Assembly (NCBI RefSeq): GCF_003334765.1
Contig: NZ_QOWT01000010.1
Length of the DNA: 64,000 bases
Source of the DNA: Escherichia coli
GTDB taxonomy: Bacteria; Pseudomonadota; Gammaproteobacteria; Enterobacterales; Enterobacteriaceae
Strand: one strand, 5' to 3'
Positions 1 to 64,000 of this stretch are shown here, piece by piece; positions within the stretch are counted from its first letter, which is position 1, and each line of letters begins with the position of its first letter. The notes under the pieces were generated by a model, which saw only the letters and a list, made by a program, of their open reading frames with translations, was not told the DNA's origin and ran no database searches. The translations under genes were made by a program, and so were the position numbers.

Positions 1-1
1 G

Positions 2-607
<606 letters not shown>

Positions 608-612
608 ATAAA

Positions 613-645
613 CGGGAGGCGAAGGTGCCTCCCGTTTTGCTTTCT
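613..645. terminator. Bidirectional intrinsic terminator between convergent envZ and pckA
   Basis: GC stem cgggaggc / gcctcccg with 6-nt loop, followed by tttt on + strand and A-run on the other side. Confidence 0.6.
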
Positions 646-682
646 ATAAGATACTGGATAGATATTCTCCAGCTTCAAATCA

Positions 683-2305
683 TTACAGTTTCGGACCAGC
701 CGCTACCAGCGCGGCACCCGCAGGGGTGTCGGTGTATTTATCGAAGTTGTCGATAAACAGTTTCGCCAGGGTTTCGGCTTTTTCCTGCCACTGTTCCGGA
801 GAAGCGTAGGTGTTACGCGGATCGAGAATCTTCGTGTCTACGCCCGGCAGTTCGGTTGGGATCGCCAGGTTAAACATCGGCAGAGTGAAGGTTTCTGCAT
901 TATCCAGCGAACCGTTGAGGATGGCGTCGATAATGGCGCGGGTATCTTTAATCGAGATACGTTTGCCAGTGCCGTTCCAGCCAGTGTTAACCAGATAAGC
1001 CTGCGCGCCCGCCGCCTGCATACGTTTCACCAGCACTTCTGCGTACTGAGTCGGGTGCAGCGACAGGAATGCCGCGCCGAAGCAAGCGGAGAAGGTTGGC
1101 GTCGGTTCGGTGATGCCACGCTCAGTACCGGCCAGTTTGGCGGTGAAGCCAGAGAGGAAGTGATACTGGGTTTGATCGGCAGTCAGGCGAGAAACCGGCG
1201 GCAACACGCCGAAAGCATCAGCAGTCAGGAAGATAACCTTAGTCGCGTGGCCCGCTTTGGAAACCGGCTTAACAATGTTATCGATGTGATAGATCGGATA
1301 AGAAACGCGGGTGTTCTCGGTTTTTGAACCATCATCAAAGTCGATAGTGCCATCTTCACGCACGGTGACGTTTTCCAGCAACGCATCACGACGGATAGCG
1401 TTGTAGATTTCAGGTTCCGCTTCTTTCGACAGCTTGATAGTTTTTGCGTAGCAGCCGCCTTCGAAGTTAAACACGCCGTCATCGTCCCAGCCGTGTTCGT
1501 CATCGCCAATCAGGCGACGTTTCGGGTCGGTGGAAAGGGTGGTTTTACCGGTGCCGGAAAGGCCGAAGAACACCGCAACATCGCCTTTCTCACCAACGTT
1601 GGCGGAGCAGTGCATAGAAGCGATACCTTTCAGCGGCAGCAGGTAGTTCATCATCGAGAACATCCCTTTCTTCATTTCGCCGCCGTACCAGGTGCCGCCA
1701 ATCAGCTGCATGCGCTCGGTCAGGTTAAACGCCACGAAGTTTTCGGAGTTGAGACCCTGTTCTTTCCACTGCGGGTTAGTGCACTTCGCGCCGTTCATAA
1801 CGATAAAGTCTGGTTTGAAACCTGCCAGTTCTTCATCGCTCGGGCGAATAAACATGTTTTTGACAAAATGCGCCTGCCAGGCCACTTCGGTGATGAAACG
1901 GACGGAAAGACGAGTATCCGGGTTCGCACCACAGAAAGCGTCGACAACGAACAGACGTTTGCCGGAAAGCTGCCTGGTCACCAGGCCTTTCAGATGCTGC
2001 CAGGTTTCCGGAGAGAGAGGTTTGTTGTCGTTCTTACCTTTGCCTTTGTCTGCCCACCAGAAAGTATCGCGAGTGGTATCGTCACGGACGATATACTTAT
2101 CTTTTGGTGAACGACCGGTGAAGATCCCGGTATCGACGGCAACGGCACCCAGATTAGTTAACACCCCGCGCTCATAACCTGTCAGGCTCGGATCGAGCTC
2201 TTCCTGATACAGCAGGTCGTAGCTTGGGTTGTAAACGATATCATGTACGTCACTGATACCATAAGCCTCGAGTTCTTGCGGGGTCAAACCATTGTTAACG
2301 CGCAT
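683..2305 (-). CDS. pckA: Phosphoenolpyruvate carboxykinase (ATP)
   Basis: ORF track gives 563 aa; trimmed to internal ATG ([10 protein letters not shown]...) for 540 aa; P-loop GLSGTGKTT present. Confidence 0.93.
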
Positions 2306-2683
2306 TTCACTGCTCCTTAGCCAATATGTATTGCCTGAATAGTAAAGTCTTTTTGGGGGTGTTAACCGCGACAAGGCTCATAGATTTACGTATCTGGAGA
2401 AATTCATATTTGACAAAAAACTCCGTGATTCCTGTCACGAAACGGTTGCTATTATCGCAGAAATAGCATTTTAGGTGTGGAAAATGTTCTCAAAAGGTTA
2501 AATCTTGGTTTATATGGCGGGAATATTGTGAGTGGAATCGCATTCCTGAATGAAATTGATGCAAATTCAACCGGTAAAGTATCGATTCACCACGCTAACT
2601 TTTTTTGATTATTTTCTGAAAAAAGCAAAATACTACTGCCCGGATGCGATAATTAACCCACCTTTTGATTCTGGATAACCAAC

Positions 2684-4408
2684 ATGGATAACGTTGAACT
2701 TTCACCCGCAACACGCTGGGGGATGATTGCTACCGGATTACTTCAGGGTCTGGTTTGCTACCTGCTGATCGCCTGGCTTTCCGGAAAAAATCACAGTTGG
2801 ATTGTTTATGGCGTGCCTGCGACCGTCGCGTTTTCATCCGTTTTACTCTTCTCCGTGATCTCTTTTAAACAGAAGCGCCTTTGGGGATGGCTGGCGCTAG
2901 TGTTTATTGCCACGCTGGGGATGAGCGGCTGGCTGAAGTGGCAAACTGATGGCATGAACCCCTGGAGAGCTGAAAAGGCGCTTTGGGATTTTGGTTGCTA
3001 TCTGCTGTTGATGGCAATGTTGTTGCTACCGTGGATACAACAAAGCCTTCGCATCCGCAATGACAGTAGCCGCTATCGCTATTTTTACCAGTCAGTATGG
3101 CATAACGTACTTATATTACTGGTGATTTTTCTCGCCAATGGCTTGACGTGGCTGGTGCTTTTACTGTGGAGTGAGTTGTTTAAACTTGTTGGCATCACGT
3201 TTTTCAATACGCTCTTTTTTGCAACCGACTGGTTTATTTATCTCACGTTAGGTCTGGTTACCGCGCTGGCGGTGATCCTCGCGCGAACACAGTCACGTTT
3301 AATCGACTCTATTCAAAAGTTGTTCACGTTAATCGCCACGGGGTTGCTGCCGTTAGTATCATTGCTAACCCTGATGTTTATCATCACCCTGCCGTTTACG
3401 GGCCTGAGCGCGATTTCTCGCCACATCTCCGCCGCCGGGTTGCTGTTGACGCTGGCCTTTTTGCAATTGATCTTAATGGCTATTGTCCGCGATCCGCAAA
3501 AAGCGTCACTTCCCTGGACAGGGCCGTTGCGTTGCCTGATTAAAACCGCTTTGCTGGTTGCTCCGCTGTATGTGTTCGTCGCCGCCTGGGCGTTATGGCT
3601 GCGGGTCGCTCAGTACGGCTGGACTGTCGACCGCTTGCAGGGCGTGCTGGCGGTGCTGGTGTTACTGGTGTGGTCGCTGGGGTATTTTGTCAGCATCGTC
3701 TGGCGTAAAGGGCAAAATCCCGTTGTTCTTCAGGGCAAAGTGAACCTTGCGGTTTCGTTATTGGTGTTGGTGATACTGGTGCTTCTTAATTCGCCGGTGC
3801 TGGACAGTATGCGCATTAGCGTGAACAGCCATATGGCGCGTTATCAGAGCGGCAAAAACACGTCAGACCAGGTAACTATCTACATGCTCGAGCAGAGCGG
3901 TCGCTATGGACGTGCTGCGCTTGAGTCGCTGAAAAGCGATGCCGGGTTTATGAAAGACCCGAAACGCGCGCGGGATCTGCTGATGGCGTTAGATGGAGAG
4001 CAACATCTTCAGCAACAGGTATCGGAAAAAGTATTAGCCGATAATGTGTTAATTGCCCCTGGTTCTGTTAAACCTGATGCGACATTCTGGTCGGCCTTAA
4101 TCCAGGATCGCTATAACGTGATGACCTGTATTGAAAAAGACGCCTGCGTCCTGGTCGAGCAAGATCTGAATAGTGATGGTCAGGCGGAGCGGATCCTGTT
4201 TGCTTTTAATGATGACAGAGTCATTGTCTATGGCTTTGACTCAGACAGAAAAGAATGGGACGCGCTTGATATGAGTTTACTTCCGAACGAAATAACGAAA
4301 GAAAAATTACTCACAGCTGCGAAGGATGGAAAACTGGGGACGAAGCCTAAAGCGTGGCGCGATCTTGTAGTGGATGGTGAAAGGCTGAATGTGAATCTGA
4401 ATGAGTGA
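2684..4408 (+). CDS. yhgE: Inner membrane protein of unknown function, many predicted TM helices
   Basis: 574 aa ORF, strongly hydrophobic N-terminal two thirds; recognised as YhgE. Confidence 0.85.
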
Positions 4409-4430
4409 CAAAGCGCATCAGGTGTATTAG

Positions 4431-4462
4431 TCGTAAAATCCGGCAGAGCCCTCTCTGCCGGA
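4431..4462 (-). terminator. Intrinsic terminator downstream of hslO
   Basis: Minus-strand hairpin ccggcagag...ctctgccgg followed by a U-rich tract. Confidence 0.5.
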
Positions 4463-4470
4463 CATACTCA

Positions 4471-5349
4471 TTAATGAACTTGCGGATCTGCCGGAGACGC
4501 GTTGTTGCGGATTTCAGCAATATCCATCGCATTGAACAGATAGTGGTTACCGCAGTAATCACAATGCATGTCAATTTCGCCATCTTCCGCCAGGATGCTA
4601 TCAACTTCTTCATCAGGCAGCGTTTTCAGCGCATCGGCGCAACGTTCACGCGAGCAGGTGCATTTGAACTCCACATCCTGCGGATCGTAAACCGTCACCT
4701 CTTCTTCGTGATACAAACGCCACAACACTTCGTTTGCCGGTAAGGTCAGCAGTTCTTCGGTTTTGATGGTTTCGGTTAGCGTCGCCAGGTGGTCAAAGTC
4801 GTCCTGCTGGGCATTTTGCGCAGGCATTACCTGCAACAACATACCGCCTGCAGCCGGTTTGCCGTCTACGTCGCCGGTGCGAATAAACAGGCGCGTCGGC
4901 AGCTGTTCAGAACGCATAAAGTAATCTTCCAGGCAGGCCGCCAGGGTATCACCTTCCAGACCAACTACGCCCTGATAGCGTTCGCCTTCGCTCGGGGTAA
5001 TGGTGATCACCACGTAACCATTGCCGACCAGCGTTTTCAGGTCGGCATTTTCTGGAATTTCGCCCTGCACGCGCGCCACACCGCGCATCTGCTGGTTATT
5101 GTTACCGTTAATAACCGCCAGATTCATCGGACCGTCGCCCTGCAGCTGTACGGTGATATCACCATCAAACTTCAGCGTAGCGGTTAACAGGCTGGTCGCA
5201 ACCAGCAGTTCTGCCAGCACGTTTTTAACGGGCTGCGGATAATCGTGGTTCTCAAGGATCTGTTGCAGGGTTTCCGAAACGGTTACCAGTTCGCCGCGCA
5301 CGGCAAAGTTTTCAAACAGATAGCGATGTAATTGGTCATGTTGCGGCAT
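4471..5349 (-). CDS. hslO: Redox-regulated chaperone Hsp33
   Basis: ORF 294 aa; MPQHDQLH start chosen (292 aa), alternative ATG two codons upstream at 5355; C-terminal zinc centre CxC...CxxC ([17 protein letters not shown]) visible. Confidence 0.9.
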
Positions 5350-5373
5350 AATCATCTCTCTTGCAGGTGACAG

Positions 5374-5775
5374 TTATTCACTGTCGCCGTGTTTAAATCG
5401 TAACAGGTCGCGGCGCTCTTTTTTGTCCGGGCGTCGGTCCGGGTGCGGCATGGTTAAGGCATTAAGTTTACGTGCCAGCGCCATTTTTTCGCGTTTCTCT
5501 ACACTTTCCGCAGTCTCTTCATACAGCAAGGCTGCCTCGCTGGCGGGGCGACGCTGTTCAGTAATCGCCTTTACAATCACCGTGCGTTCGTCATTTCCCT
5601 GGCGCAGAGTGAGCGTGGCATTCAGCTCGACGATTTTGCTCGGCTTGCTGCGCTGCCCGTTGTAATGCACCTTACCGCCTTCAATCATTTCACGGGCCAG
5701 CGCGCGGGTTTTATAAAAACGGGCAGCCCATAGCCATTTATCCAGTCGAACCTCAACAGCAGGTTTCTCTTTCAT
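5374..5775 (-). CDS. hslR: Heat shock protein Hsp15 (ribosome-associated, S4-like RNA-binding)
   Basis: 133 aa basic ORF immediately upstream of hslO on the same strand. Confidence 0.9.
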   Translation of the reverse strand: MKEKPAVEVRLDKWLWAARFYKTRALAREMIEGGKVHYNGQRSKPSKIVELNATLTLRQGNDERTVIVKAITEQRRPASEAALLYEETAESVEKREKMALARKLNALTMPHPDRRPDKKERRDLLRFKHGDSE

Positions 5776-5785
5776 GGCGTCTCCT

Positions 5786-6454
5786 TCACATTAGCGAGGG
5801 GATCAGGCGGCGGTAGTCATTCAGTGACGGATGGCGTTGATACTGTTTCTCGGCAATCCCGGAATCAGGATTAGTCACGCCGAGGCAGTAACGAATACCA
5901 AATTGCGCGGCAGCATCGAGAATCGCTTCGCTGTCATCAATAAACAGCGTTCTTTCAGCTTTCAGACCCGTAGCTTCGGCCACCGCATGCCATAACCGCT
6001 GATCCTCTTTCGGATAACCAAATGTGTGGGTGGAAAGTAATAAATCAAGGTGTGCGTCCAGACCGGTATGCTCAAGTTTTACCGCCAGGTTGTGCGGATG
6101 CGCATTGGTGAGCAAAATTCGCTGCTTACCGCTGGCTTTCAGTGCCTCAAGAAACGGAATGGTATCTTCACGCAGTACGGCACGCGGTCCCATCTCGGTG
6201 GTCATCGCACAGATATCCAGACCCAGTTGCTCACTCCAGTAATCAAGACAGTACCAGTTTAGCGTATGCTGTACGTCGTGATATTGCTGGCGCATATATT
6301 CCATCGCTTCCTGTGGCGTAACCCCGTTTTTCGCGCCCCATGTTTCAGGCACCAGCTTTTGCCAGAAATAGTTATCGAAGGCGAGGTCGAGCAACGTGCC
6401 GTCCATATCCAGCAGAACGGTATCTACGTCCTGCCAGGCAATGTTGATATGCAT
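5786..6454 (-). CDS. yrfG: HAD-superfamily nucleotidase (GMP/IMP nucleotidase)
   Basis: ORF track 237 aa; trimmed to MHINIAWQ start (222 aa); HAD motif I DMDGTL present. Confidence 0.85.
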   Translation of the reverse strand: MHINIAWQDVDTVLLDMDGTLLDLAFDNYFWQKLVPETWGAKNGVTPQEAMEYMRQQYHDVQHTLNWYCLDYWSEQLGLDICAMTTEMGPRAVLREDTIPFLEALKASGKQRILLTNAHPHNLAVKLEHTGLDAHLDLLLSTHTFGYPKEDQRLWHAVAEATGLKAERTLFIDDSEAILDAAAQFGIRYCLGVTNPDSGIAEKQYQRHPSLNDYRRLIPSLM

Positions 6455-6518
6455 GAGGGAAATCTCCAGAGTGAAGCAATTTGCGCGACAGGGTAGCATA
6501 ACCTGCCGCGCAAACGTG

Positions 6519-8654
6519 TTATTCGATAAGGCTTTCTGAAGGGGTGATCAGTTGCGGGTTCAGGCAGCTTTCATAATAGGCCTGAATCTCCATCATGCGA
6601 GTGCGATGACGCTGGTAACGACGCCAGGCCTGTACGCCATTGTAAATGGCGCTACCCAGCATCGTCAGTAGCAGCAATGTGGTGCTGAGATAGCGCCACA
6701 GGCCGGAACGATCCGGGATCGGATGAAGGCCAATATGCTGCGTACCATTGGCGTCAGTGAAGATTTTTGTGACGATACCCTCGGCGTTAAACGGCGTATG
6801 CATCAGCATTTGTGCCAGTTTCTGGAAAGCGTTCCACTGTTCTTGCGGCGGGTAGTCGTAAAGTGATGCCGAAGGCCAGGGCTGATCAACAAAATCGCTG
6901 CCTTCGTCGCTGACAATCAGGAATCCGCCGGGGGCCGGACTGTTTAGTGATTGTGCCGCTCGCGCCGTTTCATGCGTGATAAACGGCGCGGTGGAGGTTG
7001 CCACCAGGTTATCCAGCGATTCCGCACTCACCGGGCGTAATAACACATTCACGCCATCGAGCTTCCCGGCGTTGGCGCGTTTTACCAGCGCGTCCCAGTC
7101 TTTACTGTTGCCGAGATTGACCAGCGCATTTTTCAGTCGCACACAGTCATCTTTGGCAGAACATAAATCCGCTGTCTTCAGTACAATGTCGCCAAAATCA
7201 TCAAGCAATACCATGCCGGATTTTTGAATTGCTGAACGTAATGAGGCACTGACGCGAGATTCATCTTCCGGTTTAGGGTGCAGCTGGCGATTAACTGCTT
7301 CAGTCAATGCCGTCGCTTTGTTGACCAGTTCAGATTCTGGTAATGGCAATGAGCGGGCGTCGTTCCAGATGATCTGCGAGCAGTCAAACGGTAAAAAAGG
7401 TGAATTGGTTTTCGCGCTCCAGGTTCCGGAAGTTCGAATATTACACATTCCCGTACCGCTAATACGCAATGTATCGCCTACCCGCACGCCAGCGTCAGCC
7501 AGTTGTTTTACGCTGGTGGCTTCAATGGTCTGCGCGCCTTTCATCCATGAGAGAGTGAATTTCAGCGGCATATCCAGCGGGATCCAGAATAACAGCATAA
7601 ACAGCACCAGCAGCGAGCCCGCAGCGATAATCGTACTGCGCAGCCAGTGCTGTAACGGAAAGTTTTTTACTTCATCATGCAGCGAAAGATATCGTCCCTG
7701 ACGCACTACATGGCGGTCGAGATAGATATCGATATCGGTTTGTTGACCGAGATCCTGAGCAATGTATGGCTGCCAGTGTGCGGGATAGACCAGGTCGATA
7801 ATACCGAGTGAAATATTGTTGATCTGTTCCTGATCGTTTTCGCCAAACAATCCCCAACGACGGGGTGTACCGCGCAGACAATGAATTTCCCGCAGGGAGG
7901 ATTTTGCCGGGGGCGCGAATAGCCCCCACAGACCTGCGCCCAGCAGCAGTAACGCGCCGCCTGCCAGCCACGGAACAAATACATCCGGGGTAATCAGGCA
8001 GAAAAAGAACATCAGGAAGGAGGCGACGATCAGCAACGCTTCACGCAGCCCGCGCGGACGACTCAGCGCATATTCTTCATGCGTTTCTTTGCGAATATTG
8101 AGTAGCTCGATTTGCTCACTCTCTTCCCCGCGAATCGACGCCTGCGTTGACGGAACAGGTTGCAAGGCATAGCTGCGAGTTTCCTGCATGTACTCCTGCA
8201 GCGTATGACCGTTGAGTGAAATAACCAGCGGCAGCGAATCGGTATGAATCAGTTCAACGGTATTCTCATCGTTGATGTACTGTTCCCAGAAAGGGGGCAG
8301 GTGGACTTCTACCGAATCGAGGTAGTAACGCCATTTATTCGGATCGTCGGTAGAGATGCCGTAACGCGTGATAGCGTGTGTCAGCATCATGACGTTGTTG
8401 CTTTCGGCATTCAGCGCCAGAGAGATCGGTGCCGCGCTGGCTCCCGTTGGGCCAGGCACCTGTAATACCTGCGTCAGGCTCTCAAGATAATTTTCAACGG
8501 CGCTACGTTCTTCAGGTGTGAGTTTACGCGTTTGCGCATCCGCGAAGGCGTTGGTCCAGGGCAGCTGACGCCGTCTGGATCGCACTTTTATCAGCCATCC
8601 CGCAAGTAGTGAGCAGGCCAGCAAAGCAGCTAAAAAAATCACAATGGTGCTCAT
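6519..8654 (-). CDS. igaA: Inner membrane protein IgaA, Rcs phosphorelay attenuator
   Basis: 711 aa ORF with N-terminal and internal TM segments; recognised as IgaA/YrfF. Confidence 0.9.
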   Translation of the reverse strand: MSTIVIFLAALLACSLLAGWLIKVRSRRRQLPWTNAFADAQTRKLTPEERSAVENYLESLTQVLQVPGPTGASAAPISLALNAESNNVMMLTHAITRYGISTDDPNKWRYYLDSVEVHLPPFWEQYINDENTVELIHTDSLPLVISLNGHTLQEYMQETRSYALQPVPSTQASIRGEESEQIELLNIRKETHEEYALSRPRGLREALLIVASFLMFFFCLITPDVFVPWLAGGALLLLGAGLWGLFAPPAKSSLREIHCLRGTPRRWGLFGENDQEQINNISLGIIDLVYPAHWQPYIAQDLGQQTDIDIYLDRHVVRQGRYLSLHDEVKNFPLQHWLRSTIIAAGSLLVLFMLLFWIPLDMPLKFTLSWMKGAQTIEATSVKQLADAGVRVGDTLRISGTGMCNIRTSGTWSAKTNSPFLPFDCSQIIWNDARSLPLPESELVNKATALTEAVNRQLHPKPEDESRVSASLRSAIQKSGMVLLDDFGDIVLKTADLCSAKDDCVRLKNALVNLGNSKDWDALVKRANAGKLDGVNVLLRPVSAESLDNLVATSTAPFITHETARAAQSLNSPAPGGFLIVSDEGSDFVDQPWPSASLYDYPPQEQWNAFQKLAQMLMHTPFNAEGIVTKIFTDANGTQHIGLHPIPDRSGLWRYLSTTLLLLTMLGSAIYNGVQAWRRYQRHRTRMMEIQAYYESCLNPQLITPSESLIE

Positions 8655-8973
8655 GCTTTCCCCATCTTACTTAGTCTGTCAGGCGTGGTCAGTCGCACCG
8701 GACACAATACATGATTCTGCGGTTGGCTATCGGCAAGCGTGGAGTTTAACTTGAGCATCATTAAGCACATCACAGTAACCGCTGATCATAGCAAACCCTC
8801 TGAAGGCGGAATATCAGCAAATTCCTGGAGTTATTTCAACCTATTGACTTTTAATTTGATTTGAGGACGATTATTTATTAAGTTACATAAATGTAAATAA
8901 CATGCAATTCACATTGCCGAAAGCGTGTCCGATATCGCACAATAACCGCTGATTTCACAGCATAGATCCCACG

Positions 8974-9534
8974 ATGAGCAAATCATTACAAAAACCCACC
9001 ATTCTGAATGTTGAAACTGTAGCCCGTTCCCGACTGTTTACCGTCGAGAGCGTGGATCTGGAGTTCAGCAATGGCGTGCGGCGTGTTTATGAACGAATGC
9101 GTCCAACCAACCGGGAAGCAGTGATGATTGTGCCGATTGTGGACGATCACCTGATCCTGATCCGCGAATACGCAGTGGGAACTGAATCCTACGAATTAGG
9201 TTTTTCGAAAGGATTAATTGATCCGGGTGAAAGCGTCTACGAAGCCGCTAACCGCGAGCTAAAAGAAGAGGTTGGATTTGGAGCGAACGATCTGACTTTT
9301 TTGAAGAAGCTCAGCATGGCACCGTCTTACTTTTCCAGCAAAATGAATATCGTGGTAGCGCAAGATCTCTACCCGGAATCACTGGAAGGCGATGAGCCAG
9401 AGCCGCTACCACAGGTGCGCTGGCCGCTGGCGCATATGATGGATTTGCTGGAAGACCCTGACTTCAATGAAGCGCGCAATGTCAGTGCGCTGTTCCTCGT
9501 GCGCGAATGGTTGAAAGGGCAGGGGCGAGTGTAA
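8974..9534 (+). CDS. nudE: Nudix hydrolase NudE (ADP-ribose-type compounds)
   Basis: 186 aa ORF with Nudix-box-like GLIDPGESVYEAANRELKEEVG. Confidence 0.9.
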   Translation: MSKSLQKPTILNVETVARSRLFTVESVDLEFSNGVRRVYERMRPTNREAVMIVPIVDDHLILIREYAVGTESYELGFSKGLIDPGESVYEAANRELKEEVGFGANDLTFLKKLSMAPSYFSSKMNIVVAQDLYPESLEGDEPEPLPQVRWPLAHMMDLLEDPDFNEARNVSALFLVREWLKGQGRV

Positions 9535-9546
9535 ATGCGTGAAGTT

Positions 9547-9571
9547 TGCCTGATGCACAATGTTTATCAGG
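9547..9571. repeat. Palindromic hairpin just downstream of nudE (possible terminator or REP-like element)
   Basis: gcctgatgcacaatgtttatcaggc is an inverted repeat gcctgat...atcaggc. Confidence 0.4.
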
Positions 9572-9615
9572 CTTATGGGGTTTCTGCAATTTATTGAGTT
9601 TTCACGATTTTGTTA

Positions 9616-9645
9616 GCCGGATAACGCGTTCACGCCGTATCCGGC
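9616..9645. repeat. REP-type palindromic unit
   Basis: gccggataacgcgttcacgccgtatccggc, the characteristic ccggat...atccgg palindrome of enterobacterial REP. Confidence 0.6.
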
Positions 9646-9673
9646 ATAAACAAGTGCACTTTGTCAGCAAACT

Positions 9674-9697
9674 GAAAAGGCGCCGAAGCGCCTTTTT
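9674..9697 (-). terminator. Intrinsic terminator downstream of mrcA
   Basis: Hairpin ggcgc-cgaa-gcgcc flanked by A-run and T-run (could act bidirectionally). Confidence 0.55.
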
Positions 9698-9699
9698 AA

Positions 9700-12252
9700 T
9701 CAGAACAATTCCTGTGCCTCGCCATTATCGATAATGGTCGTTCCCACCTCGTGCACTGCCTGTTGTGTCGGCTGCGTACCTTCGATGAAATACTCTTCGC
9801 GGCTGTTGCCACCATTAGCTAACTGCCCGGTGCTGCGATCGATATTCACCGTCACAATACCCGGTGGCGGCGTCAGCGGCTGCTCCGGCACACCTTCAAG
9901 AACGGCTTTCATATAAGCGTCCCATGCAGGCTGGGCACTCTTGGCACCGCCTTCGTAACCTGAGATCTGATCTTTAATCGCTCCGGAAGCCGTTGTATGA
10001 CCGAGATTACGACGGTGATCATCAAAGCCAATCCAGACCGAGGTCACAACGCCCGGACCGTAACCCGAGAACCACGCATCTTTCGAACTGTTAGTGGTCC
10101 CGGTTTTCCCGCCGATATCGCGACGCTGCAAATCACGACCTGCACGCCAGCCAGTACCCTGCCAGCCTGGCTCACCAAAGATATTGGTGTTCAAAGCACT
10201 CTTAATCAGGAATGCCAGCGGAGTGTTGATGACGTGCGGTGCGTACTCCTGCGCGCCAGTCTTCGCCACTAACGCCTGATTTGCCTGCTCCAGCTGCGGC
10301 ATTGGTACAGAAACATTCTGCTGCTCGCGGGAGATAGCGACATCTTCAACATCGTTATTTTCCAGCACGTTCGATTTCTGCGTATCACCGTAAATCACCG
10401 GAATATCGCATTCCGGGCAGGCTACTTTCGGTTTCGCTTCGAAAATCACGCCGCCCTGATCGTTTTCAATTTTGCTGATAAACCACGGGTCCACCAGGAA
10501 GCCGCCGTTCGCCATGACCGCGTAGCCGCGCGCCACCTGCATTGGGGTGAAGGACGCTGAACCCAGCGCCAGCGATTCGGTGTGGACAATGTTTTGTGCC
10601 GGGAAGCCGAAGCGTTGCAGATATTCTGCAGCGTAGTCGACGCCCATCGCCCGCATTGCGCGTACCATCACCACGTTTTTCGACTGACCCAGCCCCTGAC
10701 GTAAGCGAATTGGACCAGCATACTGCGGTGGTGAGTTCTTCGGCTGCCAGTCAGAACCGGCACTTGCATCCCAGCGAGAAATTGGCACATCGTTCAACAT
10801 ACTTGCCAGCGTCAGACCTTTATCCATCGCCGCGGTGTAGAGGAACGGTTTGATGTTGGAACCCACCTGACGCAGTGCCTGGGTGGCGCGGTTAAACTTG
10901 CTCTGATTGAAATCAAAGCCACCGACCAGCGCCATAACGGCACCGTTTTGCGGATTGATCGACACCAGCGCCGAGTTCACTTCCGGCACTTGTGCCAGCC
11001 ACCATGCATCGCCAACCTGACGAACCCAGATTTGCTGACCCGTTTGCAGAACATCGGTCACTTTACGCGGCGTCGGTCCTTGCTGAGTATCCGAACGGTA
11101 AGGACGCGCCCAGCGAACGCCTTCCATACTCAATGCGACGGTCGACCCGTCCGCCAGCATCGCCGTCGCTTGCTGAGGATTGGCGCTGGTGACTGCGGCA
11201 GGCAGCAGCGGACCATAGGTTGGCAGCGCCTTCAGCGTATCGGTAATCTTGTTGTTATCCCACGCCGACTCGCCCACTTTCCACAGCACATTTGCCGGGC
11301 CGCGATAGCCGTGGCGCATGTCGTAGTCCAGCACGTTATTACGTACCGCCTGCTGCGCGGCCTGCTGCACTTTGCGGGTGATGGTGGTGTAAATGCGATA
11401 ACCGTCTTCATAGGCACTTTCGCCATAACGGTTATACATCTCCTGGCGCACCATTTCGCTCAGGTACGGCGCAGAGAAAGCAATCTCCGGCGCGTGATAG
11501 TTAGCGTTAATCGCCTCAGTGCGTGTCTGATCGAACTGTTGTTGGGTGATATACCCTTCATCCAGCATCCGCGACAGCACGACGTTACGCCGCGCGACGG
11601 CACGATCCATCGAGTAGAGCGGGTTGAAGGTGGAAGGCGCTTTCGGCAGCCCGGCTATCACCGCCATTTCGTTCAGCGTCAGTTGGTCGACCGTTTTTCC
11701 GAAATAGACTTGTGCCGCAGCACCGACACCATAGGCGCGGTAACCAAGGTAAATCTTGTTCAGATAAAGCTCGAGGATCTCGTCTTTCGTCAGCAGCTGT
11801 TCAATGCGAATCGCGAGGAAGACTTCCTTAATCTTACGCATCAGCGTGCGTTCTGGACTGAGGAAGAAGTTTCTCGCCAGCTGCTGGGTAATGGTACTTG
11901 CCCCTTGTGACGCGTGACCGGAGAACAGCGCCACGCTTGCTGCACGGAAGATCCCCACCGGGTCAACGCCGTGATGCTCGTAGAAGCGGCTGTCTTCTGT
12001 CGCGATAAAGGCTTTCACCATCTCCGGTGGGATTTGATCCAACGTAACCGGAATACGACGTTTCTCACCGTATTGAGCAATCAGCTCGCCATCGGCGCTG
12101 TAAATCTGCATCGGAATTTGCAGGCGAACATCTTTTAATGTCGCCACATCCGGCAGTTGTGGCTCGATGTAGCGGTATAGGCCATAAATCGAGCCTGCTC
12201 CCAGCAGAATGCAACAGACTGCAAGGATCAAAAAATACTTTACGAACTTCAC
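9700..12252 (-). CDS. mrcA: Penicillin-binding protein 1A (bifunctional glycosyltransferase/transpeptidase)
   Basis: ORF track 858 aa; trimmed to GTG start at 12252 (..KFVKYFLIL..) for 850 aa; glycosyltransferase motifs (EDSRFYEH) and transpeptidase SxxK region present. Confidence 0.9.
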   Translation of the reverse strand: MKFVKYFLILAVCCILLGAGSIYGLYRYIEPQLPDVATLKDVRLQIPMQIYSADGELIAQYGEKRRIPVTLDQIPPEMVKAFIATEDSRFYEHHGVDPVGIFRAASVALFSGHASQGASTITQQLARNFFLSPERTLMRKIKEVFLAIRIEQLLTKDEILELYLNKIYLGYRAYGVGAAAQVYFGKTVDQLTLNEMAVIAGLPKAPSTFNPLYSMDRAVARRNVVLSRMLDEGYITQQQFDQTRTEAINANYHAPEIAFSAPYLSEMVRQEMYNRYGESAYEDGYRIYTTITRKVQQAAQQAVRNNVLDYDMRHGYRGPANVLWKVGESAWDNNKITDTLKALPTYGPLLPAAVTSANPQQATAMLADGSTVALSMEGVRWARPYRSDTQQGPTPRKVTDVLQTGQQIWVRQVGDAWWLAQVPEVNSALVSINPQNGAVMALVGGFDFNQSKFNRATQALRQVGSNIKPFLYTAAMDKGLTLASMLNDVPISRWDASAGSDWQPKNSPPQYAGPIRLRQGLGQSKNVVMVRAMRAMGVDYAAEYLQRFGFPAQNIVHTESLALGSASFTPMQVARGYAVMANGGFLVDPWFISKIENDQGGVIFEAKPKVACPECDIPVIYGDTQKSNVLENNDVEDVAISREQQNVSVPMPQLEQANQALVAKTGAQEYAPHVINTPLAFLIKSALNTNIFGEPGWQGTGWRAGRDLQRRDIGGKTGTTNSSKDAWFSGYGPGVVTSVWIGFDDHRRNLGHTTASGAIKDQISGYEGGAKSAQPAWDAYMKAVLEGVPEQPLTPPPGIVTVNIDRSTGQLANGGNSREEYFIEGTQPTQQAVHEVGTTIIDNGEAQELF

Positions 12253-12371
12253 TGGAAATTTCCCATTTAGTTTCATTTGGGCAGTTTATAAACAAACGCG
12301 CGGTAGTATAAAGGCAAGCCAGACGCATTGATATACCCGTCAGAGTGACGGGTGATAAGGAGATCATCACA

Positions 12372-13151
12372 ATGGCATTTAAGATCTGGCAAATTGGTTT
12401 GCATTTACAACAGCAAGAAGCGGTAGCGGTTGCGATCGTGCGGGGCGCAAAAGAATGCTTTTTGCAACGCTGGTGGCGGTTGCCGCTGGAGAACGACATT
12501 ATCAAAGATGGGCGGATTGTTGATGCGCAGCAGCTGGCTAAAACGTTGTTACCGTGGAGTCGCGAACTGCCGCAGCGTCATCACATTATGTTGGCGTTTC
12601 CCGCCAGTCGCACATTACAGCGGTCATTTCCGCGCCCGTCGATGTCCCTTGGTGAGCGGGAGCAAACGGCCTGGCTGTCAGGGACGATGGCCCGCGAGCT
12701 GGATATGGATCCGGACTCCCTGCGCTTCGATTACAGCGAAGACTCACTCAGTCCCGCCTATAACGTGACTGCCGCGCAAAGCAAAGAGCTGGCAACGCTG
12801 CTTACTCTGGCAGAAAGGTTGCGTGTTCATGTGAGCGCGATCACCCCGGATGCCAGTGCATTACAGCGATTCCTGCCTTTTTTACCTTCTCATCAGCAAT
12901 GTCTGGCCTGGCGTGATAACGAACAGTGGCTGTGGGCGACGCGCTATAGCTGGGGGCGCAAACTGGCGGTGGGGATGACTAGCGCGAAGGAGCTGGCGGC
13001 AGCGTTATCCGTTGATCCCGAAAGCGTCGCGATATGTGGCGAAGGCGGATTTGATCCCTGGGAGGCCGTTTCTGTTCGTCAGCCGCCGCTACCGCCGCCA
13101 GGTGGAGACTTTGCCATCGCGCTGGGGCTGGCGCTTGGGAAGGCGTACTGA
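12372..13151 (+). CDS. hofM: Type IV pilus/DNA-uptake assembly protein, PilM-like
   Basis: ORF track 268 aa; trimmed to MAFKIWQIGL start (259 aa); first of five tightly packed or overlapping genes. Confidence 0.85.
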   Translation: MAFKIWQIGLHLQQQEAVAVAIVRGAKECFLQRWWRLPLENDIIKDGRIVDAQQLAKTLLPWSRELPQRHHIMLAFPASRTLQRSFPRPSMSLGEREQTAWLSGTMARELDMDPDSLRFDYSEDSLSPAYNVTAAQSKELATLLTLAERLRVHVSAITPDASALQRFLPFLPSHQQCLAWRDNEQWLWATRYSWGRKLAVGMTSAKELAAALSVDPESVAICGEGGFDPWEAVSVRQPPLPPPGGDFAIALGLALGKAY

Positions 13152-13690
13152 TGAACCCGCCAATTAATTTTTTGCCCTGGCGACAGCAACGCCGGACCGC
13201 TTTTCTGCGTTTCTGGTTGCTGATGTTCGTTGCGCCTCTGCTGCTGGCCGTCGGGATAACGCTAATACTGCGTCTGACAGGCAGCGCCGAAGCGCGCATA
13301 GACGCAGTTTTGCTTCAGGCGGAACAACAACTCGCCCGCAGCTTACAGATAACGAAGCCACGTTTGCTGGAGCAACAGCAGTTACGCGAACAGCGTTCGC
13401 AACGGCAGCGCCAGCGACAATTTACCCGCGACTGGCAATCTGCGCTGGAAGCACTGGCGGCGCTTTTACCCGAGCACGCCTGGCTGACAACGATAAGCTG
13501 GCAGCAGGGAACGCTGGAGATCAAGGGGCTGACAACAAGCATTACCGCGTTAAACGCACTAGAAACGTCACTCCGCCAGGATGCATCTTTTCATCTCAAT
13601 CAGCGGGGAGCCACGCAGCAGGATGCGCAGGGACGCTGGCAATTTGAGTATCAGTTAACAAGGAAGGTTAGCGATGAACATGTTCTTTGA
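13151..13690 (+). CDS. hofN: PilN-like DNA-uptake/pilus assembly protein
   Basis: 179 aa; start overlaps the hofM stop (ATGA); single N-terminal TM helix. Confidence 0.85.
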   Translation: MNPPINFLPWRQQRRTAFLRFWLLMFVAPLLLAVGITLILRLTGSAEARIDAVLLQAEQQLARSLQITKPRLLEQQQLREQRSQRQRQRQFTRDWQSALEALAALLPEHAWLTTISWQQGTLEIKGLTTSITALNALETSLRQDASFHLNQRGATQQDAQGRWQFEYQLTRKVSDEHVL

Positions 13691-14114
13691 CTGGTGGTTC
13701 GCCACATCACCCCGCCTCCGCCAGCTTTGCTGGGCATTCTGGTTGCTGATGTTAGTTACGCTCATTTTTCTGTCATCGACACACCATGAAGAGCGCGACG
13801 CATTAATTCGACTACGGGCAAGTCATCACCAGCAGTGGGCCGCACTGTATCGCCTGGTAGACACCACTCCCTTCAGCGAGGAAAAAACGCTGCCCTTTTC
13901 GCCACTGGATTTTCAGTTATCCGGCGCGCAACTGGTTTCCTGGCATCCATCCGCGCAGGGAGGCGAGTTGGCGTTGAAAACGCTGTGGGAAGCAGTGCCG
14001 TCGGCATTTACACGGCTGGCAGAGCGCAACGTCAGCGTGAGCCGTTTTTCGTTAAGCGTGGAAGGTGATGATCTTTTGTTCACGCTACAACTGGAGACGC
14101 CGCATGAGGGTTAA
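13674..14114 (+). CDS. hofO: PilO-like DNA-uptake/pilus assembly protein
   Basis: 146 aa; overlaps the hofN 3' end; N-terminal TM helix. Confidence 0.8.
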   Translation: MNMFFDWWFATSPRLRQLCWAFWLLMLVTLIFLSSTHHEERDALIRLRASHHQQWAALYRLVDTTPFSEEKTLPFSPLDFQLSGAQLVSWHPSAQGGELALKTLWEAVPSAFTRLAERNVSVSRFSLSVEGDDLLFTLQLETPHEG

Positions 14115-14508
14115 ACGCTGGTTGTTGGCAGGTATTGCATTGTGCCTTTTAACCGGTATGCGTGACCCTTTTAAACCGCCGGAAGATCTATGCCGGATTA
14201 GCGAACTTAGCCAGTGGCGCTATCAGGGGATGGTAGGGCGAGGCGAGCGCATCATCGGTGTAATAAAAGACGGGCAAAAGAAATGGCGACGGGTGCAGCA
14301 AAACGATGTGCTGGAAAACGGCTGGACAATTTTACAGCTGACGCCAGACGTACTAACGCTGGGTACCGGGACAAACTGCGAACCGCCACAATGGTTGTGG
14401 CAACGGCAAGGAGATACAAATGAAGCAATGGATAGCCGCACTACTGTTGATGCTGATACCCGGCGTACAGGCGGCAAAGCCGCAAAAAGTGACGCTGATG
14501 GTGGATGA
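14104..14508 (+). CDS. hofP: PilP-like lipoprotein
   Basis: ORF track 147 aa; trimmed to MRVKRWLLAGIALCLLTG-C start (134 aa) with lipoprotein-type signal peptide. Confidence 0.8.
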   Translation: MRVKRWLLAGIALCLLTGMRDPFKPPEDLCRISELSQWRYQGMVGRGERIIGVIKDGQKKWRRVQQNDVLENGWTILQLTPDVLTLGTGTNCEPPQWLWQRQGDTNEAMDSRTTVDADTRRTGGKAAKSDADGG

Positions 14509-15658
14509 CGTTCCGGTAGCTCAGGTGTTGCAGGCGCTGGCTGAACAGGAGAAGTTGAACCTGGTCGTGTCGCCAGACGTCAGCGGTACGGTGTCGTTAC
14601 ATCTAACAGATGTTCCCTGGAAGCAGGCACTACAAACTGTAGTGAAAAGCGCCGGACTGATAACGCGGCAGGAAGGCAACATTCTCTCAGTGCATTCCAT
14701 TGCCTGGCAGAATAACAATATCGCCCGCCAGGAGGCGGAGCAGGCGCGGGCGCAGGCAAATCTGCCGCTGGAAAATCGCAGTATAACCCTGCAATACGCC
14801 GACGCGGGAGAACTGGCGAAAGCGGGGGAGAAGCTACTGAGTGCCAAAGGGAGTATGACCGTCGATAAACGCACCAATCGCCTTTTGCTACGAGATAACA
14901 AAACGGCGTTAAGCGCGCTTGAACAGTGGGTAGCGCAAATGGATCTGCCGGTCGGGCAGGTTGAGCTGTCGGCGCATATTGTCACCATTAATGAAAAAAG
15001 TTTGCGTGAGTTAGGCGTGAAATGGACGCTGGCCGATGCGCAACACGCTGGTGGCGTTGGGCAAGTCACCACGCTTGGTAGCGACCTCTCCGTAGCGACG
15101 GCGACAACGCATGTCGGTTTTAACATTGGGCGCATCAACGGACGCTTGCTGGATCTTGAGCTTTCCGCGCTCGAACAAAAACAGCAGCTGGATATTATCG
15201 CCAGTCCGCGTCTGCTGGCCTCACATCTTCAGCCTGCCAGCATTAAACAGGGGAGCGAAATTCCATATCAGGTTTCCAGCGGGGAAAGTGGCGCGACGTC
15301 GGTGGAATTTAAAGAGGCCGTCCTGGGGATGGAGGTCACGCCCACGGTGTTACAAAAAGGTCGCATCCGGCTGAAATTACACATCAGCCAGAACGTTCCG
15401 GGGCAGGTGCTACAGCAGGCCGATGGCGAAGTGCTGGCGATTGATAAGCAGGAGATCGAAACGCAGGTCGAGGTCAAAAGCGGAGAAACGTTGGCGCTGG
15501 GCGGCATTTTTACCCGTAAAAATAAATCGGGTCAGGATAGCGTACCGTTGCTTGGCGACATTCCCTGGTTCGGGCAATTATTTCGTCATGACGGAAAAGA
15601 AGATGAACGACGCGAGTTAGTGGTGTTTATCACGCCACGACTGGTTTCCAGTGAGTAA
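14420..15658 (+). CDS. hofQ: Outer-membrane secretin, PilQ/ComE-like
   Basis: 412 aa; signal peptide MKQWIAALLLMLIPGVQA; secretin C-terminal domain; overlaps hofP by 89 nt in another frame. Confidence 0.9.
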   Translation: MKQWIAALLLMLIPGVQAAKPQKVTLMVDDVPVAQVLQALAEQEKLNLVVSPDVSGTVSLHLTDVPWKQALQTVVKSAGLITRQEGNILSVHSIAWQNNNIARQEAEQARAQANLPLENRSITLQYADAGELAKAGEKLLSAKGSMTVDKRTNRLLLRDNKTALSALEQWVAQMDLPVGQVELSAHIVTINEKSLRELGVKWTLADAQHAGGVGQVTTLGSDLSVATATTHVGFNIGRINGRLLDLELSALEQKQQLDIIASPRLLASHLQPASIKQGSEIPYQVSSGESGATSVEFKEAVLGMEVTPTVLQKGRIRLKLHISQNVPGQVLQQADGEVLAIDKQEIETQVEVKSGETLALGGIFTRKNKSGQDSVPLLGDIPWFGQLFRHDGKEDERRELVVFITPRLVSSE

Positions 15659-16058
15659 ACAGCCGTAAAAGCGGTAATGTTTTTACGCTGAACGTGTTTC
15701 ATCTATTTGACGCGCGCAGGTATTTAGCATACAAGGAGTACCGATTTGAGAGTTGGTGCTCTTCGCTGCCTGCGTTCCATGATGATGATTTATCATTCAG
15801 GCGGCATTTTGCTGTCTTTTTTACGCTAATCTTACCCGGTGATTTATCGCCAGAGCGGTGGTAGCAAGGCAGCGCGCTTGCAGCGACCAGATATGCAGAG
15901 GGATGGGTGATTTATTCAGTTGCCAAACCCGCTGGAGTATTGAGATAATTTTCAGTCTGACTCTCGCAATATCTTATGAGGTTTCAGTTCATGTCCTGCG
16001 GCGCTCTCTGAGCGAAGCGGGTTTATCATTAACGAATAGTCTTAGTAGTACCGAAAAA

Positions 16059-16580
16059 ATGGCAGAGAAACGCAATATCTTTCTGGTTGGGCCTATGGGT
16101 GCCGGAAAAAGCACTATTGGGCGCCAGTTAGCTCAACAACTCAATATGGAATTTTACGATTCCGATCAAGAGATTGAGAAACGAACCGGAGCTGATGTGG
16201 GCTGGGTTTTCGATTTAGAAGGCGAAGAAGGCTTCCGCGATCGCGAAGAAAAGGTCATCAATGAGTTGACCGAGAAACAGGGTATTGTGCTGGCTACTGG
16301 CGGCGGCTCTGTGAAATCCCGTGAAACGCGTAACCGTCTTTCCGCTCGTGGCGTTGTCGTTTATCTTGAAACGACCATCGAAAAGCAACTTGCACGCACG
16401 CAGCGTGATAAAAAACGCCCGTTGCTGCACGTTGAAACACCGCCGCGTGAAGTTCTGGAAGCGTTGGCCAATGAACGCAATCCGCTGTATGAAGAGATTG
16501 CCGACGTGACCATTCGTACTGATGATCAAAGCGCTAAAGTGGTTGCAAACCAGATTATTCACATGCTGGAAAGCAACTAA
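16059..16580 (+). CDS. aroK: Shikimate kinase I
   Basis: ORF track 240 aa with a long in-frame leader; trimmed to [19 protein letters not shown] (173 aa); Walker A present. Confidence 0.88.
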
Positions 16581-16636
16581 TTCTGGCTTTATATACACTC
16601 GTCTGCGGGTACAGTAATTAAGGTGGATGTCGCGTT

Positions 16637-17725
16637 ATGGAGAGGATTGTCGTTACTCTCGGGGAACGTAGTTACCCAATTACCATCGCATCTGGTTTGT
16701 TTAATGAACCAGCTTCATTCTTACCGCTGAAATCGGGCGAGCAGGTCATGTTGGTCACCAACGAAACCCTGGCTCCTCTGTATCTCGATAAGGTCCGCGG
16801 CGTACTTGAACAGGCGGGTGTTAACGTCGATAGCGTTATCCTCCCTGACGGCGAGCAGTATAAAAGCCTGGCTGTACTCGATACCGTCTTTACGGCGTTG
16901 TTACAAAAACCGCATGGTCGCGATACTACGCTGGTGGCGCTTGGCGGCGGCGTAGTGGGCGATCTGACCGGCTTCGCGGCGGCGAGTTATCAGCGCGGTG
17001 TCCGTTTCATTCAAGTCCCGACGACGTTACTGTCGCAGGTCGATTCCTCCGTTGGCGGCAAAACTGCGGTCAACCATCCCCTCGGTAAAAACATGATTGG
17101 CGCGTTCTACCAACCTGCTTCAGTGGTGGTGGATCTCGACTGTCTGAAAACGCTTCCCCCGCGTGAGTTAGCGTCGGGGCTGGCAGAAGTCATCAAATAC
17201 GGCATTATTCTTGACGGTGCGTTTTTTAACTGGCTGGAAGAGAATCTGGATGCGTTGTTGCGTCTGGACGGTCCGGCAATGGCGTACTGTATTCGCCGTT
17301 GTTGTGAACTGAAGGCAGAAGTTGTCGCCGCCGACGAGCGCGAAACCGGGTTACGTGCTTTACTGAATCTGGGACACACCTTTGGTCATGCCATTGAAGC
17401 TGAAATGGGGTATGGCAATTGGTTACATGGTGAAGCGGTCGCTGCGGGTATGGTGATGGCGGCGCGGACGTCGGAACGTCTCGGGCAGTTTAGTTCTGCC
17501 GAAACGCAGCGTATTATAACCCTGCTCAAGCGGGCTGGGTTACCGGTCAATGGGCCGCGCGAAATGTCCGCGCAGGCGTATTTACCGCATATGCTGCGTG
17601 ACAAGAAAGTCCTTGCGGGAGAGATGCGCTTAATTCTTCCGTTGGCAATTGGTAAGAGTGAAGTTCGCAGCGGCGTTTCGCACGAGCTTGTTCTTAACGC
17701 CATTGCCGATTGTCAATCAGCGTAA
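16637..17725 (+). CDS. aroB: 3-dehydroquinate synthase
   Basis: 362 aa; recognised AroB; NAD-binding glycine-rich segment GGGVVGD. Confidence 0.93.
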
Positions 17726-17816
17726 CAACAAGAAAGGTCAGGCCGCTTATCAAGCGGTCTATTAGCTTCAGGTTAATTGCAACGTGGTAAGCATTAACCT
17801 TTTAGTGGGGTGTTAA

Positions 17817-19103
17817 ATGGATGAATTCAAACCAGAAGACGAGCTGAAACCCGATCCCAGCGATCGTCGTACTGGTCGTTCTCGTCAATCTTCTGAACGT
17901 TCTGAGCGTACTGAACGTGGCGAACCGCAGATCAATTTTGATGATATTGAACTTGATGACACTGACGATCGCCGTCCGACTCGTGCGCAAAAAGAGCGCA
18001 ATGAGGAACCGGAAATCGAAGAAGAAATTGACGAATCCGAAGATGAAACCGTGGATGAAGAGCGCGTAGAGCGTCGTCCGCGTAAGCGCAAAAAAGCAGC
18101 CAGTAAACCCGCTTCTCGTCAGTATATGATGATGGGCGTCGGCATTCTGGTTCTACTGCTGTTGATCATCGGTATCGGTTCTGCGCTAAAAGCCCCCTCG
18201 ACCACTTCCAGCGATCAAACCGCGTCTGGCGAGAAGAGTATTGATCTTGCTGGCAATGCGACCGATCAGGCGAATGGCGTGCAGCCAGCGCCGGGAACCA
18301 CGTCTGCGGAAAATACTCAGCAGGATGTTTCTCTGCCACCGATCTCTTCTACGCCGACTCAAGGGCAAACCCCGGTGGCAACGGATGGTCAACAACGTGT
18401 TGAAGTGCAGGGTGACCTGAACAATGCGCTGACCCAGCCACAAAATCAGCAACAGCTGAACAATGTGGCGGTCAATTCCACGTTGCCGACTGAACCCGCA
18501 ACGGTTGCGCCTGTTCGCAATGGCAATGCATCGCGTGACACGGCGAAAACGCAAACCGCTGAACGTCCGTCCACTACGCGCCCAGCTCGTCAGCAGGCGG
18601 TGATTGAACCGAAAAAACCGCAAGCAACCGTGAAAACGGAGCCGAAGCCGGTAGCACAGACGCCGAAGCGTACTGAACCAGCTGCCCCTGTGGCGAGCAC
18701 GAAGGCACCGGCTGCGACTTCTACGCCAGCACCAAAAGAGACGGCGACTACGGCTCCAGTACAGACGGCATCCCCGGCGCAAACCACGGCAACACCCGCT
18801 GCTGGGGCGAAGACCGCAGGTAATGTTGGTTCGTTGAAATCGGCACCGTCCAGCCATTACACTCTGCAGCTGAGCAGTTCCTCTAACTACGACAACCTGA
18901 ACGGTTGGGCGAAGAAAGAGAATCTGAAAAACTACGTTGTCTATGAAACGACGCGTAATGGTCAGCCGTGGTATGTCCTGGTTTCTGGCGTGTACGCTTC
19001 GAAAGAAGAGGCGAAAAAAGCGGTATCTACATTGCCAGCAGATGTCCAGGCCAAAAACCCGTGGGCGAAACCGCTGCGTCAGGTACAGGCCGATCTGAAG
19101 TAA
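17817..19103 (+). CDS. damX: Cell division protein DamX (SPOR domain)
   Basis: 428 aa; acidic/basic N-terminus, single TM helix, long P/T/A/Q-rich linker, C-terminal SPOR-like domain. Confidence 0.9.
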
Positions 19104-19209
19104 TCAAGGTTATCTCCCGCAATGGTTTATCGTTGCGGGAGTTGCCTGAAGCGCTGGATGCTGTCGGAGCTTTCTCCACAGCCGGAGAAGGTGTAATTAG
19201 TTAGTCAGC

Positions 19210-20046
19210 ATGAAGAAAAATCGCGCTTTTTTGAAGTGGGCAGGGGGCAAGTATCCCCTGCTTGATGATATTAAACGGCATTTGCCCAAGGGCGAATGTC
19301 TGGTTGAGCCTTTTGTAGGTGCCGGGTCGGTGTTTCTCAACACCGACTTTTCTCGTTATATCCTTGCCGATATCAATAGCGACCTGATCAGTCTCTATAA
19401 CATTGTGAAGATGCGTACTGATGAGTACGTACAGGCCGCACGCGAGCTGTTTGTTCCCGAAACAAATTGCGCCGAGGTTTACTATCAGTTCCGCGAAGAG
19501 TTCAACAAAAGCCAGGATCCGTTCCGTCGGGCGGTACTGTTTTTATATTTGAACCGCTACGGTTACAACGGCCTGTGTCGTTACAATCTGCGCGGTGAGT
19601 TTAACGTGCCGTTCGGCCGCTACAAAAAACCCTATTTCCCGGAAGCAGAGTTGTATCACTTCGCTGAAAAAGCGCAGAATGCCTTTTTCTATTGTGAGTC
19701 TTACGCCGATAGCATGGCGCGCGCAGATGATGCATCCGTCGTCTATTGCGATCCGCCTTATGCACCGCTGTCTGCGACCGCCAACTTTACGGCGTATCAC
19801 ACAAACAGTTTTACGCTTGAACAACAAGCGCATCTGGCGGAGATCGCCGAAGGTCTGGTTGAGCGCCATATTCCAGTGCTGATCTCCAATCACGATACGA
19901 TGTTAACGCGTGAGTGGTATCAGCGCGCAAAATTGCATGTCGTCAAAGTTCGACGCAGTATAAGCAGCAACGGCGGCACACGTAAAAAGGTGGACGAACT
20001 GCTGGCTTTGTACAAACCAGGAGTCGTTTCACCCGCGAAAAAATAA
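19210..20046 (+). CDS. dam: DNA adenine methyltransferase (GATC)
   Basis: 278 aa; catalytic DPPY motif ([11 protein letters not shown]) and N-terminal SAM-binding FxGxG (EPFVGAGSV). Confidence 0.95.
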
Positions 20047-20063
20047 TTCTCAAGGAGAAGCGG

Positions 20064-20741
20064 ATGAAACAGTATTTGATTGCCCCCTCAATTCTGTCGG
20101 CTGATTTTGCCCGCCTGGGTGAAGATACCGCAAAAGCCCTGGCAGCTGGCGCTGATGTCGTGCATTTTGACGTCATGGATAACCACTATGTTCCCAATCT
20201 GACGATTGGGCCAATGGTGCTGAAATCCTTGCGTAACTATGGCATTACCGCCCCTATCGACGTACACCTGATGGTGAAACCCGTCGATCGCATTGTGCCT
20301 GATTTCGCTGCCGCTGGTGCCAGCATCATTACCTTTCATCCAGAAGCCTCCGAGCATGTTGACCGCACGCTGCAACTGATTAAAGAAAATGGCTGTAAAG
20401 CGGGTCTGGTATTTAACCCGGCGACACCTCTGAGCTATCTGGATTACGTGATGGATAAGCTGGATGTGATCCTGCTGATGTCCGTCAACCCTGGTTTCGG
20501 CGGTCAGTCTTTCATTCCTCAAACACTGGATAAACTGCGCGAAGTACGTCGCCGTATCGACGAGTCTGGCTTTGACATTCGACTAGAAGTGGACGGTGGC
20601 GTGAAGGTGAACAACATTGGCGAAATCGCTGCGGCGGGCGCGGATATGTTCGTCGCCGGTTCGGCAATCTTCGACCAGCCAGACTACAAAAAAGTCATTG
20701 ATGAAATGCGCAGTGAACTGGCAAAGGTAAGTCATGAATAA
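20064..20741 (+). CDS. rpe: Ribulose-phosphate 3-epimerase
   Basis: 225 aa; recognised Rpe. Confidence 0.93.
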
Positions 20742-21492
20742 GTTTGAAGATATTCGCGGCGTCGCTTTTGATCTTGATGGTACGCTGGTCGACAGTGCTC
20801 CTGGTCTTGCTGCTGCGGTAGATATGGCGCTGTATGCGCTGGAGTTGCCCGTCGCAGGTGAAGAACGCGTTATTACCTGGATTGGTAACGGCGCAGATGT
20901 TCTGATGGAGCGCGCATTGACCTGGGCGCGTCAGGAACGTGCGACTCAGCGTAAAACAATGGGTAAACCGCCCGTTGATGACGACATTCCGGCAGAAGAA
21001 CAGGTACGTATTCTGCGTAAACTGTTCGATCGCTACTATGGCGAGGTTGCCGAAGAGGGGACGTTTTTGTTCCCGCACGTTGCCGATACGTTGGGCGCGT
21101 TGCAGGCTAAAGGCCTGCCGCTAGGCCTGGTCACCAACAAACCGACGCCGTTCGTCGCGCCGCTGCTCGAAGCCTTAGATATCGCCAAATACTTCAGCGT
21201 GGTGATTGGTGGTGATGATGTGCAAAACAAAAAACCGCATCCGGACCCGCTGTTACTGGTGGCTGAGCGGATGGGAATTGCCCCACAACAGATGCTGTTT
21301 GTCGGCGACTCACGCAATGATATTCAGGCGGCAAAAGCGGCAGGTTGCCCATCAGTTGGCTTAACCTACGGATATAACTACGGCGAGGCTATCGATCTCA
21401 GCCAGCCTGATGTAATTTATCAGTCTATAAATGACCTTCTGCCCGCATTAGGGCTTCCGCATAGCGAAAATCAGGAATCGAAAAATGACTAA
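20734..21492 (+). CDS. gph: Phosphoglycolate phosphatase (HAD family)
   Basis: 252 aa; HAD motif [11 protein letters not shown]; start overlaps the rpe stop. Confidence 0.92.
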
Positions 21493-22489
21493 GCCCATCG
21501 TTTTTAGTGGCGCACAGCCCTCAGGTGAATTGACCATTGGTAACTACATGGGTGCGCTGCGTCAGTGGGTAAACATGCAGGATGACTACCATTGCATTTA
21601 CTGTATCGTTGACCAACACGCGATCACCGTGCGCCAGGATGCACAGAAGCTGCGTAAAGCGACGCTGGATACGCTGGCCTTGTATCTGGCTTGTGGTATC
21701 GATCCTGAGAAAAGCACCATTTTTGTTCAGTCCCACGTGCCGGAACATGCACAGTTAGGCTGGGCACTGAACTGCTATACCTACTTCGGCGAACTGAGTC
21801 GCATGACGCAGTTTAAAGATAAATCTGCGCGTTATGCCGAGAACATCAACGCTGGTCTGTTTGACTATCCGGTGCTGATGGCAGCGGACATCCTGCTGTA
21901 TCAAACTAATCTGGTACCGGTGGGTGAAGACCAGAAACAGCACCTCGAACTGAGCCGCGATATTGCCCAGCGTTTCAACGCGCTGTATGGCGAGATCTTT
22001 AAGGTGCCGGAGCCGTTTATTCCGAAATCTGGCGCGCGCGTAATGTCGCTGCTGGAGCCGACCAAGAAGATGTCCAAGTCTGACGATAATCGCAATAACG
22101 TTATCGGCCTGCTGGAAGATCCGAAATCGGTAGTGAAGAAAATCAAACGTGCGGTCACTGACTCCGACGAGCCGCCGGTAGTTCGCTACGATGTGCAGAA
22201 CAAAGCGGGCGTTTCCAACCTGTTGGATATCCTTTCAGCGGTAACGGGCCAGAGCATCCCAGAACTGGAAAAACAGTTCGAAGGCAAGATGTATGGTCAT
22301 CTGAAAGGTGAAGTGGCTGATGCCGTTTCCGGTATGCTGACTGAATTGCAGGAACGCTATCACCGTTTCCGCAACGATGAAGCCTTCCTGCAACAGGTGA
22401 TGAAAGATGGCGCGGAAAAAGCCAGCGCGCACGCTTCCCGTACGCTAAAAGCGGTGTACGAAGCGATTGGTTTTGTGGCGAAGCCGTAA
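21485..22489 (+). CDS. trpS: Tryptophan--tRNA ligase
   Basis: 334 aa; class I signatures TIGNYMG and KMSKS present; start overlaps the gph 3' end. Confidence 0.95.
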
Positions 22490-22521
22490 TTCACTATTGC
22501 TGGCAAATTGCGCTTTGTTCA

Positions 22522-22556
22522 TGCCGGATGCGGCGTGAACGCCTTATCCGGCCTAC
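22522..22556. repeat. REP element
   Basis: gccggatgcggcgtgaacgccttatccggcctac, a canonical REP sequence. Confidence 0.75.
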
Positions 22557-22584
22557 AAAGTAATGCACATATTGCAAGGAAATG

Positions 22585-22615
22585 TAGGCCTGATAAGCGT
22601 AGCGCATCAGGCAAT
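22585..22615. repeat. REP element (second unit, opposite orientation)
   Basis: gtaggcctgataagcgtagcgcatcaggcaa. Confidence 0.65.
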
Positions 22616-22636
22616 TTTGCTTTTATCATCACTCTG

Positions 22637-22660
22637 AAACCGGGGAAACCCGGTTTTTTT
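22637..22660 (+). terminator. Intrinsic terminator ending the aroK-trpS transcription unit
   Basis: Hairpin aaaccgggg-aaa-ccccggttt followed by a run of 7 T. Confidence 0.65.
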
Positions 22661-22778
22661 ATCCTCATTTGCAATAATCCGAAAAAATGTGAAGTGCCTC
22701 GCCGTTTCCACATCTCGCTGTTGCGCCTTATCTTCAAATTCCTGAAGATATAAATATTCAATTTACTGAAAATTTATT

Positions 22779-23684
22779 ATGCGTCGAACGTTTATCAAAA
22801 AAGAAGGCGTCGTCATCACGACGCTGGCCCGTTATTTGTTGGGTGAAAAGTGCGGTAATCGATTGAAAACCATAGATGAGCTGGCAAATGAATGCCGTTC
22901 ATCCGTTGGCCTGACGCAGGCCGCGTTGAAAACGCTGGAATCAAGCGGAGCGATACGGATTGAACGCCGTGGGCGCAATGGCAGTTATCTGGTCGAGATG
23001 GATAACAAAGCATTGCTGACTCATGTGGATATCAACAACGTGGTATGTGCAATGCCCTTGCCCTATACCCGTTTGTACGAAGGCCTGGCGAGCGGATTGA
23101 AAGCCCAGTTTGATGGCATTCCTTTTTACTATGCGCACATGCGTGGCGCGGATATTCGCGTGGAGTGTCTGCTTAATGGCGTGTATGACATGGCGGTGGT
23201 TTCGCGACTAGCGGCGGAAAGTTATCTCACGCAAAAAGGCTTATGCCTCGCGCTGGAGTTGGGGCCGCACACCTACGTTGGCGAGCACCAGTTGATTTGC
23301 CGTAAAGGCGAGTCCGCAAACGTGAAGCGCGTGGGGCTGGATAACCGTTCGGCGGATCAGAAAATCATGACCGATGTTTTTTTTGGCGGTAGTGATGTGG
23401 AACGAGTCGATCTCTCTTATCACGAGAGTTTACAACGCATTGTTAAAGGCGATGTCGATGCGGTGATCTGGAACGTGGTGGCGGAAAACGAACTGACCAT
23501 GCTGGGATTAGAGGCGACGCCGCTCACAGACGATCCGCGATTTTTACAGGCCACCGAAGCCGTGGTCCTGACGCGAGTCGATGATTACCCAATGCAACAA
23601 CTGCTGCGTGCCGTTGTAGATAAACACGCCCTGCTCGCCCATCAACAACGGGTAGTGAGTGGGGAACAGGAACCGAGTTATTAA
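22779..23684 (+). CDS. yhfZ: Putative transcriptional regulator (N-terminal HTH-like region plus C-terminal ligand-binding-like domain)
   Basis: 301 aa; first gene of the cryptic yhf cluster; recognised as YhfZ. Confidence 0.8.
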   Translation: MRRTFIKKEGVVITTLARYLLGEKCGNRLKTIDELANECRSSVGLTQAALKTLESSGAIRIERRGRNGSYLVEMDNKALLTHVDINNVVCAMPLPYTRLYEGLASGLKAQFDGIPFYYAHMRGADIRVECLLNGVYDMAVVSRLAAESYLTQKGLCLALELGPHTYVGEHQLICRKGESANVKRVGLDNRSADQKIMTDVFFGGSDVERVDLSYHESLQRIVKGDVDAVIWNVVAENELTMLGLEATPLTDDPRFLQATEAVVLTRVDDYPMQQLLRAVVDKHALLAHQQRVVSGEQEPSY

Positions 23685-23700
23685 ACGAAAGGCATCTGAT

Positions 23701-35916: not shown

Positions 35917-37290
35917 TTAATGGTTGGAGAACCAGTTCAGTTTATCGCGCAGGCCAACAACCCGACCAATAATAATTAGCGATGGACTGTTCATTTGCTG
36001 CGCCAGTTCTCCCAGCTGTGTGAGCGTACCGTCAATCACGCGCTGCGTGACTGCCGTACCGTTTTCGACAATTGCCACCGGCATTTCGCCTGGCATTCCG
36101 TGTTCAATCAGCTTTTGCTGAATAGTCGCGGCCTGATTCAACCCCATATAGAACACCAGCGTCTGTTTTTCTGCCGCCAGGTTTTCCCAGTCCAGCTCGC
36201 CACCGGTTTTTAAGTGTCCGGTAATTAAGCGTACGCTCTGGGCATAATCGCGATGCGTGAGTGGAATACCCGAATAGGCAGAGCAACCAGAAGCTGCGGT
36301 AATACCCGGAACCACCGAGAACGGAATACCCGCGTTGCACAGTGTTTCCAGCTCTTCGCCACCACGGCCAAAAATAAACGGATCGCCACCTTTCAGCCGC
36401 ACCACGCGTTTGCCTTTTTGCGCTTCCCGCAGCAGGATCTGGTTAATCTCTTCCTGGGGTACGCAGTGGTATCCCGCGCGTTTGCCGACGAAAACACGGT
36501 CCGCATCGCGGCGTACCAGATTCATAATATCGTCAGAAACCAGACGGTCGTAGACCACCACATCTGCCTGCTGAATTTGTTGCAGTCCTTTCAGTGTCAG
36601 CAGCCCGGCATCGCCCGGACCTGCACCAACCAGCACCACTTCACCGCGATGGTCGAGCGGTTCGTTGATTAACTGTTCGGTCGTTTCAGTAATGGCTTTC
36701 TGATCGTTGTTTGCCAGCGACTGCGCCAGGCGGTCGTTAACGAACAATTTCTCCCAGAAACGGCGACGCTCACCCATCGTGGCGAACTGTTGTTTCACTC
36801 GCCCGCGTAATTGCCCGGCGTATTTCGCTACCTGGCCCAGATGTAACGGCAGCAGTGATTCAAGTTTTTCGCGCAACAGGCGTGCCAGAACCGGAGAGGT
36901 GCCGCCAGAGGAGACCGCTACCATGAGCGGTGAGCGGTCAATAATCGACGGCATAATAAAGCTGGCGGCTTTCGGCGCATCGACCACGTTACAGAAGATG
37001 CGACGAGCTTCAGCGGCTTCGCTGACGCGCTGGTTAAGCGCGTCATCATCCGTCGCTGCAATCGCCAGCCAGCAGGTGTCGAGAAGGCTTTCATCAAATG
37101 GCCCTTCGACGAGGGTTAACATGCCTGCATCTGCCCATGCGGTGAACTGTGGAATAAACGCTAATGCATTCACCGTTAAGCGAGCGCCTGCGTCTAACAG
37201 CAACCTTGCTTTGCGTTCCGCGACATCACCACCGCCGACAATCAGACAGTCGCGATCGCGTAATTGGCAAAATATAGGCAAATGATCCAC
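35917..37290 (-). CDS. cysG: Siroheme synthase (multifunctional methyltransferase/dehydrogenase/ferrochelatase)
   Basis: 457 aa; N-terminal NAD-binding GGGDVA and C-terminal methyltransferase motif [10 protein letters not shown]. Confidence 0.95.
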
Positions 37291-37308
37291 GTAAAAACCC
37301 CTTAGTAA

Positions 37309-38115
37309 TTAACCGGCAGCCGTTTCAGTTTGATTAAATTTGTCCGCAACCGGACGATTCGCTTTCGGCGTAGCATACCAATAACCCAATCCCATGAATA
37401 CGGCACCTGATAAAGTATTACCCAGCGTCACCCACAGCAGGTTATGACCAATACCCGCCAGCGTGTAGGCTTCGCTGTGGTTGCCGAACCAGGAGAGCGC
37501 GAACAGCGTCATGTTAGCGATAGAGTGCTCGTAGCCGGACGCGATAAATGCCAGCAGACACCACCAGATAGCGATAAATTTCGCCGCCCCTTCAGTGCGC
37601 AGCGCCATCCAGATTGCCAGGCAAACCAGCCAGTTACACAATGCACCTTTGAAGAAGAGTACCATTGCCGGTGCAGTGGTTTTAGCCAGCGCGACGGAGT
37701 GAACGATGCTGGTATCTACCGGCAGCAGGCTACCGCCGCCCCAGCTATAGAGCATGGCAACGAAGACGGAACCGACCAGGTTACCCAGCCAGGTTTGCGG
37801 CAGGATTGCCCACATTTGCCCGTGGCTGATGCTGCCCGCTTTTACCCCAAAGGTGAGGAACATGGTGTGTCCGGTGAACAGTTCAGAACCGGCGATAATC
37901 ACCAGCGTTAAGGCGATACCAAAGGTCGCGCCCATCACCAAAGGGCGTACGGATGGATCGAGCAAATTACCGAGCGTGAAAATCAGGATGATCCCAAGAC
38001 CCACATACGCGCCCGCCATGGCGGAGCTGACCCAAAAGCCGAGCGGGTTATTTGCCGACAGGCGTGCAATGCGCGCAGCGTTAGCCGCACACTTATTAAT
38101 AGTGTCTGTAAACAT
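37309..38115 (-). CDS. nirC: Nitrite transporter (formate/nitrite transporter family)
   Basis: 268 aa membrane protein downstream of nirBD. Confidence 0.93.
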   Translation of the reverse strand: MFTDTINKCAANAARIARLSANNPLGFWVSSAMAGAYVGLGIILIFTLGNLLDPSVRPLVMGATFGIALTLVIIAGSELFTGHTMFLTFGVKAGSISHGQMWAILPQTWLGNLVGSVFVAMLYSWGGGSLLPVDTSIVHSVALAKTTAPAMVLFFKGALCNWLVCLAIWMALRTEGAAKFIAIWWCLLAFIASGYEHSIANMTLFALSWFGNHSEAYTLAGIGHNLLWVTLGNTLSGAVFMGLGYWYATPKANRPVADKFNQTETAAG

Positions 38116-38240
38116 TTGATTATCCTTTAAAAAATAAAAACAAAAAATAAAACAAAAAGTTTAAAAAATGTCCTGCAATATACCGAAGATTATTACAGGA
38201 CCATGCAAAAAGGGGAGGCATTGCGCCTCCCGTTAAAACA

Positions 38241-38567
38241 TTAACCGCGCAGCTGCACCACGCCGTCTTTCACTCGCGCTTCGTAATGTTTGACGGAAAA
38301 CTGTTCGTCTTCCATGCACAAGCCGTCGCTTAAGCGAAAACGCTGTTTTTTCAGCGGGCTGGCGACCCACAGCTCGCCCTGGTGTTCCGCAATCAGTCCG
38401 CGTGACAGCACGCTGGACTCGAAGAACGGGTCGATGTTGCTGATCGCAAACACCTGATCGCTGTGATACGGGCGGAAAATCGCGACCTGCTCGTCACCTA
38501 ACAGCGCGCAGACGCCGGTTTCAGGCAGGATGTCATCGATTTTGCAGATGTCTTTCCACTGGCTCAT
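38241..38567 (-). CDS. nirD: Nitrite reductase (NADH) small subunit
   Basis: 108 aa; overlaps the nirB stop. Confidence 0.93.
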   Translation of the reverse strand: MSQWKDICKIDDILPETGVCALLGDEQVAIFRPYHSDQVFAISNIDPFFESSVLSRGLIAEHQGELWVASPLKKQRFRLSDGLCMEDEQFSVKHYEARVKDGVVQLRG

Positions 38568-41107
38568 GCGTTGTCCTCCACCAGAGTTACTGGGATACGT
38601 TCATACGGCGTTGCCGGACGGTGCTGTTCGCGCTCTGGCACCATCTGCACGTTCGGGTCACGCTTGTCGCTGTTGATGAAGTGTTTGAAGCGAGTCTGCG
38701 CAGACGGCGTATTGACCGTTTCAGTCCACTCACACAGTACCGCTTCACGCAGGCGCGCCATCTCTTCTTCCAGATGTGCGTTCAGCCCCAGTTTGTCGTC
38801 AATGATCACTGCTTTCAGGTAATCGATGCCGCCTTCGAGGTTTTCTAACCACGGTGCGGTACGCGTCAGTTTGTCGGCAGTACGGATGTAGAACATCATG
38901 AAGCGGTCGAGATATTTGATCAGCGTTTCGCGATCGATATCCGCCGCCAGCAGATCCGCATGACGCGGTTTCATGCCGCCGTTACCGCAAACATACAGGT
39001 TCCAGCCTTTTTCAGTGGCGATAATACCCACGTCTTTACCCTGAGCTTCTGAACATTCACGGGTACAGCCGGAGACACCGAACTTCATTTTGTGCGGCGT
39101 ACGGATGCCTTTGTAGCGGTTTTCCAGTTCCACGCCGAGGCCGACGCTGTCGCCAACGCCGTAGCGGCACCAGGTGCTACCCACGCAGGTTTTCGCCATA
39201 CGCAGTGCTTTCGCATAGGCATGACCGGTTTCGAAGCCGGCTTCAATCAGCTGACGCCAGATCTCCGGCAGATCGTCTTTCTGTGCGCCAAACATCGCCA
39301 GACGCTGGGAGCCAGTGATCTTGGTGTAGAGATTAAATTCACGCGCGATACGACCTACCGCCATCAGCCCTTCCGGGGTGATTTCACCGCCCGGAGAACG
39401 CGGGATCACCGAGTAGGTGCCGTCTTTCTGGATGTTAGCGAGGAAGTTGTCGTTAGAATCCTGCAGCGGAGTATGTTCCGGCTTCAGAATGTATTCGTTC
39501 CAGCAGGAGGCCAGCAGCGAACCGACGGTTGGTTTACAAACTTCACAACCGTAGCCTTTGCCGTGTTTCGCCAGCAGTTCTTCGAAGGTTTTAATGCCTT
39601 CAACGCGGATCAAATGGAACAGTTCCTGACGCGAATAAGCAAAGTGTTCGCACAGGTTGTTGTTAACTTCGATGCCCTGTTTCGCCAGTTCCGCGTTCAG
39701 TACCTGAGTGACCAGCGGGATACAGCCACCGCAGCCAGTACCCGCTTTGGTTTCAGCTTTCAGCGCCGCAACTGTGTGGCAGCCTTTGTTGATGGCAGCA
39801 ATCAGATCACCTTTGGTGACGTCGAAGCAGGAGCAGATTTGCGCGCTGTCCGGCAGTTTATCAACACCGATAGACGGCTTGCCGCTACCCGAGTGTGCTG
39901 GCAGGATCAGGGAATCCGGGTTTTCCGGCAGTTCGATAGCGTTCAGCACCAGTTGCAGCAGGTTACCGTAGTCGCTGGTATCGCCCACCAGTACCGCACC
40001 GAGCAGGGTTTTGTTGTCTTCGCTGACAATCAGGCGTTTGTAGATCTCTTTACTTTCGTCGAGGTAAACGTAGCTACGTGCGCCAGGCGTGCGACCGTGC
40101 GCATCACCAATACCGCCTACGTCTACGCCCAGCAGTTTCAGCTTGGCGCTAAGGTCAGCACCTTCAAAGGCGTTTTCGCTACCGAGAATATGGTCAACGG
40201 CGACCTGCGCCATTTTGTAGCCAGGTGCTACCAGACCAAATACACGGTTGTTCCAGCTTGCGCATTCACCGATGGCGTAGATATCCGGATCGGAAGTCTG
40301 GCAGGAATCATTAATGACAATACCCCCACGCGGAGCAACGTCCAGACCACACTGGGTTGCCAGCTTATCGCGCGGACGGATACCGGTAGAGAAGACGATA
40401 AAGTCGACTTCCAGTTCGCTGCCGTCGGCAAAACGCATGGTTTTACGCGCTTCAACACCTTCCTGCACAATCTCAAGGGTGTTTTTGCTGGTGTGAACGC
40501 GCACGCCCATACTTTCGATTTTGCGACGCAGCTGCTCGCCGCCCATCTGATCAAGCTGTTCTGCCATCAGCATAGGGGCAAATTCGATAACGTGGGTTTC
40601 AATACCTAAGTTTTTCAGCGCGCCTGCGGCTTCCAGACCTAACAGGCCGCCACCAACAACGGCACCGCGTTTGCTGCGACGGGCGCAGGATTCAATGGCG
40701 TTGAGGTCTTCAATAGTGCGATAGACAAAGCAGTCCTGAGTATCAGAACCTTTGATTGGCGGGATCCACGGGTAGGAACCGGTTGCCATGATCAGCTTGT
40801 CATAAAAAACGGTACGTCCGGCGCTGGAGTGAATCACCTTCTCCTGACGGTTGATGGTGATAGCGCGTTCGCCGACCAGAACTTTGATGCCGTGTTTCTC
40901 GTAGAAGCCTTCGCGCACCAGCGACAGCTCTTCGGCGGTGTGGTGAGAGAAGTAAGACGAGAGGTGTACGCGGTCATAAGCGATGCGCGGTTCTTCACAG
41001 AAAACGGTAATATCAAAGTTGGCCGCATCAGATTTATCAAGAAGATCTTCGATAAAGCGATGGCCGACCATACCGTTACCGATAATTGCGAGTCTGACTT
41101 TGCTCAT
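38564..41107 (-). CDS. nirB: Nitrite reductase (NADH) large subunit
   Basis: 847 aa; FAD/NAD-binding GxGxxG at the N-terminus; siroheme/Fe-S cysteine motifs. Confidence 0.95.
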   Translation of the reverse strand: MSKVRLAIIGNGMVGHRFIEDLLDKSDAANFDITVFCEEPRIAYDRVHLSSYFSHHTAEELSLVREGFYEKHGIKVLVGERAITINRQEKVIHSSAGRTVFYDKLIMATGSYPWIPPIKGSDTQDCFVYRTIEDLNAIESCARRSKRGAVVGGGLLGLEAAGALKNLGIETHVIEFAPMLMAEQLDQMGGEQLRRKIESMGVRVHTSKNTLEIVQEGVEARKTMRFADGSELEVDFIVFSTGIRPRDKLATQCGLDVAPRGGIVINDSCQTSDPDIYAIGECASWNNRVFGLVAPGYKMAQVAVDHILGSENAFEGADLSAKLKLLGVDVGGIGDAHGRTPGARSYVYLDESKEIYKRLIVSEDNKTLLGAVLVGDTSDYGNLLQLVLNAIELPENPDSLILPAHSGSGKPSIGVDKLPDSAQICSCFDVTKGDLIAAINKGCHTVAALKAETKAGTGCGGCIPLVTQVLNAELAKQGIEVNNNLCEHFAYSRQELFHLIRVEGIKTFEELLAKHGKGYGCEVCKPTVGSLLASCWNEYILKPEHTPLQDSNDNFLANIQKDGTYSVIPRSPGGEITPEGLMAVGRIAREFNLYTKITGSQRLAMFGAQKDDLPEIWRQLIEAGFETGHAYAKALRMAKTCVGSTWCRYGVGDSVGLGVELENRYKGIRTPHKMKFGVSGCTRECSEAQGKDVGIIATEKGWNLYVCGNGGMKPRHADLLAADIDRETLIKYLDRFMMFYIRTADKLTRTAPWLENLEGGIDYLKAVIIDDKLGLNAHLEEEMARLREAVLCEWTETVNTPSAQTRFKHFINSDKRDPNVQMVPEREQHRPATPYERIPVTLVEDNA

Positions 41108-41165
41108 TTTTGCCTCGATTTCTTTTCTATTACCGCCTACCTTAACGATTCAGCAACCCCGCTTA

Positions 41166-41179
41166 TTGATGTAAATCAA
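41166..41179 (-). promoter_or_regulatory. FNR binding site of the nirB promoter
   Basis: ttgatgtaaatcaa, a perfect TTGAT-N4-ATCAA FNR box about 60 bp upstream of the nirB start. Confidence 0.8.
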
Positions 41180-41192
41180 ATTCACCTTTATA

Positions 41193-41208
41193 TACTCCTT
41201 AATGGGTA
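41193..41208 (-). promoter_or_regulatory. NarL/NarP 7-2-7 heptamer pair upstream of the FNR site
   Basis: Minus strand reads tacccattaaggagta (TACCCAT-TA-AGGAGTA inverted heptamers). Confidence 0.65.
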
Positions 41209-41368
41209 TATTGCTGATTTGTATAAATTTTCTTAAGTCACGGAATTGTCTGATATTTCATGTTTGTGCAAAAAATAGACAAAATGAGCGGGTTTATAGA
41301 AATAGATGCACGTAGCGGGGGAAGAGAGGAAAAGGCCGGACGACGATAGTGCCGTCCGGCATGAGCAA

Positions 41369-42550
41369 TTAATGAGAGGTCAGGGTGTTATGCTGACGGT
41401 GACGGCTGACGAAACCTAACAGGAAGCACATCACAAAGACGACAGCGTACAGACCGTTTGCTGTAAGCAGTGCCGCCTGCGGACCGCTATGTTCAACGAT
41501 CGGGCCGGTAACCACAAAGGTCAACATAGTACCGATGGTTCCGCAGGTCAGGACAAAGTTAACCAGTTTTGGCGACGGTACTTTGGTCTGCTGTGAACCC
41601 AGGGTGATGATGGTGGTATAGATCGCGCTGGAGAAGAAGCCCAGAGCGAGAATTGACCACGCCATATGTGCTGGTGTTCCGGTGTTAAAGACGTACATCA
41701 GAATCGCAGCCAGACCAGCCAGTACGGTCAGAATGCGTTGCAAATCAAAGAAGCGAAGAATAAAGCTGAACGCCCACATGCCGACCATGTATGACATCCA
41801 GAAGTTACTCACCAGCGTGCCCGCGTCGTTCAGGCTCATGCCCAGGCCTTTGGCATACTCAGGCACCCAGGAGATAAAACCTAACTGACCGAGGATGTAG
41901 CACAACGCCGCAACAGAGAGAAACAGTACGCCGATCCCCCACTTTTCTTTCTCTACCGGAGCATCCGTTTTTGGCGCATGTTTGCCCAGCGCCGGGAACT
42001 CACAGCCGAAGGTCAGAATAAAAATAGCGACATACACCAGCCCGATGCAGGCATAAACCCAGTACCACTCAATGCTGCGCGCCAGTAGAAACGCGGCGAT
42101 CATTGGGAAAATCATCCCAGCCATACTGAAGAAGGAGTCGGTAAATAACAGGCGGGAACCGCGCTGACGCCCTTCATACATTTGTGTTACCAGGAATGTA
42201 CCAATCGACATGGTGATGCCGCTGACCACCCCGAGAATGAACATCGCCGCCGAGAACAGCGCCAGGCTGTGGCTGAACATCAAACCGGCAACCGCCAGCA
42301 CCATCAGGAGAAAGCCAAAACGTAACTGCGTTTTCAACGGGACGATTTCCATCAGCCAGGCGTTGAGGAAGATAGAGATTAAAATGCCGGCGTTGAGGAA
42401 GGTGAAGGTATTACTCATACTGGAAACAGGCAGATTGAAATAATCGGCGATATTTCCCATCACCATCCCGGTGACAATAACCAACGCACCAGTCAGTGCG
42501 TAGGAGAGAAAGCTAATCCATGTGAGCTTGATGCGATTGCTGTTAGTCAT
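41369..42550 (-). CDS. tsgA: MFS-type transporter TsgA
   Basis: 393 aa polytopic membrane protein. Confidence 0.9.
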
Positions 42551-42811
42551 GATTGGCCTGCGTTCAAAAATAAAATGGCATAGCGGGATATGCCGCGAGC
42601 GGGCGATTTTAGGTGATTTTGTGATCTGTTTAAATGTTTTATTGCAATCGGTTGCTAAATTGCATTTTAAGAGGTGATTTTGATCACGGAATAAAAAGTG
42701 ATCGTCAGGTTACATATATTTCAGATACGTAAAATTAGGTAAAGGGATGGCCTTGTTCTTGAAGGCTATTTAGAATCTCTTCACTTGCTTTTTTTCTGCT
42801 CTGTTTGTTAA

Positions 42812-43393
<582 letters not shown>

Positions 43394-43402
43394 TGATTTC
43401 TC

Positions 43403-43433
43403 GCGCGGGCAATCTTGCCCGCGCTTCTGCTCT
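43403..43433 (+). terminator. Probable intrinsic terminator after ppiA
   Basis: Hairpin gcgcgggcaa-tc-ttgcccgcgc followed by a T-rich tract. Confidence 0.45.
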
Positions 43434-43497
43434 CCCGGCGTAACCCGGATTTGCCGCTTATACTTGTGGCAAATGGACACGTTCAGGGAGGCATCAA

Positions 43498-43665
43498 GTG
43501 AAGAAACTCACCGATAAGCAAAAGTCCCGTCTCTGGGAGCTTCAGCGTAATCGTAATTTTCAGGCCAGTCGCCGTCTTGAAGGCGTCGAGATGCCTTTAG
43601 TCACTCTTACTGCCGCAGAGGCTTTAGCGCGCCTTGAAGAGCTGAGGAGTCACTATGAGCGATAA
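43498..43665 (+). CDS. yhfG: Small protein upstream of fic, putative Fic-associated antitoxin-like partner
   Basis: Not in ORF track; GTG start, 55 aa ([20 protein letters not shown]...); stop overlaps the fic start by 11 nt. Confidence 0.7.
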
Positions 43666-44257
43666 ATTCGGCGAAGGGCGCGATCCGTATCTTTATCCAG
43701 GCCTTGATATCATGCGTAACCGGCTGAACATCCGCCAGCAGCAGCGGCTGGAACAGGCCGCTTACGAAATGACGGCGCTGCGTGCTGCGACCATTGAGCT
43801 TGGTCCGCTGGTGCGCGGTTTACCGCATTTGCGAACTATCCATCGCCAGCTGTATCAGGATATTTTCGACTGGGCAGGGCAACTGCGTGAAGTTGATATT
43901 TATCAGGGTGATACGCCGTTCTGCCACTTTGCTTATATCGAAAAAGAGGGCAATGCCCTGATGCAGGATCTGGAGGAAGAAGGTTATCTGGTTGGCCTGG
44001 AGAAAGCGAAGTTCGTCGAGCGGCTGGCGCATTACTATTGTGAAATCAACGTGCTGCATCCCTTCCGGGTGGGAAGTGGTCTGGCACAGCGGATCTTCTT
44101 CGAGCAACTGGCGATTCATGCCGGATATCAACTGAGCTGGCAGGGTATCGAAAAAGAGGCCTGGAATCAGGCAAATCAGAGTGGGGCAATGGGGGATCTC
44201 ACCGCACTGCAGATGATATTTAGCAAAGTGGTAAGCGAAGCCGGGGAATCTGAGTAA
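43655..44257 (+). CDS. fic: Fic-family protein
   Basis: 200 aa; Fic-like motif [12 protein letters not shown], which departs from canonical HxFx(D/E)GNGRxxR. Confidence 0.9.
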
Positions 44258-44288
44258 AATAGCGCGGTTCTTTTGTACCGGAGCCGCC

Positions 44289-44852
44289 ATGATCCTGCTT
44301 ATAGATAACTACGATTCTTTTACCTGGAACCTCTACCAGTACTTTTGTGAACTGGGGGCGGATGTGCTGGTTAAGCGCAACGATGCGTTGACGCTGGCGG
44401 ATATCGACGCCCTTAAACCACAAAAAATTGTCATCTCACCTGGCCCCTGTACGCCAGATGAAGCCGGGATCTCCCTTGACGTTATTCGCCACTATGCCGG
44501 GCGCTTGCCGATTCTTGGCGTCTGCCTCGGTCATCAGGCAATGGCGCAGGCATTTGGCGGTAAAGTTGTGCGCGCCGCAAAGGTCATGCACGGCAAAACC
44601 TCGCCGATTACACATAACGGTGAGGGCGTATTTCGGGGGCTGGCAAATCCACTTACCGTGACACGCTACCATTCGCTGGTGGTGGAACCTGACTCATTAC
44701 CAGCGTGCTTTGACGTGACGGCCTGGAGCGAAACCCGCGAGATTATGGGGATTCGCCATCGCCAGTGGGATCTGGAAGGTGTGCAGTTCCATCCAGAAAG
44801 TATTCTTAGCGAACAAGGACATCAACTGCTGGCTAATTTCCTGCATCGCTGA
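44289..44852 (+). CDS. pabA: Aminodeoxychorismate synthase, glutamine amidotransferase component
   Basis: 187 aa; class I GATase catalytic Cys in GVCLGHQ. Confidence 0.95.
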
Positions 44853-44922
44853 TTTCTGATTGCCATTTAGTGATTTTTTATGCATATTTTGTGGTTATAA
44901 TTTCACATTTGTTTATGCGTAA

Positions 44923-46158
<1,236 letters not shown>

Positions 46159-46182
46159 ATACGAAGCATCAGGCAAAAGATG

Positions 46183-46214
46183 TCGGATGCGGCGTGAATG
46201 CCTTATCCGATGGT
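46183..46214. repeat. REP-like palindromic unit
   Basis: tcggatgcggcgtgaatgccttatccgatgg between convergent argD and yhfK. Confidence 0.55.
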
Positions 46215-46224
46215 TTAGCCTGCA

Positions 46225-48327
46225 TTACGCCTTCGAATCCCGCAACTTGCGACTCAGCCAAATCCCGTGATGCGGTCGCTGACGCCATGCCATCGACGAA
46301 ATGGTGTGCATGGTGTTCAGATGACCAATAACCCGCTGTAAATGCTGCTCCAGCGTACCTGCCGCGCCTTCGTGCGGCTGCATCTCCGGCGCATCCATGA
46401 TATTGGCATCGCCAGAACTACCCGGTTCGTCATACTCCAGTCGCTGCTGACAACGCTGAATGGCGATTTCACAAGACTGTAAATACTCTTGTGCCAGTTC
46501 AGGTGGCAATGCCCGGTGTTCCCGCGCCAGCGTGGTCATGGCATTAATATGCTCAACAATAAACTGGCTGTGCGTTACCCACAGTTTCATATCTGCCAGA
46601 TAATGGCTGTTAAACGCCGGTTCCTGCATCGCCTGATTCAATGAGTTATACAGAGTGTTATGTGCCTGATTTACCCGCATTCGCTGCCAGGCCAGTGGCG
46701 TAGGTTGCGGATCCTCGCTAAGAATCAAGCGAATCGCTTCCTGATAGGCTTCTAAAGCATCATGGGCGTTTTTACGCAATAACCCGCTCTGCCACTGCGG
46801 CCACAGCCAGACAGTACCGCCGAAAGCAATTAAACAACCAATAATGGTATCGATAAGACGCGGAAGGATGTATTGCTCGCCGTTCAACCACAATAGTTGC
46901 AGGGTATACACTGCGGTAATAGTAAAACCGACCGTCGCCCAGCCGTAGTTTTTGCGCAATATCAGGTAGCTGGCGAGGGTGGTAATCAGCATCAACGTCA
47001 GGGTGTAACCTTCGGGAATTTTAAAGTGCAGCGCCACGCCCGCAATGATTAACCCGACCACGGTTCCCACGGAGCGATTCACAATCCTCAGACGGGTTGC
47101 GCCATAGCCATTTTGTGTCACCAGCAATACCGTCATCAGGATCCAGTACGACTTCGGCAGATGCAGCGCGGTGCCCATCAGGCTGGCAACGCTTAACATC
47201 ACACTGAGTCGTCCGGCATTGCGTAGCGCCGGAGACTTTAGTGACAGATAACTTTTCAGCGCCGGAAGTAATGGCATTCGCCGCTGTTTATCGGCCAGTA
47301 AGTCACGGGCATAGAGCGGTTTTTGGGTGCGCAGCACGCGGGCGATGCGGCTGAAATGCCAGTAGCAGAATTGCCCAACCGGATTATCCGGATGCTGGCG
47401 GGCGATTTTTTCCAGTGCGCCAATTTGCTTTTCCATCGTAAAACGCGTTGGCAGGCGATGGTAAAGAATGTCATCAGCCAGCACGCGCAGGCGAGCGGCG
47501 ACGGTTTGCGCATTCCAGCGGATAACTTCTTCCGCATGGCTACGCTCGACCAGCTTTTGCACCTCTTCCGGCTGATGCAAACTGACCGAAATATGTTCCT
47601 GTAAATCCAGCGCCTCCTGGAAAATACGCAGCATCCGCTTGTAGTCAGTATTATTTTGCGCGGAAAGCATATGCATTTGCTGATAGCACTGGGTAATTAG
47701 ATCGACCGCTTTTTGCTGGCGCACCAGCAGCGGCGGCAGCGCTTTTTCAGGGTCGGTGTGCTGGGTAAGCAGGCTGTATTTGGCTTCACAATAATCTGCC
47801 AGTTCACGGTACAGCAGACTTAGTGACTCGCGCAGCGGTTGTTCGCGCCAGATCCAGAACCAAAACCAGTTAAACAATCCGTACCAGAGAGTGCCCAACG
47901 CATAGATGAGCAACGGTTCCCAGACCGGCATGTATCCCGCCAAACTGAGGGTAAAAATGGCGGCGAGCAGCGATGCAGGAAGCAATTTTGCGTGCAATGG
48001 CCCCAGCTCAGCAGTGACGCCAAGTACCAGCGTTAATCCGGTCAGCAAAAAGGGCAGGGGAACATCTTTTGCCAGTAGTAGCTGTGTCAGCAAGCTACAG
48101 GTGGCAAACAGCGACGCACCAATGATTAAGCGTTTGAAAAAACGTTTATGAGGCGTATCAAGGCCCGCAATATTGCAACAGGCAGGAACGAGGGAGAAGA
48201 GCAGACCGAATCGTAATTCGCCAAGCATTAACCCAACGGCCACGGGCAAACATAGCACCAGCGTTTGTCGAAGTGCATAGTTGATATCGGGGTGATAAAT
48301 CAGTCTGCGCCACATCGGGGGAAACAA
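46225..48327 (-). CDS. yhfK: Large inner membrane protein of unknown function (FUSC-like putative efflux/transport)
   Basis: 700 aa ORF; an alternative start at the fifth codon (MWRRLIYHPD) is possible; two hydrophobic blocks separated by a soluble region. Confidence 0.85.
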   Translation of the reverse strand: MFPPMWRRLIYHPDINYALRQTLVLCLPVAVGLMLGELRFGLLFSLVPACCNIAGLDTPHKRFFKRLIIGASLFATCSLLTQLLLAKDVPLPFLLTGLTLVLGVTAELGPLHAKLLPASLLAAIFTLSLAGYMPVWEPLLIYALGTLWYGLFNWFWFWIWREQPLRESLSLLYRELADYCEAKYSLLTQHTDPEKALPPLLVRQQKAVDLITQCYQQMHMLSAQNNTDYKRMLRIFQEALDLQEHISVSLHQPEEVQKLVERSHAEEVIRWNAQTVAARLRVLADDILYHRLPTRFTMEKQIGALEKIARQHPDNPVGQFCYWHFSRIARVLRTQKPLYARDLLADKQRRMPLLPALKSYLSLKSPALRNAGRLSVMLSVASLMGTALHLPKSYWILMTVLLVTQNGYGATRLRIVNRSVGTVVGLIIAGVALHFKIPEGYTLTLMLITTLASYLILRKNYGWATVGFTITAVYTLQLLWLNGEQYILPRLIDTIIGCLIAFGGTVWLWPQWQSGLLRKNAHDALEAYQEAIRLILSEDPQPTPLAWQRMRVNQAHNTLYNSLNQAMQEPAFNSHYLADMKLWVTHSQFIVEHINAMTTLAREHRALPPELAQEYLQSCEIAIQRCQQRLEYDEPGSSGDANIMDAPEMQPHEGAAGTLEQHLQRVIGHLNTMHTISSMAWRQRPHHGIWLSRKLRDSKA

Positions 48328-48354
48328 AATGGCGCGCTACCAGGTAACGCGCCA
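48320..48354 (-). terminator. Intrinsic terminator of crp
   Basis: Minus-strand hairpin ggcgcgttacctggtagcgcgcc followed by attttgttt. Confidence 0.6.
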
Positions 48355-48365
48355 CTCCGACGGGA

Positions 48366-48998
48366 TTAACGAGTGCCGTAAACGACGATGGTTTTACCGT
48401 GTGCGGAGATCAGGTTCTGATCTTCCAGCATCTTCAGAATGCGTCCCACGGTTTCACGAGAACAGCCGACAATCTGACCAATTTCCTGACGGGTAATTTT
48501 GATTTGCATACCGTCCGGGTGAGTCATAGCGTCTGGTTGTTTTGCCAGATTCAGCAGAGTCTGTGCAATGCGGCCCGTCACGTCGAGGAACGCCAGGTTG
48601 CCCACTTTCTCTGAAGTGACTTGCAGACGACGCGCCATCTGTGCAGACAAACGCATCAGAATGTCCGGGTTTACCTGAATCAATTGGCGAAATTTTTTGT
48701 ACGAAATTTCAGCCACTTCACAGGCGGTTTTCGCACGTACCCATGCGCTACGTTCCTGGCCCTCTTCAAACAGGCCCAGTTCGCCAATAAAATCACCCTG
48801 ATTCAGATAGGAGAGGATCATTTCTTTACCCTCTTCGTCTTTGATCAGCACTGCCACAGAGCCTTTAACGATGTAGTACAGCGTTTCCGCTTTTTCACCC
48901 TGGTGAATAAGCGTGCTCTTGGATGGGTACTTATGAATGTGGCAATGAGACAAGAACCATTCGAGAGTCGGGTCTGTTTGCGGTTTGCCAAGCACCAT
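48366..48998 (-). CDS. crp: cAMP receptor protein (global regulator)
   Basis: 210 aa; cNMP-binding domain and C-terminal HTH ([11 protein letters not shown]). Confidence 0.97.
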
Positions 48999-49112
48999 GC
49001 GCGGTTATCCTCTGTTATAAGCTTTCTCCAGAGCCAGATAACGCCGCTGTCTCTGGATTGCCGAAATATGCTTCCCGCTACCTGGGAAGGGGCTATCAAC
49101 TGTACTGCACGG

Positions 49113-49134
49113 TAATGTGACGTCCTTTGCATAC
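49113..49134. promoter_or_regulatory. Candidate CRP autoregulatory site in the crp/yhfA divergent control region
   Basis: aatgtgacgtcctttgcataca contains a TGTGA half-site plus a weaker TTGCA half-site with 6-bp spacing. Confidence 0.4.
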
Positions 49135-49299
49135 ATGCAGTACATCAATGTATTACTGTAGCATCCTGACTGTTTTAGCATAGCTTTCGCTTTGTGTCTC
49201 CTGGTGTCTCGCTTCAGCATGACCCAGGTCGCCTTCCGTTGCGCGATTTGGTTAGTACGCGTACTCTGTCAGGAAAATTGACGCAGTGGAGTAGCAAAA

Positions 49300-49704
49300 A
49301 TGCAAGCGCGAGTGAAGTGGGTCGAAGGGTTAACTTTTCTGGGCGAATCCGCCTCTGGTCATCAGATTTTAATGGACGGCAACTCAGGCGATAAAGCACC
49401 AAGTCCGATGGAAATGGTGTTGATGGCGGCGGGTGGTTGCAGTGCCATCGATGTGGTTTCGATCCTGCAAAAAGGGCGTCAGGATGTGGTCGATTGTGAA
49501 GTAAAATTGACCTCTGAACGCCGCGAAGAGGCACCACGCCTGTTTACGCACATTAATCTGCATTTTATCGTCACCGGTCGCGACCTGAAAGACGCAGCGG
49601 TTGCGCGTGCGGTTGATCTCTCTGCCGAGAAATATTGTTCAGTGGCGTTGATGCTGGAAAAAGCGGTGAATATTACTCACTCGTATGAAGTGGTTGCCGC
49701 GTGA
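49300..49704 (+). CDS. yhfA: OsmC-family protein
   Basis: 134 aa; recognised YhfA; divergent from crp. Confidence 0.88.
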   Translation: MQARVKWVEGLTFLGESASGHQILMDGNSGDKAPSPMEMVLMAAGGCSAIDVVSILQKGRQDVVDCEVKLTSERREEAPRLFTHINLHFIVTGRDLKDAAVARAVDLSAEKYCSVALMLEKAVNITHSYEVVAA

Positions 49705-49758
49705 CTTAACTATCCCGTTGTGAAGCCGGATAGTATTTTATCCGGCGTAATAGCAGAG

Positions 49759-50628
49759 TTACTCGATTTTCTTTCCTTCCATCAATCGTTGCACCAGCGG
49801 CAGCATAATTAATTCCATTGCCAGACCCATTTTGCCGCCCGGTACCACTAACGTATTGATGTGGGAAATGAATGAGCCTTGCAACATCGCCAGCAGCCAG
49901 GGGAAATCGATCCCTTCCAGATTACGAAAATGGATCACCACAAAGCTTTCATCGAGCGACGGGATACCTTTTGCCGCGAACGGGTTTGAAGTGTCGACGG
50001 TGGGAACGCGCTGGAAGTTAAGATGGGTGCGGGAAAACTGCGGTGTGATGTAGTTGATATAGTCTTCCATTGAACGCACTACTGAGTCCATCACTGCTTC
50101 TCGTGAGTGCCCGCGCTCGCTGGTGTCGCGGATCAGTTTTTGAATCCACTCAAGGTTAACGATAGGCACCACGCCGACCAGTAAGTCCACATGCTGCGCA
50201 ACGTTATGCTGTGGCGTGACTACGCCGCCGTGTAAACCTTCATAAAACAGTACATCAGTGGGTTCCGGTAAAGGTTGCCAGGGGGTGAATGTCCCCGGTA
50301 CCTGATTCCACGGTACGGCTTCGTCGTAGGTATGCAGATATTTGCGAGATTTCCCTTTGCCGCTCTGACCGTATTCAATGAAGGTTTGTTCCAGCAGGCC
50401 GAAGTCGTTAGCCTCGGGGCCGAAGTAGCTGATATGCCGCCCGGCGTCGCGCGCTTTGCGGATCGCCATGTCCATTTCCGGGCGGGTGTAACGGTGAAAA
50501 CTGTCGCCTTCCACCTCAGCTGCATGCAGATTTAACTGCGCGAATATTTTACGAAACGCGAGGCTGGTGGTGGTGGTCCCCGCGCCGCTGGATCCTGTTA
50601 CCGCAATGACCGGATGTTTGGCAGACAT
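49759..50628 (-). CDS. prkB: Phosphoribulokinase homologue (uridine kinase-like P-loop kinase)
   Basis: 289 aa; Walker A VTGSSGAGTTT near the N-terminus. Confidence 0.9.
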   Translation of the reverse strand: MSAKHPVIAVTGSSGAGTTTTSLAFRKIFAQLNLHAAEVEGDSFHRYTRPEMDMAIRKARDAGRHISYFGPEANDFGLLEQTFIEYGQSGKGKSRKYLHTYDEAVPWNQVPGTFTPWQPLPEPTDVLFYEGLHGGVVTPQHNVAQHVDLLVGVVPIVNLEWIQKLIRDTSERGHSREAVMDSVVRSMEDYINYITPQFSRTHLNFQRVPTVDTSNPFAAKGIPSLDESFVVIHFRNLEGIDFPWLLAMLQGSFISHINTLVVPGGKMGLAMELIMLPLVQRLMEGKKIE

Positions 50629-50681
50629 AGTAACTCCATGACTTAGCTATCATTATTATCTCGTCCGCCGACGGTTGCAGG

Positions 50682-50900
50682 TTATTCGCGAAACTGACTG
50701 CGCGGCATAATATTGACCGTTTCGTGCAGCTCCGACCATACCAGCACCGCTTCTCCGCACTGTAGCTGGCGTTTGACGTCGGCGACTTTCTGTTCAAGTG
50801 TACGCTCATGTTCACCATAATCGGTGCCTTCACGTAACACAAAGCTTTCAATTAAATTTTCCAGCGTTTCGGGGGAGAGGTCTTGCCACGGAATCAACAT
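50682..50900 (-). CDS. yheU: Small protein of unknown function (UPF0270)
   Basis: 72 aa ORF; overlaps the yheT stop. Confidence 0.8.
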
Positions 50901-51916
50901 GATTTCGCCTCCAGATACGTTGTTAACCAGTCAGGAATGCGTGACTCCAGCCACATTTGCGGATGAAGTAATGTACCGCCAATAAAGCCAACATGACCGC
51001 CATGTTCAGTCAGTTGATACTCCACCTGCGGGGGGAGACTTTCCGGTTTCGGGATCACCTGATGATCCATAAACGGATCGTCTTTGGCGTGAATAATCAG
51101 CGTCGGTTTGGCGATCCGGTTCAGCATCGGCATGGCGCTACACTGACGATAATAGTCGATAGCGTCGGCGTAGCCGTGAATTCTGGCGGTGATGAGATCG
51201 TCAAATTCACGGATGCGACGTACCGATTTTAACTGCGCGAGATTAATCGGCAGCGTTCCGGGGTAGGCTGCCAGCTTGCGCGCGGCATTGGCTTTTAACA
51301 GGTTCAGCAAGTAACGCTGATAAACGCGGGAAAAGCCCTTTTCCATATGATAGCTACAGGCTTCCAGCATAAACGGCGCAGAGACAATCACCGCCGCATC
51401 AACCGGGAGATCATTGCCTTCCTTTGCCAGCAAACAGGCCAGCATATTACCGCCGAGCGAATAGCCGACGGCAGCCGTTGGCGCATGACCAAATTCGCGT
51501 TGCAGCCAGCGTAAAAACCAACTGGCGTCTTCGGTTTCGCCCGAATGGTAAATGCGGTGCATACGGTTTGGTTCACCGCTGCATCCGCGAAAATGCATCA
51601 CCACGCCCAGCCAGCCGCGCTTTTGCGCCGCCTCAACCAGACCGTGGGCGTAAGGGCTGTTGAGACTGCCTTCCAGCCCGTGAAACACCACCAGACGAGG
51701 TTTATGTTGCGCCTGTGCAGGGTTTTCACTCCACGCAAGATCGACAAAATCGCCGTCGGGCAACTCCAGCCGCTGCCAGTACGGGGTGAATTTCACCTGA
51801 CGACGAAACAGACGCGGCAGCATGGTTTGCAGATGACAATTGCTAAAGCCGCGCATGGGGATGAATTCAGCACTGCTGCTGAATTCATTGGCATCGATCG
51901 TCGTTATCTGCGCCAT
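50894..51916 (-). CDS. yheT: Alpha/beta-fold hydrolase
   Basis: 340 aa; nucleophile elbow GYSLGGN; start overlaps the yheS stop. Confidence 0.88.
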
Positions 51917-53829
51917 CAGTTGCTTTGGCCTTCCAGCAGCATCTGCTCAAGCTGCTCCTGGGCTTCCAGCCATGCCATTTCGCACTCTTCCAGGCCGGAT
52001 TTGGCGCTGGCTTGCTGTTGCAGGCAGGCGGTCAACTCCGCTTTACGGCTCTGGTCATACAGTTCGCTGTCGCCGAGTTTCTCTTCCGCCTGCGCCAGTT
52101 GCGCGTTCAGCTTCTCCATCTCTTTTTCCAGACGGGCAATCTCTTTACGCAGTGGCTGGGTTTGCGCACGCAGCTCAGCTTCCCGACGCTTCTGATCTTT
52201 ACGTGCCTGGGCGCTGTTCGCATTCTCTTTTGGCGCTTCGTCGGTCTGGTTTTCCTGCTTTTGTACGTCGCTCAACCACTGTTGATAATCTTCCAGATCG
52301 CCGTCGAACGGTTCGACTTTACGATCGTGAACCAGGTAGAGATCGTCAGTGGTGGAACGCAGCAAATGACGGTCGTGCGAAACGACAACCAGCGCGCCTT
52401 CAAACTCGATTAATGCTTCGGTGAGTGCCTGACGCATGTCGAGGTCAAGGTGGTTAGTCGGTTCGTCGAGCAGCAGCAGATTCGGCCGCTGCCAGACAAT
52501 TAATGCCAGCACCAGGCGGGCTTTTTCCCCACCGGAGAAGCGGCGCGTTTCTTCGGTTACTTTATCGCCCTGGAAACCAAAGCCGCCGAGGTAGTCACGC
52601 AGTTTTTGTTCCAGCTCCTGCGGCGCTAAACGTGCCAGATGTTGAATAGGTGATTCGTCGGCGCGCAGGTATTCAAGTTGATGCTGGGCGAAGTAGCCGA
52701 GTTTGATCCCTTTCGCCAGACCAATTTCACCGCTGACTGGCGCAAGTTCACCGGCTAACAGTTTGATTAATGTCGATTTACCCGCGCCATTGCGGCCTAA
52801 CAGACCAATACGCGAGCCGGGCACCAGGTTCAGTTTAATCGAGTCGAGAATAATGCGATCGCCATAGCCCGCGCTGACTTTTTCCATCTTCAGTAACGGA
52901 TTTGGCAGGCTTTCCGGCGCGCGGAAGCTAAAGCGGAACGGGTTGTCGACGTGCGCGGGGGCAATTAGCTCCATACGCTCGAGCATCTTAATGCGGCTCT
53001 GGGCCTGCTTCGCTTTGGTGGCTTTGGCACGGAAACGGTCGATATAACTTTGCAGATGCGCTACGCGTTCCTGCTGGCTTTCGTACATCGCTTGTTGCTG
53101 CGCCAGACGGGTGGCGCGCTGTACTTCAAACGAACTGTAGTTGCCGGTGTACTCGAACATGCTTTGTTGTTCGATATGAATAATTTTATCGACGATCGGA
53201 TCGAGGAAGTCGCGGTCGTGAGAGATCAGGATCAGCGTGCCCTGATAGCTCTTCAGCCATTTTTCCAGCCAGATAACGGCATCGAGATCGAGGTGGTTAG
53301 TCGGTTCGTCGAGCAGCAGCAAGTCTGAACGGCAAATCAGCGCCTGGGCAAGGTTAAGACGCATACGCCAGCCCCCGGAAAAATCACTTACCGGGCGCTC
53401 CAGTTGTTCATTGCTGAAACCGAGGCCGTGCAGCAGGCTGGCAGCACGGGAGCGAATACTCCATGCGTCAATAGCATCCAGCTTGCCATGAATGGTCGCA
53501 ATGGCGTGCCCGTCGTTACGTTCGTTGGCGTCGTGTAGCTGCGCTTCTAGTTGACGATATTCACGGTCGCCGTCAATGACATATTCCAGCGCCGCTTGCG
53601 GTAACGCCGGCGTTTCCTGATTCACCCACGCCAGTTGCCAGCTTCCCGGAAAGGTGTAGCTGCCGCCGTCGGCGCTGATTTCATTTTTCAGCAATGCCAG
53701 CAGGGTAGATTTACCACAGCCGTTTTTACCCACCAGGCCGACTTTCTGCCCAGGGTTGATGGTGGCGGTGGCATTATCCAGCAGGACGCGCACGCCGCGA
53801 CGAATTTGTAACGAGGAGAAAACAATCAT
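51916..53829 (-). CDS. yheS: ABC-F family ATPase (tandem ABC domains, no TM domain; ribosome-associated type)
   Basis: 637 aa; two Walker A motifs (GKNGCGKST, GRNGAGKST) and two ABC signatures (FSGG), with a charged coiled-coil linker and C-terminal extension. Confidence 0.92.
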   Translation of the reverse strand: MIVFSSLQIRRGVRVLLDNATATINPGQKVGLVGKNGCGKSTLLALLKNEISADGGSYTFPGSWQLAWVNQETPALPQAALEYVIDGDREYRQLEAQLHDANERNDGHAIATIHGKLDAIDAWSIRSRAASLLHGLGFSNEQLERPVSDFSGGWRMRLNLAQALICRSDLLLLDEPTNHLDLDAVIWLEKWLKSYQGTLILISHDRDFLDPIVDKIIHIEQQSMFEYTGNYSSFEVQRATRLAQQQAMYESQQERVAHLQSYIDRFRAKATKAKQAQSRIKMLERMELIAPAHVDNPFRFSFRAPESLPNPLLKMEKVSAGYGDRIILDSIKLNLVPGSRIGLLGRNGAGKSTLIKLLAGELAPVSGEIGLAKGIKLGYFAQHQLEYLRADESPIQHLARLAPQELEQKLRDYLGGFGFQGDKVTEETRRFSGGEKARLVLALIVWQRPNLLLLDEPTNHLDLDMRQALTEALIEFEGALVVVSHDRHLLRSTTDDLYLVHDRKVEPFDGDLEDYQQWLSDVQKQENQTDEAPKENANSAQARKDQKRREAELRAQTQPLRKEIARLEKEMEKLNAQLAQAEEKLGDSELYDQSRKAELTACLQQQASAKSGLEECEMAWLEAQEQLEQMLLEGQSN

Positions 53830-53956
53830 AAGGTGCCGTATGTTCAGACTATGTTAACTTATCATTATGATAATGTAATGTATGGGCGAGCTGCCGCACC
53901 GGGCGCAATGGTAGCCCAAAACAGCGACTATACACAAAAACCATACCGGGAGGGGG

Positions 53957-54511
53957 ATGATGTCTCAGCCAGCGAAAGTTTTGCTGCTGTATGCCCATCC
54001 GGAATCTCAGGACTCGGTGGCAAACCGGGTACTGCTTAAACCGGCCACGCAGCTCAGCAATGTTACCGTGCACGACCTTTACGCGCACTATCCCGATTTT
54101 TTTATTGATATCCCCCGTGAGCAGGCATTACTGCGCGAGCACGAGGTGATTGTCTTTCAGCATCCTCTTTATACCTATAGCTGCCCGGCGCTACTGAAAG
54201 AGTGGCTGGACCGGGTATTAAGTCGTGGTTTTGCCAGCGGGCCGGGAGGAAACCAACTGGCGGGAAAGTACTGGCGTAGCGTGATTACCACCGGCGAGCC
54301 GGAAAGTGCTTACCGTTATGACGCGCTGAATCGCTACCCGATGAGCGATGTGCTGCGCCCCTTTGAACTGGCGGCGGGCATGTGCCGGATGCATTGGTTA
54401 AGTCCCATCATTATTTACTGGGCGAGACGGCAAAGCGCACAGGAGCTGGCGAGCCACGCCAGAGCCTACGGTGACTGGCTGGCAAATCCGCTGTCTCCAG
54501 GAGGCCGCTGA
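53957..54511 (+). CDS. kefG: KefB ancillary protein (flavodoxin-like quinone oxidoreductase fold)
   Basis: 184 aa; stop overlaps the kefB start. Confidence 0.92.
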
Positions 54512-56316
54512 TGGAAGGTTCCGATTTTTTACTCGCAGGAGTGCTGTTTCTCTTCGCGGCGGTGGCTGCGGTGCCGCTGGCATCGCGGCTGGGTATTGGC
54601 GCTGTGTTGGGATATTTGCTGGCAGGGATTGCAATTGGCCCGTGGGGGCTGGGGTTTATTAGCGACGTCGATGAGATCCTCCACTTTTCGGAACTCGGCG
54701 TGGTATTCCTGATGTTTATCATCGGCCTTGAGTTGAATCCCTCCAAACTTTGGCAACTGCGGCGTTCGATTTTTGGCGTAGGCGCGGCACAGGTGCTGTT
54801 AAGCGCGGCGTTGCTGGCGGGATTATTGATGCTGACGGATTTCGCCTGGCAGGCGGCGGTGGTCGGTGGCATTGGCCTTGCGATGTCTTCAACTGCAATG
54901 GCGTTGCAATTGATGCGTGAGAAAGGGATGAATCGCAGCGAATCCGGCCAGCTCGGGTTTTCGGTTCTGCTGTTTCAGGATCTGGCAGTAATCCCAGCAC
55001 TGGCGTTAGTGCCGTTGTTGGCGGGGTCGGCAGACGAACATTTCGACTGGATGAAGGTCGGCATGAAGGTGCTGGCGTTTGTCGGCATGCTGATTGGTGG
55101 GCGCTATTTACTGCGTCCGGTATTCCGCTTTATTGCAGCTTCTGGCGTGCGGGAAGTGTTCACCGCCGCGACGCTGCTGCTGGTGTTGGGTTCCGCATTG
55201 TTTATGGATGCGCTGGGGCTGTCGATGGCGCTCGGTACATTTATTGCGGGCGTGCTGCTGGCGGAAAGTGAATATCGCCATGAACTGGAAACGGCTATCG
55301 ATCCCTTCAAAGGCTTGCTGCTCGGTTTGTTCTTTATCTCTGTCGGCATGTCACTCAACCTCGGGGTGCTTTATACCCATCTGTTGTGGGTAGTGATAAG
55401 CGTGGTTGTGCTGGTGGCGGTGAAAATTCTCGTGCTGTATCTGCTGGCGCGATTGTATGGCGTGCGTAGCTCAGAGCGGATGCAGTTTGCTGGCGTGTTG
55501 AGTCAGGGTGGTGAGTTTGCCTTTGTCCTCTTTTCTACCGCTTCTTCACAACGCTTATTCCAGGGCGACCAGATGGCGTTGTTGCTGGTGACGGTGACGC
55601 TTTCCATGATGACCACGCCGTTGCTGATGAAGCTGGTGGATAAATGGCTATCCCGCCAGTTTAACGGACCGGAAGAAGAAGACGAAAAACCGTGGGTCAA
55701 CGATGATAAACCCCAGGTCATTGTCGTGGGCTTCGGGCGTTTTGGTCAGGTGATTGGTCGTTTGCTGATGGCAAATAAAATGCGCATTACCGTGCTGGAG
55801 CGGGATATCAGCGCCGTTAACCTGATGCGTAAATACGGCTACAAAGTTTATTACGGCGACGCCACGCAGGTCGATCTTTTACGTTCTGCGGGTGCAGAGG
55901 CCGCTGAGTCTATCGTCATTACCTGTAACGAGCCGGAAGACACCATGAAGCTGGTGGAAATATGCCAACAGCACTTTCCGCATTTGCATATTCTTGCGCG
56001 AGCGCGCGGACGTGTGGAAGCGCATGAGTTATTACAGGCAGGGGTGACGCAGTTTTCCCGTGAAACATTCTCCAGTGCGTTAGAGCTGGGGCGCAAGACG
56101 CTGGTCACGCTTGGCATGCATCCGCATCAGGCACAGCGAGCGCAACTGCATTTTCGCCGCCTGGATATGCGGATGCTGCGAGAGCTCATCCCAATGCATG
56201 CCGATACCGTACAAATTTCTCGCGCCAGGGAAGCCCGACGCGAACTGGAAGAGATTTTCCAGCGTGAAATGCAACAAGAACGACGCCAGCTGGACGGCTG
56301 GGATGAATTTGAGTAG
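54511..56316 (+). CDS. kefB: Glutathione-regulated potassium-efflux system protein KefB
   Basis: 601 aa; N-terminal polytopic CPA2 antiporter domain, C-terminal KTN/RCK domain ([11 protein letters not shown]). Confidence 0.95.
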
Positions 56317-56325
56317 AGGGTAAAG

Positions 56326-56526
56326 ATGGCAATCCGAAAACGTTTTATTGCGGGCGCAAAATGCCCGGCCTGTCAGGCGCAGGATTCAATGGCGATGTGG
56401 CGCGAAAATAATATTGATATTGTTGAATGTGTTAAGTGCGGACATCAGATGCGAGAAGCAGACAAAGAAGCCCGCGATCACGTTCGCAAAGATGAGCAAG
56501 TGATCGGGATTTTTCATCCGGACTAG
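56326..56526 (+). CDS. yheV: Small zinc-ribbon protein
   Basis: 66 aa with two CxxC pairs (CPAC, CVKC). Confidence 0.8.
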   Translation: MAIRKRFIAGAKCPACQAQDSMAMWRENNIDIVECVKCGHQMREADKEARDHVRKDEQVIGIFHPD

Positions 56527-56620
56527 CGATATGCGCCGAGTTTTTTTAAGCTAGTGAGTACACGGCTGCAGAATTCCGCTACAATCTGCGCCACTATTCT
56601 TCCCATGCTCAGGAGATATC

Positions 56621-57211
56621 ATGAAAGTAGCAAAAGACCTGGTGGTCAGCCTGGCCTATCAGGTACGTACAGAAGACGGTGTGTTGGTTGATGAGTCTCC
56701 GGTGAGTGCGCCGCTGGACTACCTGCATGGTCACGGTTCCCTGATCTCTGGCCTGGAAACGGCGCTGGAAGGTCATGAAGTTGGCGACAAATTTGATGTC
56801 GCTGTTGGCGCGAACGACGCTTACGGTCAGTACGACGAAAACCTGGTGCAACGTGTTCCTAAAGACGTATTTATGGGCGTTGATGAACTGCAGGTAGGTA
56901 TGCGTTTCCTGGCTGAAACCGACCAGGGTCCGGTACCGGTTGAAATCACTGCGGTTGAAGACGATCACGTCGTGGTTGATGGTAACCACATGCTGGCCGG
57001 TCAGAACCTGAAATTCAACGTTGAAGTTGTGGCGATTCGCGAAGCGACTGAAGAAGAACTGGCTCATGGTCACGTTCACGGCGCGCACGATCACCACCAC
57101 GATCACGACCACGACGGTTGCTGCGGCGGTCATGGCCACGATCACGGTCATGAACACGGTGGCGAAGGCTGCTGTGGCGGTAAAGGCAACGGCGGTTGCG
57201 GTTGCCACTAA
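56621..57211 (+). CDS. slyD: FKBP-type peptidyl-prolyl isomerase/metallochaperone SlyD
   Basis: 196 aa; FKBP domain plus a His/Cys/Gly-rich C-terminal metal-binding tail. Confidence 0.95.
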   Translation: MKVAKDLVVSLAYQVRTEDGVLVDESPVSAPLDYLHGHGSLISGLETALEGHEVGDKFDVAVGANDAYGQYDENLVQRVPKDVFMGVDELQVGMRFLAETDQGPVPVEITAVEDDHVVVDGNHMLAGQNLKFNVEVVAIREATEEELAHGHVHGAHDHHHDHDHDGCCGGHGHDHGHEHGGEGCCGGKGNGGCGCH

Positions 57212-57225
57212 TACCGAAAAAGTGA

Positions 57226-57254
57226 CAAAAAAGCGGGGAATCCCCGCTTTTTTT
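57226..57254. terminator. Bidirectional intrinsic terminator between convergent slyD and slyX
   Basis: aaaaagcggggaatccccgcttttttt: GC hairpin flanked by an A-run and a T-run. Confidence 0.75.
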
Positions 57255-57259
57255 ACGCC

Positions 57260-57478
57260 TCAATAATGTGGCGGTGGCGTTTCTTCAGCCTGCGACGCGA
57301 TGTTCGACGGCTGGCTGGCTTTTAACTTCTCGGTCAGCAGACGCAGATGATCGCGCAGTTTCGCCATCTCCATTTCATGAGCGGTCACCGTGACGTTCAG
57401 TTCTTCAATGGTGATTTCCTGAAAAGCCAGTCGGCTCTCCAGCTCTGCCAGGCGTGCTTCCAATGATAAATCCTGCAT
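57260..57478 (-). CDS. slyX: Protein SlyX
   Basis: 72 aa, coiled-coil-like; convergent with slyD. Confidence 0.88.
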
Positions 57479-57698
57479 GATTCACCTCTTTTGTCGAATG
57501 GTCGCCGCGGATTCTACTTAACTTTGCTGCCCGAGACAGCACTCATTTCGCGGTCATCGAAACTAATTTAAACAAAAAGAGTCTGAAAATAGATGATAAT
57601 AGGGCGTGTCTGTATGTAGATTTGTTCGACAACGCTTTATAGTACCCTTCTGATAATAGTTAACCCTGGGGTGAGATGCCCCGATCCTGGAGATATGG

Positions 57699-58511
57699 AT
57701 GAAATCACTGTTTAAAGTAACACTGCTGGCGACCACAATGGCCGTTGCCCTGCATGCACCAATCACTTTTGCTGCTGAAGCTGCAAAACCTGCTACAGCT
57801 GCTGACAGCAAAGCAGCGTTCAAAAATGACGATCAGAAATCAGCTTATGCACTGGGTGCCTCGCTGGGTCGTTACATGGAAAACTCTCTAAAAGAACAAG
57901 AAAAACTGGGCATCAAACTGGATAAAGATCAGCTGATCGCTGGTGTTCAGGATGCATTTGCTGATAAGAGCAAACTCTCCGACCAAGAGATCGAACAGAC
58001 TCTACAAGCATTCGAAGCTCGCGTGAAGTCTTCTGCTCAGGCGAAGATGGAAAAAGACGCGGCTGATAACGAAGCAAAAGGTAAAGAGTACCGCGAGAAA
58101 TTTGCCAAAGAGAAAGGTGTGAAAACCTCTTCAACTGGTCTGGTTTATCAGGTAGTAGAAGCCGGTAAAGGCGAAGCACCGAAAGACAGCGATACTGTTG
58201 TAGTGAACTACAAAGGTACGCTGATCGACGGTAAAGAGTTCGACAACTCTTACACCCGTGGTGAACCGCTTTCTTTCCGTCTGGACGGTGTTATCCCGGG
58301 TTGGACAGAAGGTCTGAAGAACATCAAGAAAGGCGGTAAGATCAAACTGGTTATTCCACCAGAACTGGCTTACGGCAAAGCGGGCGTTCCGGGGATCCCA
58401 CCGAATTCTACCCTGGTGTTTGACGTAGAGCTGCTGGATGTGAAACCAGCGCCGAAGGCTGATGCAAAGCCGGAAGCTGATGCGAAAGCCGCAGATTCTG
58501 CTAAAAAATAA
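57699..58511 (+). CDS. fkpA: Periplasmic FKBP-type peptidyl-prolyl isomerase FkpA
   Basis: 270 aa; signal peptide, FKBP domain, Lys/Ala/Asp-rich C-terminal tail. Confidence 0.95.
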   Translation: MKSLFKVTLLATTMAVALHAPITFAAEAAKPATAADSKAAFKNDDQKSAYALGASLGRYMENSLKEQEKLGIKLDKDQLIAGVQDAFADKSKLSDQEIEQTLQAFEARVKSSAQAKMEKDAADNEAKGKEYREKFAKEKGVKTSSTGLVYQVVEAGKGEAPKDSDTVVVNYKGTLIDGKEFDNSYTRGEPLSFRLDGVIPGWTEGLKNIKKGGKIKLVIPPELAYGKAGVPGIPPNSTLVFDVELLDVKPAPKADAKPEADAKAADSAKK

Positions 58512-58520
58512 GCATTAAGA

Positions 58521-58552
58521 ACCGCCGCCTGACCAGGCGGCGGTTTTTTTAT
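58521..58552 (+). terminator. Intrinsic terminator after fkpA
   Basis: accgccgcc-tgaccag-ggcggcggt followed by ttttttt. Confidence 0.75.
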
Positions 58553-58677
58553 TACAGGCCGGATATAATTAGTGCTGGAAAGCGGAACCTCCGCTGTATT
58601 AATTTAGTTACCCGCATCATTAATGAGCCTGCCCTGAAAAGTTAACGACAGGCTCCTGAAAAGGAGTGTTTTTTTTC

Positions 58678-59785
<1,108 letters not shown>

Positions 59786-59786
<1 letters not shown>

Positions 59787-60145
59787 TGAAACGAATTGCG
59801 TTTGTTTTTTCTACTGCACCTCATGGTACAGCCGCAGGCCGGGAAGGTTTAGATGCTTTACTGGCAACTTCCGCATTAACTGACGATCTGGCTGTCTTCT
59901 TTATAGCTGATGGCGTTTTTCAGCTGCTGCCAGGACAAAAGCCCGATGCAGTGCTGGCGCGTGATTACATTGCCACTTTTAAATTGTTGGGTCTGTACGA
60001 CATTGAACAGTGCTGGGTTTGTGCGGCTTCACTGCGCGAACGCGGGTTAGATCCGCAGACACCCTTTGTTGTCGAAGCCACGCCGCTCGAAGCAGATGCC
60101 TTACGCCGCGAACTCGCCAACTACGATGTTATTTTGAGGTTTTGA
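59786..60145 (+). CDS. tusC: Sulfur relay protein TusC
   Basis: 119 aa; start overlaps the tusD stop. Confidence 0.92.
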
Positions 60146-60152
60146 GGCGTTT

Positions 60153-60440
60153 ATGCTGCACACATTACATCGCTCACCCTGGCTGACGGATTTTGCTGCG
60201 CTGCTGCGTCTGCTCAGTGAAGGAGACGAACTGCTATTATTGCAAGATGGCGTAACTGCCGCAGTTGACGGTAACCGCTACCTTGAAAGTCTGCGTAATG
60301 CCCCCATTAAGGTCTATGCCCTGAACGAAGACCTTATTGCCCGCGGTTTGACTGGTCAAATTTCGAACGACATCATTCTCATTGACTATACTGATTTCGT
60401 CAGACTTACGGTTAAGCACCCCAGCCAGATGGCCTGGTGA
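60153..60440 (+). CDS. tusB: Sulfur relay protein TusB
   Basis: 95 aa. Confidence 0.92.
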
Positions 60441-60462
60441 TGGCGGGATCGTTGTATATTTC

Positions 60463-61507
<1,045 letters not shown>

Positions 61508-61591
61508 TCCCTTCGGAGTTTTAGTCACCAGGCGGGCGCTTCCAGTAAGCAGCCCGCTTTGGGCTACTTAAATTGAACGCCTAAAAGATAA

Positions 61592-63718
<2,127 letters not shown>

Positions 63719-63731
63719 GCCTAAGGGTTAA

Positions 63732-64000: not shown

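Follow-up and report, generated by a model that had tools for sequence, protein, structure and literature searches.

The window analyzed here, a 64,000-nt stretch of an Escherichia coli chromosome, carries the well-known hofMNOPQ operon in intact form on its plus strand, with a real 89-nt overlap between hofP and hofQ that looks like a passive by-product of the sequence. Earlier publications already cover the hof locus, its homology to pilMNOPQ and comABCDE, its control by Sxy/CRP-S and the part played by hofQ in DNA uptake, and the results have little significance beyond annotation hygiene. They do provide a useful negative: the long hofP/hofQ overlap appears to signal neither a misannotated start nor a hidden mechanism.

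Gene layout and identity of the Hof proteins

The cluster consists of five genes, listed here with the boundaries of the RefSeq annotation.
12372-13151, plus strand: hofM, 259 aa
13151-13690, plus strand: hofN, 179 aa
13674-14114, plus strand: hofO, 146 aa
14104-14508, plus strand: hofP, 134 aa
14420-15658, plus strand: hofQ, 412 aa

All five frames are uninterrupted among the open reading frames of the window, in agreement with the positions given in an earlier note on this DNA, and the same genes with the same boundaries are found in the RefSeq annotation of a 100%-identical E. coli chromosome. All 5426 complete E. coli genomes contain the hof region; the statement that all frames are intact, including that of the 412-aa secretin, holds for the window and not for all E. 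coli. The coordinates reproduce the reported overlaps of 17 nt (hofN/hofO) and 89 nt (hofP/hofQ) and reveal an 11-nt overlap of hofO and hofP absent from the earlier note. The ATGA that was said to be shared by hofM and hofN is instead TGATG, a 1-nt overlap of the hofM stop codon TGA (13149-13151) and the hofN ATG (13151-13153). An Rfam scan of 11900-16200 returned only a 26-nt asponA match, which at 14.7 bits is far below the gathering score of 113.

Annotation, family models and fold predictions all support the proposal that hofMNOPQ is a PilMNOPQ-like secretin and alignment module. PilMNOPQ homology was observed for every gene, either from family models (HofN, HofO, HofP and HofQ) or from a predicted fold (HofM and HofP). 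Because HofM, HofO and HofP score too low for the PilM, PilO and PilP sequence models, their assignment relies on fold, weak profile matches and gene order. NCBIfam contained no matches for HofN, HofO or HofP.

A ribosome-binding site of hofM is visible in the sequence.
12357-12362, plus strand: hofM Shine-Dalgarno sequence AAGGAG, 9 nt before the ATG

The AF2 model of HofM (pLDDT 90.8) has an actin-like (FtsA/PilM) fold, with Pseudomonas aeruginosa PilM as the best Foldseek match (5eq6/5eoy, E 8e-14) and further matches to Thermus thermophilus PilM (2ych, 3e-11) and cyto-GspL/EpsL (about 5e-11). At the sequence level, the HofM family profile reaches Myxococcus xanthus PilM (E 3.4e-5), the match to Pfam PilM_2 has an E value of 0.047, and the score of 16.1 bits against TIGR01175 (PilM) falls short of the cut-off of 133. 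These data suggest that HofM is a PilM-like protein of the cytoplasm that adopts an actin-like fold. HofN matches Pfam PilN (PF05137, E 3.1e-9) and has a conserved N6-x-L-P-W-R at its N-terminus, with N6, W10 and R11 invariant among 78 sequences and L8 and P9 conserved in at least 90% of them. This motif, the cytoplasmic PilN peptide bound by PilM (structures 2ych and 5eou), is followed by a hydrophobic stretch, FLRFWLLMFVAPLLLAVGITLIL, recognized by eye as a single N-terminal transmembrane segment. HofN is thus predicted to be a PilN-like bitopic inner-membrane protein. HofO matches the Pfam family "HofO EspM-like domain" (PF25319, E 2e-25) with no match to Pfam PilO, and is probably a PilO/EpsM-like protein.

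HofQ scores above the cut-offs of both NF007851 (HofQ; 855 bits, cut-off 598) and TIGR02515 (PilQ; 449 bits, cut-off 284) and below that of the GspD model (194 bits, cut-off 351). The Pfam domains are STN (N0) at residues 46-89, Secretin_N (N1) at 120-180 and Secretin at 250-409. The closest solved secretin is Vibrio cholerae PilQ (6w6m, E 2e-74), and alignments to HofQ and PilQ domains of known structure begin at HofQ residues 23-27. HofQ is therefore assigned as an outer-membrane secretin on the strength of these matches, with a predicted channel.

HofP matches only the Pfam HofP family (PF10748, E 4e-80) and not Pfam PilP, and the HofP profile gives an E value of 0.018 against M. xanthus PilP. 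In the AF2 model, residues 30-103 have a pLDDT of about 90, and nearly all top Foldseek matches are PilP proteins from three species (3jc8_Pa at 2.5e-4, 2ivw, 2lc4, 4av2_M and 2y4x/2y4y) or GspC/LspC proteins of type II secretion systems (3oss_C, the GspC HR domain, and 7oio). The model shows an HR-type beta domain, the type by which PilP contacts the N0 domain of the secretin, and such docking is predicted for HofP.

Origin of the hofP/hofQ overlap

The features that bear on the overlap are as follows.
14104-14418, plus strand: conserved part of hofP (residues 1-105), signal sequence and PilP/GspC-type beta domain (Pfam, AF2 and folds)
14408-14413, plus strand: hofQ Shine-Dalgarno sequence AAGGAG, 6 nt before the ATG and inside the HofP codons Q-G-D
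14419-14508, plus strand: hofP tail (residues 106-134), read through the hofQ start in the hofP frame; the overlap itself occupies 14420-14508
14420-14473, plus strand: HofQ Sec signal peptide MKQWIAALLLMLIPGVQA, called by inspection of the sequence, with predicted cleavage before AKPQ
14506-14508, plus strand: hofP stop codon TGA, formed by the hofQ codons GAT-GAC (Asp29-Asp30)

The hofP frame contains no stop ahead of hofQ and is ended by the first out-of-frame TGA within it. The two Asp codons that create this TGA belong to the V-D-D-V-P-V strand of HofQ, which is highly conserved. When the hofQ codons were shuffled synonymously, an overlap of 89 nt was the most common outcome (43% of trials); the overlap was at least 86 nt in 87% of trials and never shorter than 59 nt. 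Across 74 enterobacterial loci the length ranges from 4 to 140 nt, with 77-98 nt in 61 of them and with some genera having just 4, 38 or 59-62 nt. The overlap, described in the earlier note as unusually long, is hence not anomalous, being the modal outcome of the HofQ amino-acid sequence and close to the length found in most of these loci. In the proposed sequence of events, the conserved HofP domain ends at about the hofQ start codon, where hofP lacks a stop, and ribosomes would run on in the hofP frame over the hofQ signal-peptide codons. These codons specify hydrophobic residues and would rarely be able to form out-of-frame stops, such that translation of hofP would halt only at the TGA made by the conserved Asp29-Asp30 codons. 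Taken as a whole, this explanation is one in which the overlap calls for no special mechanism, and it is in all likelihood correct.

An unlikely alternative is that the long overlap is itself selected, either for a function of the HofP tail, such as contact with HofQ or DNA, or for a passage of hofP-translating ribosomes across the hofQ ribosome-binding site that tunes the HofP:HofQ ratio. Three observations can be read in its favor: the retention of a 77-98-nt overlap in most enterobacterial loci, the reach of the Pfam HofP model to the last HofP residue, and a reduced wobble diversity of hofQ inside the overlap, which is about 13% lower than elsewhere in the gene (0.436 vs 0.499). The first of these is, however, predicted by the HofQ amino-acid sequence alone, as the codon randomization illustrates. 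The last has a p value of about 0.04 by codon resampling, with 9% of contiguous windows as low; given this slight deficit, the hofP frame may still exert some weak constraint. Within the overlap, it is nonetheless the hofP wobble position that has the lowest diversity (0.315) and the hofQ wobble position that has the highest (0.436), whereas constraint acting on HofP should give the reverse pattern.

The properties of the tail also argue against a selected function. HofP conservation stops at W97-x-W99-x-R-x-G103, and the tail is the least conserved part of the protein (column identity 0.38), conserved only where hofQ is conserved. Residues 110-134 have an AF2 pLDDT below 50 and are predicted to be disordered. 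The length of the tail varies among genera, some of which, including Leclercia, Phytobacter, Kosakonia and Raoultella, have a shorter tail or none. Neither phase-specific diversity nor conservation, the AF2 model or length variation thus lends support to selection on the HofP tail, with the weak wobble deficit left over, and the 29-residue tail is probably a dispensable, disordered appendage.

As for the passage of ribosomes, no mRNA structure that masks the hofQ ribosome-binding site was predicted (fold z = -0.71), which speaks against this form of the alternative as well. Coupling of hofQ initiation to hofP translation through mRNA structure was rejected, as both the Shine-Dalgarno sequence and the AUG are unpaired in the predicted fold. 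That the tail, or ribosome passage over the hofQ site, has a real role in HofP:HofQ stoichiometry or in a lineage-variable HofQ/DNA contact is likewise improbable, and the passive origin remains the preferred reading.

Promoter region and regulation

The published promoter of hofM, formerly yrfD, lies inside the coding sequence of the divergent gene mrcA.
12098-12221, plus strand: CRP-bound hofM promoter fragment of the published EMSA
12104-12125, plus strand: candidate distal CRP-S site, core TGCAT-N6-TTGCA at 12107-12122
12185-12206, plus strand: candidate proximal CRP-S site, core ATCGA-N6-TCCCA at 12188-12203

The fragment was located from the EMSA primers yrfDF and yrfDR (PMC1635313), which map to 12098-12117 and 12200-12221. 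Two weak CRP-S sites have been reported at the ends of this fragment, one of them at -246 from the start codon (PMC1635313). The distal candidate agrees with the published -246 position and the proximal candidate lies at the other fragment end. Each has 3 mismatches to TGCGA-N6-TCGCA; as the window contains 289 such 3-mismatch matches where 336 are expected, their occurrence is not above chance, and the exact site positions are tentative.

Sxy induces hofM 16-fold in a CRP- and cAMP-dependent manner, and the promoter fragment is shifted by CRP in the published EMSA (PMC1635313). The DNA uptake that Sxy induces is lost in a hofQ::kan mutant (PMC3330819). In light of these published results, the description of the genes as cryptic is outdated. 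The hof operon would be driven by a weak CRP-S promoter inside mrcA that is active only with both Sxy and cAMP-CRP, and because of this dual requirement it would be silent in ordinary laboratory culture.

Selective constraint and lesions

Relative to other Escherichia, dN/dS is 0.08-0.10 for hofM, 0.13-0.19 for hofN, 0.16-0.24 for hofO, 0.09-0.25 for hofP and 0.02-0.03 for hofQ, and 0.02-0.08 for the neighboring genes aroK, aroB and mrcA. With all five values far below 1, the purifying constraint postulated earlier is borne out. Of 80 enterobacterial loci, 67 carry every hof gene at normal length, and 8 of the remaining 13 deviate simply because the locus is cut.

A hofM frameshift allele is found in 288 E. 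coli records, O157:H7 among them. Other lesions include a deletion of the HofN transmembrane segment and a hofQ truncation; E. albertii has nonsense codons in hofO and hofP, and the hof operon of Citrobacter koseri has multiple frameshifts. The survey of small lesions in E. coli covered an evenly spaced sample of 40 records plus one allele-specific search. These lineage-specific lesions show that some backgrounds can do without the operon, and the hofM frameshift allele is relevant when the type IV pilus or DNA uptake of E. coli is studied in O157:H7-type genomes.

These lesions, together with the very low expression of hof without Sxy (PMC1635313), might suggest that hofMNOPQ is decaying in E. 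coli and no longer has a function there. This is highly improbable given the low dN/dS of all five genes, with hofQ constrained like its housekeeping neighbors, the normal gene lengths in most enterobacterial loci, the dependence of DNA uptake on hofQ (PMC3330819) and the kidney-colonization defect of a UPEC hofQ mutant (PMC2649431).

The HofQ start site

Judged from the sequence, the annotated HofQ start at 14420 is correct, because it is the first possible start, has AAGGAG 6 nt upstream and is the only one that gives an intact signal peptide. The open frame of hofQ contains no in-frame ATG, GTG or TTG 5' of 14420. An AAGGAG or GAAGGA is kept ahead of hofQ across genera, as are the position of ATG1 and the signal peptide, whose n-h-c organization is identical in 34 of 34 compared loci. 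The downstream start suspected in the earlier note is thereby excluded, since later starts delete or cripple the signal peptide. Although the first 37 codons do offer in-frame alternatives (TTG10, ATG11, GTG24, ATG27, GTG28, GTG36 and TTG37), the idea that the start is misannotated and that downstream initiation would shorten or remove the overlap is very improbable: the overlap is lost only with a start at codon 36 or later, which deletes the whole export signal peptide that a secretin needs, a protein begun at ATG11 would lack the charged n-region although 59 nt of overlap would remain, and the strong AAGGAG serves the conserved ATG1 at an ideal spacing.

Comparison with known systems

The closest reference is hofMNOPQ of E. 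coli K-12 (formerly yrfDCBA-hofQ), which is the same locus with the same RefSeq gene boundaries. The allele in the window is about 100% identical to that of K-12-like strains, with no difference of substance, and the neighbors are also those of K-12, with mrcA divergent upstream and aroK-aroB downstream.

The five genes and their order are common to pilMNOPQ of P. aeruginosa and M. xanthus. Shared features include the PilM fold, the PilN domain with its N-terminal motif, the PilP-type beta domain and the PilQ secretin, and the P. aeruginosa genome shares the neighborhood as well (ponA-pilMNOPQ-aroK-aroB). Several differences are also observed. With about 95 residues fewer than PilM, HofM is close in size to cyto-GspL. 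HofQ lacks the N-terminal AMIN domains and aligns only to residues 322-737 of Neisseria meningitidis PilQ. Unlike the PilP lipoproteins, HofP has no conserved lipobox cysteine in its signal region; its invariant cysteines are C30 and C92.

Orthology to Haemophilus influenzae comABCDE and V. cholerae pilMNOPQ, along with CRP-S/Sxy regulation, was described by Cameron and Redfield (PMC1635313). Two CRP-S sites, not one, are predicted in the Enterobacteriaceae (PMC1635313). E. coli has shown no natural transformation under any tested condition, and it took up DNA only when sxy expression was forced and recombineering served as the read-out (PMC3330819). The periplasmic domains of Aggregatibacter actinomycetemcomitans HofQ (2y3m) align to residues 27-182 of the E. 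coli protein.

Type II secretion systems have homologous building blocks, with GspL, GspM, GspC and GspD corresponding to HofM, HofO, HofP and HofQ. HofQ nevertheless scores far better on the PilQ (449 bits) and HofQ (855 bits) models than on GspD (194 bits), and HofM and HofN occur as two proteins, the arrangement found in pilus systems, whereas they are fused in GspL. Collectively, hofMNOPQ very likely corresponds in enterobacteria to pilMNOPQ and to the comABCDE genes of H. influenzae, in which case HofQ would be the outer-membrane secretin of a chromosomal type IVa pilus/DNA-uptake machine and cytoplasmic HofM, bitopic inner-membrane HofN and HofO, and periplasmic HofP would form an alignment subcomplex that spans the envelope.

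Gene structure of the hofMNOPQ operon

The window is a stretch of the Escherichia coli chromosome, and its region 12000-16000 has a match in every one of the 5426 complete RefSeq genomes of E. coli, and in many of them the identity is 100%. Among the 5429 matching places, one lies on a plasmid-classed record, and one genome has two places. The hofMNOPQ feature is already known. Translation of the window bears out the five intact reading frames that the earlier note had described:

12372-13151, + strand: hofM, 259 aa, frame uninterrupted on translation
13151-13690, + strand: hofN, 179 aa, frame uninterrupted on translation
13674-14114, + strand: hofO, 146 aa, frame uninterrupted on translation
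14104-14508, + strand: hofP, 134 aa, frame uninterrupted on translation
14420-15658, + strand: hofQ, 412 aa, frame uninterrupted on translation

The hofM/hofN, hofN/hofO, hofO/hofP and hofP/hofQ overlaps measure 1, 17, 11 and 89 nt, respectively. The original observation holds up apart from two minor corrections, and its interpretation is supported. Its figures of 17 nt for hofN/hofO and 89 nt for hofP/hofQ are both right; hofM and hofN do not share ATGA, as had been proposed, the junction being TGATG with a 1-nt overlap, and the 11-nt hofO/hofP overlap had gone unmentioned. Downstream of the operon, the hofQ-aroK spacer (15659-16058) is long, at 400 nt. Weak terminator-like hairpins at 15662-15675 and 15799-15817 and a promoter-like site at 15920-15949 (TTGCCA-18-GATAAT with TG) presumably correspond to hofQ termination and aroK promoters.

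The HofQ start site and the origin of the 89-nt overlap

The question raised about the hofP/hofQ overlap turns out to have an ordinary explanation. Reading upstream from 14420, the hofQ frame stays open for 21 codons, none of which is ATG, GTG or TTG, so HofQ cannot start any earlier than 14420. An AAGGAG sequence is positioned at 14408-14413, 6 nt upstream of this start, and the resulting N-terminus, MKQWIAALLLMLIPGVQA/AKPQ, is a canonical signal peptide. Both the start position and the signal-peptide organisation are seen again in genera where the signal-peptide sequence itself has completely diverged. Of the later in-frame starts, ATG11 leaves a 59-nt overlap and ATG27 leaves 11 nt, and starts from codon 36 on would remove the signal peptide, which secretin export needs. 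Solved domains homologous to HofQ align from residues 23-27 onward; thus, the overlap is confined to the signal peptide, the short linker after it and the initial N0 residues. A downstream HofQ start, the scenario named as a refutation, appears effectively excluded on sequence grounds.

HofP conservation ends at W97-x-W99-x-R-x-G103, and the HofP Q-G-D codons there double as the hofQ Shine-Dalgarno sequence. The hofP codon 105 (ACA, 14416-14418) falls in the spacer that separates this sequence from the hofQ ATG. Because hofP has no stop at the hofQ junction, its frame runs on and closes at the TGA at 14506-14508, which is formed by the hofQ codons GAT-GAC (Asp29-Asp30) in the conserved V-D-D-V-P-V strand. 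When the HofQ protein was held fixed and its synonymous codons were redrawn 20,000 times, 43% of the trials placed the hofP-frame stop at 89 nt and 87% placed it at 86 nt or more, and none gave a value below 59 nt; the hydrophobic signal-peptide codons offer only three places for an out-of-frame stop. The HofP tail is the least conserved segment of the protein and is predicted to be disordered (pLDDT <50). The shortest overlap among 74 loci is 4 nt and the longest 140 nt; the length is 89 nt in 34 of these loci and 4, 38 or 59-62 nt in several genera. Across the 34 loci that share the 89-nt overlap, phase variation follows a hofQ-frame pattern, in which variation is lowest at the hofP wobble position (0.315) and highest at the hofQ wobble position (0.436). 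This hofQ wobble diversity is somewhat lower than that of the rest of the gene (0.499; codon resampling gives p ~0.04, and 9% of contiguous windows show values this low), so a weak dual-frame constraint in the overlap is conceivable. Folding of the mRNA around the hofQ start revealed no unusual structure (z = -0.71).

Conservation of the operon and lesions in other genomes

To describe conservation, the hof locus was taken from 80 species-representative Enterobacteriaceae genomes. The five-gene order is kept throughout, and all five genes are of normal length in 67 loci; 8 of the other 13 are simply cut loci. In comparisons of E. coli with other Escherichia species, with overlaps trimmed, dN/dS is 0.08-0.10 for hofM, 0.13-0.19 for hofN, 0.16-0.24 for hofO, 0.09-0.25 for hofP and 0.02-0.03 for hofQ, relative to 0.02-0.08 for the neighbours aroK, aroB and mrcA. 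Purifying selection acts on all five genes, as claimed earlier: hofQ is constrained as strongly as its housekeeping neighbours, and hofMNOP are several-fold more relaxed. Within Escherichia (loci L002-L006), the hof genes often have a much higher synonymous divergence than the genes next to them (dS against L002: hofQ 0.41, mrcA 0.17, aroK 0.03), which weak codon bias or recombination could explain.

The operon is not intact everywhere. Of 40 E. coli chromosomes sampled at even spacing, three have a 1-nt deletion in the hofM G run (window 13124-13127) that changes CTGGGGCT to CTGGGCT and lies 8 codons ahead of the hofM stop (locus L082:918-987). The one carrier inspected is labelled "hofM frameshifted" in RefSeq. 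The exact 70-nt deletion-bearing allele is present in 288 of 5373 E. coli records (~5%), O157:H7 among them; it swaps the last 7 HofM residues, including the invariant L253 and A254, and gives a different C-terminal extension that runs into hofN. In one further chromosome, that of E. coli 2013C-3492 (L083:980-1456), an in-frame deletion of 21 HofN residues eliminates the predicted transmembrane segment; the lesion is probably inactivating, and the operon is otherwise intact. In another, the 4.28-Mb chromosome of E. coli CNR20180903 (L084:5085-5195), hofQ breaks off soon after its start and is fused to a truncated barA, which points to a large deletion or rearrangement in this reduced genome. 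Beyond E. coli, the Escherichia albertii type strain NBRC 107761 (L004:3755-4589) has stops at hofO codon 70 and hofP codon 34 with hofQ intact (97% identity), and in Citrobacter koseri NCTC10786 (L040), hofM, hofN and hofQ are frameshifted. Loci L013, L028 and L075 carry lesions as well.

Regulation and function

For hofM, then named yrfD, Cameron and Redfield predicted two CRP-S sites and reported weak CRP binding to a promoter fragment as well as 16-fold induction by Sxy that required CRP and cAMP (PMC1635313). The CRP-bound fragment maps to window 12098-12221, inside mrcA. In a CRP-S consensus scan, the sites could not be told apart from chance matches, and the two positions assigned to them are tentative. 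The hofM transcripts begin antisense to the mrcA 5' end. A far sub-threshold Rfam match to asponA, an RNA antisense to ponA (mrcA), at 12098-12123 (+ strand; 14.7 bits, gathering score 113, E 0.34) falls where the published fragment begins and is probably mere coding-sequence similarity.

Sinha and Redfield found that a hofQ::kan mutant loses Sxy-induced DNA uptake (PMC3330819), and a uropathogenic E. coli hofQ mutant has a kidney-colonisation defect (PMC2649431). A 12-gene plasmid constructed to express PpdD pili in E. coli includes a hofM-hofQ fragment (bioRxiv 10.1101/856302), and PMC9273947 cites the nutritional-DNA proposal of Palchevskiy and Finkel (2006).

Relationship to PilMNOPQ

HofQ scores 855 bits against the NCBI curated HofQ model (cut-off 598) and 449 bits against the PilQ model (cut-off 284). 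It contains STN/N0, Secretin_N and Secretin domains but not the AMIN domains carried by longer PilQ proteins, and its residues 23-409 align with 6w6m, the competence-pilus secretin of Vibrio cholerae (2e-74). HofN matches Pfam PilN, and its N-terminal N-x-L-P-W-R motif, followed by a hydrophobic segment, is kept over 78 enterobacterial sequences. In solved PilM:PilN complexes, PilM binds a peptide of this type. HofO matches the Pfam "HofO EspM-like domain".

HofM and HofP have diverged too far for the PilM and PilP sequence models to recognise them, and their structures were therefore modelled from alignments of enterobacterial orthologues. The HofM model (pLDDT 90.8) is closest to the PilM proteins of P. 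aeruginosa and T. thermophilus, followed by the GspL cytoplasmic domain. In the HofP model, residues 30-103 form a confident core, and nearly all of its best PDB matches are to PilP (three species) and the GspC/LspC HR domain. The first hits by sequence of the HofM and HofP family profiles agree with these matches. Within residues 1-105 (window 14104-14418), HofP has two invariant cysteines, C30 and C92, a pattern that suggests a periplasmic disulfide. An R20-D-P22-F23 motif directly after its signal region is nearly invariant.

Together, the family matches and the predicted folds of HofM and HofP bear out the "pilMNOPQ-like" reading for each of the five genes. Two differences are prominent: PilP is a lipoprotein, whereas no lipobox cysteine is conserved in HofP, and HofM is ~95 residues shorter than PilM.

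Follow-up and report, generated by a model that had tools for sequence, protein, structure and literature searches.

What occupies the 400 bp between hofQ and aroK in Escherichia coli, and where does translation of aroK, the gene of shikimate kinase I, begin? We addressed these questions in a 64,000-nt stretch of contig NZ_QOWT01000010.1 (hereafter, the window), for which the original prediction had proposed a long aroK leader with an in-frame extension, a hofQ terminator, the operon promoters and a start codon lacking a Shine-Dalgarno (SD) sequence. The distance from the hofQ end to the aroK start is exactly 400 bp in K-12 MG1655, with no annotation between (K-12 coordinate = 3535123 - window coordinate), and a 901-nt query around the gap finds a match of at least 99% identity in 5426/5426 complete E. 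coli genomes. In our main reading, to which we assign a probability of about three in four, the gap is a composite control region with a terminator, two promoters and a 103-nt leader, and AroK is made from the annotated ATG 16059 (Table 1). The anatomy of the region, its conservation and covariation, the lack of anti-SD pairing and the low structure around the start were determined here; the RNA 3' ends and the boundary of the aroK::gfp fusion are published data (PMC7815308; PMC11878033). The points of the original prediction are largely known already and of ordinary kinds.

Table 1. Features of the hofQ-aroK region in window coordinates.
Feature	Position	Strand	Remarks
hofQ-aroK gap	15659-16058	+	hofQ stop codon 15656-15658, aroK ATG 16059
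Hairpin and T-run right after hofQ stop	15660..15690	+	terminator-like match 15662-15675 plus AATGTTTTTA
Distal conserved block (candidate promoter)	15707..15752	+	TTGACG-17-TACAAG(G) (15707-15735), then AGTACCGATTTGAG
27-codon TTG ORF spanning the terminator	15746..15829	+	AAGGAG 7 nt upstream; judged non-coding
Intrinsic terminator	15765..15823	+	stem-loop 15765-15806, U-tract 15807-15823, RNA 3' end 15813
Stop-free in-frame "extension" of aroK	15858..16058	+	GTG 15858 (-67), ATG 15903 (-52); non-coding
Proximal promoter	15907..15949	+	conserved A/T-rich 15907-15919; -35 TTGCCA 15920-25; 18-nt spacer; extended -10 TGaGATAAT 15941-49
Main aroK mRNA start	15956 (-103 from ATG)	+	aroK::gfp insert begins at TCTGACTCTCGC, 103-nt 5' UTR (PMC11878033)
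5'-terminal stem-loop of leader	15957..15987	+	CUGA-c-UCUCG ... UGAGG-uu-UCAG
Covarying GC-rich leader hairpin	15995..16021	+	-15.6 kcal/mol
A/U-rich unstructured initiation region	16022..16058	+	UUUAUCAUUAACGAAUAGUCUUAGUAGUACCGAAAAA; no Shine-Dalgarno
aroK codons 1-20, nucleotide-invariant	16059..16118	+	ends at strong RNA 3' end
aroK CDS, shikimate kinase I, 173 aa, b3390	16059..16580	+	RefSeq annotation; ATG invariant in 80 loci

AroK starts at the annotated ATG

The long open frame noticed originally does exist: the aroK frame runs without a stop for 72 codons 5' of ATG 16059, and GTG 15858, the first listed in-frame start, yields a 240-aa ORF, with ATG 15903 yielding 225 aa. This openness is no more than chance. 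At the local composition the stop probability is 0.053 per codon, which gives a probability of 0.02 for 72 open codons, and 1.9% of 20,000 shuffles reach the same length; by our own arithmetic, ~0.02 per gene means that dozens of such cases are expected in a genome of ~4,000 genes. Across 80 other Enterobacterales loci, the open length upstream of aroK ranges from 1 to 133 codons, most genera carry in-frame stops 1-40 codons 5' of the ATG, and indels of 1-2 nt shift the upstream frame.

That some or all AroK carries an N-terminal extension, with ATG 15903 giving 225 aa or GTG 15858 giving 240 aa, would agree with the open frame and with public databases, in which both long forms are listed as shikimate kinase and the 225-aa form has been called on >1000 contigs. 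We nevertheless give it next to no credence. Besides the chance-level openness and the failure of the extension to be kept as coding sequence between genera, both starts lie 5' of the transcription start at 15956, in or shortly before the promoter region, hence off the main mRNA, and the 103-nt leader itself has no in-frame ATG, GTG or TTG. The anti-SD match of GTG 15858 is only -3.0 kcal/mol, homologous kinases align from their residues 5-10, and the curated and crystallised protein has 173 aa, PDB 1KAG being identical to AroK 1-173. The extension is thus not a tenable N-terminus: the 173-aa start stands, and the longer forms are recurrent gene-caller over-extensions, an annotation artefact that persists in public databases. 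The searched supplements of SMRT-Cappable-seq and of tetracycline ribosome profiling (Nakahigashi 2016) contain no aroK entry.

A main and a probable distal promoter upstream of aroK

In agreement with the expected aroK operon promoters, the gap has its two best sigma-70-like matches at 15920-15949 and 15707-15735. The proximal match, the best of the gap (10/12, with TG), recurs in Salmonella, Enterobacter and Yersinia; Plesiomonas retains it and Baumannia retains part of it, and its GTTGCCAAA and TTGAGATAATTTT do not vary over 26 genera. A published aroK::gfp fusion uses a start site 7 nt past the invariant -10 element (PMC11878033); by its hexamers, its 18-nt spacing and this start, the proximal promoter is of sigma-70 type. 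The fusion, driven by PLtetO and carrying only the 103-nt leader and 11 codons, is expressed (PMC11878033), and the leader accordingly shrinks from the 400 bp originally supposed to 103 nt. Term-seq coverage is 103 upstream and 360 downstream of K-12 3519136 (PMC7815308), and an EcoCyc-style 'aroKp1' has been used as a sigma-70 promoter (10.1101/770891; 10.1101/2022.07.14.500123).

The distal block contains the second-best match of the gap (9/12). In most of the 80 Enterobacterales loci its TTGACG and TTAGCWTACAAGG show little or no change, with free variation in the 11 nt that separate them. The -10 element (TACAAG) lacks the usual final T, and the block may be something other than a promoter; judged by its sequence, it is a candidate upstream aroK/dam promoter that probably fires as such. 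Two dam promoters upstream of aroK, P1 and P2, were reportedly described by Lobner-Olesen, Boye and Marinus in 1992, and P2 is said to be growth-rate regulated, both by Lobner-Olesen et al. in 1992 and by Rasmussen et al. in 1995. By position, we tentatively match the two blocks of the gap to P1 and P2: like these ('aroKp1' in EcoCyc), the gap has two sigma-70-type candidates, the proximal one with the -103 start. To our knowledge, neither a terminator between the promoters nor the depth of conservation is part of the description of P1 and P2.

A terminator between the main and the probable distal promoter

The hairpin GCUGCCUG...CAGGCGGC (15765-15806) has a folding energy of -18.3 kcal/mol and precedes TTTTGCTGTCTTTTTT; with the tail UUUUGCUGUCUUUUUU after the stem, it has the stem-loop and U-tract of an intrinsic terminator. 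A strong published Term-seq 3' end, K-12 3519310, corresponds to window 15813 inside this U-tract, with 58,094 and 84,035 reads in two conditions and the class 'orphan' (PMC7815308), and the element at 15765-15823 is therefore a functional terminator. Since the same end falls inside an alternative hairpin, 15799-15817, the upstream hairpin is the one used. Compared with canonical Rho-independent terminators, it shares the -18 kcal/mol stem-loop, the U-rich tract and an in vivo 3' end 7 nt past the stem, but its stem has a large internal loop, its U-tract is interrupted (AUUUUGCUGUCUUUUUU), it separates the main promoter of the operon from the candidate distal one instead of closing a gene, and it is lineage-specific: an analogous hairpin is found in Salmonella and is absent in Enterobacter and Yersinia, which confines it to the Escherichia/Salmonella group.

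The original prediction had named this hairpin the hofQ terminator. The termination is confirmed by the 15813 end, whereas the assignment to hofQ is doubtful. As the conserved promoter-like block sits between hofQ and the hairpin, the latter is probably not simply the terminator of hofQ; its restriction to Escherichia/Salmonella and a separate hairpin with a T-run at 15662-15685 also speak against that assignment. The weak hairpin and T-run at 15660-15690 is probably the likelier terminator for hofQ itself. It folds at -12.3 to -13.4 kcal/mol (z = -2.4), and across genera hofQ is followed at a matching distance by a T5-6 run. hofQ is little expressed in laboratory culture. No 3' end at 15660-15690 is reported in the published Term-seq data.

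Structure of the leader and the initiation region

The leader opens with a stem-loop of nine pairs, which is 99.1% paired in 62 distinct sequences and conserved as far as Plesiomonas. It shows zero double changes; the few changes at paired positions all leave a G-U pair possible, with variation otherwise limited to the bulge and loop. Its last paired base, 15987 (-72), coincides with a Term-seq 3' end at K-12 3519136 (PMC7815308). The stem-loop probably guards or stabilises the 5' end of the mRNA. Enterobacterial mRNAs such as ompA carry 5'-terminal stabilising stem-loops, and the aroK element is like them in that a single nucleotide of a long leader precedes it and a decay-resistant fragment ends at its base; it differs in the context of its loop and bulge, where conservation goes well beyond what simple protection would demand.

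The hairpin at 15995-16021 is formed by all 58 distinct variants. In it 89.7% of cells are paired, versus 32-56% in slid controls, and 4/9 pairs have changed on both sides (33 cells), with these pairing and covariation counts biased upward, as the leader alignment was fitted to the structure model. Read from this alignment, the predicted hairpin is supported by covariation. A scan of 15300-16400 against Rfam 15 at E <= 1 gave no real match; the sole hit, mir-644, scored 18.8 bits versus a gathering score of 96 and is attributed to chance.

The absence of an SD sequence before aroK, also pointed out originally, holds up: the best duplex of positions -22..-3 with the 16S 3' end is only +0.1 kcal/mol, compared with -7.7 for aroB, -6.8 for damX and -8.5 kcal/mol for hofQ by the same measure. 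The segment 16022-16093 folds worse than 197/200 shuffles (z = +1.74), and 16022-16058 is nearly invariant across genera. Some E. coli mRNAs initiate without SD pairing via A-rich, unstructured upstream sequence. Like them, aroK lacks anti-SD pairing, has an A6 run before the AUG and folds below shuffles, which suggests that its initiation depends on an open A-rich region (recognition of the ribosomal protein S1 type); unlike them, it is near-invariant over ~95 nt around the start, which that mechanism does not require.

Conservation through codon 20 stops at an RNA 3' end

Averaged over 24 genera, identity to E. coli is 84% for the proximal 152 nt of the gap and 67% for the aroK-aroB spacer, and within aroK it is 98% for codons 1-20 versus 85% for codons 21-173. 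Third-position minority counts are at most 5/59 in codons 1-20 and reach up to 40/59 from codon 21, so that synonymous conservation steps down at +60. The same pattern appears in separately fetched loci of Hafnia, Edwardsiella, Budvicia, Plesiomonas and Arsenophonus, with a loosening over codons 1-20 in Budvicia and Plesiomonas. As far as these alignments reach, Enterobacterales show almost no variation from the promoter through the leader to aroK codon 20.

The step coincides with a Term-seq 3' end, K-12 3519005 or window 16118 (+59 to +60), supported by 97,011 reads, with a Rho score of 0.77 (No) and an intrinsic score of 1.0; by the authors' scores, neither this end nor that at 15987 is a terminator (PMC7815308). 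Processing, pausing or protection may have produced the two ends. In the Term-seq catalogue of stable RNA fragments from 5' UTRs and ORF interiors (Adams et al. 2021, PMC7815308), the aroK ends at -72 and +59 are listed but not followed up, and the link between the aroK RNA end and the phylogenetic conservation boundary is made here. A description of the conserved aroK leader was not found in the papers searched, and literature searches with the exact sequence and with the gene pair came back empty. Neither mRNA stability nor an open initiation region needs a near-invariant sequence or a sharp boundary at +60, and both therefore fall short as an explanation; the near-invariance would imply an additional sequence-specific partner or constraint.

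Several further candidates within the region were examined and set aside. An antisense 41-aa ORF (16114-15989) over the invariant zone is frame-shifted by Serratia-type (+1) and Pantoea-type (-2) indels. An upstream ORF beginning AUGAGG has AAG for AUG in Kluyvera and Superficieibacter, lacks an SD sequence and varies in length, and GAGG 15979 cannot serve as the SD sequence of AUG 15992, which is AGG or CUG in Yersinia and Pantoea. The hairpin at 15995-16021 is not an attenuator terminator, with no Term-seq end after it and a U-tract that is weak, especially in Pantoea. For a long-range helix of 16035-43 with 16109-18, a frequent leader A-to-U change is uncompensated, and the CsrA-type GGA in the loop of a small coding-sequence hairpin is GGC in most genera. 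The likeness of CGAATAGTCTTAGTAGTACCG to a TrpR operator fails on spacing and on a left half that is not conserved. A Fur box inside the terminator stem, and sigma-54, sigma-32, sigma-E or sigma-28 readings of the conserved blocks, were poor matches by eye to the consensus sequences. Regulation of aroK by GcvB was negative in a published assay, in which GcvB left the aroK::gfp fusion at 92% of control (PMC11878033).

Alternative readings of the gap and the leader

Translation of the 27-codon ORF over the terminator might set read-through from the distal promoter into aroK, as in a leader-peptide attenuator. The ORF has a good SD match (anti-SD duplex of -8.0 kcal/mol), covers the terminator and its T-run and has a conserved AAGG, and the hairpins 15765-15806 and 15799-15817 are mutually exclusive. 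Yet Cedecea and relatives have TTC in place of the TTG start, the peptide is wholly different from genus to genus in our own reading of the alignment, and the exact peptide is absent among 15 billion database proteins. In addition, the terminator is missing from most genera, AAGGAG overlaps the predicted -10 and start region of the distal promoter and would thus be off that transcript, and the main promoter lies 3' of the terminator, which makes aroK independent of read-through. We consider attenuation very unlikely, and the composite control region with a main promoter downstream of the terminator remains our preferred account.

For the conserved leader itself, a rival reading is that 15956-16118 (163 nt) acts as a functional RNA, either a docking site for a trans-acting regulator (protein or small RNA) of translation or decay of the aroK-dam mRNA, or a trans-acting stable small RNA or sponge. 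Its ends would be defined by the 15956 start and the Term-seq 3' end; the synonymous conservation stops exactly at that very abundant end, and the invariance goes far beyond the needs of structure or openness. The authors' scores class the 16118 end as neither intrinsic nor Rho-dependent, and coverage is undiminished past it, so that it would mark a stable fragment rather than attenuation; Adams et al. showed sponge activity for other such 5' fragments (PMC7815308). On the other side, no partner was found, GcvB being without effect on the fusion; Rfam has no family that matches; the main text of Adams et al. offers no discussion of aroK; codons 1-20 loosen in two genera; and the boundary might fall on one of the three mapped ends by chance, at a few percent (our own estimate). 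We regard a functional RNA as a tentative possibility. Alternatively, the conserved entity might be DNA: the imperfect palindrome CTGAnTCTC-N12-GAGGTTTCAG, with the invariant bases near it, would serve as an operator for a transcription factor or in growth-rate control of the promoter. Covariation gives no proof of RNA pairing in a stem that does not vary, a protein-bound DNA palindrome would look similar, and dam P2 is reportedly growth-rate regulated. But one invariant pair is G-U and the changes at paired positions make G-U, which fits RNA rather than DNA symmetry; moreover, an RNA 3' end lies at the last paired base, the neighbouring hairpin clearly covaries, and the conserved stretch continues for 160 nt beyond the start site, a long distance for an operator. 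An operator is accordingly unlikely.

Discussion

Taken together, we propose the following working of the region. The weak hairpin and T-run after the hofQ stop probably end hofQ transcripts, and the conserved distal block would act as a sigma-70-like candidate promoter. In Escherichia and Salmonella only, the terminator would stop most transcripts arriving from upstream and leave an abundant short RNA ending at 15813. The extended -10 promoter would then be the main one, starting the aroK-aroB-damX-dam mRNA at 15956. The 5'-terminal stem-loop of the resulting leader probably protects the mRNA 5' end, the covarying hairpin may, as a suggestion, fold G+C-rich sequence away from the start region, and ribosomes would initiate on the A/U-rich unstructured stretch that follows, without SD pairing.

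The abundant 'orphan' end, together with the promoter-like block upstream of it, hints at either a ~70-nt RNA that annotations lack or an element that, in this lineage, insulates the two operon promoters from each other. AroK has a second role in mecillinam and tazobactam tolerance (PMC12125205). Its gene leads an operon that also makes the Dam methylase, whose level must track growth rate. A leader frozen from Escherichia to Yersinia, Pantoea and Hafnia, with the freeze running through the synonymous sites of 20 codons and stopping exactly at a mapped RNA end, would imply a layer of post-transcriptional control on the aroK operon.

The aroK start codon and its upstream reading frame

The region is chromosomal in Escherichia coli: a 901-nt query over the 400-bp hofQ–aroK gap (15659-16058) matches at 99% identity or more in 5426 of 5426 complete E. 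coli genomes. The K-12 MG1655 counterpart (K-12 coordinate = 3535123 − window position) is a 400-bp gap between hofQ (b3391) and aroK (b3390, 173 aa) that contains no annotated feature. The query (15400-16300) has 5427 matching places in these genomes, one of them plasmid-borne, and is split over two places in strain PEC301 (NZ_CM168013.1). Upstream, the reading frames of hofP (14065-14508) and hofQ (14420-15658) overlap by 89 nt, as they do in the RefSeq annotation. In strain EC09 (NZ_CM169492.1), an IS1A (1784-2481 of the fetched locus, L002) lies about 25 nt past the hofQ stop, inside the gap and 5' of both conserved blocks described below, so this distal part of the gap tolerates disruption.

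The original prediction drew attention to an open aroK frame upstream of the ATG at 16059. Indeed, 72 stop-free codons precede this ATG, with GTG 15858 opening a 240-aa ORF and a second in-frame ATG at 15903 opening one of 225 aa, yet such a length is at chance level (P = 0.02 under local base composition; reached by 1.9% of shuffles). In the aroK loci of 80 other Enterobacterales species, the ATG and its surroundings are invariant, and the frame upstream stays open for 1 to 133 codons, most commonly 27, 9 or 18. Between genera, the extension region carries 1-nt and 2-nt indels, e.g., GAAAAAATG versus GAAAAACATG and AATAGTCTTAG versus AAT--TCTTAG. For a published aroK::gfp translational fusion, the transcription start was taken 103 nt 5' of the ATG, the primer beginning TCTGACTCTCGC at 15956 (PMC11878033 supplement); comprising only this leader and 11 codons, the fusion gave a quantifiable reporter signal (PMC11878033). 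Both upstream starts lie 5' of 15956, and the 103-nt leader contains no in-frame ATG, GTG or TTG. Crystallised AroK (1KAG) is the 173-aa form, and the alignment of distant shikimate kinases begins at their residues 5-10. The suspected start-site uncertainty therefore dissolves: the extension, its frame broken across genera, is non-coding, and translation starts at the annotated ATG. Over-extended forms (15858-16577, 240 aa; 15903-16577, 225 aa) have been deposited (AAN44870.2, AAN82598.1, AAP19308.1, ABE09317.1), the 225-aa form is a gene-caller product on more than 1000 contigs, and the same protein cluster holds further odd lengths of 211-244 aa. These database entries and gene-caller output mark the 240-aa model as a well-worn annotation artefact.

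The predicted lack of a Shine-Dalgarno sequence is genuine, since the best pairing of the 20 nt 5' of the aroK ATG with the 16S rRNA 3' end is +0.1 kcal/mol, versus -7.7, -6.8 and -8.5 kcal/mol for aroB, damX and hofQ, respectively.

Promoters and terminator of the gap

Alignment of the gap across genera reveals two strongly conserved islands with free-running sequence between them, and the same islands take first and second place when the E. coli gap is scanned for sigma-70 promoters under relaxed criteria.

Features of the hofQ–aroK gap, in window coordinates
Feature	Position	Strand	Description
Separate terminator-like hairpin and T-run	15662-15685	+	directly after hofQ stop
Distal island, promoter-like	15707-15735	+	TTGACG, 17 nt, TACAAG(G)
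Proximal promoter	15920-15949	+	TTGCCA, 18 nt, GATAAT preceded by TG
5' stem-loop of leader	15957-15987	+	one base from 5' end; nine pairs, 99% paired
G+C-rich hairpin	15995-16021	+	58 distinct sequence variants, every one folds

Promoters had been expected inside the gap, and the proximal one is borne out: its island tops the scan, and the -103 transcription start lies 7 nt downstream of its -10. Matches to this promoter are also found in Salmonella, Enterobacter and Yersinia. In the distal island, both motifs are invariant and the intervening 11-nt stretch varies freely, as would be the case in a promoter; the final T that is usual in a -10 is missing, and on sequence grounds the island is a candidate promoter. 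Lobner-Olesen and colleagues (1992) reportedly located a pair of dam promoters upstream of aroK, of which the second is under growth-rate control. 'aroKp1' is handled as a sigma-70 promoter in two preprints (10.1101/770891; 10.1101/2022.07.14.500123). Read coverage rises from 103 over the 800 nt upstream of the proximal start region to 360 downstream (PMC7815308), compatible with a leading role for the proximal promoter. A single 400-bp leader, as first proposed, is at odds with the fusion's transcription start only 103 nt 5' of the ATG. Each conserved island contains a copy of the octamer AGTACCGA, at 15737-15744 just past the distal TACAAGG and at 16044-16051 just ahead of the A-run of aroK; the two Yersinia copies are TACC(G/A)A.

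The hairpin and T-rich tract noticed earlier are present (GCUGCCUG...CAGGCGGC, 15765-15806; fold -18.3 kcal/mol). Term-seq (Adams et al. 2021, PMC7815308, supplementary files 1 and 3) placed three RNA 3' ends nearby on the strand that carries aroK. The first of these (K-12 3519310, 15813; 58,094 and 84,035 reads in two conditions) lies 7 nt past the hairpin, within its U-tract, identifying the hairpin as a working terminator. This end falls inside an alternative small hairpin picked by a consensus scan (15799-15817), so it is the larger upstream stem that terminates transcription. The terminator is real, yet its assignment to hofQ is doubtful: 15765-15823 reads better as a lineage-specific stop that separates the two operon promoters and would also catch any hofQ read-through, because it lies 3' of the distal block, a separate hairpin adjoins the hofQ stop, and its segment is confined to the Escherichia/Salmonella/Citrobacter group. 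At the equivalent place, Salmonella carries a hairpin of its own, whereas Enterobacter and Yersinia lack one. A T-run just past the hofQ stop is common to multiple genera.

A 27-codon TTG ORF preceded by a strong AAGGAG runs across the terminator; a leader-peptide attenuator was rejected here, as the start codon is not conserved and, by our reading of the alignment, the peptide does not appear to be either. From the predicted start of the TTGACG-17-TACAAG block it is about 70 nt to the abundant 'orphan' 3' end at 15813, which suggests that 15742-15813 (K-12 3519310-3519381), with a 5' hairpin (15748-15763) and the terminator, is a candidate unannotated short RNA.

A conserved leader with a sharp boundary in the coding region

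Unexpectedly, the 152 nt 5' of the aroK ATG average 84% identity to E. coli across 24 genera, on a par with the aroK coding body (85%) and well above the aroK–aroB spacer (67%). A covariance model built from nine Enterobacteriaceae leaders matches in all 64 sources searched (62-142 bits), and again in the loci of Hafnia, Edwardsiella, Budvicia and Plesiomonas, which were fetched independently. Variation in the 5' stem-loop is limited to the bulge, the loop and G-U-compatible changes, and the second Term-seq end (K-12 3519136, 15987; PMC7815308) is the last paired base of its stem. In the G+C-rich hairpin, four of nine pairs show both-side changes, and 90% of cells are paired versus 32-56% in slid controls, though all leader pairing counts, including that in the table, are somewhat inflated by an alignment fitted to the model. 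The last 37 nt before the AUG together with the first codons fold worse than 197 of 200 shuffles, compatible with an initiation region kept open.

Two reduced, AT-rich endosymbionts were among the fetched loci. In Baumannia (L088:1040-1200), the gene 5' of aroK is no longer the secretin, and TTGCCAAAC and a TAATAAT -10 are kept. In Arsenophonus (L087:1040-1200), no gene is called 5' of aroK, TTATCATTAAC...AATAATCTTAATAAT is kept, and the first 60 coding bases show only four changes.

Within aroK, synonymous sites of codons 1-20 are nearly frozen, at most 5 of 59 distinct sequences differing at any third position, versus up to 40 of 59 from codon 21 on, a step at +60; over the rest of the gene, four-fold sites are close to saturated, with 0.36-0.66 identity to E. 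coli. At the last base of codon 20 lies the third Term-seq end, the strongest of the set (K-12 3519005, 16118; 97,011 reads). The authors' scores class it as neither Rho-dependent (0.77) nor intrinsic (1.0), and coverage holds up beyond it (201 upstream, 318 downstream; PMC7815308), arguing that it marks a stable fragment rather than attenuation. The codon 1-20 pattern extends to Hafnia, Edwardsiella and even the AT-rich Arsenophonus; it is relaxed in Budvicia and Plesiomonas, both of which still conserve the promoter and 5' stem-loop. A small hairpin (16099-16115; GUGC-CGGAAAAA-GCAC, -4.4 kcal/mol) falls in the Walker A codons, ends 3 nt short of the RNA end at +60, and varies only in its loop (GGA/GGC/GGG) and at a closing G-U/G-C position (ACT/ACC).

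Proposed working of the leader

Judging from this anatomy, operon transcription would start mainly at 15956, from the extended -10 promoter, and the 5'-terminal stem-loop would probably shield the mRNA 5' end. We suggest that the hairpin at 15995-16021 may hold G+C-rich sequence folded away from the start region, where ribosomes would load on an open A/U-rich stretch without Shine-Dalgarno pairing. These steps account for the kinds of element present, not for the near-invariance or for so abrupt a change at +60. Most economically, a sequence-specific partner, either a protein or a small RNA, would bind the start region; alternatively, the 163-nt 5' fragment may have a role of its own. GcvB is excluded as such a partner, aroK::gfp standing at 92% of the vector control in its presence (PMC11878033). 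The indels also rule out overlapping ORFs on both strands, and several operator and sigma-factor consensus sequences fit poorly.

Collectively, the original observation was accurate and its main suggestion wrong: the gap holds neither a long leader nor an uncertain start. Its terminator and proximal promoter are genuine and, like the candidate distal promoter, belong to known kinds. Matched by no Rfam family and by no description in the literature searched, the deep conservation of the leader and its coincidence with mapped RNA ends merit modest further interest.

Follow-up and report, generated by a model that had tools for sequence, protein, structure and literature searches.

DamX of Escherichia coli: a bitopic SPOR protein with low-complexity segments, encoded next to dam

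DamX is a well-studied, non-essential cell-division protein of the inner membrane. Its SPOR domain binds "denuded" glycan strands at the septum, that is, strands from which amidases have stripped the peptides (bioRxiv 10.1101/2022.07.01.498525, PMC6895207), and this domain is required for both the localisation and the function of the protein (bioRxiv 10.1101/2022.07.01.498525). DamX co-purifies with PBP1B and mildly stimulates its glycosyltransferase and transpeptidase activities; a soluble form made without the transmembrane segment gives no stimulation of PBP1B (PMC7642682). Loss of damX leads to deoxycholate sensitivity and aggravates the phenotype of a dedD mutant, and over-production of the protein blocks division (PMC7642682, bioRxiv 10.1101/2022.07.01.498525). 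In uropathogenic E. coli, the filamentation that accompanies infection needs DamX (PMC4981707). The authors of a comparison of SPOR proteins have proposed a structural role, in which peptidoglycan is tethered to the inner membrane (bioRxiv 10.1101/2022.07.01.498525). FtsN and DedD are other bitopic SPOR proteins of E. coli, and there are distinguishing characteristics. First, among the three proteins, both the cytoplasmic part and the linker are longest in DamX (PMC7642682). Second, DamX is non-essential, and an "E" domain has been described for FtsN alone (bioRxiv 10.1101/2022.07.01.498525).

The locus considered here lies in a 64,000-nucleotide stretch of E. coli DNA (contig NZ_QOWT01000010.1 of RefSeq assembly GCF_003334765.1), referred to below as the window; its features are collected in Table 1. 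The open reading frame at exactly 17817-19103, which opens with ATG and closes with TAA, is damX of Escherichia coli. Its product matches the NCBIfam equivalog "cell division protein DamX" (NF008153) at 848.8 bits (the curated cutoff is 256 bits), with residues 1-428 aligned to profile positions 1-424 of 424. DamX was the sole NCBIfam family matched at E <= 0.001, so no family model of FtsN or DedD was matched, and the top representative protein cluster is named DamX at 99-100% identity. Pfam matches to PBP1_TM (E = 0.034), DUF7336 and Piezo_TM1-24 were not significant and were discarded. At the DNA level, several complete E. coli genomes carry the region 17700-19250 at 100% identity. When a match was counted at a coverage of at least 80%, the region was found in all 5,426 of the 5,426 E. 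coli genomes searched, where it is always annotated as damX and flanked by aroB and dam, at 95-100% DNA identity and with few substitutions between strains. In E. coli ML35 the gene is annotated at identical coordinates, the window being colinear with that genome, coordinate by coordinate, from envZ to tuf. The matches to 17700-19250 in E. coli genomes came to 5,429 places, one of them on a plasmid, and at least one genome carries two copies of the region. DamX of E. coli K-12 (b3388, NF008153, 2LFV) is the same protein, with the same gene neighbours as b3388 has in MG1655, and the comparison gives no substantial difference: strains vary by a few substitutions, and now and then an in-frame deletion affects the linker or the acidic run. 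The architecture, structure, localisation mechanism and operon context of DamX have all been published already, and what the locus yields is in this respect correct but ordinary.

Table 1. Features of the damX locus, in coordinates of the window
Feature	Coordinates	Strand	Basis or remark
aroK and aroB, upstream in the same operon	16059..17725	+	annotation; aroB is TIGR01357, 409.3 bits
damX coding sequence	17817..19103	+	428 codons plus TAA; open reading frame list, NCBIfam NF008153, ML35 annotation
N-terminal cytoplasmic motif, residues 1-18	17817..17870	+	alignment of 28 diverse relatives
charged low-complexity segment, about residues 29-85	17901..18071	+	pLDDT mostly <50; holds the acidic part of the charged run at residues 63-93
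basic juxtamembrane stretch, residues 86-100	18072..18116	+	invariant in Escherichia and Salmonella; positive-inside charge
single transmembrane helix, residues 101-124	18117..18188	+	Kyte-Doolittle, AlphaFold2
proximal periplasmic region, residues 125-235	18189..18521	+	low complexity with conserved islands; pLDDT <50
distal periplasmic linker, residues 236-337	18522..18827	+	P/T/A/K-rich
SPOR peptidoglycan-binding domain, residues 338-428	18828..19100	+	PF05036, 2LFV, AlphaFold2
damX-dam spacer, 106 nt	19104..19209	+	variable hairpin 19114-19141, then conserved dam leader 19148-19209
dam (DNA adenine methyltransferase), next gene	19210..20046	+	NF008152, 582.9 bits against a cutoff of 441; annotation

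A preliminary description of this DNA had drawn attention to the composition of the protein, calling the N-terminal ~100 residues almost entirely charged. The region is indeed charged, with 57% D, E, K or R in residues 1-100 (21 E, 16 R, 13 D and 7 K, for a net charge of -11), but "almost entirely" is an overstatement. The charged run that it quoted was found at residues 63-93, where 23 of the 31 residues are charged by hand count, and the ~200 residues rich in P, T, A and Q that it placed after the membrane helix correspond to residues 126-338, which are 55% P/T/A/Q. Among the 48 open reading frames of at least 200 amino acids in the window, DamX comes first on all three measures taken over 60 residues: the maximum charged fraction (0.63, runner-up 0.45), the maximum P/T/A/Q fraction (0.73, runner-up 0.47) and the minimum entropy (2.75 bits). 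The compositional bias is therefore far above the local background. A repeat array was ruled out as the source of the low complexity: repeat searches of damX gave just two minor repeats, a 9-nt unit in 3.1 copies at 17891-17918 (encoding SERSERTER) and a 12-nt chance pair, so the low complexity is compositional. An antisense open reading frame of 223 codons within damX, at 18186-18857 (-), has the second-lowest entropy in the window and looks like a by-product of compositional bias.

The preliminary description had also proposed a bitopic protein with a single transmembrane helix and a SPOR-type domain at its C-terminus, and these proposals are well supported. DamX has one Kyte-Doolittle segment above 1.6 (19-residue windows starting at 99-112, with a peak of 2.66 at 106-124), and AlphaFold2 places a helix at residues 101-124 with a block pLDDT of 83-89. 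The flanks of the helix differ in charge: there are nine K or R in residues 81-100 versus two in residues 121-140, and the helix is preceded by RRPRKRKK and followed by a near-neutral stretch. This positive-inside distribution indicates that the N-terminus is in the cytoplasm, in agreement with published work, where DamX is bitopic with a cytoplasmic N-terminus (bioRxiv 10.1101/2022.07.01.498525). At the other end of the protein, an HMM search matched the Pfam SPOR family (PF05036) at residues 345-418 with E = 3.7e-14, covering model positions 2-75 of 76. The sequence of residues 335-428 is the same as that of residues 13-106 of chain A in PDB entry 2LFV, in which the SPOR domain of DamX was solved by NMR. 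The AlphaFold2 model of this region (residues 337-428, pLDDT 94-96) has the order beta-alpha-beta-beta-alpha-beta followed by a C-terminal helix, with strands at residues 348-355, 373-380, 383-393 and 416-419 and helices at 358-367 and 396-403; as predicted, this is the RNP-like SPOR fold, in which two helices flank an antiparallel sheet. The residues to which septal localisation and glycan contact have been assigned in DamX, namely Q351, S354 and W416 on the face of the sheet and a basic patch formed by R380 and K418 (PMC6895207), are all present in the translation, and Q351, R380 and W416 are invariant across an alignment of 28 diverse relatives.

The remaining parts of the protein are modelled very differently. 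In the AlphaFold2 prediction, which was built on a 28-sequence alignment, residues 1-100 have block-mean pLDDT values of 41-58 and residues 125-336 values of 37-56 (mostly below 50), and neither region has any secondary structure. Judging from the indirect evidence of the low pLDDT (below 60), the lack of DSSP elements, the composition and the tolerance of indels, the cytoplasmic tail and the periplasmic linker of DamX look intrinsically disordered, as the preliminary description had suggested for the cytoplasmic region. For the linker this reading has a counterpart in the literature, where it is mostly unstructured (bioRxiv 10.1101/2022.07.01.498525). For the tail it is at odds with a published statement that the cytoplasmic part of DamX is "large and likely folded" (PMC7642682). 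If that statement held, the ~100-residue cytoplasmic part would be a folded domain and its charged runs would be stable helices, for example a charged single alpha-helix. The published remark is accompanied by helices drawn from a GOR secondary-structure prediction (PMC7642682), and the invariance of residues 1-28 and 82-100 between Escherichia and Salmonella also speaks for a fold. Against it, the model has neither helix nor strand before residue 101, more than half of the tail is charged and a hydrophobic core is lacking, most of the tail is missing from relatives with short tails, and a natural deletion of 22 residues occurs. A folded tail is thus improbable in our judgement, and the published remark on the folded cytoplasmic part is put in question.

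How the disordered-looking regions vary among relatives bears on what they may do. A search of 1.84 billion cluster representatives returned 3,538 relatives of DamX at E <= 0.001 and 77 at E <= 1e-30, and those with a detectable transmembrane segment carry exactly one. The relatives include two classes of cytoplasmic tail: a long-tail class with 78-94 residues ahead of the helix, most of them net acidic as in E. coli DamX, and a short-tail class with a tail of about 28-42 residues and a net charge near 0. Short-tail orthologues, such as those of Edwardsiella hoshinae and Budvicia diplopodorum, share the MDEFKPE..KPDxSDR motif, the transmembrane helix, the periplasmic islands and the SPOR domain with E. 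coli DamX but lack its acidic low-complexity segment. The N-terminal motif (~17 residues) is common to both tail classes: among 28 relatives R17 never varies, and conservation of D13 and D16 is at least 90%. The pattern D.[SDNRH][DE]R occurs within the first 45 residues in 55 of 72 cluster representatives with the DamX architecture, compared with 3.5% of shuffled tails. The segment at about residues 29-85 is missing in the short-tail class and poorly conserved in the long-tail class, and residues 60-81 (17994-18059) are deleted in a Shigella sonnei protein cluster. By the evidence of these alignments, the acidic run quoted in the preliminary description is apparently a clade-specific segment and not a conserved element of the tail. 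Closer to the membrane, residues 86-100 show no change among Escherichia and Salmonella, and across the 28 relatives the juxtamembrane S100 is invariant, Q102 is at least 90% conserved and several positions of the transmembrane helix are conserved.

The periplasmic side is divided in a similar way. The proximal region has islands that occur in both tail classes: EKxIDLS (with L144 invariant), PPISSTPTQ, QRVExxGD..AL and STLPTxPAT (with P224 invariant). Both length and sequence are hypervariable across residues 236-337, which are gapped and unalignable among the 28 relatives. In E. coli, E. albertii and Shigella sonnei, in-frame deletions give rise to protein clusters that span 389-433 amino acids, although many of the deletion-bearing clusters are single-member and some are possibly assembly errors. 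The deletions fall mostly at about residues 288-326 (18680-18800), with one at residues 201-213 and the one at residues 60-81. Given the indels and the in-frame deletions that occur in nature, the two stretches of most extreme low complexity appear to behave as length-tolerant spacers, and the functional information probably sits elsewhere. The conserved islands in the proximal periplasmic region show that part of the "linker" is more than a passive tether.

These observations can be placed in the published mechanism, in which binding of the SPOR domain to denuded septal glycan concentrates DamX at the constriction site. The ~210-residue P/T/A/Q region would be a flexible tether between the inner membrane and the SPOR domain, allowing the domain to reach the peptidoglycan, and its distal half would act as a length-tolerant spacer. 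On the cytoplasmic side, the functional element of the tail would consist of the 17-residue N-terminal motif, a putative short linear interaction motif, together with the basic juxtamembrane stretch; the acidic low-complexity run would be a dispensable, lineage-specific spacer. By analogy with the tail of FtsN, which docks on FtsA, the N-terminal 17-residue peptide may dock a cytoplasmic component of the divisome. The gene for PBP1A, mrcA, lies at 9700-12252 (-), about 5.5 kb upstream of damX, with hofMNOPQ and aroKB between them. This proximity is probably coincidental, since the literature ties DamX to PBP1B and not to PBP1A (PMC7642682).

The preliminary description had further regarded damX as co-transcribed with dam and had called the pairing of a division factor with a DNA methylase unusual. 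One published report gives the operon as aroK-aroB-damX-dam-rpe-gph-trpS (PMC4981707, citing Lobner-Olesen 1992 and Lyngstadaas 1995), places further dam promoters inside damX and calls the genes "functionally diverse" (PMC4981707). A consensus scan gave no terminator-like site in the 106-nt spacer between damX and dam; it did give one downstream of trpS (22636-22657), a hairpin with a T-run. The published operon and a spacer free of terminator-like sites are consistent with co-transcription of damX and dam. In all 80 species-level loci compared (the best 80 of 419; all Enterobacteriaceae, 77 complete and 3 cut by contig ends) the genes follow the order aroK-aroB-damX-dam-rpe, and two more divergent metagenomic contigs have the same damX neighbourhood. 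The pairing with dam is therefore textbook material rather than unusual: it is conserved and long documented and presents no new oddity.

Some more distant arrangements were seen in the same searches. Distant SPOR matches were rejected as DamX orthologues because they have other architectures (an AAA ATPase with SPOR, or Sel1 with SPOR). On two contigs (L090, 567-5355, and L088, 98-2640) the distant SPOR protein has an AAA ATPase N-terminal region, and a small WGR-domain gene lies ahead of it; on L090 this unit lies downstream of aroB, and the available DNA has no called dam. A metagenomic contig that carries a divergent damX (L005, protein P0158) encodes a 531-amino-acid product downstream, at 1491-3086, with matches to both MethyltransfD12 (Dam) and Ribul_P_3_epim (Rpe). 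This product is either a dam-rpe fusion or an artefact of gene calling or a frameshift. On the same contig, minE, minD and minC come after trpS.

The spacer between damX and dam has features of its own. Its RNA fold has a predicted energy of -47.6 kcal/mol (z = -5.44), and an Rfam gathering scan of the whole window, the structured spacer included, returned no family, so the spacer is not a described RNA. It has two parts. The 5' module, as compared across the best 80 of 419 loci, ranges from 0 to about 120 nt and carries GC-rich hairpins that differ by genus; no U-tract follows these hairpins in the spacers of the same set. In Escherichia the module has an 11-bp hairpin (19114-19141); in Salmonella arizonae the spacer reaches 180 nt and holds several hairpins. 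Unrelated GC-rich hairpins occur in Kluyvera, Citrobacter and others, whereas in many Enterobacter the spacer is 67 nt long and lacks a hairpin of this kind. The 3' part is a 62-nt dam leader, which in 74 non-Escherichia loci (among the best 80 of 419) has a mean identity to E. coli of 91%, compared with 73% for the coding DNA of dam and 49% for its third-codon positions in the same loci. An alternative-frame open reading frame of 78 codons, at 18968-19204 (+), overlaps the 3' end of damX, spans the whole spacer and terminates 5 nt short of the dam ATG; it looks like a by-product of compositional bias.

Two elements within the leader could be relevant to dam translation. The first is a hairpin: no Shine-Dalgarno-like run was found at normal spacing from the dam ATG (19210), and the sole Shine-Dalgarno-like run, GGAGAAGG, lies 22-29 nt upstream of it, in the 3' arm of a predicted hairpin at 19169-19192. 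RNAalifold predicted the hairpin from 45 unique dam leaders, with compensatory changes in 0 of 13 pairs. The second is a candidate leader open reading frame of 12 codons, MLSELSPQPEKV, at 19158-19196 (+), whose end lies 13 nt upstream of the dam ATG. Of 45 unique leaders, 44 have ATG, TTG or GTG at its start position, and in 43 of the 45 it terminates no more than 13 nt from the dam ATG, overlaps that codon or is fused to it in frame; its frame is shifted by indels between genera, and the peptide is not conserved. The candidate has no entry in the MG1655 annotation, and literature searches on the leader peptide sequence and on dam translational coupling found nothing. Translation of dam may depend on the 62-nt leader, either through a hairpin that sequesters GGAGAAGG or through the 12-codon leader open reading frame.

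The constancy of gene order and the conservation of the leader above that of dam itself could also be taken to mean that the adjacency of damX and dam reflects a coupling of division and DNA methylation (for example, co-ordinated dosage) and not the historical structure of the operon. The operon, however, also holds genes for aromatic amino-acid, pentose-phosphate and phosphoglycolate metabolism and for a tRNA ligase; deletion of damX left dam expression unchanged, and the phenotypes of damX are separable from dam (PMC4981707). The arrangement on L090, with a distant SPOR gene downstream of aroB and no dam called, adds that the SPOR-aroB linkage may be the older one: a SPOR gene beside aroB may predate the pairing with dam. 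Coupling is thus quite improbable as the reason for the adjacency, and the historical structure of the operon is the preferred reading.

The weakest alternative is that a second gene, out of frame, is hidden in the charged low-complexity stretch and is what makes that stretch matter. A PIRT-Seq study lists a nested candidate, "in-damX" (PMC12350097), whose tagging primers match 18017-18066, so that the tag sits just before a +1-frame TAG at 18067; by primer match the candidate is the +1-frame open reading frame 17848-18069 (+), inside the charged run, with an ATG at 17941 that would give 42 amino acids. In 79 species (among the best 80 of 419 loci) the +1 frame is open for a median of 66 codons versus 25 for the +2 frame. 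An open +1 frame here follows automatically from composition and is not evidence of coding, because a +1 stop (TAA, TAG or TGA) can arise only where the parent codon has T in its second position and so encodes a hydrophobic residue, and the charged region is without such codons. With detection by its authors in a single replicate (PMC12350097), and a main text that does not place "in-damX" among the three of five nested candidates with western blot detection, a hidden gene is highly improbable.

The explanation that almost certainly holds is that of a bitopic divisome protein, DamX, targeted through its SPOR domain, with the tether and spacer readings of its low-complexity regions and with no need for a functional link between DamX and Dam. 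A more ambitious joint proposal is that the tail is a disordered tether presenting an N-terminal docking motif and that, separately, the conserved 62-nt leader governs dam translation; taken as a whole it seems to us possible but doubtful. Dam dosage matters for replication timing, mismatch repair and epigenetic switches, and the very conserved, unannotated leader that precedes dam is flagged here. For the dissection of DamX itself, the analysis sets the N-terminal motif, the juxtamembrane and transmembrane segments, the periplasmic islands and the SPOR domain apart from the variable low-complexity filler.

Follow-up and report, generated by a model that had tools for sequence, protein, structure and literature searches.

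The yhfG-fic locus of Escherichia coli: a chromosomal class I Fic module that is probably not an AMP-transferase

Identity of the locus

The yhfG and fic genes of the window, the whole stretch of 64,000 nucleotides of E. coli DNA analysed here, very likely constitute the chromosomal ecficA(yhfG)-ecficT(fic) module, a class I Fic module that is not an AMP-transferase; identity, architecture and the lack of AMP-transferase function are judged here jointly. The feature is already known: EcFicT founded the Fic family, and a 2016 study (PMC5033356) has described its degenerate motif and its partner along with structure and phylogeny. The feature therefore adds nothing new in itself. The biochemical activity of E. 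coli Fic is a 40-year-old question, and it matters since the whole field of AMPylation takes its name from a protein that itself apparently lacks this activity. What is new here is a link from a 2026 result on the Fic-1-AntF pair to a possible deAMPylase activity of EcFicT-YhfG, which would hold by analogy.

A query of 1.1 kb spanning the feature matched E. coli K-12 MG1655 at every position (100% identity). Each of the 5426 complete E. coli genomes examined contained the locus (5426/5426), with a median of one copy per genome and the annotated order ppiA, yhfG, fic, pabA. Fic matched Pfam PF02661 over residues 58-152 (E=1.5e-13) and the NCBIfam equivalog NF007672 with 430 bits (cut-off 181). 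Similarly, YhfG matched PF10832 (E=5.4e-24) and the equivalog NF007573 with 127 bits (cut-off 77). The naming of the two genes as yhfG and fic in an earlier sequence-only reading was right on all counts (Pfam, NCBIfam, PDB and K-12 identity).

Both proteins matched PDB 5JFF/5JFZ chains over their full length, construct changes excepted. These entries are the EcFicT(G55R)/EcFicA and EcFicT/EcFicA(E28G) complexes, respectively, of Stanger, Harms, Dehio and Schirmer (PLoS One 2016; PMC5033356), so that EcFicT/EcFicA, the Fic/YhfG pair of E. coli K-12 (UniProt P20605), and the feature of the window are the same locus. The FIC fold of the window protein is given by this match: compared with 5JFF_A and 5JFZ_A, Fic differs only at residues 2 and 27, plus the engineered G55R in 5JFF. 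Differences from the crystallised EcFicT, which carries His27, S2G and a tag where the window protein has Arg27, are at the level of the construct only; within the clade, either R or H occurs at residue 27. Structural modelling of the active site, proposed in the sequence-only reading, is superseded by the published crystal structure (PMC5033356). Fic also has the marks of the EcFicT-like enterobacterial subgroup, namely an NF007672 score above cut-off, Leu143, and ppiA and pabA as flanking genes.

Gene overlap and translation

The two genes lie on the same strand and overlap, as follows.

43498..43665, + strand: yhfG (ecficA), class I Fic antitoxin-like protein of 55 aa, GTG start (ORF list, PDB, Pfam, NCBIfam)
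43655..44257, + strand: fic (ecficT), FIC-domain protein of 200 aa, ATG start, founder of the family (ORF list, PDB, Pfam, NCBIfam)
43655..43665, + strand: yhfG/fic overlap of 11 nt, ATGAGCGATAA, from the fic start codon through the yhfG TAA stop (sequence)
43485..43491, + strand: Shine-Dalgarno AGGGAGG of yhfG, 6 nt 5′ of the GTG (sequence; CAGGGAGG invariant in four genera)
43644..43649, + strand: Shine-Dalgarno GAGGAG of fic, inside yhfG near its 3′ terminus, 5 nt 5′ of the ATG (sequence)

These coordinates bear out the earlier description of a GTG-initiated 55-codon yhfG ending 11 nt inside fic. The 11-nt overlap was also observed in Klebsiella, Leclercia and Salmonella, the junction CACTATGAGCGATAA being identical in the four genera, and the counterparts of the fic Shine-Dalgarno in the other genera read AGGAG or GGAGG. 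The start codon of yhfG was ATG in Klebsiella and GTG in the other genera compared, with the open reading frame kept. Translation of fic is plausibly coupled to that of yhfG: with the 11-nt overlap and the internal Shine-Dalgarno, ribosomes ending at the yhfG stop would go on to translate fic, and such coupling would cause both proteins to be made together.

Transcription signals and neighbourhood

Two further elements were located upstream of yhfG.

43403..43424, + strand: GC-rich hairpin GCGCGGGCAATCTTGCCCGCGC 3′ of the ppiA stop, likely the ppiA terminator (RNA fold, dG -21.4 kcal/mol)
43459..43464, + strand: TATACT, putative -10 element of the fic promoter (sigma-S-dependent), lying in the block TTGCYGCTTATACTTGTGG (sequence and published -10)

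The arms of the hairpin (GCGCGGG...CCCGCG) are kept in Klebsiella, Leclercia and Salmonella. It is likely the terminator of ppiA and would bound the yhfG-fic unit on its upstream side. The fic promoter is described, as cited from Utsumi 1993 in PMC5650638, with a -10 element TATACT and no -35. This hexamer is unique within 43394-43700 and its surrounding block is kept in the four genera; the copy at 43459-43464 would thus be the published fic -10. Transcription of the bicistronic yhfG-fic unit in stationary phase is RpoS-dependent, with changes of 133- and 111-fold for the two genes (PMC2907692). A sigma-70 promoter scan gave no match upstream of yhfG, as expected for the published promoter, which is sigma-S-dependent and has no -35.

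On the downstream side, fic is separated from pabA by a conserved spacer of 31 nt in which no + strand terminator was predicted. The order ppiA-yhfG-fic-pabA-argD was common to the window, Klebsiella, Leclercia and Salmonella. An antisense open reading frame of 156 aa lies within fic (43820..44290, - strand); we discarded it as a mechanical open reading frame only, the codon-position variation following the + frame of fic.

The Fic signature loop

Two sites within fic are of particular importance.

44057..44092, + strand: degenerate FIC loop H135-P-F-R-V139-G-S141-G-L143-A-Q-R146 (codons 135-146)
43817..43819, + strand: codon of Gly55 (GGT), the residue altered in the historical fic-1 allele, G55R (sequence)

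Codons 135-146 of Fic read CAT CCC TTC CGG GTG GGA AGT GGT CTG GCA CAG CGG. Compared with HxFx(D/E)GNGRxxR, the acidic residue is replaced by Val139, the Asn by Ser141 and the first Arg (R1) by Leu143, just as the sequence-only reading had it, and H135 and the second Arg (R2, R146) are kept. Fic therefore has the His at motif position 1 and R2 at position 12 of a canonical AMP-transferase and lacks the acidic residue (Mg2+ binding), the Asn and R1 (ATP beta-phosphate). A misreading of the frame, which could have produced an apparent degeneration of the motif, was excluded by the translation and by the Pfam, NCBIfam and PDB matches.

We then surveyed the motif in 120 close cluster representatives, 113 of which gave Fic residue counts. 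The loop was always HPF(R)xGxGx(A/V)QR. Residue 139 was L, I, V or F, residue 143 was L, M or I and never R, and residue 141 was S in 69 and N in 44 of the 113 representatives. Invariant throughout were H135, G140, G142, Q145, R146, Y67, T40, F71, E79, Y83 and G55; as all surveyed representatives are at least 79% identical, invariance of a single residue is only moderately informative, though dS is saturated between genera. By contrast with this clade, 112 of the 129 remote relatives with a readable motif (50%-identity representatives) carried the canonical (E/D)GNGRxxR, so that the degenerate loop is a derived trait of one clade. From these alignments, it is limited to the enterobacterial clade and held to hydrophobic residues, not drifting.

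These observations agree with the published description of the motif as degenerate, with R1 changed to a small or medium hydrophobic residue, a hydrophobic residue at the D/E position and Asn changed to Ser in about half of the clade (PMC5033356). The same study reports 43 subgroup-specific positions, many of them along a long hydrophobic groove for which the authors suggested a role in binding some substrate, and an EcFicT structure that retains the adenine pocket and the anion nest and suggests no ATP binding. Auto- or target-AMPylation by EcFicT was not detected there, even with EcFicA-E28G. The fic-1 (G55R) allele, the form crystallised as 5JFF, causes cAMP-induced filamentation (PMC5033356).

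The YhfG partner

43567..43584, + strand: inhibitory-helix motif [S/T]xxxE[G/N] of YhfG, S24-R-R-L-E28-G29 (sequence; E28 codon 43579-43581)

The motif was kept in 114/120 YhfG cluster representatives and E28 in 119/120. In the classification of Engel et al. 2012, class I FicTA modules are those in which [S/T]xxxE[G/N] sits in a distinct small protein whose gene lies immediately upstream in the same orientation, as is found here, and both chains are present in PDB 5JFF/5JFZ. The yhfG product has been described as homologous to FicA antitoxins, its [S/T]xxxE[G/N] being canonical, and as forming with EcFicT a stable 1:1 complex (Tm 63 C); in the crystal structure E28 and R146 form a salt bridge, and YhfG Ser24 and Glu28 clamp Fic R146 (PMC5033356). 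The likeness to toxin-antitoxin Fic modules that had been noticed in the arrangement of the two genes is thus sustained by the class I inhibitory motif of YhfG and by its 1:1 co-crystallisation with Fic.

Selection and ancestry

Selection was examined by comparison of E. coli, Klebsiella, Leclercia and Salmonella, between which dS is saturated. One locus (L002, P0129) was left out, its DNA appearing C-to-T converted and its translations being full of stop codons. For yhfG, dN/dS was 0.06-0.18 and variable sites were distributed over the three codon positions as 14/13/45; for fic, dN/dS was 0.04-0.12 and the distribution 44/30/153. Low dN/dS together with third-position variation shows the two genes to be translated and subject to strong purifying selection. 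Translation of yhfG, on which the sequence-only reading had made its interpretation depend, is further attested by the conserved Shine-Dalgarno and the crystal structure. These data, with the switch between GTG and ATG starts that keeps the open reading frame, also exclude yhfG as a chance open reading frame. Similarly, a decaying toxin-antitoxin remnant was excluded by the dN/dS of fic, the presence of the locus in every complete genome and the invariant catalytic-site residues.

Two relatives with the canonical motif (about 40% identity) were preceded by an ORF of 53-56 aa with SxxxEG, overlapping by 1 nt or 11 nt; the 11-nt overlap, in locus L009, reads ATGCGAGATAA. Both relatives lie in unrelated neighbourhoods, one adjoining a HigB-like toxin gene. 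Because the class I architecture and the overlap are seen in canonical-motif relatives too, they are, on these sequences, ancestral, and novelty is confined to the loop and to fixation in the chromosome. According to PMC5033356, the close homologues come only from enterobacteria and share a syntenic position between ppiA/B and pabA, which indicates vertical inheritance in the Enterobacteriaceae.

Comparison with Fic-1/AntF

The closest solved homologue of EcFicT with a canonical motif is Fic-1 of Pseudomonas bijieensis 2P24 (PDB 8WT0), which with AntF forms a class I module like EcFicT/YhfG (PMC13327609). Fic-1 and EcFicT aligned without gaps over residues 1-196 (E=2.2e-49), hence an identical numbering of H135, 139, 143 and R146 in both proteins. 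The Fic-1 structure superposes on 5JFF with an RMSD of 0.9 A, and the AntF antitoxin carries S24/E28 (PMC13327609). Fic-1 has a canonical HPFREGNGRAQR and is a toxic protein that AMPylates GyrB, with deAMPylation carried out by its complex. EcFicT, by contrast, has V139, S141 and L143, and AMPylation by it went undetected.

In the Fic-1/AntF pair, E139A and R143A abolish AMPylation and spare deAMPylation by the complex, which needs only Fic-1 H135 and AntF E28 (2026, PMC13327609). Judged from its residues, EcFicT-YhfG would qualify as a complex of this type, H135 and E28 being present and conserved and the complex stable. In the same paper the mechanism of EcFicT is still called elusive, and in a full-text search we found no later functional assignment, and no experiment on AMP removal by EcFicT-YhfG, in the literature on EcFicT, and on yhfG since 2017.

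Possible functions of EcFicT

We tentatively favour a transfer reaction from a donor other than ATP onto some target, which is also the hypothesis of Stanger et al., because the hydrophobic groove is constrained and fic-1 is a gain-of-function allele. In EcFicT the FIC fold, the catalytic His135, the Gly140/Gly142 anion nest and R146 have been kept, and the Mg-binding acidic residue and the R1 that contacts the ATP beta-phosphate have given way to V139 and L143. Phosphodiester chemistry dependent on His135 would take place at the remodelled hydrophobic pocket and be gated by YhfG, whose Glu28 plugs the Fic active site. EcFicT, which we infer to be an enzyme in the first place, would then be re-purposed and not a relic, since neither the catalytic His, the anion nest and R146 nor the gate varies, and the ATP-specific residues have been turned into a conserved hydrophobic set. 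Precedents are the Doc kinase and the AnkX phosphocholine transferase, in which an altered loop with a retained His goes along with another donor or reaction (PMC5033356), although their motifs differ from that of EcFicT and there is no close sequence relationship.

Two natural variants bear on what free EcFicT does. E. albertii TW07627 carries a stop codon in ecficA, and in a K-12-like chromosomal contig from SRR25548099 a single base in 4168 differs from the window, resulting in YhfG E28G with fic intact. These sequences argue that uninhibited EcFicT would not be a lethal toxin. This reading conflicts with a review according to which EcFicT expression strongly inhibits growth of E. coli (PMC10886550). 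Such inhibition would suit a conventional toxin.

An unlikely but serious possibility is that Fic-YhfG is a non-catalytic pseudoenzyme or regulator that binds a protein or a metabolite, possibly with a p-aminobenzoate or folate link via pabA. Over more than 40 years no activity has come to light, and a review table gives the product as 'Fic (PABA or folate)'. The genomic setting is compatible with such a link as well, the ppiA-ficTA-pabA order being kept in all close homologues and the short fic-pabA spacer being conserved and free of a predicted + strand terminator. The 'PABA or folate' entry reportedly goes back to Komano et al. 1991; our literature search on a tie between fic, pabA and folate brought up only papers on the fractional inhibitory concentration. 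However, linkage to pabA by itself is uninformative on mechanism. The clade shows no variation in the catalytic His135, the Gly-x-Gly anion nest or R146, and the plugging Glu is still present in YhfG; a gate kept on a dead site would be unexpected.

Transfer from a non-ATP donor also has to be weighed against the reverse reaction. As EcFicT lacks exactly the E139 and R143 that are dispensable for deAMPylation by Fic-1/AntF, EcFicT-YhfG could be a constitutive, deAMPylase-only complex that has lost the forward AMP transfer and hydrolyses AMP, or another NMP, off a modified protein, with His135 and YhfG Glu28 as catalytic pair. This role is not proposed for EcFicT in PMC13327609, and we consider it improbable. 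It would be in keeping with the retention of H135 and R146 in EcFicT and of S24 and E28 in YhfG, with the high stability of the complex, with the retained adenine pocket and anion nest (PMC5033356), and with a locus that, unlike an addiction module, is core and vertically inherited. On the other hand, positions 139 and 143 admit only hydrophobic residues and, in co-variation with A36 and Y67, form a new groove, a pattern that resembles the acquisition of a ligand site more than simple loss. The acidic cleft of Fic-1-AntF is mostly gone, Fic-1 E29, E36 and E139 corresponding to EcFicT Q29, A36 and V139, so that only E28 of the partner remains (1/4). The gain-of-function filamentation of fic-1 would be hard to explain. 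In class II Fic enzymes, the metal required for deAMPylation is probably bound by the acidic residue of the motif, and this residue is absent here. Moreover, we know of no cognate Fic AMPylase in K-12.

In its most developed form, for which we see still slimmer chances, this proposal would make the complex an RpoS-induced housekeeping eraser derived from a FicTA ancestor, only the reverse reaction having been kept and His135 and Glu28 hydrolysing nucleotidyl-tyrosine or -threonine. If true, proteins that foreign FicT toxins or endogenous AMPylases have modified, GyrB/ParE or others, might be repaired by it.

Finally, it is scarcely credible that EcFicT acts as a conventional FicTA toxin, AMPylating GyrB/ParE or another target in its free form and stopping growth, with YhfG as its labile antitoxin. 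The class I architecture, the inhibitory motif, a structure close to that of VbhTA, the growth inhibition reported in the review (PMC10886550) and a fic-1 filamentation resembling that caused by the GyrB-AMPylating Fic-1 would all fit, but R1 and the acidic residue, both needed for AMPylation by Fic-1 (PMC13327609), are absent, AMPylation was undetected even with E28G (PMC5033356), genomes with an ecficA stop or E28G keep an intact fic, and the locus is core and syntenic, not mobile. VbhT/VbhA of Bartonella schoenbuchensis (PDB 3SHG, 3ZC7, 3ZCB) is a class I FicTA pair that shares with EcFicT the salt bridge between the antitoxin Glu and R2 and an N-terminal DPY segment, whereas VbhT is plasmid-borne, has a canonical motif and an extra BID domain and AMPylates GyrB/ParE. 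Fic of the window scored 138 bits with the NCBIfam equivalog of VbhT, far under the cut-off of 800.

Variants of YhfG and Fic

In the 22-kb chromosomal contig L011 (Logan SRR25548099), comparison with the window over 4168 nt revealed a single difference, A43580G, which changes Glu28 of YhfG to Gly; fic is intact there. The same E28G substitution is carried by the crystallised EcFicA mutant.

L011:2001-2760, yhfG-fic, equivalent to window 43498-44257, with the differing base at window 43580

Since this contig combines YhfG E28G with an intact fic, it shows that a strain devoid of the YhfG inhibitory glutamate is viable. [quoted passage not shown]

Fic of the window differs from the crystallised constructs, with Arg instead of His at position 27.

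Window 43733-43735, Fic codon 27, Arg27

Because R, H, Y and N all occur at this position among 113 clade representatives (60, 48, 3 and 2, respectively), the R27/H27 difference is a neutral polymorphism.

Fused yhfG-fic genes

A fused gene was found on a syntenic contig.

L001:1011-1613, fused yhfG-fic encoding protein P0122, within ppiA-...-pabA

Here an in-frame deletion joins yhfG and fic into one 200-aa protein composed of YhfG residues ~1-28 followed by Fic from ~residue 45. Its signature loop, HPFFVGSGRAQR, retains R1, but Val and Ser are present. P0122 comes from an enterobacterium, in which the fusion may be either a pseudogene or an intermediate stage of evolution. Two further proteins from E. 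coli-like assemblies are predicted to be single-chain YhfG+Fic fusions. P0001, of 252 aa and with 15 members, shows a frame shift within the final yhfG codons (...EELRVTMSDKF...), and P0005, of 233 aa, has an internal deletion. Both mimic the class II Fic architecture, with its N-terminal inhibitory helix, but they probably reflect errors of sequencing or assembly, or else rare mutations.

Another syntenic contig, L002 (protein P0129), was discarded as a homologue: its DNA is apparently C-to-T converted throughout and its translations contain many stop codons and are enriched in F, L, Y and C. This looks like bisulfite-type or damaged data inside a public assembly.

Linkage to pabA and distribution of the locus

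Downstream of fic, pabA follows after a short spacer which includes its Shine-Dalgarno sequence, GGAG.

Window 44258-44288, fic-pabA spacer, 31 nt, conserved in four genera

No terminator was predicted in these 31 nt; as the spacer is this short, conserved and free of a predicted terminator, yhfG-fic and pabA are probably co-transcribed. The fic product is entered in a review's table as 'Fic (PABA or folate)'.

The survey of E. coli genomes returned 5429 places matching the locus. Apart from isolated exceptions, namely one match in a plasmid record and a second copy in at least one genome, the distribution is strictly single-copy and chromosomal.

Follow-up and report, generated by a model that had tools for sequence, protein, structure and literature searches.

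A probable composite origin of the yheS-yheT-yheU-prkB genes of Escherichia coli

The locus and its genes

The stretch considered here, positions 49759-53829, lies in a window of 64,000 nt (the whole stretch of DNA that was analysed) from the E. coli contig NZ_QOWT01000010.1. The list of open reading frames and the sequence itself place four minus-strand genes in it, closely set and overlapping at two of their junctions, as the original prediction had claimed; the RefSeq names at the matching positions are yheS, yheT, yheU and prkB. In the order in which they are read, the genes and the region in front of them are as follows.

53830-53956, unstranded: divergent kefG/yheS intergenic region of 127 nt, the presumed yheS promoter region
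51916-53829, minus strand: yheS, 637 aa, ABC-F ATPase (open reading frame and RefSeq annotation)
50894-51916, minus strand: yheT, 340 aa, serine hydrolase of the alpha/beta fold
50682-50900, minus strand: yheU, 72 aa, small protein of the UPF0270 family
49759-50628, minus strand: prkB, 289 aa, bacterial-type phosphoribulokinase (PRK) homologue

By megablast the segment is present in all 5426 complete E. coli genomes, with coverage of at least 80% in 5423 of these, and it is part of the E. coli core genome. The row of four genes is already annotated and known; the locus is an ordinary one, and the puzzle that it leaves is modest. These are real annotated genes rather than a statistical pattern, and chance is therefore not an issue. 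NCBIfam models place each of the four proteins in its family, in agreement with the assignments of the original prediction for prkB and yheS.

The four proteins

YheS matches NCBIfam NF007921 over residues 1-636 with 1407 bits and scores 431.7 bits on a ribosomal-protection-like ABC-F model (cut-off 380). Its two nucleotide-binding domains carry Walker A at residues 34 and 345, the signature FSGG at residues 150 and 431 and Walker B at residues 170 and 451, and they are accompanied by a linker between the domains and a charged extension at the C-terminus. The maximum hydropathy over 19 aa is 1.22 and there is no membrane segment, in agreement with the prediction of an ABC-F protein that lacks a membrane domain. 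E. coli YheS binds in the ribosomal E site and acts on the peptidyl-transferase centre (PMC13249984, PMC11162784), it frees SecM-arrested ribosomes (PMC11162784), and for the ribosome-bound protein there is a structure by cryo-EM (PMC13249984). YheS is thus an ABC-F translation factor, a ribosome-rescue ATPase that published work has already characterised. Its subfamily spans Proteobacteria, Bacteroidetes and Cyanobacteria (PMC6723617), a range far wider than that of the prkB clade sampled here.

YheT scores 647 bits on NF008218 (cut-off 267) and matches Pfam Abhydrolase_1 (PF00561) with an E-value of 2e-41. The nucleophile elbow GYSLG at residues 151-155 fits the pattern GxSxG, and S153, D279/D280 and H308 are invariant across 58 orthologues, features by which we assign YheT as a Ser-Asp-His alpha/beta hydrolase. 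YheU, of family PF06794, scores 146.6 bits on NF003438 (cut-off 86) and matches PDB 1y0n, the UPF0270 protein PA3463 of P. aeruginosa, with an E-value of 5.5e-9.

PrkB, of family PF00485, scores 524.7 bits on NF011997 over residues 1-288 (equivalog cut-off 362) and aligns over residues 1-288 with residues 1-289 of the R. sphaeroides PRK 1a7j (E 7.8e-94), to which it is 50% identical. The P-loop GSSGAGTT occupies residues 12-19, and all 81 sequences keep S14, D42, H45, R49, E130, K164, R167, D168 and R172. The equivalent residues in the Rhodobacter PRK are Asp42, Asp169 and Glu131, which we take from mutagenesis and structure work on that enzyme to be catalytic, and His45, Arg49, Lys165, Arg168 and Arg173, which presumably form the ribulose-5-phosphate site. 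At the position of Rhodobacter R187 all 81 members of the PrkB clade have Ser, and the 8 more distant PRK homologues that were compared all have Arg. Two further positions, those that align with R234 and R257 and that we assume to be the site of the NADH activator in Rhodobacter, vary within the clade; E. coli has His at both. PrkB shows the strongest conservation among the four proteins, with identities of 68-99% over four orders; the median identities to E. coli in Vibrionales are 74% for PrkB, 66% for YheS, 62% for YheU and 51% for YheT. PrkB is probably an active kinase, and since the active-site residues are conserved, its substrate is most likely ribulose-5-phosphate or a ketose phosphate very like it.

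The prediction had further described PrkB as a kinase of the PRK/uridine-kinase family in an organism that has no Calvin cycle, and this holds, E. coli being without RuBisCO; there are no RuBisCO or cbb genes in the window, nor around the best 80 of more than 600 prkB-matching loci. A genome survey counts Prk in 4,284 genomes and RuBisCO in 2,141 (PMC7895386), so that orphan kinases of this sort are common. The prediction had also called the substrate of PrkB unclear and a functional link between these genes unexplained. The function of YheS has since been published. The remark on PrkB stands, as our literature searches found no paper that defines the substrate of the enteric protein; the search on enteric PrkB, YheT and YheU turned up only a preprint on ABC-F proteins, several of the result sets consisting mostly of unrelated uses of the same words.

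Junctions and transcription signals

The genes are joined, and the row is closed, by the following features.

51914-51918, minus strand: yheS stop/yheT start junction TGATG, a 1-nt overlap with shared base 51916
50894-50900, minus strand: yheT stop/yheU start overlap ATGTTGA, 7 nt
50629-50681, minus strand: yheU-prkB spacer of 53 nt, no overlap, with GGAG at 50634-50637
49725-49746, unstranded: stable hairpin GCCGGATA-N6-TATCCGGC in the convergent prkB/yhfA spacer

The GGAG in the spacer lies 5 nt 5' of the prkB ATG, and a GGAGG within yheT lies 8 nt 5' of the yheU ATG; no Shine-Dalgarno match is present in the 30 nt 5' of the yheS ATG. The fold z-score of the yheU-prkB spacer is +0.82, and this spacer is thus not structured. 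A simple consensus scan finds no minus-strand terminator-like sites in the spacers between the four genes. The same scan missed the hairpin at 49725-49746 because it has no canonical U-tract; its fold energy is -18.7 kcal/mol on the minus strand (z -3.25) and -23.3 kcal/mol on the plus strand (z -4.52), and it is likely to be the end of both convergent transcripts, those from the prkB and the yhfA sides. Promoter-like sites are fewer in the sequence than in shuffles of it by consensus scan, and one weak match, TTAACA-16-AATCAT at 50899-50926, could serve prkB as a start of its own.

The anatomy is that of an operon, with co-directional genes, overlaps or short spacers and a stable hairpin only after prkB. 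Published work states that yheS-yheT-yheU form an operon, names prkB as the downstream co-cistronic gene and reports that yheT and yheU often adjoin yheS in other organisms (bioRxiv 10.1101/2023.06.11.543863). From the gene anatomy and this statement together we infer a single transcript of the four genes.

Some further candidate elements were considered and set aside. The only match of an Rfam scan of 48-56 kb is at chance level (E 0.99), and there is thus no known RNA element in this region. CRP-type sites (TGTGA-N6-TCACA with at most two mismatches) number 31 in the window against 25.7 expected; one at the 3' end of yheT (50940-50955) recurs only in the near-identical locus of E. albertii and is not claimed. 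A leader peptide of the kind found in front of resistance ABC-F genes was looked for upstream of yheS, where a 31-codon open reading frame ends 19 nt before the ATG. Its last 9-13 codons are common to Citrobacter and Pluralibacter, in which the final 30 nt or so of the kefG/yheS intergenic region (CATTACATTATCATAATGATAAGTTAACATAG) are kept and the frame farther upstream is not, and it is absent in other genera. We reject it as a leader because only the 3' end is shared and the rest of the frame differs; the shared end is more likely to be conserved promoter DNA.

Gene order across species

For comparison we took the best 80 of more than 600 prkB matches in other species, with 10 kb on each side of prkB; since these are the best-scoring matches, the sample is biased to close relatives, and Salmonella and Pasteurellales lie outside it. 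Among these 80, yheU is found upstream of prkB at a distance below 400 nt in 36/37 Enterobacterales, 17/17 Vibrionales and 5/6 Aeromonas-like loci, and yheT and yheU are adjacent in 35/37, 16/17 and 3/6, respectively. The robustly conserved unit is yheT-yheU-prkB beside crp, and almost all Enterobacterales and Vibrionales have it uninterrupted.

The junction of yheS with this unit is tight in Escherichia and some Vibrionales and interrupted elsewhere. Among the 20 Enterobacterales loci that have both genes, the gap between yheS and yheT is below 150 nt in 2, 150-1200 nt in 9 and above 1200 nt in 9; a LysE-family gene on the opposite strand stands between the two in 16, and a nadV-prs-ntrR island and tauABCD are among the inserts. 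The TGATG junction occurs also in E. albertii, and in Escherichia sp. ESNIH1 an AT-rich spacer of 109 nt takes its place; within the best 80 of more than 600 matches, E. albertii is the only locus that shares the overlap with the window, and both are Escherichia-type loci. As the gap is rarely short and the LysE-family gene is usual in other Enterobacterales, the overlap is a derived state.

Vibrionales carry a co-directional TIGR02444 gene at the yheS/yheT junction and thus a compact array, yheS-TIGR02444-yheT-yheU-prkB; in one such locus (L043) the successive gaps measure 10, -4, 26 and 72 nt. The gap between yheS and yheT in Photobacterium aquimaris is only 61 nt. Upstream of the unit, 16 of 17 Vibrionales, three Shewanella-like loci and at least 22 of 37 Enterobacterales have a co-directional yheS; yheS lies within 10 kb of prkB in none of the 6 Aeromonas-like loci, and prkB stands by itself in most of the 20 loci from Alteromonadales. 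The five-gene array of the Vibrionales, co-directional throughout, speaks for an old neighbourhood, and its tightness, together with the 61-nt gap in P. aquimaris, may reflect an old operon that contained yheS and a functional link.

The original prediction had proposed such a comparison as a check and had read the overlaps as a hint of a link between YheS and PrkB. The 80 loci bear out a strong linkage of yheT, yheU and prkB, but the yheS junction is often interrupted; the overlaps are real and the neighbourhood is old, but the junction is variable and the overlap is derived in Escherichia-type loci. A functional link of YheS and PrkB deduced from the overlaps is not well supported.

Origin of the arrangement

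The explanation that we favour, at a probability of about 0.6, is that the row has a composite origin, a deletion in Escherichia having joined yheS to an older yheT-yheU-prkB unit, with one transcript for all four genes, a PrkB that is a kinase of the ribulose-5-phosphate type and a linked task for the products of the older unit. This unit, next to crp, would be common to Enterobacterales and Vibrionales and, less strictly, to Aeromonas-like bacteria. The Escherichia lineage would then have lost the DNA that parts yheS from yheT in other Enterobacterales, namely the opposite-strand gene for a LysE-family transporter with its intergenic region, and this loss would have left the stop codon of yheS overlapping the start of yheT. 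From then on, yheT, yheU and prkB would most likely be read from the yheS promoter, on one transcript that extends to the hairpin after prkB. A common task for YheT, YheU and PrkB is suggested by the linkage of their genes. What has been observed is how the genes are built, which families their products belong to and how the loci compare, and the data do not call for a mechanistic link to YheS.

It is nevertheless conceivable that the four genes, with TIGR02444 where it is present, make up a functional system in which ribosome rescue by YheS is coupled to YheT, YheU and PrkB, for example by tying translation to the pentose-phosphate or energy state, and in which co-transcription has been selected. 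The frequency of a co-directional upstream yheS in Vibrionales, Shewanella-like loci and Enterobacterales, the compact five-gene array in Vibrio, the tight yheS junction in more than one lineage (Escherichia and P. aquimaris) and the frequent placement of yheT and yheU beside yheS (bioRxiv 10.1101/2023.06.11.543863) all agree with such a system. We nonetheless regard it as unlikely, as the yheS/yheT junction is a hot spot for insertion, where 16 of 20 Enterobacterales have an antisense gene, as no yheS lies within 10 kb of prkB in the Aeromonas-like loci and prkB is alone in most Alteromonadales, and as the YheS subfamily is much more widespread than the sampled prkB clade (PMC6723617). Furthermore, the unrelated kefGB genes are also conserved beside yheS, so that synteny in this region persists without a functional link. 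That synteny, which runs across orders from kefB-kefG-yheS to prkB-yhfA-crp, could in turn mean that the four genes are functionally unrelated and adjacent by inherited gene order only, as could the location of the Pseudomonas YheU homologues elsewhere. This we consider the least probable alternative, since yheT, yheU and prkB remain contiguous and co-directional, with short gaps, in three orders while the DNA that flanks them has been rearranged repeatedly.

The assignment of PrkB is a separate matter. We know of no consumer of ribulose-1,5-bisphosphate in E. coli, and a heterologous PRK is toxic there. PrkB may thus have another substrate in vivo or be a regulator, its name being a homology label only; the RuBisCO- and cbb-free context of the best 80 of more than 600 loci, set beside a 50%-identical homologue that does sit in a classical cbb operon (the contrast locus L086), also points this way, as do the clade-specific change of Arg to Ser at R187 (81/81) and the variation at R234 and R257. 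The residues that we take to be catalytic and to bind the phosphate of ribulose-5-phosphate are all invariant, however, and the whole protein aligns with 1a7j, which makes this alternative less probable still than a functional system of all four genes. Slightly below it we place a stronger proposal, by which yheT-yheU-prkB is a module, PrkB forms ribulose-1,5-bisphosphate, or a ketose bisphosphate akin to it, for a purpose outside the Calvin cycle, and the coupling to yheS is real. If it were true, the recurrent coupling, in the Vibrio array and the Escherichia overlap, would tie the rescue of stalled ribosomes to the pentose-phosphate or energy state, and yheT-yheU-prkB would serve heterotrophic gammaproteobacteria as a module of metabolism or signalling that has so far gone uncharacterised. 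As to the role of an apparently active phosphoribulokinase in bacteria that lack RuBisCO, the comparison narrows the candidate partners of PrkB to YheT and YheU rather than YheS.

Comparison with known systems

YheU shares the small-protein family UPF0270 with PA3463 (PDB 1Y0N), but the Pseudomonas gene has no yheT or prkB homologue adjoining it, the YheU homologues of Pseudomonas being encoded behind a gene cluster that comprises Asn_synthase, GNAT/RimK and peptidase M42. YheS resembles EttA, Uup, YbiT and the antibiotic-resistance ABC-F proteins in its tandem nucleotide-binding domains, its linker and the lack of a membrane domain; unlike those proteins, which deal with antibiotics or the control of initiation, its reported client is the SecM arrest. 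The classical cbb operon brings together cbbR, FBPase, PRK, transketolase, aldolase and RuBisCO, and its PRK gene is homologous to prkB, whereas enteric prkB stands without any other cbb gene. A further parallel is the PRK of Rhodobacter sphaeroides (1A7J), a P-loop enzyme of a cbb operon that aligns with PrkB over its full length and has the P-loop and active-site residues in common with it; PrkB differs in its genomic context, which is yheT-yheU-prkB-crp rather than cbb, in the Ser at the position of R187 and in that its activity is a predicted one.

Organization of the yheS-yheT-yheU-prkB region

The open reading frame list and the minus-strand sequence agree with the coordinates given in the original prediction and with both overlaps that it described, yheS/yheT and yheT/yheU:

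51916-53829, minus strand: yheS, 637 aa
50894-51916, minus strand: yheT, 340 aa
50682-50900, minus strand: yheU, 72 aa
49759-50628, minus strand: prkB, 289 aa

The tight co-directional row thus stands with four genes and two overlaps, with the refinement that prkB overlaps nothing and lies 53 nt from yheU. The yheS TGA and the yheT ATG have a single base in common (TGATG), and the yheU ATG sits 7 nt within yheT (ATGTTGA). There is a strong GGAGG at yheU and a GGAG 5 nt 5′ of the prkB ATG; no Shine-Dalgarno match was seen before the yheS ATG. A terminator scan found no minus-strand terminator-like site in the spacers between the four genes, the yheU-prkB spacer is unstructured (fold z +0.82), and a stable hairpin occupies the convergent prkB/yhfA spacer at 49725-49746 (z −3.25 on the minus strand, −4.52 on the plus strand). 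This anatomy is consistent with a single transcript that would run from the region between kefG and yheS as far as the hairpin. According to a preprint on the four ABC-F proteins of E. coli, yheS, yheT and yheU form an operon, with prkB listed as a co-cistronic downstream gene (bioRxiv 10.1101/2023.06.11.543863). RefSeq names the identical four genes, with kefG-kefB at one end of the row and yhfA and crp at the other, and the segment 49000-54500 is found in all 5426 of 5426 complete E. coli genomes. Rfam, promoter and CRP-site scans of the E. coli DNA led nowhere.

The yheT start (first 20 codons, 51857-51916) lies 14 residues ahead of the NCBIfam model start and about 17 residues ahead of the starts adopted for Yersinia, Photorhabdus and Vibrio, and codon 21 is a second in-frame ATG. 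Citrobacter has the same N-terminal extension, so the extension may be real.

YheS and its upstream region

YheS reaches 1407 bits against its equivalog and is above the cut-off of the ribosomal-protection-like ABC-F model as well. Its Walker A, signature and Walker B motifs each occur twice, and it has no hydrophobic segment, as expected of the ABC-F protein without a membrane domain that had been proposed. YheS frees ribosomes arrested by SecM, both in vitro and in reporter assays; a yheS deletion showed no effect in the conditions that were tried (PMC11162784). The subfamily is distributed broadly over the Proteobacteria, Bacteroidetes and Cyanobacteria (PMC6723617), a range much wider than that of the prkB clade sampled here. 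Within yheS, a 40-nt direct repeat (52439-52478 and 53282-53321; 38/40 identical, 843 nt apart) codes for the LLLLDEPTNHLDL Walker B segment of each ABC domain, and may be the cause of a second megablast match place in most E. coli genomes.

A 31-codon upstream open reading frame (53849-53944, minus strand) ends 19 nt before the yheS ATG. Only its C-terminal part, HYHND(K/N)LT, is found again in E. albertii, Citrobacter and Pluralibacter, and thus it is probably conserved promoter DNA and not a leader peptide, a candidate that we dropped. Several Vibrio loci have short upstream open reading frames starting MIDIY or MIDFF.

Conservation of the neighbourhood

A PRK alignment scan with one genome per species gave more than 600 matches, of which we kept the 80 best. 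Each of these shares at least 68% identity with E. coli PrkB, and their sources are Enterobacterales, Vibrionales, Alteromonadales and Aeromonas-like bacteria. The E. coli neighbours were located in these loci by tblastn.

Neighbours of prkB in the best 80 loci (in order: yheU <400 nt before prkB; yheT-yheU adjacent; yheS upstream on the same strand within 10 kb)
Enterobacterales (n=37): 36; 35; 22
Vibrionales (n=17): 17; 16; 16
Aeromonas-like (n=6): 5; 3; 0
Alteromonadales, broad sense (n=20): 1; 1; 3

In Enterobacterales, Vibrionales and Aeromonas-like bacteria, crp follows prkB on the same strand in 60 of 60 loci within the best 80; prkB is alone in most Alteromonadales loci, and in Colwellia and Thalassotalea it stands directly after rpsM-rpsK-rpsD-rpoA-rplQ (L074 6908-10900; L061 6994-10900), with yheS, yheT and yheU all missing from the 10 kb on either side. 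These counts across groups mark yheT-yheU-prkB(-crp) as the robustly linked set. As to co-occurrence, which the original prediction had proposed as a check, the best 80 of more than 600 matches show close linkage of yheT-yheU-prkB in Enterobacterales and Vibrionales, but the yheS junction is repeatedly broken. The sole yheU-prkB split among the 37 Enterobacterales loci is in Hafnia paralvei (locus L021), where a 615-aa DUF4153 gene is inserted (8118-9965; Pfam E 9.6e-12); its protein has no NCBIfam match.

The yheS-yheT junction

Twenty Enterobacterales loci have both yheS and yheT in view. The gap is below 150 nt in two of them (E. albertii and Escherichia sp. ESNIH1), 150-1200 nt in nine and above 1200 nt in nine. 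In 16 of the 20, the two genes are separated by an opposite-strand LysE/RhtB-family transporter gene, which rules out yheS-yheT co-transcription in those loci. Unrelated islands fill the larger gaps. In Citrobacter these carry nicotinate phosphoribosyltransferase, ribose-phosphate diphosphokinase and NtrR genes, and in Pantoea and Hafnia the taurine transport and dioxygenase cluster tauABCD. Enterobacterales have a hot spot for insertions at this junction (L060 5348-8627, L004 1509-8628, L017 3407-8038, L021 2394-6695). Escherichia sp. ESNIH1 keeps an AT-rich spacer of 109 nt from the yheS stop to the yheT ATG that is missing from E. coli and E. albertii; the overlap is thus the derived, deletion state among Escherichia-type loci.

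In the divergent spacer that separates yheT from the LysE-family gene, conservation is strongest at a CRP-like palindrome, TGTGTTATTGATCACA (8586-8601 in locus L026; also in L020, L021, L024, L027, L033, L016, L017 and others). Of 35 Enterobacterales loci, 19 carry it (background 0.38 sites per kb; binomial p ~5e-9); it is absent in E. coli, where the spacer is deleted. The conserved candidate CRP site reads TGTGATATTGATCGCA in Yersinia and Pectobacterium. In Yersinia the palindrome lies ~62 nt from the LysE-family ATG and ~40 nt from that of yheT. This spacing would suit a yheT site no better than a class II site serving the LysE-family gene.

The products of yheT, yheU and prkB

YheT is an Abhydrolase_1 protein whose GYSLG nucleophile elbow, Asp and His are invariant in 58 orthologues. 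YheU passes its family model, and its sole structural relative is PA3463 (1y0n). In Pseudomonas and Stutzerimonas, the yheU homologues have no yheT or prkB homologue nearby (L082 and L083, 1085-6231; L084, 22-6231) and come after GNAT/RimK-type ligase and peptidase M42 genes; these follow an Asn_synthase gene in Pseudomonas, and in Stutzerimonas a sensor kinase gene lies between. Literature searches turned up no study of enteric PrkB, YheT or YheU that deals with enzymology or phenotype.

PrkB exceeds the NCBIfam phosphoribulokinase equivalog cut-off (524.7 bits vs 362) and matches the Rhodobacter sphaeroides enzyme of solved structure over its full length (1a7j; E 7.8e-94, 50% identity). It is the best conserved of the four proteins, with a median identity between Vibrionales and E. 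coli of 74%, against 66% for YheS, 62% for YheU and 51% for YheT. In a 50%-identity library only 183 clusters match at E <=1e-30, which marks a compact family. PrkB is probably an active sugar-phosphate kinase under strong selection. The positions aligned with Rhodobacter R234 and R257 are His in E. coli PrkB and variable across the clade. A 377-aa database protein, P0001, is 100% identical to E. coli PrkB and additionally has Pfam PF12338, presumably the RuBisCO small-subunit N-terminal family; it has the look of an engineered or chimeric sequence.

Origin and meaning of the arrangement

Our preferred reading, to which we give a probability of about 0.6, is that an Escherichia-specific deletion would have joined yheS, a known translation-factor gene, to an older yheT-yheU-prkB unit, after which all four genes would probably lie on one transcript; no link between YheS and PrkB is then needed. 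The hint of such a link, drawn from the overlaps, is undercut by the derived state of the overlap in Escherichia and by the opposite-strand gene at most other enterobacterial junctions. A true functional system of four or five genes finds its main support in the Vibrionales, where a co-directional TIGR02444-family gene, absent from the E. coli window, occupies the yheS-yheT gap in 14 loci, and likewise in three Shewanella-like loci:

L043 8164-8709, co-directional: TIGR02444-family gene
L042 5938-6411, co-directional: TIGR02444-family gene
L062 8091-8543, co-directional: TIGR02444-family gene

The Vibrionales array is compact (gaps in L043 from yheS to prkB of 10, −4, 26 and 72 nt), and in L043 the stop of the TIGR02444 gene overlaps the yheT ATG. 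Set beside the repeated interruptions, it indicates that the yheS-containing neighbourhood is old yet broken again and again, and we regard such a system as unlikely.

It is less probable again that PrkB acts on a substrate other than ribulose-5-phosphate, or is regulatory. D42, D169, E131, H45, R49, K165, R168 and R173 (Rhodobacter numbering), which in the Rhodobacter enzyme are catalytic or bind the phosphate of ribulose-5-phosphate, are retained in each of the 81 clade members; the R187 position is Ser in 81 of 81 and Arg in all eight more distant homologues:

50071-50073, minus strand: PrkB Ser186, aligned with Rhodobacter PRK Arg187

Least probable of all is inherited gene order alone, with no module. 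The four readings are partly compatible and not all mutually exclusive.

Earlier work had already named the genes, stated the operon and described the mechanism of YheS. The sharper question that remains concerns the joint task of YheT, YheU and an intact orphan phosphoribulokinase beside crp. A genome survey counted Prk in 4,284 genomes vs RuBisCO in 2,141 (PMC7895386), so that RuBisCO-less PRK genes are common. Among the homologues compared here, one stands alone on a marine contig, and another, 50% identical, belongs to a cbb operon of the textbook type, with RuBisCO.

Follow-up and report, generated by a model that had tools for sequence, protein, structure and literature searches.

The tail of SlyD is encoded by low-complexity DNA at the 3' end of slyD in the stretch of Escherichia coli DNA analysed here (64,000 nucleotides, hereafter the window). 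This raises the question of whether tail length varies between strains, how length variants arise, and what they would mean for a peptide known to chelate nickel. We hold with high confidence that this region is the nickel-chelating tail of SlyD, whose short repeats would yield occasional in-frame insertions and deletions, with one length kept by selection. The tail is textbook nickel-trafficking material, and knowledge of the protein is unchanged by our results; what we add, small and unsurprising as it is, is a catalogue of naturally occurring length alleles, rare and all of them repeat-bounded.

The slyD gene and its C-terminal tail

The slyD coding sequence lies at positions 56621–57211 of the plus strand and, according to the list of open reading frames, comprises 196 codons followed by TAA (stop codon at 57209–57211). 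By sequence comparison, its 196-aa product, with the C-terminus ...LAHGHVHGAHDHHHDHDHDGCCGGHGHDHGHEHGGEGCCGGKGNGGCGCH, is SlyD, as the initial annotation had proposed. It scored 426.8 bits against NF008008, the NCBIfam SlyD equivalog (cut-off 174), with residues 1–196 aligned to positions 1–196 of the 196-position profile. It was identical to full-length E. coli SlyD (PDB 2KFW_A) at 196/196 residues, tail included, and slyD was annotated, in one copy each, in 5426/5426 complete E. coli genomes. One of these copies was on a record labelled as a plasmid instead of a chromosome, which is probably mislabelled or an unusual replicon. The window has the gene order kefB-yheV-slyD-slyX-fkpA, with the same neighbours in other E. 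coli records. Its tail DNA matched that of K-12 substr. RV308 at 100% in BLAST, and the BLAST values of MG1655 equalled those of fully identical records.

The folded part of the protein (residues 1–148; 56621–57064, plus strand), delimited from Pfam matches and PDB coverage, consists of an FKBP prolyl-isomerase domain and an inserted IF (insert-in-flap) chaperone domain, an architecture described previously (PMC7055735, PMC11198818). The Pfam family PF00254 (FKBP_C) gave a partial match at residues 4–78 (E = 3.2e-8), which is what a domain interrupted by the IF insertion would give. The IF domain was recognized via 100% identity to the solved structures 2KFW, 2K8I and 8G01, which contain it, the last two being E. 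coli SlyD structures of tail-less constructs (residues 1–165 and 1–154, respectively). Over the tail, the Pfam search of SlyD found no domain.

The metal-binding tail itself comprises the last 48 codons before TAA (residues 149–196, HGHVHGAHDHHHDHDHDGCCGGHGHDHGHEHGGEGCCGGKGNGGCGCH; 57065–57208, plus strand). The peptide was exactly as quoted in the initial annotation, but the start given there (57060) was 5 nt early and out of frame, a trivial discrepancy. Translation and composition likewise bore out its description as a His/Cys/Gly-rich tail with HD/HG dipeptides and CC pairs: we counted 15 His, 16 Gly, 6 Cys, 5 Asp, 2 Glu and one each of Val, Ala, Lys and Asn, arranged with five HD and five HG dipeptides, two CC pairs and a GCGC end. 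All six cysteines of SlyD are located within the tail. Given the composition of 37 long open reading frames of the window, the probability of at least 15 His in 48 residues was 1.6e-13, with corresponding values of 2e-5 for Cys and 2e-7 for Gly. The tail starts with the conserved HGHVHGAH (57065–57088, plus strand), which includes His149/151/153. In a comparison of 183 protein sequences, the motif HGH[VI]HG was found in 177, at residue 149 in 166 of the 183. Two GCCGG motifs follow on the plus strand, the first at 57116–57130 (GGT TGC TGC GGC GGT) and the second at 57167–57181 (GGC TGC TGT GGC GGT). This motif was found in most enterobacterial tails compared, and GCGCH was the terminus of 122/166 tails.

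Several features surround or overlap the gene. The product of yheV (56326–56526, plus strand), the gene directly upstream, has 66 aa and two CxxC pairs and carries the annotation of a putative zinc ribbon of the YheV family (Pfam DUF2387), so that a small putative metal-binding protein adjoins the metallochaperone gene. A 66-aa YheV protein (P0170) was also included in the 90%-identity cluster of Klebsiella SlyD, which is an oddity of database clustering, not biology. Between the convergent slyD (plus strand) and slyX (minus strand), an inverted repeat at 57227–57253, with an A-run on one side and a T-run on the other, forms a hairpin whose arms are 13 nt long. Its plus-strand RNA fold had −19.7 kcal/mol (z = −4.67), a terminator scan matched it on the minus strand, and it is probably a bidirectional intrinsic terminator between the two genes. 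An Rfam scan of the whole window returned no RNA family at gathering threshold. The stop codon of slyD was TAG in place of TAA (window position 57210) in haplotype L010 from strain RM9131. We rejected two overlapping open reading frames as genes: one on the minus strand that shadows slyD exactly (56609–57208, 199 aa), likely a by-product of sense-strand codon composition, and one in the +1 frame (57021–57266, 81 aa), also a by-product of codon composition, whose frame is entered by frameshifted alleles. Neither showed any sign of being a gene.

Repeats and length alleles in the tail

The tail DNA contains short, imperfect, codon-periodic repeats because the peptide is made of few residue types. 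TRF reported a sole array in the tail, at 57086–57114 (29 nt), with either 2.4 copies of period 12 at 94% or 5 copies of period 6 at 79%. The imperfect tandem array, at 57086–57115 of the plus strand (CAC GAT CAC CAC CAC GAT CAC GAC CAC GAC, encoding HDHHHDHDHD), was by indel mapping the hot spot of the −6, −12, +6, +12 and +15 alleles. The longest exact direct repeat of the tail, detected by exact repeat search, is the 11-nt CCACGATCACG, with its left copy at 57097–57107 and its right copy, 39 nt away, at 57136–57146 (both plus strand). The 39-nt deletion of L001 and L002 has these copies as its limits, and so does its reciprocal, the 39-nt tandem duplication of L021. Before the final His, a perfect tandem repeat of two GGTTGC units (57194–57205, plus strand) encodes GCGC, and its unit number varies among public alleles, with one unit in P0127 (194 aa) and three in P0183 (198 aa).

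By 8-mer repetitiveness, the tail ranked first among 144-nt stretches of the 64-kb window, with 1/887 such stretches reaching its value. However, among 2000 random synonymous recodings of the tail peptide, repetitiveness was like that observed (a fraction of 0.32–0.52 of the simulations was equal or higher). Synonymous codons thus show no signal of having been selected to favour or to avoid DNA repeats; codon choice neither adds to nor reduces them, and the repeats follow from the peptide.

We searched 5426 complete E. coli genomes (RefSeq) by BLAST with the whole gene, with a 211-nt tail segment, and then with variant alleles as queries. The whole-gene query spanned exactly 591 nt in 39 of 40 evenly spaced records, and the tail query aligned without an indel in 59 of 60; across all records, the tail query gave 33 at 90–95% identity and two at less than 80% coverage. 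As controls, two 211-nt segments of the slyD body yielded no record below 95% identity or 80% coverage and no sign of indels. Tail length alleles were present in at least 33 of the 5426 genomes (0.61%), a lower bound since small indels on SNP-rich backgrounds can escape in BLAST rankings, and they fell into seven classes at the DNA level. As an example of this background effect, delta-HD records of the E2348/69 type were missed by the query on a K-12 background and were found with another background; the variant queries were limited to alleles that were guessed or already known as proteins. Comparing tail length across E. coli genomes, the check suggested by the initial annotation, thus substantiated its claim of length variation between strains, with in-frame alleles present in complete genomes, and placed this variation as rare.

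By size, 18 records had lost 6 nt, 11 had lost 12 nt and two had lost 39 nt, while one had gained 39 nt and one 15 nt. Most of the 6-nt deletions were delta-HD (194 aa; 17 records: PEC422, OY754443, RMDEC465, four of the E2348/69 type with serotype O127:H6, and ten of a divergent LR14 type), with a single delta-HH (194 aa; cM2a). The 12-nt deletions resulted in AHDHDHDG (192 aa; 10 records, among them H1827/12, FORC_082 and five from one isolate, EC0026B; three of the ten were verified by sequence and the other seven were assigned from identical BLAST statistics) or AHDHHHDG (192 aa; one record, NCTC9038). The 39-nt deletion (183 aa) was found in HCP4S3_I4 and VREC0864, its reciprocal insertion (209 aa) in ERP001, and the 15-nt insertion (201 aa) in MB10. 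All mapped indel events of complete genomes fell inside 57086–57146. BLAST with the +HD (198 aa) and delta-GC (194 aa) alleles as queries detected neither of them in the 5426 RefSeq complete genomes.

The LR14-type lineage (L024, NZ_CM188746.1, isolate LR14 and nine other complete genomes), labelled E. coli, combined about 27 slyD SNPs and the substitutions A155E, G63S, N65D and D66N with the 6-nt delta-HD tail. It accounted for all 10 records at 90–95% whole-gene identity. We considered larger unknown indels in these 10 records and rejected them in favour of SNPs plus the −6 allele.

In the wider public protein collection, thirteen in-frame length alleles from E. coli or Shigella were present as exact sequences, each on 1 to 693 contigs. 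The wild-type protein is on at least 1000 contigs there, and contig counts give no allele frequencies. Shortened forms were the 12-nt deletions, with AHDHDHDG on 693 contigs and AHDHHHDG on 454, delta-HD (330), −13 aa (174), delta-GC (194 aa; 34), −17 aa (179 aa, P0182; 33), which lacks 17 residues between the two GCCGG motifs, and delta-H and delta-HG (one contig each). Lengthened forms were +HD (198 aa; 375), +5 aa (103), +HDHH (17), +GC (8) and +13 aa (3). When we looked up predicted slippage products by exact sequence, 9 of 10 guesses were present in this collection; the +H allele (HHHH, 197 aa) was absent by the same look-up. Altogether, natural alleles span 179 to 209 aa, with 10–19 His and 4–8 Cys in the tail.

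Beyond E. coli, in the sample of related proteins, SlyD forms with an intact tail had lengths of 173 to 217 aa, and in the full-length sequences that we read, length differences were confined to the tail. Across species, the HGHVHG[A/E] start and the GCGCH end were kept and GCCGG was usually kept, and the blocks of H with D, E or G between them expanded and contracted. Salmonella and Klebsiella had length alleles of their own (P0142, P0162, P0057). One of these, the Klebsiella protein P0057 (173 aa, 164 member sequences), lacks 24 tail residues and has the tail end ...HGHDGCCGCH. Its sequence suggests the same type of repeat-bounded deletion, at appreciable frequency in another genus.

Every deletion for which DNA sequence was at our disposal lay between direct repeats of 3, 6, 7, 9 or 11 nt, and every insertion was a perfect tandem copy, a pattern that fits slipped-strand mispairing or short-homology recombination. 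Short codon-periodic direct repeats would thus give rise to occasional in-frame deletions and tandem duplications, and the products would stay in frame because the repeat periods are multiples of three. The expectation that this DNA is repetitive and prone to slippage therefore held for the indels, all of them repeat-bounded or tandem, but the repeats are short, imperfect and only modest. Judging from the sequences, some length alleles originated independently more than once. The +HD allele derived from duplication of CACGAC (L013) or of CACGAT (L014–L016), on four SNP backgrounds, and the delta-HD protein WP_000861331.1, on at least three SNP backgrounds, had two junctions, CACGAT|CACGAC (PEC422, RMDEC465) and CACGAC|CACGAC (E2348/69). 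Likewise, the −12 AHDHDHDG allele was seen with and without a linked synonymous SNP, and the −39 allele was on two SNP backgrounds.

Low-complexity repeats are error-prone in some sequencing technologies, and the length variants could in principle be sequencing or assembly artefacts around an invariant true length. The frameshifted products P0012, P0046, P0072 and P0106, which include metagenome and read-archive assemblies, could well be such errors. The in-frame alleles speak against this explanation: they are exact repeat-bounded deletions or perfect duplications, they occur in complete genomes from unrelated laboratories, with the reference EPEC strain E2348/69 represented by two independent assemblies, they are on tens to hundreds of independent contigs, and they lie on distinct SNP backgrounds. 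We regard an artefactual origin as extremely improbable, and read the alleles as natural in-frame products of the tail repeats.

Frameshifted slyD products were observed in a 5-Mb E. coli contig (P0012) and in metagenome or read-archive assemblies (P0046, P0072, P0106, P0010, P0014). Their frameshifts lie within the tail and read into the 81-codon open reading frame at 57021–57266 in the +1 frame, with the loss of most or all tail cysteines; P0012, P0046, P0072 and P0106 end in ...FFTPQ, and P0010 and P0014 run further.

Conservation of one dominant length

Within E. coli, the amino-acid sequence of the tail is strongly conserved, consistent with purifying selection: six haplotypes of wild-type length, carrying as many as 9 SNPs across the gene and as many as 7 in the tail, all specify WP_000861334.1, the protein of the window. 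Among these six haplotypes, variable sites numbered 8 in the 48 codons of the tail versus 10 in the 148 codons of the body, all synonymous (Fisher p = 0.048). Identity bands agreed with this: at least 99% identity over the tail segment was reached in 1724 genomes, versus 4233 and 5412 for two body segments of equal length. Synonymous polymorphism is thus denser in the tail than in the folded part. We infer that, in over 99% of complete E. coli genomes, selection holds the tail at 48 residues, and that its length does drift from one lineage or species to another. That indel alleles are more numerous in the tail than in the body could be due in part to a disordered tail tolerating them, rather than to a higher mutation rate.

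Simple-sequence contingency loci of bacterial pathogens undergo indels at short repeats within coding sequence, and the slyD tail resembles them in its repeat-based coding indels. The tail could then be a locus whose repeats are maintained and whose frequent length switching adaptively tunes nickel capacity between close relatives. The many length alleles, some of repeated origin, would be in line with this, as would whole lineages of non-standard length in our sample, namely the LR14 type (10/10 records) and the E2348/69-type O127:H6 genomes, and, by the names on proteins, Shigella dysenteriae and S. boydii. The slyD repeats differ, however, in being short, imperfect, codon-periodic and in frame: no long perfect array was present (2.4 copies of a 12-mer at 94% or 5 of a 6-mer at 79%, with a longest exact repeat of 11 nt), and repetitiveness was unchanged relative to random synonymous recoding. 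All sequenced indels were multiples of 3 nt and kept the C-terminal GCGCH, frameshifted forms were rare, and on/off switching of slyD is not to be expected because all repeat periods are multiples of 3. Moreover, the five derivatives of the parental isolate EC0026B all had the same allele, and one length prevailed in more than 99% of complete genomes, with at least 33/5426 non-standard. With no long array, no frame switching and one dominant length, the slyD tail is not a contingency locus, and we consider adaptive length switching very unlikely. The catalogue points to a disordered metal-binding tail that evolves by codon-periodic slippage, with a single length kept by selection.

A more speculative reading, which we hold to be rather unlikely, is that the natural length alleles form a functional series of differing nickel capacities, and that lineage-wide short tails, as in the LR14 type, EPEC E2348/69 and, by protein names, Shigella dysenteriae and S. 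boydii, result from a change in, or a relaxation of, selection on the supply of nickel to hydrogenase and not from neutral drift. Tail length would in that case be a genomic marker from which the nickel economy of a lineage could be read. In any case, these alleles provide a ready series for asking how many metal sites SlyD needs. In the literature that we searched, natural polymorphism of slyD tail length was the subject of no paper; one account of SlyD says merely that the tail varies among SlyDs (PMC7055735).

Nickel chelation and comparison with known systems

The function of the tail in nickel binding is well known, and the initial annotation was correct in calling it the nickel-binding tail of a metallochaperone (PMC7055735, PMC11198818). 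The SlyD sequence of the window is identical to the protein used in the nickel studies, and the nickel binding and hydrogenase role are taken here from the literature. In E. coli SlyD, the tail is an unstructured segment with many His, Cys, Asp and Glu residues, and binds up to 7 Ni(II) with Kd < 1.8 uM (PMC7055735). It has been described as a third, nickel-chelating domain, typical of gamma- and epsilon-proteobacteria (PMC11198818), and accounts for the notoriety of SlyD as a contaminant in Ni-affinity purification (PMC13397214). The tail is indispensable to the maturation of [NiFe]-hydrogenases and promotes Ni release from HypB, and a slyD mutation halves H2 production (PMC7055735). The truncation SlyD155 keeps one site (His149/151/153) and is without hydrogenase activation (PMC7055735, section 3.3). 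In the mechanism that we favour, the His/Cys/Asp/Gly-rich unstructured tail that follows the FKBP and IF domains would chelate several Ni(II) (up to 7 per protein) via imidazole and thiolate ligands, and would act as a nickel reservoir from which Ni passes into the large [NiFe]-hydrogenase subunit via HypB and HypA.

Judged by its composition, the His/Cys/Asp ligand set is not specific to nickel, and in vitro the tail takes up Zn, Cu, Co and further metals too, so that nickel specificity in vivo is a matter of degree. Furthermore, Ni(II) binding reversibly inhibits the PPIase activity of SlyD (PMC7055735), and SlyD has been tied to the assembly of iron-sulfur clusters, to Fur regulation and to copper resistance (PMC7055735, PMC11198818, PMC10653786). 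The main role of the tail could then be to buffer divalent metals in general (Zn/Cu/Co/Ni), or to act as a switch that regulates the isomerase, and not to serve as a dedicated nickel donor. This is an unlikely primary role, though of all the alternatives the one to which we would give most room, in the face of the hydrogenase phenotypes of SlyD155 and of the slyD mutation and the promotion of HypB nickel release (PMC7055735); moreover, it complements the reading of the region as a nickel tail rather than excluding it.

Among known systems, E. coli K-12 SlyD (2KFW, 2K8I, NF008008) is the same protein as that of the window, with no difference. The SlyD of Helicobacter pylori is likewise an FKBP-IF chaperone whose disordered His/Cys tail binds both Ni and Zn, and it too interacts with HypB and serves in hydrogenase maturation (PMC7055735, PMC3292732). 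Its tail is shorter, however, and binds about 2.4 Ni(II) per protein, in contrast to up to 7 in E. coli (PMC7055735); the solved H. pylori construct 2KR7 aligned solely to residues 11–146 of the SlyD of the window. Thermus thermophilus SlyD (PDB 3CGM) shares the FKBP and IF fold and the conserved HGHxH metal site that ends the folded part, but has a single metal site and no extended His/Cys tail, comparable to E. coli SlyD155, which does not activate hydrogenase (PMC7055735). Finally, the C-terminal tail of Klebsiella aerogenes UreE, the His stretch of Rhizobium HypB and H. pylori Hpn resemble the SlyD tail as low-complexity His-rich sequences that bind several Ni(II) and are thought to be nickel stores (PMC7055735). 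These proteins are unrelated to SlyD, whose tail also has paired cysteines, and whereas urease can mature without the UreE tail, hydrogenase maturation requires that of SlyD (PMC7055735).
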